Below are positions 1 to 64,000 of a stretch of 64,000 nucleotides of DNA, piece by piece. Each line of letters opens with the position of its first letter. Position 1 is the first letter of the stretch. The position numbers were made by a program, and so were the translations under genes. The notes under the pieces are model-generated. The model did not search any database and was not told where the DNA came from. It was given only the letters and a program-made list of their open reading frames with translations. Source of the DNA: Octopus vulgaris (Eukaryota); NCBI GenBank assembly GCA_951406725.2, contig OX597824.1, forward strand, positions 94,736,001-94,800,000, read 5' to 3'.

Positions 1-249
1 TTACTGGAGAACTTATTAATTTAGTTATATAAAAATGCATTTGTATGTTTAAAATGAATTTTAGTTTTATTGCTGAGAGATTTTCAGTAATAAAACACCA
101 AGTTATTGGCAAAGACATTCTGGCAATGAAATTGATTCTCTTCGGGTTTTTGTGTAGAATTGTGAGCACTTCAGACAAAATACTTTACTGTGTTTAGTTA
201 GGTTATGAGTTCAAATTGCACTGGGGTCGACATTTTCTTTCATTCTGCC

Positions 250-625
250 TGAGTGGCTGTGTGGGAAGTAGCTTGCTTACGAACCACATGGTTCCGGGTT
301 CAGTCCCACTGCGTGGCACCTTGGGCAAGTGTCTTCTACTATAGCCTCGGGCCAACCAAAGCCTTGTGAGTGGATTTGGTAGATGGAAACTGAAAGAAGC
401 CCGACATATATATGTGTGCGTGTGTATGTGTTTGTCCCTCCCCCAACATCGCTGGACAATCGATGCTGGTGTGTTTACGTCCCCGTAACTTAACGGTTTG
501 GCAAAAGAGACCGATAAAATAAGTACTAGGTTTACAAAGAATAAGTCCTGTGGTCAATTTGCTCGACTAAAAGCAGTGCTCCAGCATGGCCACAGTCAAA
601 TGATTGAAACAAGTAAAAGAGAGAG
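250..625 (+). mobile_element. tRNA-derived SINE, local family 1 (head GTGGCTGTGTGGTAAG, tail GCGGTGCTCCAGCATGGCC...CTGAAACAAG)
   Basis: More than 10 similar full or partial copies in the window; B-box-like GGTTCAGTCC; internal (TA)/(TG) tract; purine-rich tail. Confidence 0.8.
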
Positions 626-1409
626 AGTGTTTCCGTTGTTCTAACAGCAACTCTGCGCTAAAAAAAATTTCGTCTTCTTGTCTGTATTGTACATTACTTT
701 GTAGGTAACTGAGGTAAATCATGTACCCCCTCTCCATCAAGACACCTGTTTCTGTCTTCCTATCATAACTTTAACTCTTGTTACCTGACATAAAGGCACC
801 TCCCTCAATACTTACTCCCCACCTCAGTTGAGGGGTCTTTGTCGTGCAGCTTACCTGATGACCACATTGGTGCTACATAAAAGCACCCGGCACATTCTGT
901 GAATTGGTTAGTGTTAGGAAGGGCATCCGACCATAGAAACCCTGACATAACAGACACCGGAGCCTGACACAATCCTTTGGCTCAACAGCATGGAAAACGG
1001 ATGTTAAATGGTGATGAAGAAGAAAAGTTTAATGAATCACATACAAAAAAAATCTTTGTTAAAATATATCTTTATTTCATTTGTTTCTGTAGAATTCAGA
1101 AATATGTTTAGTTTCTGATATAAAAGAAACTGTTTAACAATTTAAACACCTTGCAATAATATCCATAAATTATTATTATTATTATTAACATAATTACATT
1201 TAAGACATCATTTCTTCTTGTTATATTATTGAATGACCGAATGACCAGAAAATAGTATTTTGAAGACAATACTTTTAAAATACTTGTTATACTAAATAAT
1301 ATTATATAACTTTTCAAACTGTTGTTTATGGTTTCTGTTGAGAGAAAGGGACAGTGGCTAGGGTTCTCAAAACTGCTCTGAGACAGATGTGGTTGATGGT
1401 CAGCTTCAG

Positions 1410-1861
1410 CCTTTAGCATTCAGACTAGTTCATCTGATGTAAAGCCGTTTTATCCACATTGTCCGGCAAAACCTCATAACTTTGAGATTTCAGCAATGTG
1501 ATTATACATTTTTCTGAAGGACAATGAAGGGCAGATGTGAGAGGCTGGTTTAAACATAAAACAGGCAGAATATTTGGGCCGGTTATGGTCAGTTCAAATG
1601 CTAAAGGGTTCAACATCAGTGATGGTCAGCTTAATTCTTTAGCGTTCAGATTACTTTGTCAAATGTAATGTTTATTTATTCACATTTGTTTTGAATTAAT
1701 CCAGCCTAATCTCATAGCCTCGAGATTTCAATGATGGGATTATATTTTGTTTTTGAATGACATTGTAGGATAAGTGTGAGAGGCCAGTTTTAGCTGGTTT
1801 AAATATAAAACAAGCAGAATATTTGGGCCGGTTATGGTCAGTTTAAATGCTAAAGGGTTAA
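1410..1861. mobile_element. Two adjacent copies of a piggyBac-like MITE (CCCTTTAGC...GCTAAAGGG, TTAA sites)
   Basis: Copies at about 1410-1612 and 1637-1861; same family as 18181-18856. Confidence 0.65.
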
Positions 1862-2269
1862 ATCCCTGTCAATCAACTCCAGTTGGAAGAGAAATACAAA
1901 GGATTGGAGAAAATGGTCCACGCAAGACAGAACGAGTGACAGGAGGTGATATGCAATTAACCAATTCTGAAGAATTGAAATGATTGTTGAAGCAATAGAA
2001 ACGAGTGAACTCATGCTTGAACTGAAATCATCAGACAGGTGGCCTTTTTTATGGATACAACCTTGGTTCTTTTGGGGTGTAATAACAACACCATTACAAA
2101 CGTGGGAGCAATATTTATTTCATTATGGGTCTCACTTGAGCTTTGTAGAGAATCAACAAAAGTCCAGCTCTGGTGTATTTTCTGGTCCTAATGAGGAAGG
2201 GCGATTTTTAGAACTTTGGGTCTTCGATTCTCTTAAGATAGTCACTATTACTCATTAATTATTGATTTC

Positions 2270-2478
2270 AAATTTTGGCCACAGGGCCAGCAATTCTGGG
2301 AAGGTGATAAGTTGATTACATCGACCCCAGTGCATAACTGGTACTTGTTTTGTCAACCTCGAAAGGATGAAAGGCAAAGTCAACCTCAGTGGAATTTGAA
2401 CTCAGAACGTTAAGACTGGCAAAATGTTGCAAAGCATTTTGCCCAGCATGCTAACAATTCAGCCAGATTGCCGCCTTA
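2270..2478 (-). mobile_element. tRNA-derived SINE, local family 2 (head AAGGCGGCGAGCTGGCAGAA)
   Basis: Reverse copy of the family at 5766-5990, 7558-7790 and 55984-56215. Confidence 0.75.
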
Positions 2479-2837
2479 CCATTATTCATCAATTATTAGC
2501 ACTGGTGTTGCATTACTGAAGTCTTGGACTTAATTACTTAGATTCCTGCTGACAAGATTTCCTTTAACCGTAGCTAGGCCTTACAGAGTAAAAGCAAAAT
2601 TTATTTTAATTTTGTGGACATTGCAAGTAAGAAGCGTCGACCTTCTCAATGAACCATGGTAGACGGCATTACAAATAAAAACAAAAAAAAAGTGGCAACT
2701 TAAACCATTGCTACAAGAGCAATAATCTAAAAGAAATCTTGCATCGATGAAAGACAATGAAGGTGTAATTGTTCATCTCTTAAAATCCAGGTAAACTTTC
2801 TGGGGAAATAAATATCTGCGTCGGTGACCCACAACAA

Positions 2838-3032
2838 TTACAGTTTAAAAACATATGAATCGCTGACTGTTATGTATCGAATCCAGCGGTATGGCACATA
2901 AGCTTGGTCTCGGTCAAAAACACGCAAATAGCGAATCTGGATGCCGGAGCAGGTGTAACCTGATGCTTCAAACTCCATGACAATGTGTCCGATGTCTTTC
3001 AAACGAGTTTTCACACCACTGTTGCTGATCAA
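2838..3032 (-). CDS. AP4M1: AP4M1 terminal coding exon 13 (LISNSG...PYRWIRYITVSDSYVFKL*)
   Basis: tttcAG acceptor, C-terminal mu signature, TAA stop at 2838-2840. Confidence 0.95.
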   Translation of the reverse strand: MISNSGVKTRLKDIGHIVMEFEASGYTCSGIQIRYLRVFDRDQAYVPYRWIRYITVSDSYVFKL

Positions 3033-6000
3033 CTGAAACAAAAGAGAAAAAAATACAGTTGGTTGGATTTTTATTAAGTCACTGTATAGGCACAGGAGTG
3101 GCTGTGTGGTAAGTAGCTTGCTTACCAACTACATGGCTCCGGGTTCAGTCCTACTGCATGGCACCTTAGGCAAGTGTCTTCTACTATAGCCTCAGGCCAA
3201 CCAAAGCCTTGTGAACAGATTTGGTAGACAGAAACTGAAAGAAGCCCCATTATATGTGTGTGTGTGTGTATATATATATATATGTTTGCCAGCCTGGTTG
3301 GATTTTTATTAAGTCACTGTATAGGCACAGGAGTGGCTGTGTGGTAAGTAGCTTGCTTACCAACAACATGGCTCTGGGTTCAGTCCTACTGCATGGCACC
3401 TTAGGCAAGTGTCTTCTACTATAGCCTCAGGCCAACCAAAGCCTTGTGAACAGATTTGGTAGACAGAAACTGAAAGAAGCCCCATTATATGTGTGTGTGT
3501 GTGTATATATATATATGTTTGCCAGCCTCCCCTGTGTCAGTGACACGTAAAATAATTGTTTAAAATGAGAGAAATAACTGTCAGCTAGTTAAGGAAAACA
3601 AAAAAGAAAGAACAATACTTACTCTGAGATTGGCATTTAAATGAGAACCACCAGGAAACTTTTTTATATTCCATACAATTTGTTTATTAGAGGCTTTTAA
3701 TTCTATAGTTTGATCAGGTCCAATTAGCTGTTGGCTAATCCTGGAATAAGTTGAAGGAAAAACAAGGATTAGGATTAAAACATCTGAATTGGTAACAAGT
3801 CTAAGAATGAAACCATTCAAAAGAAATTAATTAATGGTTATTATTTGTCAGTGAAAATGGGTTTGCATTGGCCTGACACACCTTCCTAGAAAAAAGCAAA
3901 GTTACAGAAGTATCGATGAGAATTCAAAACCAACAAAGTCTAGGAGAGGAAGGCCTTCCCTCGGGGAAATATATAAGGGTGGCTCCATGCCATACTGAGG
4001 GAGTGGCCCAGCAGCCAAGAACAGTGGGGAAAAGTCACTCCTTAGGGAGTAAAGGGCTCAGGTAACTAAGATGGTACGTGTGATTTGAGGGGAAACTTTT
4101 GCTGCTATTTCTAACAGATCAAAAAACCATGTAGAGTTCCCTCACTGGCTTGAGCCCTTAAACGTAGAGGAAAGTACTGTGCTTTTTAATAAAAGTGAGA
4201 TGTGATTTTCTGAACTCAATAAAAACTTTACAGTTTACCACCATGAGGTCCATTCAGAAGAACCAGAAAATGCTGTGCCCACCACTACAAAAAAGAATGG
4301 CTCGTAGTTTCCAATTGCTTATCATATCTAACACTGGTTAAAACTGAAGAAGAAATGACATCAGTTCATCGTGGAGATTTTGTTCTGTCAATTAGATTAC
4401 TGGTCTTTGAGAAATGTTACAATGTAAATTACGATTCTAGTGGATCTTGGCAAGGATGAAGTTTCATTCAGCTGAAGGCAAATACATCATGGGTCATTAC
4501 CCAGGTAGTATTACACTGCAAGGGGATGTGGGGTTAGTGCCAAAAGATGCTTATATCTTTACAATCTCCAAGAAACAGCTTTTGATAATAGGAATGTGAA
4601 ACAATGTAATCTGTATGTATACATATAAGAGACAGCAAGTGGAACCCTTTCCATAGGTGAAGACTAGCTCAGTCTTTGCTGCCCCACTCAGGTGAACAGT
4701 ACAGGCTAAGGGGTGAAATGCTTGTGACCCTGAGATACTGGCTGATGACACAGAAGTGTTTCCAGCATTGTAATGGATTTAGAAGAGCTTTCAGAACATT
4801 AGAATACCTTTTGTAGTTTCTGCATGGAACAAAGCATCTCTGATGCTTTTTTCACCTGTGTATATATATATTTTCAGAATGAGATAAAAATCCAAGGCTA
4901 TGAAAGATTTCAGAACATTTATGAATAGGTCTTACAGCTGTTTGGGGGATATTTTATACATCCCTTCATTGGAGACAGTGTGAGAGAATGGTTAAGCAAT
5001 AGTTATTTTAGATAAGGTATGGAATAGAGAATGAAGTGGAGGAATGAAAATAAACGTGAGATATGCAGGGATATTGCATCTGTAGATCCATTATTTAGGC
5101 AGAATGGTAAACATAAGATTCCAGTACCTTGTGAGCAACTTCCAATAGTATATATATATATAGAGAGATCACTAGTTGGGAAGAAGGTGTACTGGTATAT
5201 TGAATATCAAACAAAATAATTCTTGACTTATTCTGGGGAGGGGAAATAATCTTGAGAATCAAGAATTCTTCAAAGGTGACATGCCATTAAAGAAAAGGGA
5301 CAGATTCATTATTTGGAGATAAGAGGACAGTTGTGGACATGTGCTTCTGGTCCAACAGTTGTCATCATCATCATCACAAGAATTGTCTGACCTGACCCCT
5401 CCAGCAGTGGAGGGACTGCGCTAAATATAATTCTGTTTCTAGATTCATTTCGGGGAAACAAATCCACAATATGACATTACAGAGATTAAATACCAGTAAA
5501 GTAAATGTAAAATTCTGTTTCAAGTCCTGGGACTCACAGGACTGGTTATCCAGTTTCCATGGGGTGTGAGTAACCAAAATCACAACATTCCCTTTAAACA
5601 GGATGCCAGTCTGTCACAGAGTTACTCATTCACAGCTGAGTGAACTGGAGCAGGAACACAATGCACTGTCCAGTCCAGGTATTGAAACAACAATCTTATG
5701 GCCATGAGTCCACCATCCTAACCACTAGACCATGCACTTCCACAATTAAGTATCAAAGTGATATTAAGGTAACGAGCTGGCAGAATCATTAGCACACCGG
5801 GCAAAATGCTTAGTGGTATTTCATCTGCCGTTACGTTCTGAGTTCAAATTCCACCAAGGTCGACTTTGCCTTTCATCCTTTCAGGGTCAATTAAAATAAG
5901 TACCAGTTACGCACTGGGGTCAATATAATCGACTTAATCTGTTTGTCCCCTCTGTGTTTAGCCCCTTGTGGGTAGTTAAGAAATAGGTATTTTGTCCGTC

Positions 6001-9000
6001 TTTACGATCTGCATTCAAATTCCACTGAGGTCAACTTTGCCTTTCATCCTTTCAGGGTCGATGAAGTAAGTACCAGTTACGCACTGTGGGTCGATGTAAT
6101 CAACTAGCCCTCTCCCCAAAAATGTCAGGCCTTGTGCCTACAATAGAAAGGATATTAAACACAACAATAATGCTACTCACCCAGAAACTGTTCCTGGCAC
6201 AGGAATTCTTAACACAATATTTACGGCTTCTGTGTTTTCTGGGATGTGACTAAGTAACTGGAGTGACAAACAGGTGTCCCTGGAGCTACAAATTAAAAGG
6301 GGAAACAATGAAGTGTTAGTCAGAGGCCCCAACCATTCGGCCTTTCTTTCCTTTTATTTTCTCCAAACAAACAATAATCTGAACCTCACACAGAAGATAC
6401 AACAAGGGACCATGGCAACTGGCAAATACGATTTACAGGGGAAAACCTGTGAAGTTTGCAATGACATGTCATTCTAAGCTACTTCATTGATCTAGTCATC
6501 GTTATAACCATCACCATCATTTAATGTCCACTTTTCCTTGCTTATGAAGTCGCTGAGGCAGATTTTGTAGGGTGGGATGTTCTTCCTGTCACCAACCCTC
6601 ACCTGCTTTCAAGCAAGGTAATGCTTTCTCATAGGTAGACGTGTTTCCATTGGAAGACAGGAAACAAACAACATTGCTTACATGATGCTCCTTACAACCA
6701 TCATGTGATGTCCAGGCAAGGGTACACGGACACACACACACACATACATAGATATATATAAGATTGGTTGTGTGGTAAGTAGCTTGCTTACTAACCACAT
6801 GGTTCCAGGTTCAGTCCCACTGCGTGGCACCTTGGGCAAGTGTTTTTTACTATAGCCTCGGGCACCGACCAAAGCCTTGTGAGTGGATTTGGCAGACGGA
6901 AACTGAAAGAAGCCCGTCGTATATATATATATATGTTTGCGTGTCTGTGTTTGTCTCCCCAACATTGCTAGACAACCAATGCTGGTGTGTTTGTCTCCAT
7001 AACTTAGCAGTTCGACAAAAGAGACAGATAGAATAAGTACTAGGCTTACAAAGAATAAGTCCTGGGGTCTGTCTGGTCGACAAAAGGCAGTGCTCCAGCA
7101 TGGTCGCAGTCAAATGACTGAAACAAATAAAAGAATACATATATATAGCAGGTAACTTTCAGTTTCCATCTATAAAATCTGCTCACAAGGTTTTGGTTGG
7201 CCCAGGGCTATAGCGGAAGAGACACTTTCACAAGGTGCTGCACAGTGGGACTGAGCCGAAGACCACACATTTGGGAAGCAAGTTTCTCAACCACACAGCC
7301 ACACCTGCACCTATGTCACACCAAGAAAAGACAAAATACTTACGGCGAGTCAAAATCCTTTTCCTGTACTTGTAATCTAAATGGCGGCTTTAGAGGAGGA
7401 TCCGATGCCAGTCTGTACGTCATAGCAGAAAACTGAAAAAACAGACAGAAATTCTTCAAGTCCATCAATATTACAAGAATATCTACCAGTATATTTATTA
7501 TTTATCTACCAGTACATCAATGTTACTGCTTTTGAAAGATGTATTTGATGGCATATAAGGTAGAGAGGAGCTGGCAGAAACGTTAGGACGCCGGGCAAAA
7601 TGCTTAGTGATATTTCGTCTGCCGTTACGTTCTGAGTTCAAATTCCGCCGAGGTCGACTTTGCCTTTCATCACTTCGGAGTCGATAAATAAAGTACCATT
7701 TACGCACTGGGGTCGATGTAATTGACTTACTCCCTTTGTCTGTCCTTGTTTGTCCACTCTGTGTTTAGCCCCTTGTGGGCAATAAAGAAATATATAAGGT
7801 AGAGGGGCTCCGAAAGGGGTCTCGGGAAGTAGCGTCCCTACCTTCCTGAGCTAGTTTTCCACCACCACATTTCTTAAAAATCGTGGTAGATGCCTTGGTC
7901 TCGGGACCATTCATGCCTAGAAACTGAGGTGGGGGGTAAGCAAGGGGATGCTCCCCAAAGAAAATCCAGCTCCAAAAGAGCCTCATGATAGCAAGGGAGA
8001 ATGGGCACCAGCCAGCCCAAAGGTTGGGGTGGGCTGCACCTGCCTACCTTGGTTGCTATGGCATTGAGGTAGATCCAGCCACCCCTGTTAATGAGGACAA
8101 AACCCAGATTTAAAACACTGGATGATGATGATGACAAGATGCACTTGCAACACTTCACCAACCAAGAGGAAGCTTCAGTAAAGGAGTTCTTCACCCTCAA
8201 AGGACGAGAAATCGTATCAGAATGAGATCAAAGAGCCGGCAGGAAGGCGGCTTCAGATGGCCCCTACTTGGAATGCAGGGCTGTTTTTGTTATAACTCGA
8301 TCAATAAAGCAAACAAGTTATTAAAATATTGCAAAACTTTTGACTCAACTCAGTATTTTTTTCGATGAAAGCAAATTTTATGTAGAAACATAAGGAAAAG
8401 GCATGATTACCTCACCAATGGGAGGATTGAGTATAAGACATCGGGAAGTGTTGAATTCTTCTTTGCGAACACATTGATGGAAACTGCATTGCTCCATGGT
8501 TACATGGCTGTTGAAATCTAGGAAGAAACAAAGTTATTTCTGCTGAAAGAGTCAGGTATGAATGAATCTTTACCTTCTAAAGGTGAAGAAGAATCTCTAC
8601 ATTGGCACTAAAGAAGAGAAAACCATTTTGAATTTAATACAAGATGGATAAGAGTATGATTGTTTGAGATTTTGTGAAAAAATATCTAAATTTCAAAAGA
8701 CAAAAGGAAGTGTACAGGCGTGGCTGTGTGGTAAGAAGCTTACTTCCCAACCACCTGGCTCTGGGTTCTATCTCACTGCAGGGCACCTTAGGCAAGTGTC
8801 TTCAACTATAGCCTCAGGCTTTGAGTGGATTTGGTAGAGGGAAACTGAAAGTACTAGGGTTAATCTGTTTTAGTTGATAAAAGCCCTTCGAGGCAGTGCC
8901 CCAGCATGGCTGCAGTCCAATGACTGTAACAAGTAAAAGGCTATAGTAGAAGACCTTTGCCCAAAGGGCTGTGCATTGAGACTGAACCTAAAACCACATG

Positions 9001-12000
9001 GCTGCAGAGCAAACTTCTTAACCACTCAGCCATACCTGTCCCTACTTATAAATCAAACTAAATTAGATAGAAAGAACTCGCTCTGACAAGAATCGATACA
9101 GGGGAATTGGTCTTACTGATTGAAAGATACACAATTCGTAAACAATCAGTAACGTTGCCCTGTGCAATGAGTAAGCCACGGAACTCTCAGATGACCGTTT
9201 CCCTAGTTGGAAATAGACACAATGGTAAGCAGCAGGTGCAGTCTGTAACTTCCAGGTGTGTTTGGCATTAGGAAGGGCATCCAGCCATAGATAGAAACCA
9301 TGCCAAAGCAGACAGTAGAGCTTAGCAGCCCTGGTCAAACCATCCACCCCATGCCAGCATGGCAAATGGACAGTAGATAGAATGATGAAGATCCATCATC
9401 TTGTGATGGCTGTGTGGTAAGTAGCTTGTTTACCAACCACATGGTTCCGGGTTCAGTCCCACTGCGTGGCACCTTGGGCAAGTGTCTTCTACTATAGCCT
9501 TGGGCCAACCAAAGCCTTGAGAGTGGATTTGGTAGACGGAAACTGAAAGAAGCCCATCGTATACATGTATGTTGTATGTTTGTATGTCTGTGTTTGTCCC
9601 CGTCACTTAGCGGTTCGGCAAAAGAGACCGATAGAATAAGTACTGAGCTTACAAAGAATAAGTCCTGGGGTCGAGTTGCTCGATTAAAGGCGGTGCTCCA
9701 GCATGGCCGCAGTCAAAATGACTGAAACAAGTAAAAAGAGAAAGAAATCAGTAAAGCTGAATTGAAAGGCCTCTCTAGATATACTTGTCCTCGTCAGTGA
9801 ATGTCCGTTTTCCCATGCTAGCATGGGTTGAATGGTTCAACATTAGCCGGAGGATTATGCCTAACTCTGCTGTCCGCTTCAGCATAGTTTCCACAGCTGA
9901 ATGCCCTTCCTAATGCCAACCACATTTACAGAGGGTACTGGGTGCTTTTCACATGGTACTAGCACTACACAAATCTTAAAGGGTTCCCTTACAAGTTAAT
10001 GTGTTATGGGACACAAAACAGCAAATTAATAATGTCGTTAAAAAAAAAATCAATCAATTTTACCTTTTGGCTTGCCCTGTTCAGCAAGTGTGAGATCCTC
10101 ATTAACAGCTAATTTAATTACTGGATTACCACTTAAAAAACTCTTTACATTTATATTTCCTGTGACATCCATACGTGACACAAGCCCCTGAAAAAACATA
10201 GTCAACATATCAATAATAATAATAATAATAAAATAAAGCAAATCCTTAAAATAGCTGAGTATAAAATAAACTAGAGGATAATAGTGGTTCTTATAGCCCT
10301 TTGTGTTATTTGGGGTCTGTACAGAAGGATGTGTCTATATAGGTGCCAGCATGGCTGAGAGGTTAAAAAGCATATTTTGCAGCATTGTGGTCTTGGTTTC
10401 AATCCTACTGCATGACACCTCAGGCAAGTGTCTTCTACTATAAGCCCTGGGCCACCTTTTGAGCATGGTCATTGCCAGAACCACCCGACTGGCCCTCATG
10501 CAAAAGCACCTACTACACTCTCGGAGTGGTTGTCATTAGGTAGGGCATCCAGCTGTAGTGTGAATTTGATAGATGAAAACTGTGGAAGACCTATATATAA
10601 TATTCATGTGTATGCATTTGTGTTGGTATAAGGAAGGCTGTCCAGTCATAGAAGCCATGCCAAAATGGAACCTTTTGGGTTGGTGCATAATTATTGCAGC
10701 TTTTTTTCAACAAATTTTATTCAACAAAAACATCTTTAACCCTTTCATTACCAACCCAGCTGAAACTGGCTCTGGCTCTGTAGTACAAATGTCTTGTTTT
10801 CATAAGTTTTTAATTAAAATCTCCCACCAAACCTTAGTCACAATTCATGTTCCTAACACTAGCTGAATGATAACTAAATTATTTGTCATAATTAAAGTAA
10901 TTGAAAGAAACACAGAGCATCTCTAAATAAATACAGTAACAAAAGGGTTAAATGACAGTCTAACCGTCTGCCCAGCAAATGGGAAGCAGTAATTGAAGTA
11001 GATGGTGAATATGCTCCAGAATAATCATTTAAAGATGTGGCCAATGACAGTACTGCCTGACTGGCACTCATGCCAGTGGAACGTTAAAAGCACATCTGAG
11101 TGTGATTGTTGCCAGGGTCACGGATTGGCTCCTGTGCCAGTGGCACATAAAAAGCACTATTTGAGTGTGATCGTTGCCAGCTTTGCCGTACCGGCACATG
11201 TGTTGGTGACACATGAAAATCAACATTCAAGCGTGGTCATTACCAGTGCTGCCAGACTGGCTCCTGGGCAGGTAGCACATAAAAAACACCTTTTGAGCGT
11301 GGTCATTACCAGTGCTGCCAGACTGGCTCCTGGGCAGGTAGCACATAAAAAACACCTTTTGAGCGTGGTCATTACCAGTGCTGCCAGACTGGCTCCTGGG
11401 CAAGTAGCACATAAAAAACACCTTTTGAGCGTGGTCATTACCAGTGCTGCCAGACTGGCTCCTGGGCAGGTAGCACATAAAAAACACCTTTTGAGCGTGG
11501 TCGTTGCCAGAACCGCCCGACTGGCTCCCGTGCCAGTAGCACATAAAAGCACCCACTACACTCTCAGAGTGGTTGGCGTTAGGAAGGGCATCCAGTTGTA
11601 GAAACTCTGCCAGATCAGATTGAGCCTGGTGCAGCCTTCTGGCTCACCAGTCCTCAGTCAAACCATCCAACCCATGCCAGCATGGAAAGCAGATGTTAAA
11701 CGACGACGACAATGATGATAATAATGATGATGTTGTTATTGTTTTTGTTAATTAAGATTTGTTGGAAAAATCCACAATAATTATGCACCAACCCAATATA
11801 AGAAGAACATGGTCCGCCAGTTCATCTAAAAAGCTGAGTAACTGCAAATAAGAACTGACTTGGATCACAGCAACCTGTCCAAGTCATGTTAGCATGGAGA
11901 GCAGAGGTAAAATGATGGTGAAAATACATTTATACACATACATGTGAATGCATGCGCACATGTGTATATATGTGTGTCCTATAGACTGAGGCAGCTGGAA

Positions 12001-12453
12001 AAAGTAAGAGCTCAACTGAAATAGGCAAAATACGAAAGAAACAAAGGGACAGAAATTGTTGTTGCCAAGAGACTAGAATTTCAATGAGCAAATTTTCATC
12101 ATTGCTGAATCAAGGGTGTAAATTCTGAGAGGAGTCATGTCTTTATGAACCAAAATGATCATAAAACCACGACTCCTCTCAAATGCTTGCCCCCACCCAC
12201 TTAGTTGATGGGCTTTTTTTTTTCCTATTCTTGTCTGTCTTGCAATTAATTTGGTGACCTCACTAGTGTCAGTGGCATGAAAAAAAGCACCCAGCACACT
12301 CTGTAAAGTGGTTGCCATGAGGAAAAACCATCCAACCACAGAAGCCAGCTGTAGAAACATTGCCAGGTCAGATTGGAGCCTGGTATGGCCTCCTGGCTAG
12401 CCAGACTTCAGTCAAACCATCCAACCCATGCCAGCATAGAAAACGGACGTTAA

Positions 12454-12500
<47 letters not shown>

Positions 12501-14918
12501 TAACATTCATTTACAACAATCATGCAATGTGAAGACAAGGAGATAGAAACACACAGACACACACTCCTCTTTTATGAATCTGAGGCTTATATTCCAATGT
12601 AAAGAATTAAAACATGCAGAAAAGAAAGAAGAATTTTTTTGTAATTGCAGCTTACATCGTTTGTAATGACAACAATCATTTTCTCAATTACATCCACAAA
12701 AATTTCATTTTTTCGGTTTTCCTGCAAATTAGATAACCAAAACTCAATATACATACATATACATATAATTTTACAAACTCGAACTGCACCTCAGATGCAG
12801 TCAGTTTACAAATTACCATATTTTATGGCATAAAAGGTGCAGCAATTATTCAGAGAAAACCGGTCTTAGTGCATTAAATCATGTATTATACAAAACAATC
12901 TAACAGTTCAATACAAAACATTAGAAAATTACATAAGCTGGTCCACTGTTATGATAATTCCTTCTATAGTACAAGTAATAATAATAATAATAATAACAAG
13001 AGCACTCAGAGAGCACAAACTTCTGCCAAGGCAACCCCAATGCCCTCTGAACGATTAGCTAAAGATGATTTTTAAAATGAGAATGTCTGATATAAACTCA
13101 ACTGCTCTCACAAACGAGAATACTAAAAATGGACCTGACTGCTCTCAAAAATTAAGTAAAGAAACTGGAAAAATAATCCAGAATCCTTGTCCGGTACTGG
13201 ATTGGTCCCAAAATCTAATCAGTTGGTGCCAGTCACGAGGCCAAACATCCCTGAAAGTTTCATCCAAATCCATCCAGCGGTTCTTAAGATATTTTGTCCA
13301 TGGACAGACAAACAAACACAACTAAAAACAATACCTCTACCTTCGCTAAGGTGGAGGTGATAATAACAACGGTTTCAGATTTTGCCACATAGGCAGCAAT
13401 TTTGAGGGAAGGGACTAGTTGATTACATCGACCCCAGTGTTCAACTGGTACTTATTTTATCGACCCCAAGAGGATGAAAGGCAAAGTCAACCTTGGTGGA
13501 ATTTGAACTCAAAATGTAAAGACAAACGAAATGCCACTAAGCATTTTGCCCGGTGTGCTAACGTTTCTGCCAGCTTGGGGTTAAGTAAAAATTATTATGG
13601 AGTCAGGTTAGGTAGACGAGACCATCTGTAAGTGTTTATTACATGACACCATTACGTGTGCCTTTCACATGGCACCAACAACAGGTGCTTTTCATGAGAC
13701 GCCAGCCAGTAATTAGTATGAAGATTGTAATTAGTTTGGTTTAAATAGTTAGTATCGTGAATTATGTAGAGAATATTATGTAATTACTAATGTAGGTGCA
13801 GGCCTGGCTGTGTGGTTAAGAAGCTAGCTTTGCAACCACATGGCTTTGAGTTCAGACCCACTGCACAGCACCTTGGGCAAGTGTCTTCTACTATAGCCCT
13901 AGGCTGACCCATGCCTTGTGAGTGAATATGGTAGATGGAAACTGAGTGGAAGTTTGTGTGTGTGTATGTGTGCTCACAACACCACTTGGTAATTGGTGTT
14001 GGTTTGAACTAAACCCTTTCCAGGTTGTGCCCCAGCATGGACACAGTCCAATGACTGAAACAAACAGAGATAAAAAAAAAACAGTAATTTCTCTTATTTT
14101 GCAGTGAGCACAAATGAAGTTGTTCTTGCTGCTGTTTAGCCCCAGGTCAGCCTTGACTGAGCAAGTCTATGGTCAGAGGTATTTCCACTGGCCGGCTCTT
14201 GTGGTACCGTCCCACACATGCTAGCACGGAACATATGATGGTGATCATCATCATCATCATCATATAATTTTCCTATTTACGTCTAAGACAACACTGATTT
14301 ACATTATTTACATTTGACGGATATTTGTCCTCATCTTCTTTGTTGTTAACACAACGTTTCGGTTGATATACTCTCCAGCCTTCATCAGGTGTCTTGGGGA
14401 AATTTCGAACCTGGGTTCTTATTCCTAAAGTATTTTTTTTGTTGTTGTTGTTATTGTTATTATTATCATTCTAATTGTTGTTATTGTTATTATTATTATT
14501 ATTCAGGTAACTGCCTGGAATCGAACTCGGAATCTTGGGGTTAGTAGCCCACACTCTTAACCACTACACCATATGCCCATGGGCAATTATGGAGTGAATG
14601 TAAATAATGTACATAATTCCTCATCTCTTAAATATAGAACTGTAAGACAACACTGTCCAATATCCAATGTGACCTTCCCTTTGAGACAACATGGCTGTTA
14701 TTTTTAGCAGGTCAAGCAACCACATGAGGCTCCATCATTGTCTTGCATGAATTAAATGGTTAGTACTGGTTCTAAGAACATTTTTGTAGCAGGAAAACTC
14801 ACCGTAGCAAACTTTGCTGAATAGGAAATTTTGCTGTAAGATAATTTCACCACACAGACAATTTCAAAGATACGGCAGGTAACCTGATTTAGAGAAATTG
14901 GAGCTCTGAAAAACATTG

Positions 14919-14976
<58 letters not shown>

Positions 14977-17900
14977 GAGCAAACCCCCCTGTCCAATGGA
15001 CGGTGCTGAGTTGTCAAACATTTAAACCAGATTTTCTCAAAACAACTTGTCCGACCATCCCATAGGCCTCCCCTTTGAGAAACACTGATTTAACCTAAAT
15101 TTGAGACACCAGCAAAAGACAGATTTCAGCTGATGTACTTGTGCGTACAAATGCACGTTCCCACGGCTTTATCAATCGCATTCTCACCTGGAATCGAATT
15201 TTGTAATTTTTTCAAGACTTATACATGCCCTGATACTGTCGGTATCTACATATCAAATTTGAGTGCAATCAGATGGAGGATGCCCGAGATCCTAGAAGAC
15301 ACACAGACAGACAGACAGAATGGATTTTATATAACAGATGTTTTTTATAATTCTGTTTTATATTTAACTGTCTTTTAGATTGCTTTATTTTGCCCTCCCT
15401 AACTCTGTAGTTTTGCCATAATAATCTAATAGATAAGTTGGTTGAAACAATTATATAACAGGGAACCAATTCATCCCTTTTTGGTGAAATTGTCTTGCAG
15501 CAAAATTTCCTATGGCAAAATTTCCTGTGGCCAAAATTCCTGAGTTGAATTTACCTGTGGCAAAAATGTTCATGTCAAACTTTCAGGACATGGTTAGTAC
15601 TGGTGACATAAATAGGTGGTAAGGTTTATTTCATAAATAGTATGGAAAGCAACATTAAGATTAGAAGTTAGTATTAGTTTGTTAATTAAGCAGTTAATAA
15701 ATGTAAATTGAATTTAGGATGACTTCTATGTTAATGGAATCAGTATGATAACGACACACAGATGTCTAAATACATGCTGGCTAATTAACTAAACATCAGA
15801 TTTATTGCCATCGTACACATTAAATTCATGATTAAATTAGATGTTGTTAATAACATTACAATTTAGAATGGCAAACTGGTAGAATCGTTAACATGCCAGG
15901 CATCTGCCTTAACATTTTGAGTTCAAATTCTGCCACGGTCGAATTTGCCTTTCATACCTTCAGGGTCCATAAAATAAGTACCAGATGAGCGCGGGGGTTG
16001 ATGTAATTGACTTACCCCCTCCTCCACCAAAATTTGGGACCAATAACATTAGAATTTTCTGGTCTTCTTAACGTCTTCCATAAGTATGTATCATCATCAC
16101 CATTCTCCTTTAATGTCCATTTTGCTGTGCTTGCATGGGTCAGATGGTATTTGTTGAGGTAGATTTTCTATGGCTGGATGCCCTTCCTGTTGCCACCCCT
16201 TACTGGTTTCCCATCGCTGGGCATGTTTCTCGCGAAAGACTAGAAACGAACAACCTTTCTTGCATGATGGTGTTTATTAACCACCATCAGTTGATTTCTA
16301 AACATGGCTATACACAAGAACATACATACATACACAGACACATACATATATATACAAACAGTATATATTCAGTTTCCATCCACCAAATCCACTTACAGGC
16401 CTTCAGTCAATCTGGGGCCATAGTAGAAGACACCATCCCAAGGTGCCACACAGTGGGACTGAACACAGGACCACATGGTTGGGAAGTAAGCTTCTTAACC
16501 GCACAGCCATGAAATGTTGCAGGATTTGGGAAAGACAGTGATGACGTTTGAATGTTTACCCTATATACTACATCGACTTGCAATGCCAGAAAATATGGTA
16601 ACCAATATGGTTTGAATACTACTAATCATACTAATCGTACACAGCTCAACCAATACTTATTCCATTTGGATTTCAGGTTTAAGAAAAGACAGAAGTTTGT
16701 TGCATAGATGTTCTGTGTATATACGTTGACACAAGTGACAAAGAGCACTAGAGAGAGATATTTACCTGTTCCACAGCTGTTCTAACAACAGGTTTACTTG
16801 AAGCAGAACTTGGAGCCACTCTGGTTTCTATTCCAAACTGAAACAGAGGGAAAAACTATCTTTTAACTGCCAATGGATAAGTTTCTTGGGTATTTTTCAA
16901 AGTTCCATTTCCCGTTTCAGATTGTCAGGAGATAATTACCTCCCTTTGTAATAACTGCCACGTGCAGTCTTCAGGGTACTTCTGAATAAGAAGTATACTA
17001 AAGGCGGTGCTCCAGCATGGCCGCAGTCAAATGACTGACATAAATAAAAGAGTAAAATTTTAGCCAATAGTTCTAATATTGGACGGTAGCCTCTTGTAGT
17101 CCAGGAAAGATAGTTCTGCAATTTCTTACCGAACAACCTGCAGGAATGTTTTGTTTATAATGGTCAAATGTATGTGCTGTACATTAGCGCTCCCTTCATC
17201 AAACTGACACTACCTGTACAGGTGTACCACACTTCAGGTGTTGAAATGATTGCAGAGTAATTTGTGATGAAGTGTTTTACTCAAAAACACAATGTACCAC
17301 CTGGTCAACGAATTGAAACCATGGTCTTAGGATCTTGAGTGCAAAACCTTAACCTGTAGGCTATGAGCCCTCAACAGTTCTAAGATTAATTATTCAGTAT
17401 CTAACCAAATGTGTTCTGCTTCTTCTCGGTATAACATTTCTTTTCCACATGCATAGGACGAAAATCAGTCATCACAGTTTGTCTTACTTTTTAAATAATT
17501 AATGTCAATGAAGAGGGCCTTAATGATGTTGATGAAGTTCAGTTTGAATGTCTGTGGGTTAATAATCTGTGGAAAAAAATCAGGAAAGAAGGCAGGACGG
17601 AAGGAATGAAGGAAGGGAGAGAAAGAGGGAATTCCAAATGGTCACATTCCTAAAACAGAAGTATAGTGCAGAGTGTTGGGGTTTCAGGCGCTTCAAGGAT
17701 AGGGTCATTGAGAAGAACAGCATTTAGGAAAGTTAGTGTTTCAGCCAGGGACACAAGACAGCAAGGGTAGTGATTAGTACAAACAATTCAAAATGACAAA
17801 GAATTCAAACCCTGTGTTAGCTGAGTTGGTGGAGTAGAGTGGGGGCAGAGGGGTGGAGGGGCTTGAGGAGTTGTGTACAGTTAAGGTACTGGAAAGAAGG

Positions 17901-18545
17901 ATTTCAGGAGGAAACAAGCTCAGGTTATGTCCTCAACACAGGACAAAAACTAATCAAACAAATCAATCACAGAGGTAATTAATCACATATATATATATAT
18001 TAATCATATATATCAGTGGTTCTCAACCGGGGTTCATATGGCCCTAGGGGATCCATATGGCTTTTGGGAGTACATATAAAGTTTTTGTTGTTAAAATTTA
18101 AGTGCAATAAACTGGTCATATTTCTACAATGCACAAAATATTAAAAAACAATTTTTTATACAATTCCTTTTAATATTCAACCCTTTAGCATTTAATCCAG
18201 CCATATCCAGCCCAAATATGCTACATGTTTTATATACAAATTGGCCACATCCAACCTCTCACACCTGCACTACAATGTCATTCTAAAAATATAAAAACGT
18301 ACCATTGAAATCTTGAAGCTACAATATACTCTTTTACTTTTTTATTCTTTTATTCGTTTCAGTCATTTGACTGTGGCCATGCTAGAGCACAGCCTTTAGT
18401 CGAGTAAATCGACCACAGGACTTATTCTTTGTAAGCCTAGTACTTATTCTATCGGTCACTTCTGCTGAACCGGTAATTTACGGGGACGTAAACACACCAG
18501 CATCGGTTGTCAAGTGATATTGGAAGGACAAACACAGACACACAA

Positions 18546-18590
<45 letters not shown>

Positions 18591-21500
18591 CATATATTTA
18601 TATATACATATATACGATGGACTTCGTTCAGTTTCCGTCTACCAAATCCACTCACAAGGCTTTGGTCAGCCCGAGGCTATAGTAGAAGACACTTGCCTAA
18701 GGTGCCATGCAGTGGGACTGAACCCCGAAGCATGTGGTTTGTAAACAAGCTACTTACCACACAGCCACTCCTACGCCTATATAATGCTTGATTAATTCAA
18801 AACAATGTGAATAAATAAGCAACACATTTGACAGAGTAATTATGAAAGCTAAAGGGTTAATCATGAATGGCTATGAGGGTCCCCACTCATAGAGTAAAAT
18901 AGGAATCAAATGGGTCCATAGGTAAAAAAAAAGGTTGAGAACCCCTGATATAAATGCACTGTATACATTGAATAAGTGTAACCATAAACCCTTTTCTTAC
19001 CATATTGCTGCTGAAAGAGACTGATTTTGCTTTAATTAATTTTGAAAATAACGAAGAATTTAATAATATAACTTTGTCGTTATGAAGGTGGTGTTTAGAA
19101 CATAAATTAACATGCAATTTTGATAGGTTTTAATTAAGCTCGTTTTAAAACGGAACAAGGAGTGCTTTCAGGGAGGTTGGGATCAAAAAGGGTTAAAAAT
19201 GTATGGTGATATACAGACTCATAAATACAATTAACACACACATACACACACAGACGGAGTTTAGAAGCCAAGGAAATAGGAATTATCTTACCAATCTTGA
19301 TGCAATTTCTTCTGCCGGAGATCTGTTAGCTAAAACAAGGACTGGATCTGACTGGATATATGGTTTAATCTTGTCCGTTGTGGCCAACTGGATGTATCCA
19401 AATTCCTAATAAAAAGACAACGAATATAAACATTGTCAAAAATTGTGAACTTATCACTTGTGTTGGGGGAATTTCAGACAAAAATAAGGTCCTTGATAAA
19501 ATAACATCGCATTTACTGAAAGAAAAGTTCTTAATTGTGTGTTCTGCCCAGGGACAGGACAAAAATGCTTGCAGATTTAAAACCACAATGTAGTGAAAAA
19601 ATTTTTTTCCCTGTTTGGGATGAGGAGAAATGAGATTAGTCAGAGGAAAAACAAGGGCAAGAGACATAGAGAGAGGGACCAAATATATGAGCTCACATTC
19701 CAGTACCTTACACATTTGACATTGACCCTTTCTGTTATAATAGGCAAAGGTTTCTTTCGTAGTTCGGGTGAGATTTTGTCTAAACTGGTGTGTGAAGGAA
19801 GACAGTGATTAAAGATTGAGTTAAGAGGGTAATAGGAAGAGAAATATACAAATTATAAGGAAGGGGATAGTTGATTGCATCAACTTTCATATGCAATTGG
19901 TATTCACTTTATCAATCCCAGAAGGTAGAAAGGTAAAGTTGACCTCAGAACTATGAACTGGGAGAAATGGTTGTTTGACGTTAATTAACAGAGAACTGAC
20001 AATGACTCCTACTTACCAAAATCTCGTTCAATATTTCGTAAATCAGGAGAACATTAGCTCGAATAGCATCTTCACTGACAACTCCACAGAAATCTTTGCA
20101 GATCAGGAAGAACCTAGCAAAAGAAAAGGAAAAGGGAATCTATAAATTACATCCTCACCGTTGTTTTAATGTCTGCTTTACCCATGTTGTCTTAAGAATA
20201 AAGGTGTACAGATATCAATCGACGGGGTCCTGATGCACAGCTGCTCGGAAAAAGATGGAGTGGTCATGGCTGGAACAGCTTTGGTCATAGATCCACTCAA
20301 TCTGACCTGGGGCTCATCGCCATCAGCAGTACCATCTGCATTTAACATCCGTTTTCCATGCTGATGTGGGTTAGATGGTTTGACTGGAGCTGGTAAGTCC
20401 AGGGGCTACACAAGGTTCCATTGTCTGTTCTGGTTTGGTTTCTATGGCTGGATGCCCTTCCTGACAACAACTGCTCCACACAGTGTACTCTGTGCTTATC
20501 ATGTAGCACCAGCAGAGATACTCTTCACATGGCCTGGCACAGGTGCTTTTCATGTGGGGGCCAGCATAGATGCATATTATGTGATGCCAAAACACCAATT
20601 ATGTTTATTTCTTTGAGCAAGGCCCAAGGCTCATAACTCCATTTACTGCAGCTTGCCTTGACTAACAGGCTTGCTCTGTTCCTACTTCATATATGGACAT
20701 ACATGGAATGATAAGAAAATGCTGCTGTCAAGATTATTTCCAGACCGGCAGAGCCATCTGGTTAAGGTCACGCACAGGAGCCAGTCAGGCGGGCCTGGCA
20801 TCGGTCATGTTCAGATGGCGCTTTCTATGTGCTACCAGTGCAAGAGCAAGTCAGGGGGTACTTATTTCTTTATTGCCCACAAGGGGCTAAACATAGAGGG
20901 GACAAACAAAGACAGACAAAGGGATTAAGTCGATTACAACGACCCCAGTGCGTAAGTGGTACTTAATTTATCGACCCTGAAAGGATGAAAGGCAAAGTCA
21001 ACCTCGGTGGAATTTGAACTCAGAACATAAAGACAGACAAAATACTGCTAAGCATTTCACCTGGCCATGATCGGTTGGTGCTTTTTACGTGCCAGCAGCA
21101 CAGAAGCCAGTTTGGGGGTACTGGCATTGGCCACGTTCGGTTGGTGCTTTTTACATGCCACTGGCACAAGAAGCAGACATAGGGTTCTGGCCCCATATAA
21201 TTTAATCTAATCCATGTGTTTAATTATTTCCACAACCACTGCATGACTCTACTCTGAATGCAAAAACAGTATTTAATGATTCTAACCTGGTAAGGAACTC
21301 CACAAGAAAGATAGGAGACATGTTACAGGTCGTTACAGCCATGATAAAAAGTCCGTTTCGCTTGATGTGGCAAAATGTGACATCGTCTTCTTTCTAAAAT
21401 GAGAGAAATTTCAATGAAAAAAAATTAACAAATTATATGAACATTTCAAACAGATTCGAGACGATTCAAGATTTTATCTTTTTATTTCAGAAAATAATAA

Positions 21501-24500
21501 AAATAGGAAAATTATCTAAATTACAATCTGTAAGACACTAGTGTGGTTACATGGTTAAAACATTTGCTTCCCAACCACAATGTTTCAGGTTCAGTCCCAC
21601 TGCGCAGCATGACATCTTGGTCAAGTGTCTTCTACTGTGGCCTCAGGCTGGCCAAAGCCTTGTGAGTAAATTTGGAGGATGGAAACTGAAAGAAATCCAC
21701 CACACACACACGTGGTGTGGATATGTGTGTGTGTGTGTGTGTGTCTGTATGTTTGGGTATTCCTTTTCTAGACAGCATGTGATATCGTAAACGAGTGCCA
21801 CTGTCACACAAGCAGTGTCATTATTACCAATACACTGCAAACATATGTCTGGCCATGAGAAAATATGACCTTACTTGGAAACAGATAAGGGATGGCAACA
21901 GGGAGCACATCCAGCCATAGAAAATCTGTCTCAATAAACTCTGTCTGGCCCCTGTAAGCAGGAGGCTGAGGGGATCTGTGGAGGTAGATTTTCTACAATC
22001 AGATGCCCTATGTCATCAATCCTCACCTGTTCCTAGCAAGGTAATATTTTCCCATGGCCAGACATGTTTTTGCAGAATGTAGGAAAGGAACGACACCGCT
22101 TGTATAACAGTGAAACTCATTTACAACTATCATGTAATGTCAAGACAAGGAACACACACGCAGGACAGGCTTTTTTCAGTTCCCATCAACAAAATTCACT
22201 CACAAGGCCTTGGTCAGCCCAGGGATGTAAAAGAAGATACTTGCCAAAGGTGCTGTACAGTGGAACTGAACCCAAGACCGCATGGTTAGGAAGCAAACTT
22301 TTTAACCACACAGCCACACTTGTTCCATGAAATGTATTGCTTGTCTTCAAAACTATGTTTCGTTGACCAATTGTTCCACAGTTCAATCCCACTGCCCGGC
22401 ATCTTGGGTAAATATCATTTTCTATAGCCTTGGCTTAATCCAGACCTCGTGAGTAAAACTGCGTAGATAGAAACTGAAAGGAAGCCTGGCAAATGGATTA
22501 TTCCTGTGATTCAAAATAGTCACACACAGTGCCACGTTAATTCTACCTGAGACCTACCTTAAGGGTACACACGTCTGTGGGAAGCTCAGCCACTAATTTC
22601 AGGAGCAGGTAGTTCAGTTGATTAAACAACTGAATCCACAACATCAAATGACACAATATACATATGTCCTTTTCTACTCCAGGCACAAGGATGAAAGGCA
22701 AGCTGACCTCAGTGGAATTGGAGTTCAGAACATGACGACAGATGAAGGCATTTTGCACAGTGATTTACAAGTGAATATACTGACCACAAAATAGGTTTCT
22801 TAAACTAAATGATGACACAGATTATTAATTAAAGTGATGACAGGAGAGAGGAATATACTCACAAAATGGGGTAACAAATGTTCATTTCCAACTGCACGAA
22901 GTTTCTTGAGGAAGATGACTTTAGGGTCAAAATCCAGATCAAATCTGTCTGAGATGTGTTAAGTATAACAACAATATGGACATTTACCAGGTTAATTGAA
23001 TGAAACATCCTACCATACAAGAAGGTTGGCTAAAACGTTCATAGACTGACCTAGATACTCTCATGGAATTTGACCAAATGAGGTTAATTAATCAATATAG
23101 ACCCCTTGCAGTCCCTACACTTCTTCCATGCAAACAAGATTTCACAGCCCTAATATCACTTTTTCATAGTCGGCCTATGAACTTTCCAGCCTACCTTCAT
23201 AGGAGAGAGAAAAGAGGTTCTTTCTTGGTTCTGGTGTGTGGAGAAAGACAGTGGTTAAAAGGTCCAGTTAAGAGGGTAATGGGAAGAGAAGTATACAAGA
23301 GAATTGTTTTTTTATGTGAGCATACAAGGTGGTGGGAGGTATTAAGTGAGATTGTATTGGGTTGACCGGAAAGTTTGTGCCGATATATAGTAGCTTACCT
23401 TTTGACTTATTTTAGAACATGATTGAGTCCATAAAATAGGATTTGACTACACCTTCATTTAGAGAACAGTTTAAGCTATCTTTCCATGGAAGAAGGTTTA
23501 TGTTCCTATAACCCGTGTTAATTCTGTAACCGTTTAAAATGGAAGATAAGAAAGTTCATTTTCGGCACTTGATGCTTTGGGAACCAGACAAAAATTGCTG
23601 CAGCTTGGCTGGGATATGTTACCCTACCCTCCATATTCACCAGATATTGCTCCTTTGAATTCCCACTTATTCAGGTCTCTGCAGAATAGTTTTAATGGTA
23701 AAAATTTCAATTCCTTGGATGACGTAAAAAGATACCTTGATGAATTCTTTGCCATGAAACCCCCTCAGTTCTGGGAAGAGGGTATTTTCAAGTTAAAGGA
23801 AAGATGGAGACGCATTGTGCAACAAAATGGTTCATATTTGGTTGATTAAAAATGTAGTGGCAAGTATTTATCTTTCCTTTAAAAATCAGCACAAACTCTC
23901 CGGACAACCCAATATTATTATGTGAGTCAATAACAAAATGTGATGGGTGTTGTGATGATGTGTGACAGGTCGATAGTGTTATATGTGATAGCAGTGTGAT
24001 GCATGACCACGGTACGAATTATAGCAACAATATGATGTATGACCAAGGTGTGATATGTGACAGAAATGAGATGTAGGACCACATTGTGAAGTATAACAAT
24101 AGAGTGATGTATGGCAGTTTCATAGTTTGATGATCACTACTCAGAAAAATGCACCAGAGTTTCTTCCTAAAGATAAACAGCTATCATTAACAATAATAGA
24201 TTTCTAATTTTATTACAATGAAATAGTTGCTTAAATGAAATTCGTTACTTAAAATGTATTTATCTTATTGTTCCCCGCAAAAAAATCATGACTTCATCCT
24301 AGCAGGATTTGAACCCAGACGTAAAGAACTCTAACTAAATACTGCAATGTACAACGCTGATTCTGCCACCAATTTAATTTTTATGCTAATTTCTACAATA
24401 AATTACATCCCATAAAACGTCTTTTAGCCTCGTGTCACCCATAATCCAGCGGATCTATGAACAAACGCGTTCCAACCATGGACTATCCCCACTTAAAAAA

Positions 24501-26241
24501 AAAAAAAAGAAAGAAAAAGAAAACTAGTGTATCTCAGACTACATTATCTGTTATTATTGGGAGTGGCTAAGCTTAATTATAATTAATCTATCGTATATTC
24601 ACAAGTCTTCGAAACTGATATCAACATAAAAGCAAGTTTCAGTAAGAAATTCCAATTAGTTATTTTCATAATAAAATATTGGTAACTTCGATCTTAGAGT
24701 AGTCCTGGCCATCAAAAGAACACATACACAGCTATATTCACTTTATCTTATTTTTATTTTCTATTCAGATTATAAATTTAGAGTCCGTAAATTTTCCAGT
24801 GAGTTGATTTGCGATGAGGAGCGCAAGAATCTGACGTTTCCTTGCACTTCTTTCGAAAGAATGTCCAGAGATATTGTTGCTTTGATCGGAAAATTAAGAA
24901 TCAAAACATTTCGTTGCGCATACATTCACAGATCCAAGTGAAAACTGTTTCGATGGCATTCTTTTGATATAACTCGACAAAATCAAAACATTTCACTTTA
25001 CGGGTATTTCCGTGGAAGCAAATGACAGTTCGATTCTGTTTTCTGCTTGGAAATTTGCGAATTTTTACATAGACACATGATACAGGTAAGAACAAATATG
25101 CAAGGCTTTTTTTTCTTCAAGTTTAAAAGGAGACATTGCTGGCATAATTTCGATATATCTATATTCCACAACCCACGGAAATACCCCAAGTGGAATGTTT
25201 TGATTTTTGTCGAGTCAAATCGAAGGAATGCCGTTTCGAGTGATGGATTTCTCATAAATGTATTGAGATACAGCAGACGAAATCAACGGACTTCAATGTT
25301 TATTACACACACATCACTGCTTGGTAGACGAGTGTTGTGTGTAGACATGAGATCTGAACTCTAAATCAACATCATAAGAGAAAAGAAAAACAAAAGACGA
25401 AGCATCTTGAACGGGATGAAGAAACAAAAACAAACACAGAAATACTCTGACAACTTTTTCAATACGGGTGGAGAAGTTTGGGAAAATGACATCGGATTAT
25501 TTAATAACAATTGCCATTTGTGTGGATACAAAATTATTTCCTAATAGAAAATAAATTCTGTTAAACGATAATTAAAGAAATTAGGTGTCATTAAAACGCA
25601 TCTTTGTTAAATAGATCCGGAGCAATGTTTAAATAATTCCTAAATTATCGAGTTCGACTTGTTTAGAACTAATAATGTTTCTTTATTAGCCACACAGGGC
25701 TGCACACAGACGGGACAGATTACAAAGTAGAGATTTTCTTTTTGGGGTGAAAAAAAAAGTGGGGTAGGTTTTTTCGATCAAAAGGGATCGTAAAAGGACA
25801 AAAAAGAAAAGGAAAAAAGGATCAATAGGGATCGTGTATCACAGAAATGTCATGATGTAAAGAGTAAAGGGGGAAGCAGATAAGGTTTATTCGTGGAAAG
25901 AAAAGCCTACGGAAAAGACCACGGTAACCTCGGTCAATAACGTTACCTGTTACATTTGTTTACAAGTAGGTAACCCTCTGTTTTAAATTTTTCCGGGTTC
26001 ATCGGATCATGCTCAGGGTGGCTTCGTCATTTATACATGCCATCCTTGCTACATTCACGCATCTTTTTTCTGATTAATACTAATTAAATATTAATTAAAT
26101 GTCCGTTTAATTACAAACAGTTACAAAGTTATGGACAGAATCTTGGTGAAGAATCGGAAGCATTTTTGCAAAAAGGATACATTTTTTGTGAATAAGGATA
26201 TCTCCTCGAGTTGTTGTAATAAATATTTCGGAAATATACAT
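2838..26241 (-). CDS. AP4M1: AP-4 complex subunit mu-1, whole spliced CDS (13 coding exons, 1341 nt, 446 aa)
   Basis: Exons join in frame with GT-AG boundaries: 26181-26241, 22863-22948, 21287-21393, 20017-20113, 19292-19405, 16766-16837, 12656-12721, 10064-10187, 8411-8517, 7344-7432, 6181-6285, 3623-3740, 2838-3032. The protein has a longin N-terminus (MYISEIFITTTRGDILIHKKYR) and a mu homology domain (KNEIFVDVIEK, SFHQCV, PPIGEF, SGIQIRYLRV, PYRWIRYIT). The linker VAPSSASSKPV and the C-terminus fit the mu4 paralogue best. Confidence 0.93.
3060..3528 (+). repeat. Tandem duplication of a 235-bp unit containing the 5' half of a family 1 SINE
   Basis: ggttggatttttattaagtcactgtatagg starts at 3061 and 3296; the units are nearly identical. 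Confidence 0.9.
3623..3740 (-). CDS. AP4M1: AP4M1 exon 12 (ISQQLIGPDQTIELKASNKQIVWNIKKFPGGSHLNANLR)
   Basis: ttccAG acceptor, GTAAGT donor, W.IKKFPGG motif. Confidence 0.93.
4920..5350 (-). mobile_element. Decayed Penelope-like retroelement end with eroded hammerhead motif
   Basis: Minus strand 4976-4929 reads gtct-CCAATGA-a-gggat...atccc-CCAAA-CAGCTG-TA-agac: stems I and II and a palindromic stem III are intact, the core is mutated. The extent beyond the motif is a guess. Confidence 0.45.
5766..6155 (+). mobile_element. SINE family 2, full copy followed by a partial copy
   Basis: B-box GAGTTCAAATTCC, central GCCTTTCATCCTTTCAGGGTC segment repeated. Confidence 0.8.
6181..6285 (-). CDS. AP4M1: AP4M1 exon 11 (SRDTCLSLQLLSHIPENTEAVNIVLRIPVPGTVSG)
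   Basis: tgtAG acceptor, GTGAGT donor, A.N....IPVP motif. Confidence 0.9.
6765..7135 (+). mobile_element. SINE family 1, full length
   Basis: Head, microsatellite and tail all present. Confidence 0.85.
7344..7432 (-). CDS. AP4M1: AP4M1 exon 10 (FSAMTYRLASDPPLKPPFRLQVQEKDFDSP)
   Basis: tttcAG acceptor, GTAAGT donor, F..M.YR...PF motif. Confidence 0.92.
7558..7792 (+). mobile_element. SINE family 2, full length, CpG-rich (probably young)
   Basis: GAGCTGGCAGAAACGTTAG ... GAGTTCAAATTCCG ... CCCCTTGTGGGCAATAAAG. Confidence 0.85.
8411..8517 (-). CDS. AP4M1: AP4M1 exon 9 (DFNSHVTMEQCSFHQCVRKEEFNTSRCLILNPPIGE)
   Basis: cctAG acceptor, GTAATC donor, FHxCV and PPxGE motifs. Confidence 0.94.
9405..9745 (+). 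mobile_element. SINE family 1
   Basis: High similarity to 6765-7135. Confidence 0.85.
10064..10187 (-). CDS. AP4M1: AP4M1 exon 8 (GLVSRMDVTGNINVKSFLSGNPVIKLAVNEDL...)
   Basis: tttcAG acceptor, GTAAAA donor, KSFLSG.P...NEDL motif. Confidence 0.94.
10737..10951. mobile_element. piggyBac-like MITE (TTAA-CCCTTT...AAAGGG-TTAA)
   Basis: Terminal inverted repeats and TTAA on both sides; inverted sister copy at 54146-54365. Confidence 0.75.
11040..11720 (+). mobile_element. Non-autonomous retroposon with internal 66-bp VNTR and GGAAGGGCATCC...GTTAAA(GAY)n tail
   Basis: Unit starts (gcgtggtc) at 11231, 11297, 11363, 11429, 11495; tail shared with 36905-37075, 35350-35520 and 60530-60680. Confidence 0.75.
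12656..12721 (-). CDS. AP4M1: AP4M1 exon 7 (ENRKNEIFVDVIEKMIVVITND)
   Basis: tgcAG acceptor, GTAAGC donor, KNExFxDVxE signature of mu adaptins. Confidence 0.94.
12994..13362 (+). mobile_element. Non-autonomous Helentron/HINE-like element
   Basis: Starts AACAAGAGCACTCAGAGAGC; has a (GACA/AACA)n tract; ends in the hairpin ACCTCTACCTT-cgct-AAGGTGGAGGT; sits in an (AAT)n tract. Confidence 0.6.
14297..14642 (-). mobile_element. Composite element copy A: tRNA-like head plus Penelope-type tail with hammerhead-like motif
   Basis: Perfect 13-bp flanking duplication TAAGACAACACTG (14284-14296, 14643-14655); A box TGGTGTAGTGG; B box GAGTTCGATTCC; CTGATGA...GAAA core at 14388-14357. Confidence 0.8.
14972..15335 (-). 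mobile_element. Non-autonomous Helitron-like element (sister copy at 60963-61460)
   Basis: Shared internal sequence; 3' hairpin CCGTCCATTGGAC(A/G)G followed by GCTCGT; (GTCT)n near the 5' end. Confidence 0.65.
16766..16837 (-). CDS. AP4M1: AP4M1 exon 6 (FGIETRVAPSSASSKPVVRTAVEQ)
   Basis: tttcAG acceptor, GTAAAT donor, mu4-type linker. Confidence 0.9.
18014..18947. mobile_element. hAT-type MITE carrying two nested insertions
   Basis: TIRs CAGTGGTTCTCAACC / GGTTGAGAACCCCTG; 8-bp flanks ATATATAT / ATATAAAT. Confidence 0.8.
18330..18782 (-). mobile_element. SINE family 1, nested in the piggyBac-like MITE at 18181-18856
   Basis: Full-length reverse copy interrupting the MITE. Confidence 0.85.
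19292..19405 (-). CDS. AP4M1: AP4M1 exon 5 (EFGYIQLATTDKIKPYIQSDPV...)
   Basis: ttAG acceptor, GTAAGA donor, FGYIQ motif of mu adaptins. Confidence 0.92.
20017..20113 (-). CDS. AP4M1: AP4M1 exon 4 (FFLICKDFCGVVSEDAIRANVLLIYEILNEIL)
   Basis: ctAG acceptor, GTAAGT donor, conserved KDxCG...N..LIYEIL motif. Confidence 0.94.
21287..21393 (-). CDS. AP4M1: AP4M1 exon 3 (KEDDVTFCHIKRNGLFIMAVTTCNMSPIFLVEFLTR)
   Basis: ttttAG acceptor, GTTAGA donor, longin-domain motif. Confidence 0.92.
22863..22948 (-). CDS. AP4M1: AP4M1 exon 2 (YRFDLDFDPKVIFLKKLRAVGNEHLLPHF)
   Basis: Acceptor TACTTAACacatctcAG, donor GTGAGT, frame continuous with exons 1 and 3. Confidence 0.85.
23357..23912 (+). mobile_element. 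Internally deleted mariner transposon in AP4M1 intron 1
   Basis: TA flanks; TIRs TTGGGTTGACCGGAAAGTTTGTGC / GCACAAACTCTCCGGACAACCCAA; N-terminus MEDKKVHFRHLMLW joined to the C-terminal LGWDMLPYPPYSPDIAP..SHLFRSLQN. Confidence 0.92.
24908..25283. repeat. Imperfect inverted repeat (foldback/MITE relic)
   Basis: 24949-25015 is approximately the reverse complement of 25173-25239; weaker matches extend outward. Confidence 0.7.
25680..26070 (-). mobile_element. 3' end of a non-LTR retrotransposon (L1/Tx1-like, tentative)
   Basis: T-rich 3' UTR ending CCCTGTGTGGCTAATAAA; similar ends near 35630, 36275 and 62780. Confidence 0.45.
26181..26241 (-). CDS. AP4M1: AP4M1 coding exon 1 (MYISEIFITTTRGDILIHKK)
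   Basis: ATG at 26241; ends in phase 1 at the U12-type donor GTATCCTTT. Confidence 0.9.
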
Positions 26242-27649
26242 TGTTAGGAAACGGTCAGAGAGAAATGAAAAGAGGAAACATTTACGAATTGGTTTTAATG
26301 TCTTGGAGACGTTTGGGGAAGAATGAAAGGCCTTTCCCGCTACACCGCCTGGCAAGAAGTAGCGACATCTGGTGGACAATTAAGGGTTGCTTCCCATTTC
26401 TCTACAGAAAAAAAAAATCTTCAGGCAACTTTAGACTTTTATCCATATGGAATTGGATAAAATGATTCAGTCGTTATCGTGTGCTGGTTAAACTAACTTC
26501 ACTATTATCCTTGAATTTGTGTAGTTGTGTTAAAATGAGAAAGTTTATGTCTGAGTAATTTGATGTGTTGAAGGAAATGAAAAATTAAAATGTATAGAAA
26601 TTTATGCTTTGATCTGTCCCTGGTTGACAAAAAAGCAACAAAATAGTTGTAGTATAACGACATGATAAATTTGTTCATATAACTATGTTGGTGCTGACCC
26701 CCCAAAAAATAATAATAGTTTTAATTACAAATATAATGAGGGAAAATATAATTAGTTAAGATAAATTCAGATCAGGAAAATAAGGGAGGCAACTCCGAGA
26801 TCTAAACATTGACTGAAAACATATTGGTGATGTGGAAGGTAGTTTGATGTTTAATCAAGTCCAGTGACTGAAGGAATAAAGATTTTTGACTGAAAACCCT
26901 CAATGATTTAACAACTTATTATAATCACACGTAAATTTCTGAAGAACGCCTTCTGCAAAAAGAATATTCACTAAAATGAACAACCACCCTTTAAATTTTT
27001 TTCCTTGAGGAAATTTTCTAAAGTCTTTATTATAAGTTGCCGAATAAATAACTAAGACAGCAAGCTGGCAGAATCGTTAACATGTTGGACAAAATGCTTA
27101 GCAACATTTCTTCTTCCTCTTTTTGTTCTAAGTTCAAATCCTGTCAAAGTCAACTTGGCCTTTCATCTCTTTAGGGTCAAGTACTGAGATTGATATAATC
27201 AACTTGTCCATTTCCCTGGCCTTGAACCCTGCAAACCTATACATTGAGAATGTTGTGATTTCAGTCAGAGTTACCTGTTTAGCCATGGAAAACAGGTAAC
27301 TGGCCTTGTAAGACCTAGGGCTAAAATAAATGTAAAATAAATAAATGCTTTTCACTCAAAATTTCTATACAGCCTGTCATAACTGGTATGATCAACCCAA
27401 GCCCAGTAACCCATTAAAAGCGCCCATGCTGGTGCAATGTAAAAAGCACCTGTGCTGGCACCACATAAAAAGCACCTGGGCTGGTGCCATAAAAATAGCA
27501 CCTGTGCCAGCATCACATAAACATATCACCTGTACTGGCATCACATAAAGAGCACCTGCTACACTCCTATAAAGGGGTTTGTAATTAGAAAGGGTTTCCT
27601 GGTATTTCCTTTTGTAGCGTACGCTCTAGTGAAATTCCTCTCTCTTTCT

Positions 27650-28034
27650 TTCTCTCTTTTACTTGTTTCAGTCATTTGACTGCAGCCATGCTGGAGCACC
27701 GCCTTTAGTCGAGCAAATTGACCCCGGGACTTATTCTTTGTAAGCCCAGTACTTATTCTATTGGTCTCTTTTTTGCCGAACCGCTAAGTGACGGGGACGT
27801 AAACACACCAGCATCGGTTGTCAAGCAATGCTAGGGGGACAAACACACACACATATATATATATACATATATACGACAGGCTTCTTTCAGTTTCCGTCTA
27901 CCAAATCCACTCACAAGGCATTGGTCGGCCCGGGGCTATAGCAGAAGACACTTGCCCAAGATGCCACGCAGTGGGACTGAACCCGGAACCATGTGCATGG
28001 TTAGCAAGCTACTTACCACACAGCCACTCCTGTG
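27650..28034 (-). mobile_element. SINE family 1, probably young
   Basis: Nearly identical to 35795-36198; CpGs retained. Confidence 0.85.
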
Positions 28035-28624
28035 AACACAGCAGATAACAGCTAGCCTTTGGATGTTATTTGGACCCTGTTGTGTCCACCACTCTGATTG
28101 GTTAGTATTGGCACAATTTGTCTCTTACTCTATCATGCCAATATGCAACCTAACCAATCGAAGACTCCAAATAAAATCACGTGAGACAGTCTATTCACAA
28201 CCCTAATTTTAGACTACTATTACTTATAAAAACTCAACTTCTCCACGTCTTGGGGCCTGTTGGTTCCAGACCTAAAAAGGTCTAGCAACTGACCACACAA
28301 CACAGCCAGTTCCAGCAACGACGCAAGACAACACCCGTCCAACAGCATTACAGTGACCCCCATCTTTGTCACCACCATCATGTCTCTCACTAACGTCGTC
28401 AACAACATCTCTACGTACACAGCACCAGCCACATTGCACAGATTCTAACATACCGCTGTTCATGAACTGCTTCACCATGGTTAACAGCAAACATATGACC
28501 CACACAGATGCATGTAATTATATCAATAAATCTTTCATAAGCCTTCTACTCGGTTGTGTCTCTGTCTCTTTTCCAACTGGTACTTTATATGTATTATTTC
28601 AGCCTTCTGATATGAGTCATTATT

Positions 28625-28945
28625 AGATGGTCACGCTAATGATAATGCAATTATTGTATACAGTGCACAGGTGCACCACAACTTGTCAGAAAGTGCATAT
28701 AAAGCATATGCAGTAATGTACAAATGTCTGGAAAGCGAACAATGTATGAGTCAGATACATGCTTGTGTGTGTATGGAGGGGAGAAAATCAGGTGTAGTGT
28801 TGGCGAATCTCAGAAAGCATAGAAGTTTTGAAGGATGCAGTGCTCCGACAACTAACAACTGATGCCGGCAGTTTGTTCCACGCTTCAGCAACTCTCAGCA
28901 TGAAAAAATGTTTCCGAAAGTCATGGGAGCTGTGCTGTTTTCTGC
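28625..28945 (-). mobile_element. CR1-clade LINE 3' fragment
   Basis: Minus strand encodes DFRKHFFMLRVAEAWNKLPASVVSCRSTASFK, the typical CR1 ORF2 C-terminus (FF..RV...WN.LP..VV). Confidence 0.8.
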
Positions 28946-29160
28946 TACATGCACCACAGACCACTATCTATAATGGTGACCACGACCATCTATAACTTTA
29001 ACAGTACTGGTCACCTGTCTGCTAGGTATGGCAGTCGTTCATCCTACCTCACAATATATAGAAAAATAAGTAACATTCAGCTGCTGGTTTTGTAACAAGC
29101 AAGGTAGCTATTTCTAAAATCTCTGCAAGAGATTTAAATAATAGCGATATAAAAAAAATG

Positions 29161-29299
29161 ATGTTTGTTGTCACTTCAACATGGCTGTTTCACACGGAAC
29201 TACATAACTACCATTTTTGTAACCCCAGGAGAATATCTGCTCCAGCTGGTAGCAACATAGTTCCGTACAGAACAGCCATGTTGAAGTGGCAGCAAACAT
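29161..29299. repeat. Short inverted repeat, about 42-bp arms and 55-nt spacer
   Basis: atgtttgttgtcacttcaacatggctgtt...cggaacta pairs with tagttccg...aacagccatgttgaagtggcagcaaacat. Confidence 0.8.
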
Positions 29300-29331
29300 T
29301 ACTTCTGGAAAATGTTTCAACCTCTATCACC

Positions 29332-29514
29332 TTATTTATATTATTTACATTCGACGGATATTTGTCCTCGTCTTGTTTGTTGTTAATGCCACGGACATAT
29401 GGTGTAGTGGTTAAGAGCGCGGGCTACTAACCCCAAGATTCCGAGTTCGATTCCAAGCAGTGACCTGAACAACAACAACAACAAGAATAATTACATCGAA
29501 AATTACCTTAGGAA
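29332..29514 (+). mobile_element. Composite tRNA-head/Penelope-tail element, copy C (3' truncated)
   Basis: Inverted tail piece 29332-29386, tRNA-like head 29393-29465, (AAC)n linker, start of tail. Confidence 0.75.
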
Positions 29515-30529
29515 CACAAACAATATATATATATATATACATACATACACGACAGGCTTCTGTCAGTTTCCATCTACCAAATCCACTCACAAGGCTTTGG
29601 TCGGTCCAAGGCTATAATAGAAGACACTTGCCCAAGGTGCCATGCAGTGGGACTGAACCCAGAACCATGTATATATATTGTTTGTGTATCTCTGTTTGTC
29701 CCCTCACCATCGCTTGATAATCGTTGCTGGTGTGTTTACGTCCCTGTAACTTAGCAGTTCGACAAAAGAGACCGATAGAATAAGTACTAGGCTTACAAAG
29801 AATAAGTCCTGGGGTCAATTTGCTCGACTAAAGGTGATGCTCCGGCATGGCCACAGTCAAATGACTGAAACAAGTAAAAGAGAGTATATATAGGGTGGTA
29901 GGGTAGAGAGAAAGAAATCAAGAGACTTTGTAGATTATTTTTCGTTGTTAAAGAATTCATAAAGAAAGACATTTGGTCTGGTTCTTCTCTGTGTACTCTG
30001 TGACCTTTCTAACTAACGAGATCACTGAACCGAATCTTGCAAGTTCTTTTTGCAATTTTCTCTTTTCAGGTATAAAGAATGAAGTTCTAAATATGGATTA
30101 CACAACACACACCCACCTACACACACATACATGTATGTATGTATGAATGTATGTATGTATGTATGTGTGTGTATGTGTGTATGTATGTATGTATGTATGT
30201 GTGTACGTATGTGTGTATGTATGTGTGTATGTATGTATGTGTATATGTATGTATGTATGAATGTATGTATGTGTGTGTGTATGTATGTAAGTATGTATAT
30301 CTTCATGATCATCATCATCATCATCATTGCTTTGACATGTACTTTGCTATGGCGGCATGAGTCAAACGGAATTTGTTGCAGAAAATTATCAATGGTTGTA
30401 TAGCCTTCCTGTCATTTGCTGTTACCTGTTTCCAAATAGTATATTTCTCCAGTGCCAGACCATTTTCTTTCTCACAGGAGATTGGAACCAAAGGACATCA
30501 CGTTTATCATATCAAGTGCATTTACAACA

Positions 30530-31040
30530 ATCACACAATGGGAAAACAAGAACACACACACACACACAAAGATGTATGTATATATGTATGTATGTGTGTG
30601 TGTATGTATATATATGTATGTGTGTATGCATGTTTGTATCACACAATGTGAAAACAGGAACACATACACACATACACAAAGATACATGTATGTATATATG
30701 TATGTATGCATGTATGTGTGTGTATGTATATATGTGTGTCTGTATGTTTGTATCACACAATGTGAAAACAAGAACACACACATACACAAAGATGTTTGTA
30801 TGCATGTGTGTGTATGTATGCATGTATATGTGTGTATGTATATATGTGTGTCTGTATATGTGTATGCATGTTTATGTCACACAATGTGAAAACAAGAACA
30901 CACACAAACACATACACAAAGATGTATGTCTGTATGTGTGTGTGTATGTATGCATGTATGTGTGTCTGTATGCATGTATGTTTATATGCGTGTATGCATG
31001 TTTGTATGTAAGTATATATATGTATATAAGTATATATATG
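30530..31040. repeat. Compound minisatellite of about 120-bp units (TCACACAATGTGAAAACAAGAAC plus CA/TG tracts), 4 units
   Basis: Anchor motif recurs near 30531, 30639, 30753 and 30877; explains the low-complexity ORFs here. Confidence 0.85.
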
Positions 31041-31331
31041 CCATGTCGTGTCAGGGCACTTGTGAGGTCCCTTATGGGTGCTACTGGTAAAATGGAATCC
31101 AGTACAACCTGTTGTATGGTCAGGTCGTCACTAACTGAACCAGCATCCTCACCAAGGGTTGCTAGAAACCCAGCAGGACTGAAAACAAAACCTATCAAAA
31201 GGATGGATGAACCTAGCGTAGGTTCAATGAGTGAACGTAACGGCAGACGAAATACCTATTTCTTTACTACCCACAAGGGGCTACACACAGAAGGGACAAA
31301 CAAGGACAGAAATGTTTATTGTTAATGTTAT

Positions 31332-31640
31332 GAAAGCACGTGGCTAAGTGGTTAGGGCATTCTGCTCACGATTGTAAGGCCTTGAGTTCAATTCCCTGCA
31401 GTGTGTTGTGCCATGGAGCAATTGCTCCAGCCCATCCAACAGGCAAAAATTAGTCTTACTTGTATTTCAAAGGGCCAGCCTTGTCATGTTCTGCGTAATG
31501 TTGAATCTCCCTGGGAACTATCTAGAAGTTACGCATGTCTGTGGAGTGCTCAGCCGCTTGCACATTAATTTCATGAGCAAGCTGTTCCATTGACCAAATC
31601 AACTGGAATCTTTGTCATCATAATCAACAGAGAGCCACAT
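31332..31640 (+). mobile_element. tRNA-derived SINE, local family 3 (sister copy at 38270-38600)
   Basis: Head GTGGCTAAGTGGTTAGGG...GAGTTCAATTCC; shared body TATTTCAAAGGGCCAGCCTTG. Confidence 0.7.
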
Positions 31641-32286
31641 TCAGTCGAAAGGGATCTTAGTCTTGCAAGCAACAAGGCAACCCCACTAGTGTTGGTGCCA
31701 TAAAACAAAACATCAAGTAGGCTTCATGAAGTGATTGACATTAGGAAAAGCATTCCAAAGCAGACCTTGGAGCATGGTGCAGTCTTCACATTTGTTGGTT
31801 CCTGTAAAACTCTTCTCCTCATGCCAGCATGGAAAATAGTTGTTAAAAGATAATGATGAGTAGGAGGAGGATGAAAAGGAGGAGGGGAGAAGGAAAGGGG
31901 GAAGGAGGGGGAGGCCAATGACAACAATGATGACTAGAATAATAGCTACAACGATGATGATGATAATGGTGATGATGACACTGCTGGAACTTTGGAATTG
32001 CTTTGTAGTTGATTCTTCCACATTCGTTGTTCGTTATGAACCTAACGACTTGCATGACTCGTAAAAGAATTACAATTATGAATTTTATGCTGCTGGAATT
32101 TTTTTTTCTTTTTCAAATTTTCATTTTGTATTTTTCTTCTGACTTTGAAAACAGAAAATATTGTAACATCACGAAATAAGTCCTGATAATCACTATTTTT
32201 GAGATGGAAAGGAGAAAGATTTCCACTAATAAGTTGCTTCACTTTTCTGTCTCAAATAAGTGACCACCACCACCACCACTACCACC

Positions 32287-32340
<54 letters not shown>

Positions 32341-32352
32341 TTATGATGTAAA

Positions 32353-32680
32353 TACAAGGGTAATCCCAAAAGTAAGGTCTCCAAAGCGCTGGGGACACAA
32401 GGAAACTGTGCATGTTGCTATTGGCAACACTGTTGTGCATACGCCTGCACCTGCCCCTGCGTGCACCTTGCTGTCGCTCTCAGTCCCGGCTTGGCAGTCG
32501 TCTCTGATGGAGCTCTCGCAGTTATTCACTTTTTGAACACAAAAGGCATTAAACTGATTGAAATTCATTGCCAATTAACAGAAGTGTATGGTGAGTCGTG
32601 AATAGTTGTCAGAAATGTCCACAAATGGTGTAGGGAGTTTGCAGTTGGTTGTACTGAAATTCATGATGATGAAAGAAGCG
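32353..32680 (+). mobile_element. Mariner transposon 5' fragment
   Basis: TA followed by TIR-like CAAGGGTAATCCCAAAAGTAAGGTC; encodes HTH-like VIHFLNTKGIKLIEIHCQLTEVYGE...KWCREF...IHDDERS. Confidence 0.75.
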
Positions 32681-32767
32681 ATGGAATTTGAACTCAGAAC
32701 GGAGTGATGGGCGAAACTCCACTAAGTACTTCTTGCAGCATGCTAACAATTCTGCCAGCTCACTGCC

Positions 32768-32835
<68 letters not shown>

Positions 32836-33065
32836 CCTTTCTACTGGAAGCACAAGGCCTCAAATTCGGGGTAAGAGATTAAATCGATTACATCAACCCC
32901 AGTATGTAACTGGTATTTATTTAATCGACCTCGAAAGGATGAAAGGCAAAGTTGACCCCAGCGGAATTTGAACTCAGAACCTAGTGACAGACGAAATACC
33001 GCTCAGCTTTTCATCCAGCATGCTAACAATTCTGCCAGCTCGCCGCCTTAATAATAATAATAATA

Positions 33066-33101
<36 letters not shown>

Positions 33102-33279
33102 GTAATAATAATAATGGTGGTGATGATGATGATGATGAGGAGGATGATTTCTTTTAAAGAACAAAAAATTGTCTAAAAGATAATTTGAATAAATGTTGTT
33201 TAAAAAAGATGCCTTTGAACAGGTGTATTTATAATTAACTGACATTGTTAACTTCACAGACTGATTTCAGTATATATAT

Positions 33280-33670
33280 AGTAGCAGTATCACCCGGCAT
33301 TGCTCGGGTTTGTTTCGACCCTTTTGAATTGGAATTTTTGAAAAGTAAAAATTTTGCATGCTGTAGCTTGTTATTCTCTTTAAGTGAACATTTTTCTGGT
33401 TGAAATACACCGAGAAATGGCGACACTGCAGTAAAAAATTGTAAAAATTAGGGATTTTATTAGAAAAAAAAGCACCTTTTTGATGTAAATAATTTTTGGT
33501 GTTAACATGGTCTGATTTGAATTTTTTCTTCTGCGGAAGGAAGAGCAAGCCTTCTTCTATCATACTCTCAATTTTGGTCAAAATGCGCCGCAGGGTCTCG
33601 GAGGAGATAGTGTTTGTTGAAGGCTACCAAACCTGCCATACACAGACAACTTCAGCTTTATATATAGAGA
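33280..33670 (-). mobile_element. Non-autonomous Helitron
   Basis: Minus strand begins TCTCTATATATAAAG and ends with the hairpin CCCGAGCAATGCCGGG then TGCTACT (variant of the CTAG end). Confidence 0.7.
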
Positions 33671-33926
33671 TATATATATATAAAAGAAAAAATAAGATTA
33701 AAAAATGTGTTTGTGTGTGTATATATATATATGTATGTATGTATGTGTACATGTTTGTGTATATGTATGTATAAATATGTGTGTATATATGTGTATGTAT
33801 ATATATATGTGTGTGTATGTGTATATATGTTTATATATGCATACATACACACACATGTATATGAATGTATGTATCTATCTATCTATATATATATGTGTGT
33901 ATGTGTATATATACATATATATACAT

Positions 33927-34066
33927 ACACACACACACTTGTATATATAGGTGCATATGTACGTATATATTTGTGTGTGTGTGTATATATACATATATAT
34001 GTATATATACACACACACACAAATATATACGTACATATGCACCTATATATACAAGTGTGTGTGTGT
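33927..34066. repeat. Perfect 140-bp spacerless palindrome
   Basis: Base-by-base complementarity checked over 70 pairs around the centre 33996/33997. Confidence 0.92.
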
Positions 34067-34102
34067 GTATGTATGCATATATGTATATACATATATATAT
34101 AC

Positions 34103-34195
<93 letters not shown>

Positions 34196-34740
34196 TATAC
34201 ATATATCTGTGTGTATATAAATACATACAATATTCCTATCACTTGGACATCTAACATGTTCTGTTAGTATGTCTGCTATAGATTATGACGTTAAATTTCT
34301 CATCTTTTCTTCTTTTTTTTTTCCCCCATTCTCTTTTTGTTTATTCTTTTCTCTTTTCCAAACAACAATGCTAAAATGTAGCACTAAGAAAATAACACTG
34401 ACTGATGTTTATACCAAATATAGAAGAAATTTGTTTTTTGTGTTCATTGTTAGATTTGCTTTGCACATATTATTTTGCCTGGAGAGAATTTCTAAAATCA
34501 GTTGTCCATGAAAGGCATTATGTTTGTGAATTCTGAATAAGATTCAGCTTTTGAACTTTTACATATTCTTCATAGAGTTGTCACTACAACTTCAATGATG
34601 TTGAATTATTTGTAACCATGTTTAATCTTTGAGTACAGTTGTCATATTTCGTGGTTTCCTTAGAGATAGATAACTAAGAGCTTGAAGATATATGTATGTA
34701 ATTTATGTTGGAGAAGTAGAACTAGACAGATTTACGTGCA

Positions 34741-34771
<31 letters not shown>

Positions 34772-35270
34772 CAAAAGAGAATGAGTGAAAGATGGAGAGA
34801 GAGAGAAAACTTTGAGGAAGAATTTAATAGTAGTAGCAGTTATACTGAGAATTTCAACTGTCAATGATGCTAAGGAAATTAAAAAAAAATTGGTTTTGGA
34901 AATAGTTTAAGAGCACAGACATGTTGTCATCTCTACACGCTATATTAATGCTTTTGTCTACAAAAAGTTGATTTTGAAGATTTTTCTGTTTGCTTGTTGT
35001 TCACCTGTTTGAGTCGTTGAGACAAGGTATTTGTGTGTGATTCAGAACAGTTGACTGGCCACCAGATAGAAAGATGTCGCTTTTAGAATTTTTGGGTGGA
35101 AAAATGAAGCAAACACACGACTGTAATTAAAGGAACTTGAAAAAAAGAATTGAAAAAAATTTTTTTTGAAAAAAAGAATTGAAAAAAAATTTTTTTGTCT
35201 GGAATATTGGTTCAAGAAAATCCTCAAAACCCAGCATTTCAACGTTTAGTAACAAGTTGTCGAAATAATA

Positions 35271-35302
<32 letters not shown>

Positions 35303-35794
35303 GGTGATGATGATGATGGTGATAAAATAATAATAATAATAATAATAATCATCATCATCGTTTAGCGTCTGCTTTCCATGCTGGCATGGGTTGGAGGGTT
35401 CAACCGGGGTCTGGGAAGCCAGGAGGCTGCGCCAGGCTCATGTCTGATCTGGCAATGTTTCTACGGCTGGATGCCCTTCCTAACGCCAACCACTCCGTGA
35501 GTGTAGTGGGTGCTTTTTATGTGCCACCGGCACAGGTGCCAGATGAGGCTGGCAAACGGCCACGATCGGATGGAGATTTGTACGTGCCATAATAATAATA
35601 ATAACAATAATAATAATAATAATAATTAATTCGTTTATTGGCCACAAGGGCTAACAAAAGTCAAATAAAACATGTAAGGACAAAATACAGGACGAAAGTT
35701 ACAAAAAGGGTTTTGTGCGTTTGGAAATGCAAGATAACAACGAAAATATAACAAGTAAAAACTCCCAATAGCGGGGAGGCGCTTCGAAAGGTTA

Positions 35795-36198
35795 CTCTTT
35801 ACTCTCTCTTACTTGTTTCAGTCATTCGACTGCGGCCATACTGGAGCACCGCCTTTAGTCGAGCAAATTGACCCCAGGACTTATTCTTTGTAAGCCCAGT
35901 ACTTATTCTATGGGTCTCTTTTGCCGAACTGCTAAGTGACGGGGACGTAAACACCAGCATCGGTTGTCAAGCAATGCTAGGGGGACAAACACAGACACAC
36001 AAACACACACACATATATATATATATATATACATATATATGACAGGCTTCTTTCAGTTTCCGTCTACCAAATCCACTCACAAGGCATTGGTCGGCCCAGG
36101 GCTATAGCAGAAGACACTTGCCCAAGATGTCACGCAGTGGGACTGAACCCGGAACCATGTGGTTGGTTAGCAAGCTACTTACCACACAGCCACTCCTA
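35795..36198 (-). mobile_element. SINE family 1, probably young
   Basis: Full-length reverse copy. Confidence 0.85.
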
Positions 36199-36904
36199 CT
36201 CGTGGACAAACCCATAAAAACAATGGGAGCCTGGTCAAAAAGGGGGGTAGAGAGCCCCTTTCTAATAATAAATTCTTTTATTTGCCACAAACAAAATATA
36301 AAATGACATACAACAACATAAAAGATAAAAACAGGACGATACAATGGGTTTTCGTGTATACATAATATAATAACAATTAAAATTGAACAAATTAAAGCTC
36401 CTAATAGGAGAGGCACTTTAAGGTCCTTGTGGAAAAATCCCACAAAAGTGCTTGTCTTTAGCACTTTCAAATGGGTCCACCATGCCACCTCTTTCACTAC
36501 AGCCACTAGACAAATAAAAATTGCCTGCCCCTCCCAGCCAAAATAATAATGATAATCCTTTCTATTACAGGCACAAGGCACTAGTGTAGCTAGGGTGGAG
36601 GAGGCAGTAGGGACGGTCCACCCCGGGTGGCATGTTTGGGTCTGCTGTAGGCAATATGTATTTTTTGTGGGGGACAGCACACACTCTATCTATGCTAGGG
36701 GCACAAGGCCTGAAATTTGTGGGGAGGGGACTAGTTGATTACATCGACCCCAGTGCGCAACTGGTACTTATTTTATGGACCCCCAAAAGGATGAAAGTCA
36801 AAGTCCACTTCAATGGAATTTGAATTTGGAACATAAAAACAGATGAAATGCTGGTGAACATTTTGCCAGGTGTGCCAACAATTCTGCCAACTTGCTACCT
36901 TAAA

Positions 36905-37415
36905 CATCATCATCATCATCGTTTAACGTCTGCTTTCCATGCTAGCATGGGTTGGACGATTTGACTGAGGGCTGGCGAACCAGATGGCTGCACCAGACTC
37001 CAATCTGATCTAGCAATGTTTCTACAGCTGGATGCCCTTCCTAACACCAACCACTCCGTGAGTGTAGTGGGTACTTTTACATGTCACCGGCACGAGGGCC
37101 AGTCAAGCGGTACTGGCATGCTCAAATGGTGTTTTTTACATGCCGCCTGCACAGGAGCCAGTCCAGTGGCACTGGCAACGACCTTGCTCGAATGCCTTTT
37201 CACGTGCCAGTAAGGCGATGCTGGTAATGATCACGCTCGAATGGTGCTTTTTACGTGCCACTGGCATGGAAGTCAGACAGCTGCTCTGGCAACAATCACA
37301 CTCGGATGGTGCTCTTAGTGCTCCACTAACATGGATACCAGTCATCGAATCTGATTTCGATTTCGATTTCACTTGCCTCAACAGGTCTTTGCAAGCAGAG
37401 TTTAGTGTCCAATGA
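36905..37415 (-). mobile_element. VNTR-containing retroposon, same family as 11040-11720
   Basis: Diverged repeat units plus the shared tail ending in (GAT)n. Confidence 0.7.
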
Positions 37416-37659
37416 AAGAAAATGATAATAACAATCCTTTCTACTAAAAGGTACAAGGCCTGAAATTTTGGGGGAGGGGATGAATTGATTACATTGACCC
37501 CAGTGTTTCACTGGTACTTAATTTATCAACCTTGAAAGGATGAAAGGCAAAGTCGCCTTTGGTAGAATTTGAACTCAGAATGTAGAAATGGGCAAAATGT
37601 CACTAAGAATTTTGTCCAGTGTGTTAATGATTCTACCAGCTCACCACCCAATAATAATG

Positions 37660-37880
37660 CATCAGATCTCTGCAGAATGTGTGGGAAGAGAGATGAAAGT
37701 GTGACTCACATTGTTAGTGCTTGTGAAAGTCTTGCACAGAAAGAGTACAAGTGTAGACACAACAAAGAAGCCCCAAACCTCCACTGGCTACTATGCCGTA
37801 AGTATGGAATTGAGATTATGGGTGCTTGGTACCAACATACATTGGAAAAGGTAATGGATAAAAAGGGAAAGGCAAAAAAG
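37660..37880 (+). mobile_element. R4/Dong-like non-LTR retrotransposon fragment
   Basis: CRMCGKRDESVTHIVSAC (CCHC knuckle) followed by LAQKEYKCRHN...LHW.LC.KYG...WYQH. Confidence 0.8.
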
Positions 37881-40800
37881 GGGAAGGCTATGTGTTGTGT
37901 CCTTGAGTAAGACACTTTATTTCACGTCACTCCAATTCACTTGGCTGTAGAAATGAGTTGTGACATCACTGGTGCCAAGCTGTATCGGCCCCTTTGCCTT
38001 TCCCTTGGATAACCTCGGCGGTAATGAGAGGGGAGGCTGGTATGCATGGGCGGCTGCTGTTCTTCCATAAACAACCTTGCCCGGACTTGTGCCTCAGAGG
38101 GGAACTTTCTAGGTGTGATCCCATGGTCATTCTTGACCGAAGGGGGTCTTTACCCTTTATCTGATATTTATATGAGATCTCTACTGCACTTTTCAGCATT
38201 CTCACTGTCCATAACAGGCTGGTTTAATGGGAATTTTCTTCTTTTCTGATTTAACTACCTGTAGTAGTGTGAAGGTGCATGGCTTAGTGGTCAAGGCACT
38301 CGGCTCACAATCATAAGGTGATTAGTACAATACCCAGTGGTGCATTATGCCCTTGAGCAAGATGCTTTATTTCATATTGCTCCAGTCCATTCAACCATCA
38401 AAAATGAGTAGAACAGTACCTATATTTCAAAGGGCCAGCCTTGACATATTCTGTGTCATGCTGATTCTCCCTCAGAACTAAGTTAAGGGTATCCACATCT
38501 ATGGAGTACTCAGCCACTTGCATGTTAATTTCACAAGCAGGCTGTTCCATTAGTCGGATCAACTGCAATACTCATCATTATAAGCAATGGCGAGCCAGTG
38601 CCAATTACCTGTGGTAGTTAATCGCTTTGCTTAATCTTCTAATTCCATTTGTCAAGATCCTACAATTGGCGCAAATACCAGCTGTGTATTGGGGTCAATG
38701 TAAGCAAATAGTCCTCTCTCCCAAAATTTCAGGCCTTGTGCCTGCAGCAGAAAAGATTATTTGTTCTGGTTCTCTACTTTCTGGGTTCAGATTCCACTGA
38801 GATCAATGTTGTATTTTTTATTCTCCAGGGTTGATAAAATACTACTCAAACATTGTCTCTCCTTTTCTCTTTCAGAATCAGTTACATTGTGCTTTGAAAA
38901 AAAGGTTATGAGGTACCATAGACAGTATCCCTTTCTCAAAAATAGAGAAAATTTGGACCTGATCTTCTTGTCATAGAAACACTTAAAAAGCTAGTGGAAC
39001 CTTCCAGAAATGGACAGTGTGCACGCCATCATGGAATTGAAATGCTTATGACTTCATTGCTGACTACAAATTTCATTCTATTTTTTAAAGTCATTTGGGA
39101 GCTTGTGGTGGGGATTTGGCAGATTTCTCTTGTTTACCTCTAGGTTAATCCCAAAGTAGCTGTCCCTTTTGTTCTATGTACCTAGGATTGCTTTTTCTAA
39201 TAAATTTTTCTTAAAGCAGTGCAGTGTAATTTGAGGGAATTTGGTTGTTATTTCTACAGATCAACCATATAGAAGAGGCTTCCACTTTGACGTTATTTAG
39301 CTCCAGGTCAACTCTGATCAAAAGCTTGCCACGCATGACCATCACGTCTTAGTTTATGATGTATTATGTCAAAGACTACATTCTCCATTGTGCCTTCCTT
39401 TTTTCAAAAATAAAGTGTGATTTGAGGGAGATTTGATTGTCGTTTCTAGCAGTTCGAACGACCACATCGAAGCTTCCACGTTTGCTGCAGTATCCACTAA
39501 AATGAAAGACATTTCGGCCTTGACCTCCCCGTCTTATCTGTGGTAAGTAAAATTACATTATCTCATGCTTCTTTTCCTAACTCGAGACACAATAAGGTGT
39601 GATTTGAGGGAGGTTGGCTGTTATTTCTAGTAAGTCGAACGAACGCGCAGAGGCTTTCTTAAAGTAGAAATGGTGGAATGCTTTGCAGAATTTAATTCCA
39701 CCACTCTCTATGCAGGGTTAAAAATCATACAGTTAACTGACATTGTCTTTCAACATTCTCAAGCCAATAAATAATACCTGGCACATCTTGAGATCAATTA
39801 GTTGGAAATCTCTCCACCTTCTTAGAAACGTGTGGCCTTGCACAACAGAAATCATTAATGTTGCTATTGTTCATTTCTTTTATTCTACCTTCTTTTTTAC
39901 TGATTATCAATATTTTCTTATTAATTCTGGTGAATTGATGTTCGTCTGAACAAGACTCTATCTGCAGGTACCACAGTAAAGCTTAATGACTAGATACGTC
40001 AATACTTTCAATATTATGTACGTTGTTCAGTTATGCAGTCTCCTTTCTGCATTTTGTATGCTTCAAGGACCTTGGGAGGCGGCTTTCTAGCTGAACTCCT
40101 CGTTATCATTATTGTGGCAAACTAGTTGTAGTCTTCTGTTCATAGTAAAACAGAATTAACTTCCATTCGTGATTCCTGTTTTGTAGTGGCCTCACTTAAC
40201 GTCTTAAATAAATACCTGTCTCCTTTCTTTCAACTACCAATTCTTTCAGCCTTCGAAGGTCAATGAAAGTATCAGTGATATACTGCAACGATTCGGTCCT
40301 TCCATTAGCAGCATCACTGGCGAGTGGCCTACATGTTAAAGCAAACTTCTCGACAATCAAAAAATCATCTTCTTGTCACAAATAGCAGTTAATCATTTTG
40401 ATTCACCTAACCATTTAATTGCTTGGGAAAATGCACGGGCATTCCTTCATCCACTAACTCCCCATTGAATTGAACATATAAACTTTTATGCCAATGTAAG
40501 AATAGACGAAGTCAGCCAAGAGGCTTCATGGTATCAATTTAGCGCTCTCGATGTTTCGAGTTCAAATCCCACCGGAGCAGATTTTGAATTTCATCATTCC
40601 ACGGTCGATGAAGCATGTATCATTAACATCACTAAATAAATGGATTCGTCTATACAACTTCTTTATAAATGTTGGCTTTGATCATAGATATAAAAAAATC
40701 ATTATTTCTATTCTTACAATTCCTATCATCATAACACTAATTATAGTTACAATTTGAAAAGTAAACATGGCAGTAATCTAATCTTTGGTTGAACTACAAC

Positions 40801-42105
40801 CATTTCATGATTTCCTGCAGGCAACATTCGAAATCTTTCTGTTGAGGTCGGCAACAAGTCAGAAAATAAAAGCTAGAATCACAGTCCATTATATATATAT
40901 AACCTTCTACATTATATAAATATAAAACCTTCTACATTATATATACACATATATATAACGTGTGTGCATATATATTATATTGTCTGATGTTCGGGTTAAA
41001 TTTCAAACTAACACTTCCCAAGATTTGTTTGAGAAATGAATAACCAAAACCTAATTTAGATTGAAGCTCTGCTCAATTTGTTATTGTGCTGTGCGTGTGT
41101 ACATGTATGTGTGTATGTAGACAGAGAGAGAGATAGATGTTTTCCCAAGACACAATATAGAGAGAGACATTTATTCCAGACACACACATACACCAAACTA
41201 CAGATATTTTATGCATAAATTTCCGCTCAGTGTGAGTGTATGTAAATATCCATGCATGTAAGGCATGCCAATACACGTCGTATGTGTTTGATATGGTGAG
41301 GCGAGTAGGGGAGGGGACCAATTCTAAAAATTCTAGCCATACGAGGCATTTTCGAGTCTTAAACTTAACTCTTCATGGCTAAGAGCTAACACTAATAATT
41401 GTAATTTATTCAGTTTTTAATATCTGTATATTTATTTTTAGGTGTTTCATCAATATTTAACACATAAAAATCATCATGTGGACCCTGATTTTATAACTAA
41501 TCCTACATATTTATATACATATATATATATATAGTATATGTAGTGTGTATGTGTGTATTCATCTATTTAGTGGTGGTCTGGAGAAATGTCTGTTTATATA
41601 GTCAGCCCGTTCGCATGTGTATTGAAATGTGGCTTTTCTTTATTTGGAAATTCAATGGCAGAATTAAAAAAAAATTAACACAGAAATGCTGTTAGTTAGA
41701 AACGTTCTTTTAATATACTGTGAGAAATTGTTTGCAACACTAATGGTAATAATAATAATGAAAAAAAAAGTTTTATTTTCTGCGCGAACAGTGTCTTTCA
41801 TTCCACCTTCCCGAATTACACGACATTAAAAGCCGTACTTCCGGAATCCACACAGTAGCAGAGAGAGAGTTAAGAAGAGAAAAAAAATCCCCTCGCTTTA
41901 AAATCAGAGATGACTTTGTAAAATGGTGAGTTGGATTTTTATTTAGCAATCGTAATCTACTAGCTGTGGGTTTGCGCTTGACGAGGAGACGGCGTGTTTT
42001 TCAGTGATGAAGTTTGGCCAAAGCCAGCCGAAAAAGCCAAGTCGCTCTTTCTTGGTCGTCGTCTTCGAGGCGCAATGCATGCTGGGTAATCGTAACTTGT
42101 CTAAT

Positions 42106-42126
42106 ATGGCGCTGACCAGATGGGAG
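42106..42126 (+). other. Candidate first coding exon (MALTRWE) of an unidentified gene
   Basis: AATATGGCG start context, GAG|GTAATG donor, CpG-rich upstream sequence; no downstream exons identified. Confidence 0.3.
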
Positions 42127-42354
42127 GTAATGTTATTTGTTTCTTCTACTTTTCTCAGCCTTTTTCTTAGCTCCAGCCTTCTCTTTCTCAATTAACACAT
42201 TGCATTCTAGAATCGTGCTAACCACATAGCTTTCTCACTTCGATTCGTCTTATTCACTAATATTGACTGTTCGCCTAAAGATGTTGTTTGTTCCATTCTG
42301 ATGTTGCTTTGCTGCACCAACACACACAGACACACACACATATATGTATATATA

Positions 42355-42700
42355 CAGGAGTTGAGAGCGCTAATATGAAGAAATAATATGTGATAGGTAA
42401 ATAAATACATATTTTTACAACCATCCAGCATTCTGAACCCCTTTTTCTTTCATATGCCTTAAATCTGTCCATCACCCCAAATACTTCCAACATATATACA
42501 CATATATATATATACACATCTATAACTACAGGAGGAGTTGAGAGCGCTAAAATGAAGAAATAATACATGATAGGTAAATAAATATGTATTTTTACGACCA
42601 TCCAGCATTCTGAGCACCTTTTTCTTTCATAAATATTAAATCTGTCCATCACCCTCAATACTTCTAACATATATACACACATATATATATATATATATAT
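42355..42700. repeat. Tandem duplication, two diverged units of about 180 bp
   Basis: ggagttgagagcgctaa...gataggtaaataaat...ccatccagcattctga occurs twice. Confidence 0.85.
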
Positions 42701-44564
42701 ATACATGTGGCTACTTATGCACACCCTCACGTCTATCTTTAATTTTTTTTCTTTTAATTAATTGTCTTCCTTAATCGTAATTTTCTCTCATCTCCAGATG
42801 TGTATCTAATCACATATGTAAATACACACTTATATATATGTACACAAACGGCTTTTTTTCCCTCCCTGAAACACCATTTAAGCATCTAAGATCGATGTCT
42901 TGTATGGCATTAAGAGGCATCCCTCCTCTTGTAGTTGTAACTTGTTTCGTCGACTCTGGATCATGGCATCGTTTGTAATTTCATTCCTGCTCTCCTACAT
43001 GACTATATTTCTTCTTGCGCTGTCTAATTTTTCGTTTGTAGACCTAAAACCAACTGCTTTTATCCTCGACTTTCTGTCACGTATCTCCCACTCACTTCCT
43101 ACGTGTCGCAGCCTGCTGTTTTTCAACATCAACATTTGCCAGAATTTCTCTTTCCATTTTAAAACGAAACCGAAATCTTCCAAAGTTTCCTAATTTACTA
43201 ACAGAATAAAATACGTTCGACCCGTTCCCTTCTTCAAACTGACTTATTATATCCTCTTTCCTATCGAATTTCAACTTCTCGATGCTGATGTGAGAGAAGA
43301 AACTCAGAAAGGTTAGAAAATTTCCATGATGCGGCCATTTCTTGACATCTGGTTTACAATCAGAGCTAATTTGTTTCTTATAACTTTCAGTTTTATGTTT
43401 TTACAAAATGATTTTACAAAGCTCTTCTTCCCACCAATGAACAACAATGCTATGATAGTAATTACTTTTATAAAATCTTCATTCTTGTTGAATCGTTAAA
43501 TTTCCTTCTCCTAATCCTTAATTAAAACTGTTTCGCAAGAACTGTTATCTCTAGATATGGAAGCCGAAAAACTGTTTTATTTCACTGTTTGAATATTTTT
43601 CTACAATCATCCTACTCACAGCGAAGATTTTGATGAGAAAATATTACGGGGCTTCATTGTCTTACAAGATCTATATATATATATATATATTTTTATTTAT
43701 AAAAAAAATCCTTCACTGCAACCAACCAACCCTCCACGTCGGTGTGTTGTTTCTTTTTAGCTGGTGCCATCCTTTAGAAATTTTCTGTTTGTATTGAAGA
43801 AACATCAGTGAAGCGTTGAAGATGCTTTTCGAAATAGTTTTTCTTGAACATTTCTCAAGAATAGAGCGATGCTTTCAAAGATTTCCACAAGAACTGAACA
43901 CCATAAATGTAGTTTTCGCAGGGGTTTAAAATAAAATATATGTTGCCACCTCTCTTGGCATCGTTAGAACAGCTATTCCACTTGTATTCCTGAAAATATT
44001 ACCCCGTTACTCTACTAATAAATCATTTAAGAACAGATTTATTATTCAGGTCAAACTTGTAAGATTTACGCTTCTTTTCTCGAAAGAAAAACACCTCGAC
44101 CAATTAATAATTTCACTGACGAAACACTAATTAAATATTGTTCCTAGTTTTCGCGCACTCTATTGTTTCACTTTAATTGTCAAGTTCCTTTCGCTCGATG
44201 TTGGCATCGTGCAACATCTCAAAATCTTAGAATAAACAGTAAAGACTTCGATACTTGTCCCATTGATGGAGATGTCTGTGTGTGTGTGTGTGTAATGTTT
44301 TTATTGACGATAAATGTGATGTTATTCGATAAAGAGATATTGAATGTCGCTTGTTGTAAACTTGTGCACAACATGTAGACCAGTTTCGAAGCCGAAGCTT
44401 GCACGTTTTCACGACGATTATTACATTAATTTGGTGGGAATTTATTAGTATTGTTATTATTATTACTGTTTATTAGTGCTGCTATTATTATTATTATTAT
44501 TGTTGATGAGGAAAGTTGAACTGGGCTGATTGTCAAAATTCACTTTCGACGAGGCACAGAAAGA

Positions 44565-44900
44565 GAGAGAGATAGAGGGAGGGGGATGTTGTGAAAGAAA
44601 GAGAGGTGAAGAGAGATATAGATATAGAGGGAGGGGGATGTTGTGAAAGAAAGAGAGGTGAAGAGAGAGAGATATAGAGGGAGGGGGATGTTGTGAAAGA
44701 AAGAGAGGTGAAGAGAGATATAGATATAGAGGGAGGGGGATGTTGTGAAAGAGAGAGAGAGAGAGATGGAGGGGTATGTTGTTGAAAGAAAGAGAGGTGA
44801 AGAGAGAGATATATATAGAGGGAGGGGGAGTTTGAGAAAGAAAGAGATGAAGAGAGAGATATATATGTAGAGGGAGGGGTAGGTTGAGAAAGAGATAGAA
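44565..44900. repeat. Purine-rich minisatellite, units of about 50 bp, roughly 6 copies
   Basis: Recurrent GATATAGAGGGAGGGGGATGTTGTGAAAGAAAGAGAGGTGAAGAGAGA. Confidence 0.9.
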
Positions 44901-47273
44901 TAACTGAGAAAGGCGGAGGGAGAAGCGACTTTAATATCTTCCTATCTCGTAAACATCAGGTGTTTTACTACTACTACTACTACCACCACCATCACCACGA
45001 CGACGACTACTACTGCTACTAGCCTTTACTACTACCATCACCACCACGACTATTACCACCACCACCACCACTACTACTACTGTCAGCAACAACCTCTGCT
45101 CCATTTTAACTTTTCTCTCTCCAAACAGCCTGTCTCACACAAACACATACACGCACTCCTCTCTCTCTCTCTCTCTCCATTCCACTTGCTCTATATCAAA
45201 ACAACAAACCCCATAATATCTCTTCTCACTCTTCCACACCAAATATTCCTTCGTTTCTAGTCTAGATTTATTACTATTATTGTTGTTTTTTGTTTATTAG
45301 CTTTCGAAGTCTGCAGCGAGGGGCACTTGCCTCTCTTAATTGAGTTGTTCCATGATTTTTTTTCGGGTAATAAAAAAAACGAGGGAGGGGACTTTTGATT
45401 TATTTCTTCATCTATGTCGGGTCTATTCCCGTTTTAGTTGGTTGTTAGTTACTACTTGTAGATACTGGTGTGTGTAGTGGTGGCACTATTTTCATCTCAG
45501 TTCAACGAATTAACGGACGACTCCATCACTAAAACCTATGTTTTTTTTTTCAAATAAAATGGTGGTTTCATCGTGTTTCCACTCATCTAGTTCTGACAAG
45601 CTTTTTCTTTAATATATTTGCGTATATTTTATATATTTCCCGTTTATCATTGACATCTGATTAACCTTCAGTGAGAAATAGGGGAAGGGTTTTTTTTTTT
45701 TTGGAAAAAATTTACTCGTAAAAATTTAATGCGATTTCAGTTTAATTTTTTAATTATTTAATAAAAAAAGGTTGGGGTTTTTTTGTCAAATGTTAAAATG
45801 ATGTTGGGAAAGTGAAGAAAATGGAAATTTGATTTTGGTTTTTGTAAGTTATTAGGGAGAGAGACAGAGAGACTTAAAAGTTGGTGGCGAACTTGTTGAA
45901 TATATTGTTGTTGTCAGTTCGGTGTGGGTCGAGAAGAAGAAAGCTGACAGGGAGAGTTTTTTTATAAATAAATAAATATATAATGAAAATAGTGTGGTGT
46001 ACTTATGAAATGAGCACACTGACTAAATATTAATTAAATGGGTACAGGCTGATGTGAAATGATGTCGGTGGTTGCGCAGTGATGTGACAAACGATGAAAA
46101 GTTCACATGGTTGGAAGTGGTGTTTATTCTGCCACAACAGTTTCTAAAGTGGGTCACTGCAAACTTGAGAATAGTTGCTTACCTTCTTCTCAACACTTGC
46201 TGACCACTGTTCGTTCGTTTTTACTTGTTGCAACCGAGCTACATACATACTCCACACTTTAAAACTCAGGCCACAACAAACCTCTCTCTCTTCGAAACCA
46301 GCCAACAATAAAATTTTGGCAAAGGAGGAGCTGGCTTGTGGTGGCTGCCTGACATATTGCAGTCGGCAAAGCAAGAATTAATGCTAAAACAGTCGGCAGC
46401 GAACATCATGGTTCATAAAAACTAACAACACTTTGGAAAAACTAGATTCAAACCCAATTTATTTTTTTTTCGTCCGTTAAATAAATAAAATAACAATCAA
46501 ATTCTGATTTCAATTATATTTCAAGCCAACTCTCTGTGGAGTTTTAAAGATTTTTGCTTCTATGAATGTCAATTTTTTCATAGTTAAAAATAGTAATCTT
46601 GGTTGAAAAACGAATTGGTTTTATTTTATTATAAAGATTTTTCACTAATCTCGCACTAACCTTACTTGTGTAAATAATTGTTTTGTTTACTAAACTATAA
46701 ATTATTTATTTGACTTGCTGTAAGGTGAGTCAAAAGAGTTTTTCTTTCTTATTCTGTCTTTTATTTCTCTTAACTTCAGTTCTTCCCAACAGTTTTTTTT
46801 TCTTCTTCTTCTCTTAGTAGTAACCTCAATTTCTTTCTCTCTCTTGACAAGTTTTCTTTTACTCACTCCCTTTTCACTGTTTTAGACCTTGCATGACCCA
46901 GATAACTAAATGTAGGAGATCCAAAGGTTCACAAGTGTTTTTATTTTGTTATTTTAACCGACGTCAGTTGTTGAGTGGAGAAAAAAAAAATCTTTCATAT
47001 TTTAAATACAAGTTTAAAAGTAGAGGTCGAACACAAAGTGGTTTCCTTGTCGAAAAACCAACATTTTAAATTCTTGCTTCATACCAACAGAAGTTCTCTT
47101 TCAACACTTTAAAAACATACAATATAGTGTGTACATGTATGTATACATGTGTGTATATATATGCATGTGTATGCCTATGTGTGTGTATATATATATACAC
47201 ACACATACATATTTATGATTTAAGAGAATTCTATTTTCATACATGTATGTATATATATATGCATGTGTATGCC

Positions 47274-47325
<52 letters not shown>

Positions 47326-48668
47326 TATATATATTTATAATGATTTAAGAGAGTTCTATTTTCATACATCACTTTAAAGTGAATTTTTTTCTGCTTTTGT
47401 TATTAATTCAAAGATTTTCAGACGATGTAATATTTCGAAGATTGAGAATATTTTTAATTAGTTTTAGGCGATGAGAATTGTTGCATTAATTTGTAGCAAC
47501 ATAATATTCTTAAAAAAAAAAACGAAAATGATATTAGTTTGTGTCAAGTCAAAATTTAGCCTCCTTCATTCATCATCCACAATAAACCTTATCAAAAGTG
47601 AAGACTTGTTACTGTCTAAAGGTTTAAAACTGACTCTGATTAAATTGCTCTAACTGTAATTTTCAATGTCAAGCAGTTAATATTTAGAATACGTTGTATT
47701 TATTCAAATTATAGATTATGATAAAATTCCCTACTTGTATCTAGTAAGTATGTTACCAGCGTGTTTTTTAACTTTGTAAAATAAAGACAGAAAAATTAAG
47801 GTGCAAAATTATATTTGCTAAGTATCTAATAAATGAATTTATAAGCTTAGGTGTGTGTATAAGTAAAGCCTGACCCATAGCACAGCATTGATAATTTTTC
47901 ACAAGTTGCATATGAGTTTTTTAGGAACAATTAACACACACACACAGATATGAAGAATGTTCTCTGATGTATTTCTTCCTCAACCCCTATTGACGTGTGT
48001 GTGTATGTGTGTGCGCGCGCACAATACGTACACGTGAAACTGGTTGACATAGGCGACACCTTTATATTATTATTCAGCGAGCACAAGGGGATGATGACTG
48101 CAGGGTAAGCAGTGGCCAATATTGCGAGGAATGTAGGACAAGTAAATACATAGAAAGTCTTCTTCGCTGACATGAGACTGAATTATGATTAAAAGAAAAG
48201 GAAGAAAAGAAGAAAAAAACATGAATTCCTTAGCCTTTATGTTTTCTCTGGAACGTTGTTAATATTTTGCACCTACCCCACATGAGCTGTGGCCATTCAA
48301 AGCAGGTGAGGGGGGGGGAGGCATGACAGATAAAGAAGCAAATATCGTAAATCTATCGCATATTCATGTATGTAGAAAGCTCGCCATATGCGTGTTTGTG
48401 TATATTGCTCTCGTGTATGCCTATGCACATACGTGTACATGATTTATAATTGTGTAATTAGGCCTCTGTTTGTACAATCTGTGTATACACGTGTAGTCAC
48501 ATGTGTATAGAGATAGATAGATAGATAGATATGCATATGTGAATGCGTGGTCGTGTATATGTTTGTTTGTTTGTGTGTGTGTGTATGAATGTGCATGCAT
48601 AAATATGTGGGTATATATGTATATACTTGTGTAAATGCAGATATACATATGCATGTATAAATGAAATT

Positions 48669-48711
<43 letters not shown>

Positions 48712-48984
48712 TTAATTGTATAGATAGATGTGTGTCTGTGTGCACATAAATATGTAATTGGATATATTTGACTATGCTTGCATGTGTGTATATGGAATTA
48801 TATTCAGGTATATCTATGTGTGTGTGTGTGTATATATGTATAAGTATACACGAGTGTGTGTGTATGTGTATTATGTATAAATACATTTAAATAAGGTATA
48901 TGTATTATGTATATACATATAAGAATATATGTATACCCATACATTTGTAGTTATGTATACTTGTATATGTTATACATATTTCTA

Positions 48985-49094
48985 GTGGCGTGCTCCTGTA
49001 ATCCAGCTACTCGGAGGCTTGGTTGGTTGACCGGTTTGAGGATGGGAGCCCTGGTAGTCGGTCTTCTATGGCGATCGGGTGTCCACGCTAAGCT
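48985..49094 (+). pseudogene. 7SL (SRP) RNA-derived sequence, 5' ~110 nt only
   Basis: GTGGCGTGCTCCTGTAATCCAGCTACTCGGAGGCT...TTGAG...GGAG...CTATGGCGATCGGGTGTCCACGCTAAG is collinear with the 5' part of metazoan 7SL RNA as recalled; the S-domain core and 3' end are absent. Confidence 0.85.
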
Positions 49095-49154
49095 AAATGG
49101 CGGTGCCCCAGTATGGCCACAGCTCGTGAGCTGAAACTAGATAAAATAAAATAA

Positions 49155-49155
<1 letters not shown>
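48985..49155 (+). mobile_element. Chimeric 7SL-head retroposon with a SINE family 1-type tail
   Basis: The 7SL part is followed directly by AAATGGCGGTGCCCCAGTATGGCCACAGCTCGTGAGCTGAAACTAG and (TAAAA)n. Confidence 0.75.
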
Positions 49156-49185
<30 letters not shown>

Positions 49186-49711
49186 TTCATTACGTCAGTG
49201 TTCTGTGATCAGTAATATCCCCCTGTCTTTGTATCTCTGTAACTGGAATCTAATAATTGGCATAGCAAGATGAGTGGTAGCTACATAGACTTCAGGTTTG
49301 ATTTCAGAGTGCTTTCTCTGAGACTTTTCACATCAAAGGGTTCCTCGAAGTCAGCCAGGTTTTCAGAAGAAACATATTTGTGTGTGTTATTGGATGGCCA
49401 TTGGCTCTCTTTAAGTTCATTCGCTCTTCAAATGTTCCTGTATTTTACCCCTCTCTGTCCAAAAATCACCCTCTCCATCATGTGAACCAGGTACCCCAGT
49501 GATGCAACAGGTTGTAGTGTTGTATTTACCATTAACACTGAAGAGTGATCTTACACTGTGTGTGTGCATCTATATATTCTTTTTTTTCAAATTCTTTTAT
49601 TTGTTTCAGTCATTTGATTGCGGCCATGCTGGAGCACCGCCTTTAGTTTAACAAATCGACCCCAAGACTTATTCTTTGTAAGCCTAGTACTTATTCTGTT
49701 GGTCACTTTTG

Positions 49712-50470
49712 CAACTTGGGAATCTCCTGTAACGCTTTTGAATGGTCTCCTTGTTTGAGTTAGGGAATGCTGCTATAATCCTTGCCTTCAGTTCATCTTT
49801 GGTGTTACAAGGAATTTTGTTGGTCTCTTGTTCAACTGCATTACACACATAATCAAAGGGGTTGCAGTTTGGGTAGTTATATAGACAACAAGGAGTTTTG
49901 TTGGTCTCTTGCTCAACTGTACTCCACACATAATAATCAAAGGGGTTGCAATCTGGGTAGTTATTGGGCCAGATGTTAGGAGTGATGTGGTTGCAGATAT
50001 TGTGTGACAGCCATGACTGTGTTCTGCTTATGTGGCATGATGCAGAGTCCTGTTGCCAGACATAGGGTCTTCCAGCAGCCACCTTCTTGACCCAGGGCAG
50101 CACTACCTCCTCCAGGCACTTGATGTAGGCCTCCGTGTTGAGTGTGAGGTCGTGTGGGAAGATGAATGGAGGCATAATGTTGCCATCACTAGTGATCTCT
50201 CCAAACACCATGATGTTGACTGGTTGTTTTGATTTTTATCATTCTCTGTACATATTTTAGAGAACGGCTGTTCTCTGTGTTCACTATCTGTTCATGTTGG
50301 AGCTTCTGGTGCGAATGCCAAGCAGTGCAGCATGTTGCTTCCAAATTTCTGGCAGAGTGAATTGCTTCATGGTGCTACTATACTGTGTAGCCGACAAAAT
50401 CAAAAACCAAAAATGTGCATGTGCGAAATTAAAAATATAAAATGGTGACAATTTACACATTGCACCCTAT
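49712..50470 (-). mobile_element. Decayed Tc1/mariner-superfamily (DD37D/maT-like) transposon
   Basis: Encodes MVFG.ITSDG...YVWQQDSASCH...IWPNNYPDCNPFDYYVW; TIR-like TATAGGGTGCAATGTGTAAATTGTCACC at the right end; short internal duplication. Confidence 0.85.
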
Positions 50471-50849
50471 ACACACACACACACACATGCAAAAGAAAAC
50501 ATGTTTGTGCATGCAAGTTGTCATATATTTCAATAACAAAGAAAAATACCAGTTATACGAGGGGCATCCCTTCTTTAAGTAGTGAAAACTGATCTGTAGC
50601 GAAGATGACAAGATGCTGGGTAATTTGCTGTGCTTGAAAGGACCCATCCATCACAGCAAAAGTGATGTCCTAAAAACCACCTCAGTTATACATGTACATG
50701 TGGGGCTCTGCTCCCCCCTCCTTTTTTTGTCTTGTCAAGCATTTCCCACATCTCATCCCCTAATACCCACCATTCTTCTGTCTATGGTACTATTTGACTG
50801 CTGTAATCACTTCTGATCAGACTTGGCACATATGATATCCCTCACTTTG

Positions 50850-51200
50850 TGCTTCCAGGGGCCTTGACAGCCTGGGATACTTTTGTGTCAGCATAGCTGG
50901 TGAGAGTGGCATTGACTATGTCTGAGAGAGCCACCTGGTCCCAGCACAGTTCCCTGAAAGACTGCACTTGGTATTGATGTCTCTTCGGTCAGAGCACCAC
51001 TGGCAGTGTCTGACTGCTGCCTTTTAAATGCAGCCACTTCCTTAATTCTCTGATACCAAGGTCATGAAGTTTGTGGCCTCATCCCATGATTGGCTTTGAT
51101 GAAGAAATCCTTAGCAAAGTCTGGATGATACACCACATCCATATTTGAATGGTTAAGCAGTTGTTTAAGTACCCAGTCATAATAGAATCTGTGGGTGAGG
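50850..51200 (-). mobile_element. CR1/L2-type reverse transcriptase relic
   Basis: MDVVYHPDFAKDF (compare D.VY.DF.KAFD) and QGTVLGP motifs, frameshifted. Confidence 0.65.
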
Positions 51201-51904
51201 CAGAGAATATTATGAACAAGTGTTGAGGGATGATGAAAAGGGAAGAGGGAAGTGTGGGTGACAACCGTGGAAATTGGCTGACTAGGGATACATGAGTTGG
51301 GAGAAGTAGTAGTAGTAATCCTTTCTAGTATAGGCATAAAGCCTGAAATTTGGGCAAGGAGGCCAGTCAAGTAGATTGATTCCAGTACGCAACTGGTATT
51401 TAATTTATTGACCCTGAAAGGCTAAGTCGACCGTGGCAGAATTTGAACTCAGAACGTAGCAACAGGCAAAATGCTGCTAAGTATTTTGTCCAGTGTGCTA
51501 ATGATTCTGCCAGCTCGCAGCCTTAATAATAACGATAATGATGATGATACAATAGACGAGGAAGAACAAAAAAGAATAGGTGAAAGGTAGAGAGTGGGAT
51601 GATATGTTGGGTAGGTTTATAAGATTGTAGGACAGATGTAATGAACGAGGGATAAGGAGAGAGAATATGGTGGCTCAGGGGCATGATCAGTGGAAAATAT
51701 GTGTGGAGAGGGCAGTGTTAAGAATGAATGGTGAACAACAGTGGAATGGTTTTAGGGAAAACCTGAAGCATGTAGTTCTGCTTTGCATTTGATTACAGCA
51801 ACAGGATGGTGATGTTGGAAAGATGATAGGTGGTGGGAATGTATCGAGGGGGGAAATTTGGTTGGGGAATGAGAAGTTTTGCACATTGTGCCTACAGAAT
51901 CTCT

Positions 51905-52260
51905 TTCTGAAGTGGGCGAGTCTTCTGTTGTACCACATATCACCAGTCATCCTGGTCCTTTGTCACCTCCCCTATGTGTTTCAAGGTCTTGAGTTCAGCC
52001 TTCACCACTTCATCCTGAGTCTCCCTCTTCTGTAAGCTTCATCTCCATAAAGTGGCACTTCTTTATACAGCTGTCCTCATCCATACACACCACATGTGAA
52101 TAACAGAGCAGTCTTTCTTGCATACTTTATCTAATTCCTTTTATGCCCAATTTCTCTCTCTCAGTGCATTTGTCATTCACACATACTTACATTATACGTC
52201 CAGCAGAGCATTCTTACTTTATTTCTTTTAAATCTTCCCAAGTCCTCACTAAGCTACAGC
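51905..52260 (-). mobile_element. RTE-like LINE 3' ORF relic
   Basis: Degenerate C-terminal pattern RGR...V.AELKTL...VTKDQDDW. Confidence 0.5.
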
Positions 52261-52719
52261 AGTGGTAGCAGGTCCCTGCCCTTTTTTTTCTTCCTTTTTT
52301 AAAAGCTGTTCTACTGTACTTCTAGATGCAACCACTTCCTATGCTAATTACACCTCTTAAATAACAAAACTCTCAAAATTTCAAATTCTGTCACCAACAT
52401 GCTTGGAATAACTGCAAAATCTCTGAAAATAAGGTTTTTCAAAATTCTTACTTATTAGCTCAACCCTTAATGATGCATACTTTGTTTACTTTGACTCTTG
52501 TTAACCCAGCAGACAAAATATAGGAGGCCTTCATGTGGTCATTGAACATGCTAGAAGTAACAACCATGACTTTGTAAAAGTGTTTTTTCCAAAACTTCAC
52601 TTTTTTTTATATGACTCTTTGTTTTCATAATAATGACTCACCTCCCATGGAAGTATGGAGTGCATCAGCACAGTTGATGCCCTCATCCTCAACTAAACTA
52701 TACTGAAATATTGGATATT

Positions 52720-53092
52720 TGTGGGTGGGTGGTAAGAAGCTTGCTTCTCAACCACATGGTTCTGGATTCAATCCCACTGCATGGCACCGTGGGCAAGTGT
52801 CTTCTGCTATGGCCTCAGGATGACCAAAGCCTTGTATTTGGATTTGGTAGATGGAAACTGAAAGAAGTCTGTTTGTGTGTTTTGATGTCTGTTTGTCCTC
52901 CACCACCACTTGACAACTGATGTTGGTGTGTTTACGTCCCTGTAACTTAGCGGTTCAATTAAAAGGGACTGATATAAGTACCAGGCTTATAAAGAATAAG
53001 TACTGGAATTGATTCATTTGACTGTAATATTCTTCAAGGCAGTGCCCCAGCATGGTCACAGCCTAATGACTGAAACATGTAAAAGATAAAAG
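52720..53092 (+). mobile_element. SINE family 1, diverged
   Basis: Head, body and tail recognisable. Confidence 0.75.
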
Positions 53093-54145
53093 ATGAAATG
53101 TTTTGCTCCGCATCTCTTTATCAATGAAAAGACAAAATGGAGTTTGCTTCTTTCGTTGTAGTGTTGCACAAGCTTTAACTGTTTCAGAACTTCTCTAAAA
53201 CCAACATCTAAACAGCTTCCAAAGCGTCAACCCAAAACTGTAATTTACCATGCTTGTGACTTCCTACTACCAACTAAAATGTTCCCTACCTACCATTTGG
53301 CTCATTTCTTAGGCATCACTTATAATTCTATTCTCATCTAGGAGGCACTATAACTGGTTTTCATGGGGCAAAACGAGTTTCCTGGGCTGTTATGGGGATA
53401 GAAAAATAGTAGTATGAGGGCATGTGCTGTAACAGCCTGTTGCTACATCCACCTTCTGTTGGTGATCCCTTACTCCTTGCCGATATGATATCTTTGCACC
53501 CCTCAGTTGACAACCCTCCAACCCAATGTCTGTTTGGGTACTTGTTACTGATGAGGGTTTTATGAGGTCAGAGTGCAACTTCTGCCACATCCTCTTATTT
53601 GCTTTCTGTGGCACACAGAGGAAATGTTGGGTGTATTCTTTGACATGCCAGTCCCCACACACCATAGAATAAGACCCAGGCAAATTGCCATGTTTTAAAC
53701 CAAGTGAAGCATTTGAATCATTTCCAACTTAAAAAGTTGTCCCAACACTGTATTGACAAGGGGATTTTGTGGTGTGCTCAAGGTGTTTTCTTGGGAATAT
53801 GAATGTAATTGGACCCCTTTTATCTCAAACTGGTAAATTCGTGTTAACTTCTTTCTCGTTGGTATCATTTAATTCATCTACTGCAGCTTTGTTGCCAATG
53901 TTTTCCTTTGTTTTTGTTTCCTCTTTGGCAGTTTTATTTTATTAGTTTTTGTCAATTTGTAAAATTTCCTTTTTTTTTTTTATTATAGTTCAAAATTTTT
54001 GAAAAAAATTAAATTGTTTTCATGTTTTATAAATAACATTGCTTGTAAAAAGAGTGAACAATAAAGTAAAAAGCAGGCTTAGAAATGATGGATTCTTGCT
54101 TAATTGAACCAAAAGTTCAGGATAAGAAGTGGCAGCTCAAAAATA

Positions 54146-54365
54146 TTAACCCTTTCGTTACTGTATTTCTGTTGAGATGCTCTGTGCTTCTTTCAATTAC
54201 TTTAAATATAACAGAATTTAGTAAAATAACTTAGTTATCTTTGTGTTAGGAACATAAATTGTGACTAAGGTTTGGTGGAAGATTTTATTTCAAAACTTAT
54301 GAAAACAAGGTATTTGTACCCAGAGCCAGAGATGGTTTCAGCTGGGTTGGTAACGAAAGGGTTAA
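54146..54365. mobile_element. piggyBac-like MITE
   Basis: TTAA-CCCTTTCGTTAC ... GTAACGAAAGGG-TTAA. Confidence 0.8.
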
Positions 54366-55983
54366 AGCTGAAGTTGGAATTGAAATTTTTACATGTTTAT
54401 GTTTGTCTACATAGAAACACTACAGAACAAGAATGTCAGCTCACAATATCAAACCATCGAAGACTTCCTGAATTAGGGATCTTAACTTTGGAATGCAAGA
54501 TAAAAGTACAAACCACTGACTTGTGTTATTTCTTGTAACTGTTTTGGTTTTAAAAATATTTAAAAGCATCTGTATCAGACGATGCCTCATGCAAACAGTG
54601 TTGTTTTTAGTTCCAATTAAATGTTGAAGTAGACCCTTCTTTTGGTTGCAACTCCGTCTATGAAGAATTTTATATGGAACTTTCTAGATTTACTCCCTAT
54701 GAAATAAAATGGATGATGGGATGGGATTTGCAATGGAGATGTAGCCTGTCTTTCAAAACTTAAAATTACTTAGCTACCTTCTTCATGTTTTTGCCAACAA
54801 TTGCTGAGTTGACATTTATCCATACAGAAATTTGAGCTTGTTTAGTGGTGGTGGTGGGAGAGGGACTAGGATGCACTTTAACTTGTCTAGTAACAGTCAA
54901 CTAGGCAACAGTGTCATGTCAGCTAAGAAATAAGAGACGGGGGTAGGGATGTGGTTTTTGTGAGGTCTACCTTCCCTTGCTAAGAAATGAAAAATTTATC
55001 CCCACTTAAGACTGGGAACGTATGCTCACAAAGCTCTGGAAATCCATTGCTCTTTGCTTTTGGTATCTCGTAACTTCCAGCTCCAACACTCATGTCTTCT
55101 ACAAAGCTTGATCAGCAAACCTCCCTTCTCCTCAAAGTGCACAAGATTTATGAACCTCAGACTCAGCATAAACCATTGTGGTATGATCTCAATTAGAGAT
55201 GGTTCTACAGGGGAAAGACATGGCCTTCAAATTTAACGGCATTACAAACACCCTGATATTTCCTTTAATCATCTCTCTCTCTTGTTCCATTCAAAGCTCA
55301 CTCAAAGCATTTTACATTCACATTCCAACTTCAGCTGCTCTATATTCAAAGCTTCCATTTCTTCTTGTCCTGAGCTTTTTCACATTCAGTTATTTAAAGA
55401 TATTATTACTATTGCACGTACAGTTTTCCTGCTAATATAAATAGACACATTAATGTATGTGTTTATCATTATCATTTTAACATCAACTTTTCTGTTAGCA
55501 TGGGTTGGTCTGAGTTTATTGGGCCAGATTTTTCTATGGCTGGATGCTTTTTTCCTGTTGCCAACTCTTACTGGTTTCCAAGCAAGGTCATATTTCCTGA
55601 TGACCAGACATGGTTTTGCAGAATATTAGGAATGAATAACCTTCATTTACAACAATCAGACAATGTTAGGACAAGGAGATACAAGCATACACACAATCAC
55701 ACTCACACATGTATATATATGCCAGCATGGAAATCGAATGTCACATGATGATTATATGAATATATGTGCACATGTATCATGTATATATCCATCATCAGTT
55801 TACTGGCAGTTTCTTTAATAGTATGCCATCAATTGTCTTAAGATTGTCGAAGTTGCCAGCTCCCTTAAGAAGCCTTTCTTCTCTTGTCTTAGAGAAGAGT
55901 CTTACAATAATCTACTCCCCTCTTCTTTTGCCAAATATGAAATGATATCACTATATAACGAGTGTCTTGCATTTCTATACTAT

Positions 55984-56215
55984 TAAGGCGAGCTGGCAGA
56001 AACGTTAGCACGCAAGGCGAAATGCTTAGCAGTATTTCGTCTGTCGCTATGTTCTGAGTTCAAATTCCGCTGAGGTCGACTTTGCCTTTCATCCTTTCGG
56101 GGGTTGATAAATAAAGTACCAGTTACGCACTGGGTTCGATGTAATCGACTTAATCCCTTTTTCTGTCCTTGTTTGTCCCCTCTATGTTTAGCCCCTTGTG
56201 GGCAATAAAGAAATA
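55984..56215 (+). mobile_element. SINE family 2 inserted in the Helitron relic
   Basis: Full-length copy flanked by TATTAAG-like duplications. Confidence 0.85.
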
Positions 56216-56510
56216 GATATTATTAAGGACAAACCATTCTGTGGAAGATTGTCGTAGGGAGCAGCTTTCCAATGCTTGTACCTTTTCACTTTCTTTGAAA
56301 TAGGCAGGTTCTTGCAGTTGCAAATGTACCGATCAGCATACAACATGTCAAGCATTTTGTTTTCATGTAATTGCCACATCACTTCAGATCCTCTACCTGC
56401 TATCAAAGATGGCATTTTACCTCATCACATACTGCTTCCCTGTTTGCTAGCCTTTCATTTAGATCAAAATTAATGATATATTTCTTTATATATATATATA
56501 TATATATATA

Positions 56511-56798
56511 TCACCGTGACCGACAAGGCTATCAGATGTTGCTACACATCGCTGGTCACAATGCGCTTCGCATTGTTTTAGCCTTCAAATGATGCCACCC
56601 CGCTGGCTAAGCGAGCAGGCCAACAGAAGAAAGAGTGAGAGAAGGTTGTGGCGAAAGAGTGCAGCAGGGATCGCCACCATCCCCTGCCAGAGCCTCGTGG
56701 AGCTTCAGGTGTTTTTGCTCAATAAACACTCACAACGCTCGGTCTGGGAATCAAAACCGCAAGTCCGCTGCCCTAACCACTGGGCCATTGCGCCTCCA
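56511..56798 (-). mobile_element. tRNA-derived SINE, local family 4, CpG-rich, in a (TA)n tract
   Basis: Head GGAGGCGCAATGGCCCAGTGGTTAGGGCAGCGGACT...GATTCCC; only one copy in the window. Confidence 0.7.
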
Positions 56799-57104
56799 TG
56801 TACATATATATATATATATATATATCCTTTATATTTACATTCTGATGTGTACTTCACTACATTGACAGTTGAATTTTCTACATTTACACAGGCATTGAAT
56901 TTACGATGTGACTACTTCATAACTACTGCGTTTCCATTATCAACTGCATGGTTACTAACTTGAATTGCTGTAGCTAGTGTTGCCTGTAATAATATCTATA
57001 ATACTAGGTTGCAGTCACTGAAATATATATTTGTTGTGTCTTTTCTACAAGTGTTTCCATGCTCATTGCTCCGATGAATTTTCTGATCTATCAAGATGTT
57101 TAAT

Positions 57105-57367
57105 ACAGTTTTATATTTAAGAGATGAGGAATTATTTACATTATTTACATTTGACAGATATTGGTCCTCATCTTGTTTGTTGTTAACACAACATTTCGGC
57201 TGATATAACCTCCAGCCTTCATCAGGTGTCTTGAGGAAATTTTGAATCTGGGTTCTCATCCCTAAGGTATTTTTCGATGTTATTATTATTATTATTGGGC
57301 ATATAGCATAGTGATTAAGAGTGTGGGCTACTAACCCCAAGATTCCGAGTTCAACTCCAGGCAGTGA

Positions 57368-57403
<36 letters not shown>

Positions 57404-57550
57404 TAATAGTAATAACATGGAAAAATACCTTATGAATGAGAACCCAGGTTTGAAATTTCCCCAAGACACTTGATGGAGGCTGGAAGGTATATCAGCTGAA
57501 ATGTGTTAACAAACAAGATTAGGACAAATATCCGTCAAATGTAAGTAATG
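57105..57550 (+). mobile_element. Composite tRNA-head/Penelope-tail element, copy B with ~190-bp inverted arm
   Basis: Inverted tail 57105-57296, head 57297-57370, (AAT)n, forward tail to 57550; flanks AAGATGTTTAAT / AAGTTGTTTAAT (11 of 12 match). Confidence 0.8.
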
Positions 57551-60500
57551 AAGTTGTTTAATGTTTCACCTGCTTCTCTTCCCAGGTGCACCGTTTCTCT
57601 ATTAACCTTCTCGTTAGTCACAAGTTCTTTTATTCTATTAGCTTCTTTTCCTTCAAATGCTGCTCTCCGGAACTTACTACCATTGTCTTATTTTCCTCTG
57701 GTCTGTGATATTTAGCACTTGAAGCTTTCAGTTAATCAACATCTCTTGAATTTGTAGGCCCCTTCTTTTCTTTTGTAGTCTCTTACTGTACTGTACTCTT
57801 GAACCTTGTTTGGGACAAAATTATTAAAAAAAAAAGAAATGGATAACCATTCCTTTGTTCCTGTTTCTTGTTGAAATACTTTGGAAACTTCTTTTGGTTG
57901 TGTCCATTCTCCTTGCAGTATACTCTCACGTTTTGTTCATCACTGAGTCCATGTATCATGTACTTTTTTTTTATAATATCATAAAGCAAAACTCAGTTTC
58001 TGTGTCAAGAATTTCAGCATAGACAACTTTATTTGCAACAGGTTTTTGAACTTGTCTGAATGCACTATTACTAAGATATGGGAATGTGGGAAACTTTTCT
58101 GAAATTCATCATCATCATCATTCAGTGCTTTACAAAGAGCCTGCTTTTTTTAATACCATCAAAAAGTTCTCTTAGTTCTGACTGAAAACATCTTGCTGTT
58201 AGGTCTGGTCTATGTGAGGAATTTTGTCCCTGGAATAAGTTATCCTTAGTTCCTGGCCAGTTTGGATTGCATGTCATAGTAAGGAAAACATTAGATGTAT
58301 CATGTTTTTCTACTGTTAGCCAATGTATCACAATAGTATTTGCACATGTTTCTTGGAGATTCTTCAAATGAAGATGGGAGAATAACTGCACTCCCAACTT
58401 GAACTCTGGGGTCTTGGTACAACATTATTTAAACGATCAGCTAAGCCACTGTAAAGCCCAGGGCTATAGTAAGGACATTTGCTGAAGGTGCTGTACAATG
58501 AGATTGAACCTAAATCCATATGTGTGCAGAGTGAATTTCTTGATCATGCTCCTTTGGCTGCACCTACACTATCGTAATAATCATAATAGGAATTATTAGG
58601 ATCTGACGTTAGGGATTTTGAGTTCTGTGGAAATTCTCATCAAGTAGAAGGTGGCAGTTTAGCTTTATAGCTGCAGTTATAAAAAGTATCTGTTTGTAAG
58701 TCATTCAAATGAGGTATTCGTGGCCATGCAGAAGTGATAGAAGTTGTTTCTATCTCCACAGTAATGTTGCTTCATGTTTTCTTCATTTGTATGTTGAACT
58801 GGAAGCATTTCTGAAACAGTTATACAGGCGCAGGAGAGGCTGCGTGGTAAGAAGCTCACCACAGCGGCAAGCTGGCAGAATTGTTAGCACGCCAGGCGAA
58901 ATGCTTAGCGGTATTTCGTCTGCTGTTGCGTTCTGAGTTCAAATTCCGCTGAGGTTGACTTTGCCGTTCATCCTTTCGGGGTCAGTAAATTAAGTACCAG
59001 TTACGCACTGGAGTCTATGTAATTGACTTAACCACTTTGTTCTTGTGGTGCTCCAGCATGGCCACAGTCAAATGCCTGAAACAAGTAAAAGAATAACAGA
59101 ATATTCTTGATTTTTTTTTGTTACCCATTCTTCCATCCTTACATCATCTTTTTCTGTTTTTGTGTTGATTTTCATTCTTTTGATTGAAGTTTCCTGCATT
59201 CTACATCTCACAGCATCTCTTCTAACATTGACTTGCCCTTCAGTTTCATTTTGAAATCTTTGGGCCACTCCTTCTGGCTTGAGCTCTTCTGCTCTAGTTA
59301 ACCAACACTCACAATCTGCTTATCATTTAGCATCTAATAGTTTTTTCTTTTCTTCATTCATTCACATTGGTTTCCTTCTATTTTTCCCTAGCTAATCTTT
59401 TCTTCAAGTGCTGATTCCAGTTGTTATCAGTTGCATTTTGCGATAACATGTCAGCAGTTGCGTAAATATACGACATACAATATTGAAGCGTGTGAACAAT
59501 CAGATGTGCTTTTTACGTTTGAAACTTTCTGTAACAACTTTTTTAAATGTGTGTGTGTGTGTTTGAATAATTAAATGGGATATTAAATTATTTCTTTTGA
59601 AAATAATTTCTGTTTATGCATGCATATGTATTTGCATCTATGTGCCTATATATGTTTGCCTATGTACACACACACACACACTCTATGTATGTATGAGTTG
59701 TTTTTATATATATATATGTTTATGTGTATGCATGTATGACTTTCTTTAATTGGATGCATGCTTGATCAGGAACATATTCTTGTGTGTGTGTGTGTGTGTG
59801 TGTGTGTATGCATATATGCACATCTGCTAGTGTGTGTTAATTAATGGGATGGCTATGTAATGGTGTTTGGATCTTTATTTACAAATTGGTGCAAAATCAA
59901 TATTATTAATGGACACCTCTATCTGTCGTATCTCAAACTCTTCTTAATTAATTACCTCTGCCTGATCCCTAATCTGCTCCCTCCAACCGATTTCAATGGT
60001 GATCACTCTGTTATAAACACTATCATATTATTCCTATTTGATTCAAACCCCTCACATTGAGTCACAGTCTTCCTCCCCTTCGTAGAATAGAATCATACTT
60101 GAAGGCTTATTGCATGTCCCTAATAAGTCGTATTCTCCACAAAACTCCAATGTCCACTGTCAATAAGTATTCGTCCCTACACCTTGTACTGAACGTGTAG
60201 AATATTTTGCAGTGGTAAGGTAGCATGCTTAATAAATAAGGAAGAATTCAAGTAAATTTGATACTGACTTTTCTTTATCATCATTTAACAGCTGTTCTCT
60301 ATGCTGGCATGAGTTGGATGGTATGACAGGAACTGGCAAGCCAGAGGGCTGCTCTCCAGCACCAATTGTTTGTTTTGGCATGGTTTCTGTGGCTGGATGT
60401 CCTTCCTAACATCAACCACTTTACAGAGTGTGTTGGTTGCTTTTTTGTGGTGATGGCATGCCTGCACTGGAAAAAAATATTTTCAACTTTTTAAAATTTT

Positions 60501-60962
60501 TTACCAAGGTGGGTTTTTTTATCTTGGAGTTGTTGGCGTTAGGAAGGGCATCCGGTTGTAGAAACGCTGCCAGATCAAGATTGGAGCCTGGTGCAGCCGT
60601 CTGGTTCGCCAGCCATCAGTCAAAATCATCCAACCCATGCTAGCATGGAAAGTGGACGTTAAACGATGATGATGATGTGGTTATATCTTATTTGGAAAGC
60701 AATTCTACAAAGCTAATCTATGAGTTTTAGCAAACTCAGTAGACAAAAATATACAATTCAGAAGAATCTGATATGTTTTTGAAGATGAAATTAAATATTC
60801 TATTACATTTACAAATAGAAAATTGAAAAATATACAGTTAAAAGATAATAAACAGAAAAGCAAACTTGTGTGTGATAAACACTAAGCAGCAGGTGAGAAA
60901 CTGTTCACTTGTTCGTTTACATTTGAAAACTACCTGTACATTTTCATATGTCAGAGTAATAC

Positions 60963-61460
60963 ATTATATAAAATCCATTCTGTCCGATTGTGCTTAAATT
61001 TGATATGTTGATACCGATGGTATCAGGGCGTGTATAAGTCTTGAAAAAATTACAAAAATCGATTCCAGGTGAGAATGCGATCAATAAAGCCGTGGGAGCG
61101 TGCATTTGTATGCGCAAGTACATCAGCTGTTGCGATCAATACTATGTGTATGCAAGAAAAATGCATGTGCAGTTTTGCACCAAAAAAGCCGACTGGCTTG
61201 AAATAATGCCACAAAATGCAGTATATTGAAGAGACCAAAAATGTAAGATGCAAAAGAGATATTTTCTTCAAATTTGGCATGAAGGAAGGAAAGACTATTT
61301 GGTTTCTCAAGAATTTTTTTTTTTTTGCCTTAACTTCGTTTAACAAAACCAAAAATTTTATTGAAATAAAGGCATGCTTAATTATTTTTTAATGAAAAGA
61401 AAACACTGATTGCAGGTATGATTCAGTACCGTCCATTGGACGGTAGGCGTTTTGCTCATA
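60963..61460 (+). mobile_element. Non-autonomous Helitron-like element (sister of 14972-15335)
   Basis: Shared internal sequence and terminal hairpin ACCGTCCATTGGACGGT. Confidence 0.65.
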
Positions 61461-63786
61461 CATTATAAAATGAGCTTATTGTCAAAGTTGTAGATGCTTT
61501 GTGGGAAGTGATATGCAAATGCAGAGAGATGGTAAAAATTAATCCTGGTACTATTTTCAATCAATGAGTAACGTTTATTCATATCAGAGGGACAGAGCTG
61601 TTAAAAGTCTAATAGATTTTGTTAGTGAAATAGGTAGAGAAATTTTGTAAATAAACAGATTGCTGAGAATAGTAGTATAAAGAAGGCTTGCTGTCTTATA
61701 GTTGGTTCTTGAAGATTGTTTTTTTTTTTAGAGGCAAAGTTTGTAAATCTTTGTAAACGTTTGTTGGTTGAAATCGAATTTCTGAATGATTGCTCAAACT
61801 AGATAGAATGCTTGATGGATATTGTCACACACCTTAAGCGGAGAAAAGCTCTTAGAAGAGCTGAATCAAAACTGGACTGCTGCTGTTTCAGTTTGCTGGG
61901 TGTAATTGCATCAAGCCATGGAATGTTCTATAGAACAACATGGTTGTTTAAAGGTAGCTGTAGAGAGAGCTTTATTAAAAAGAAAAAAGTTTTGTTCTGA
62001 ACAGAACATTGGAGAGTGATATAAAGGCATGAGAAAACCATTTTTTTTCTGATTACAGAAGGAAGATTTTGCTTTTTTATAAGGATTATTTTGCTGAAGA
62101 TAGGAAATAGGTGTGTCTTGCAGTTGTTGTTAACGAGTTCAAATTTCTAACAGCATGCATGTCTTGCTACGTTTATGAGGGACTTTCAGTGATTTCAAGG
62201 CAGCTTTGAAAAGAAAGGGAATAGCTGTGTTAACTTGGTTCAAATCTGTAGCAGTAAGCATGTCTTGCAAGTTAGTTCAAAGCCATTCTTGTGCAAATGT
62301 CTGGTCTGGCCATCGTAGATTATTCCATTTCAGTTTGGTTAGAGTTAGCGAAGATGGAGAATATGGTACTGTTGTGGTGAGAACCACGACACCCCCCTGC
62401 AAGAATAGACTTGACCGAATGACTATAAATAGTAGCGGTCTGAGTGAAAGACAGGGAGAGACGGCGATAATTGCATATATGTTGTAAGGTGTTGTTTTAG
62501 TAGTTTGTTGGTTTGTGTATCAGTGAATTTATTGAAAGCTGAATGAGAGTAGTGAATATGGCCTAAGTGAATGGACTTGCACTTAACATGCACCCAAATG
62601 CTGGGAGATGACACCTGAGTGGTCAACATGGTCCAGAATCTCTGAGTTTCTTGTGTGACTTTAGGTAGCTGTTGCCCTTAAGGGTGGTTATTGTTCTTAT
62701 CTCATTTTCTTTTTATAAATTTTTATGTGACCCACTCATGTTGTATGGTGTCCTTTGTACTGTCTCATTGTCTCTGAACCCTTGTAACTAATAAAAAAAA
62801 AAATGCTGTTTTTGTCTCTATTGCCTAGTTTTTTTTGTTAAGTAGGACAAAATTTTATTTTAAATGTGAGCAATACAATTATATTATTTATACACAACCA
62901 CAAGACACACTAGTTGCTGCAACTTTTCAATCCATTCCTTTGTTAGTCTTGACTTTATGCAAACATTGCTACCATTTTTAAGGCTCCAACCATATTTCTT
63001 CATTGAGAATTTGTGTGAAATTCCTTTGTAGCTTTGTTTACTTATTAAAATCTTACAGTCGTTATATAGAAATTGTAATCATTATTATATGTGGTAAGTC
63101 TTCTTTGTCCTTGATAAACCTCAAACAGACTTGTTTAAATCTTCCTCAACAAAGCTACTTAAATATATGTTTAAAATGAGGACCGCATATTCAAATTCTT
63201 AAAACACTAGAACGGTATGTTTGCATTAAAAATAGGATTGTCACTACTAGAGTGTCGGTAAAACAAATTTTCTTTAGTTGTAACAGTGATTACTTTCTGG
63301 ACCTTTTTTATGCAAAATATTTCAAGTCGAAAATTTTTTTTTTACATATCTCAGAGACACACTACCCATAATTTTGCTGCTAGAATTTCAGTATACAAAA
63401 GAAGCCTAAGTGCTTCTCTTCCATTTCTAGTTGATATCTGTGCATCTAAATTAAAAGTATTTCCTAGCTTGATAAAGGCATGTATTTTTCCAAGCATTTC
63501 TGCTATTCATTCCTTAGTTTGAAATGAATGTGCACAGCTATTATAATCCTATTAAAGGTTATTTGTAACCATCTTCCTTTCATAGATGCATATCACTTCT
63601 AAGGTACCCCAGCATATATTTATTGTTGAAATCATACCAAGGCAGACACTGGAGCTTGGCACAGTCTTCTTGGCTCGTCATTTCCTATAGAACCATCCAA
63701 GCCATGCCAGCCTGGAAGATGAACATTAAACAATGATGATGTTTATAATTTCTTTTTTAATAATATTTAATTGGTAATGGTTTATA

Positions 63787-63940
63787 CCAGGCTGTGGAGT
63801 CGAAACAAGAAACTTCGACTCTGACTCCTCTTCTGTTGGCACCTCCGACTCCTCTATGTAATTAAGTGATTGTGGTCTATTTTACTGACCCCCGTCTCCT
63901 GCTACCCCTTAATTGTTTCCAACTCTGACTCCACATAGTT
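63787..63940. mobile_element. hAT-like MITE relic with GACTCC subterminal repeats
   Basis: CAGGCTGTGGAGTC ... GACTCCACA termini. Confidence 0.55.
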
Positions 63941-64000
63941 TATACATATCTTGCCTTAAAAGACATGGAGTCAGCTTGTTCTCAATGTTGGTAATAATCT

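Follow-up and report, generated by a model that had tools for sequence, protein, structure and literature searches.

A 7SL RNA fragment joined to a LINE tail in Octopus vulgaris: a probable single chimeric retrocopy within a genome-wide class of small RNA and short-tail chimeras

The window analyzed here is a 64,000-nt stretch of the Octopus vulgaris genome (assembly GCA_951406725.2, contig OX597824.1, positions 94,736,001 to 94,800,000 of the forward strand). Within it, part of a 7SL RNA runs straight into the 3' end of a LINE, with no spacer between the 7SL head and the 46-nt tail. The following features were identified:

48985..49094 (+): 7SL (SRP) RNA nt 11–120 (Rfam RF00017, E 2.5e-05; 108/110 identical to gene L004)
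49094..49095 (+): head/tail junction, unique in the genome and placed where 5' truncation of the LINE is most frequent
49095..49140 (+): tail A, the last 46 nt of the 3' UTR of an APE+RT LINE (45/46 identical to LINE copies)
49141..49155 (+): (ATAAA)n, terminal repeat of the donor LINE subfamily, from the sequence; LINE copies end likewise
49156..49178 (+): (TA)n run, from the sequence, as in the flanks of many tail A LINE copies

Sequence and coordinates of 48985..49155 were as described in the first-pass annotation, whose reading of the head as about 110 nt of 5' 7SL RNA was borne out. The head differs from gene L004 (nt 11–120) at two positions in 110, and this 98% identity to the genome's own 7SL genes settles what it is. 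7SL nt 1–10 and everything beyond nt 120 are missing. The junction shows no microhomology with gene L004. The Metazoa_SRP model suggested earlier as a check did match, at 48981–49160, but with 27.7 bits against a gathering score of 70, a shortfall due to the absence of two thirds of the 7SL RNA. Rfam at the gathering threshold and ARAGORN each returned no matches in the window. As first reported, the copy is alone in the window, with no further 7SL part found elsewhere in it, downstream of the head included, and the TA-rich flanks hold no target-site duplication (TSD) above chance length. The copy is young, with three differences in 156 nt. Numbering transferred from human 7SL, where the available text of PMC7245038 puts the Pol III A box at 6–15 and the B box at 76–86, places the B box region inside the focal head; half of the A box is gone, as nt 1–10 are absent. 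We predict that the focal copy is dead, since it has neither that half nor the Alu domain's 3' strand.

Tail A folds into two adjacent hairpins (fold z −2.2), and the junction lies 3 nt 5' of the first stem, which begins at 49098. As the junction falls 5' of the conserved stem in this fold, we rejected a location in an upstream hairpin loop. A 183-aa frame at 49684–50235 (−) resembles the C-terminal part of a Tc1/mariner transposase.

The tail pattern occurs in 4215 exact copies genome-wide, and 10 of the first 30 share sequence upstream of it, up to at least 1.5 kb. One LINE copy (L072) carries a 956-aa frame with RVT_1 and Exo_endo_phos; in another the frame reaches its stop just before the tail. 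The focal tail agrees at 45 of 46 positions with LINE copies L044, L060, L061, L126 and L131, versus 33–40 of 46 for the eight other pattern-found tail-like sites in the window, which are SINE tails. The donor is thus the LINE. The homology to the 3' end of SINE family 1 proposed at the outset stands, but that SINE is not the source, and the match to five LINE copies names the donor that the first-pass annotation had left to be found. This donor is a young APE+RT LINE, and the window SINE shares the tail only by descent. A PDB search with the LINE protein returned only distant L1 and R2. A C-terminal motif and the short tandem 3' repeats suggest that the LINE may be CR1-like. The L072 frame (L072:517–3387, −) opens, ahead of the endonuclease, with a Cys/His-rich stretch that drew no Pfam call and resembles a CCCH zinc finger. 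The window also holds decayed RT fragments at 50845–51202 (−), with 41% identity to the protein of the tail A LINE. Tail A copies L046 and L047 (G000:C1:4337682–4337901) form an inverted duplication with two tails head to head, and in L061 the LINE 3' end is followed by its own reverse complement. An abundant donor LINE with the same 3' end is a published mark of chimeras (PMC4494074, available text). Here there are 4215–5374 tail copies, and 31 of 100 carry at least 100 nt of LINE.

The genome searched comprises 2.8 Gb in 227 contigs. Its 7SL genes (Metazoa_SRP scores 232–246 bits, T-run at the end) lie mainly in a tandem array on C5. At G000:C5:143.06–143.12 Mb the array has 13 genes (L004–L006, L010–L016, L018–L020), spaced ~3–5 kb apart and with mostly common upstream sequence. 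A U6 3' end lies ~12 kb past the array (C5:143127860). Across the whole genome, the 5' part of 7SL was found at 31 exact sites, or 50 allowing up to two mismatches, and the 3' part at 55 sites allowing up to three; the counts of 50 and 55 include genes. All 50 5'-part sites and five more were read, giving 55 loci (16 gene-like, 39 dispersed); about a dozen 3'-part places fall outside this set.

The first-pass annotation had offered two readings, an Alu-like 7SL SINE family or a one-off chimeric retrocopy, with many copies of the same junction expected of a family. A pattern joining 7SL nt 103–120 to the tail motif within 12 nt returned one match in 2.8 Gb, the window itself (control, 0). The best 39 other genomic DNA matches have alignments ending at or within two bases of the junction, and the 29 of these examined all carry on as 7SL. 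According to the available text of PMC7245038 and PMC13023118, SINE1 elements keep the Alu domain by bringing the two ends of 7SL together over a central deletion. The focal copy does have a 7SL-derived head. It holds only nt 11–120, however, with no 3' end joined over a deletion; the A and B boxes are not both intact, nt 1–10 being absent; and one junction match and 50–55 7SL sites fall short of many dispersed copies with one junction. The 3'-truncated dispersed copies (n = 9) end at nt 93, ~106 (two), 118, 120, 170, 191, 213 and 223, with partners that vary from copy to copy. Together with the unique junction, these differing ends and partners refute an Alu-like family and support a one-off chimeric retrocopy. 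A hidden, more diverged family was also rejected on the 50 (≤2 mismatches) and 55 (≤3) sites, the search reaching up to ~15% divergence. Had it held, no 7SL SINE outside chordates would have preceded it in the literature surveyed.

Three of the 39 dispersed loci had been found only with a tail-demanding pattern and were left out of the tally of partners. Among the other 36, a short tail follows 16 (eight type A, three B, three C, one D, one E), a longer SINE piece three, a tRNA-type SINE 14, and nothing evident three. None of the 16 gene-like copies is followed by a short tail. One 7SL haplotype was found with three tail types (A, B and C) and with a SINE; its five tail A copies (L009, L023, L025, L026 and L035, all full-length 7SL) carry four tail alleles and differing T-runs. 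Varied tails and mixed alleles on one haplotype therefore indicate repeated, independent chimera formation. The common haplotype and tail of these five copies could also be read as the founding of a 7SL-derived SINE family, or as retrotransposition of a full-length 7SL and tail copy. In L023, L027 and L035 the tail is not preceded by a T-run of at least four, which could allow Pol III readthrough. We find this highly improbable: it is refuted for the focal copy by the unique junction, the 7SL halves have just 50 and 55 sites with genes included, the five copies differ in tail allele and T-run, their haplotype is found in front of tails B and C and of a SINE as well, and the copies have no internal deletion in common.

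The haplotype is common to eight retrocopies (L009, L023–L026, L034, L035, L080). Its nearest gene-like copy is the lone L029 (C5:124.16 Mb) and not the array. None of the genes read has its allele at position 262, which implies a source gene that has changed or is absent. Between 7SL and a full tRNA-type SINE, L080 (G000:C5:6529522) carries the first 18 nt of the SINE five times in tandem, a pattern suggestive of repeated jumping, or of slippage, at the SINE 5' end. An old 7SL copy, L083 (82%; G000:C3:101671798), is internally deleted for nt 124–205 and followed by a SINE; among the loci read, it alone has a large central 7SL deletion.

The extent of LINE sequence 5' of the tail pattern was measured in the first 100 tail copies by position (start of C1), duplicate pairs L046/L047 and L164/L165 included. 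The 100- and 30-copy samples thus follow position along one or two contigs and are not random draws. The extent was 1–7 nt in 15 copies, 8–11 nt in 47, 12–29 nt in 4, 30–99 nt in 3, 100–394 nt in 10 and at least 395 nt in 21. Hence 47 of the 100 end inside one 4-nt window, compared with 17 across the following 383 nt, and the modal extent of 10 nt (22/100) is exactly the focal junction position. Short tail-only copies numbered 64 of 100. Bias of the search pattern was rejected as the source of this peak: a pattern for the 3' half of the tail found 5374 copies, and only three of the first 30 are cut within the first stem. A sister LINE with tail C (1958 copies, 61–77% amino acid identity to the tail A LINE) gave 15 long, 15 short and no intermediate copies among 30. 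Its commonest short ends, judged by eye, lie 1–3 nt before its own first stem. As tail C also stops before its stem, which differs in sequence from that of tail A, the stop is tied to structure. Tail B may have the hot spot too: at 17003 (+) in the window, a tail-only copy of this SINE-type tail begins at the corresponding position ahead of the stem. In each of four public runs, loose ends accumulate at 49094–49099, with tail-homologous repeats mixed in, in weak agreement with the hot spot. This truncation point is common to thousands of tail-only copies and to chimeras with U6, tRNA and full 7SL.

Other small RNA heads were found on the same tails. A T-run stands at the junction in 8 of the 64 short copies, versus 3% of control positions. 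The heads of these eight are three U6 and two tRNAs by Rfam, and three read as tRNA 3' ends with trailers. By our own reading, L122, L136 and L157 are short tRNA-like 3' ends. Rfam head identification covered 60 of 70 added loci and 20 others. It recovered L058 (G000:C1:10209772), which ARAGORN missed without intron search: a tRNA, presumably tRNA-Leu, with an intron-sized insert, a T-run and a 3' trailer joined to tail A. A pre-tRNA as template at L058 points to a nuclear step.

U6 followed by a short tail gave 54 pattern matches genome-wide with at least three tail types; five of these are one duplicated event. A survey that made no demand for a tail covered the first 30 of 185 U6 ends: seven array genes, 14 with a short tail (nine events), six running into the start of a full tRNA-type SINE, two into nt 1 of another U6, and one followed by nothing. 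No short tail stands behind any of the seven array genes. More than a tail of LINE A or C was found behind none of the 30 U6 ends or 55 7SL loci, in contrast to 34 of 100 tail A copies that extend at least 30 nt. A T-run target preference as the reason for SINEs behind U6 and 7SL was rejected, as a T-run precedes only 2 of 34 other SINE heads. Several U6 loci have structures of their own: a chain of a tRNA-like sequence, a 5'-truncated U6 and the first 36 nt of U6 (L260, G000:C1:187750243); a full U6-U6 dimer joined at nt 1 (L264, C2:23366750); seven U6 genes arrayed at ~1.1–1.4 kb spacing (L250–L256, G000:C1:139.42 Mb); and a ~20-kb segment present six times, each with the same U6-tail chimera (L244–L249, C1:132.42–132.53 Mb).

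The focal chimera belongs to a genome-wide class of independently formed small RNA and short-tail chimeras. In these, the small RNA stands directly 5' of a 5'-truncated LINE in the same orientation, and junctions and partners differ among copies. The class and its fixed junction lay outside the view of the first-pass annotation. Chance adjacency of head and tail is excluded by the numbers and by the lack of tails behind real genes. Insertion of a tail-only LINE copy into or beside an older 7SL fragment is very doubtful. Tail-only copies are common (64/100 short) and nested SINE insertions into 7SL do occur (L033, with a 20-nt duplication), but ~5400 tails in 2.8 Gb give an estimated ~1e-5 chance per junction, sense tail A stands on 8 of 36 dispersed 7SL copies and none of 16 genes, and the remainder of 7SL was not found downstream. 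The focal junction comes from this assembly alone. Among the listed contigs of the four public runs, none spans it and none shows an empty site for head and tail; in three of the runs no listed contig has the focal private allele at 49049, and contigs drop variants. An assembly artefact joining two repeats is nevertheless hard to credit, given the private alleles in the head, a junction at a biologically defined hot spot, dozens of analogous junctions on many contigs, and the fact that unitig contigs break at repeats.

We consider the focal element to be a single chimeric retrocopy, more likely than not made in one insertion, in which the LINE reverse transcriptase jumped to a 7SL fragment after copying its 46-nt tail. 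The LINE protein would bind the 3' stem-loop and prime at an AT-rich nick. Synthesis of cDNA would end 1–3 nt past the first stem; the likeliest template is a short tail RNA trimmed to the protected stem, and a strong enzyme pause at that point is an alternative. Next, the enzyme would jump to a 7SL fragment whose 3' end is nt 120, in an end-to-end manner, or else into the RNA at that position. It would stop at 7SL nt 11, and the cDNA would be joined to the target without a clear TSD.

End-to-end joins of U6 to U6 and of U6 to SINEs, at exact 5' ends, favor jumping over ligation. Set against this, the focal junction is internal to 7SL and has no T-run, unlike most 7SL chimeras here, which leaves room for an RNA break and ligation, or a later deletion, in the focal copy. 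Ligation first, with 7SL cut at nt 120 joined in RtcB fashion to tail RNA cut at the fixed site before one insertion, seems unlikely. The clean focal junction without microhomology suits it, and so does a fixed 5' end, as a nuclease cut might leave. The same genome, however, joins U6 to the first base of U6 (2/30) and to the 5' start of Pol III SINEs (6/30), and its pre-tRNA and 7SL heads finish in the T-runs of nascent transcripts. U6 and Pol III SINE 5' ends are not expected to carry a 5'-OH, and the T-run ends of nascent transcripts are not known to be cyclic-phosphate ends. In its available text, PMC6789731 describes U6/L1 chimeras made by ligation in human cells and allows this for 3'-truncated small RNAs; the RtcB route joins a cyclic-phosphate end to a 5'-OH, and a 5' triphosphate blocks it. 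Template switching is the other published route (PMC4476161, available text).

Insertion of full-length 7SL with tail, followed by loss of nt 121 to the T-run through DNA deletion, is rather improbable. Full-length 7SL copies with tail A exist (eight besides the focal copy among the 55 loci), and old copies L080, L083 and L030 have internal deletions. Against this, the copy is young (3 differences in 156 nt), and such a deletion would need to reach precisely to the first base of the tail, with the T-run lost in full.

Under the preferred reading of a jump during reverse transcription, if jumps are end-to-end the fixed junction would mark a real RNA 5' end just before the stem; an enzyme pause fits equally. 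Either a short RNA of defined extent or a fixed stop of the enzyme is thus to be expected, and the junction marks the minimal RNA recognized by the LINE. We tentatively propose, as a possibility that we would not yet favor, that these LINEs shed a discrete ~50-nt tail RNA with its 5' end set by the protein-bound stem-loop. This RNA would be the commonest template (about half of insertions) and a portable adaptor added end-to-end to any abundant Pol III RNA. If so, the genome would be a standing record of SINE birth attempts, with tRNA, U6 and 7SL each joined to a minimal tail, and the few terminator-free 7SL and tail copies would be proto-SINE1 elements in an invertebrate. Gain of a LINE tail by a SINE is usually taken as a rare template switch; here a head and a minimal recognition tail were brought together dozens of times, at one structural point. 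This bears on how SINEs acquire a stringent LINE 3' tail.

Comparison with known systems draws on the available text of the papers cited. SINE1 families (Alu, B1, Tu, Urop and hagfish SINE1-1_EBu) have a 7SL-derived head, as does the focal copy (PMC7245038, PMC13023118), and hagfish SINE1-1_EBu also has a LINE-derived tail and a microsatellite end. These families have thousands of copies of one structure with both 7SL ends kept, whereas the focal element is a single copy without nt 1–10 and the 3' Alu strand. P7SL_MD and P7SL_Cpo are, like the focal copy, 7SL retrocopies not shown to self-transpose (PMC7245038). They are full-length, carry poly(A) and are very numerous, whereas octopus 7SL copies are few and end in stringent LINE or SINE tails.

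Platypus U6-L2 and U6-Mon-1 and lizard U6-L1/L2/RTE chimeras resemble those found here more closely in arrangement: a small RNA lies 5' of a LINE or SINE 3' end in the same orientation, events are independent, TSDs are short or missing, and the platypus L2 part is short (PMC4476161). The octopus differs in being an invertebrate, in having 7SL and pre-tRNA heads as well, and in the fixed 5' end of the LINE part, 1–3 nt before the tail stem in two sister LINEs, for which the available text of PMC4476161 gives no counterpart. Mammalian U6/L1 and 7SL/L1 chimeras likewise have 7SL, tRNA fragment and U6 heads, some 3'-truncated, and both template switching and ligation have been proposed for them (PMC6789731, PMC11838501). 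Their L1 part has variable 5' truncation, poly(A) and 6–19 bp TSDs, whereas none of the 55 7SL or 30 U6 loci in the octopus has a long LINE piece. The available text of the literature surveyed, including PMC4494074, PMC4758252 and PMC9115989, mentions no 7SL or U6 chimeras in cephalopods and no fixed truncation site before a tail stem; a prior description elsewhere is possible. Small RNA/LINE chimeric retrocopies are a kind already known from vertebrates; what sets the octopus chimeras apart is the invertebrate host, the range of Pol III RNAs used as heads, and a junction whose position the tail stem-loop fixes in both LINE families.
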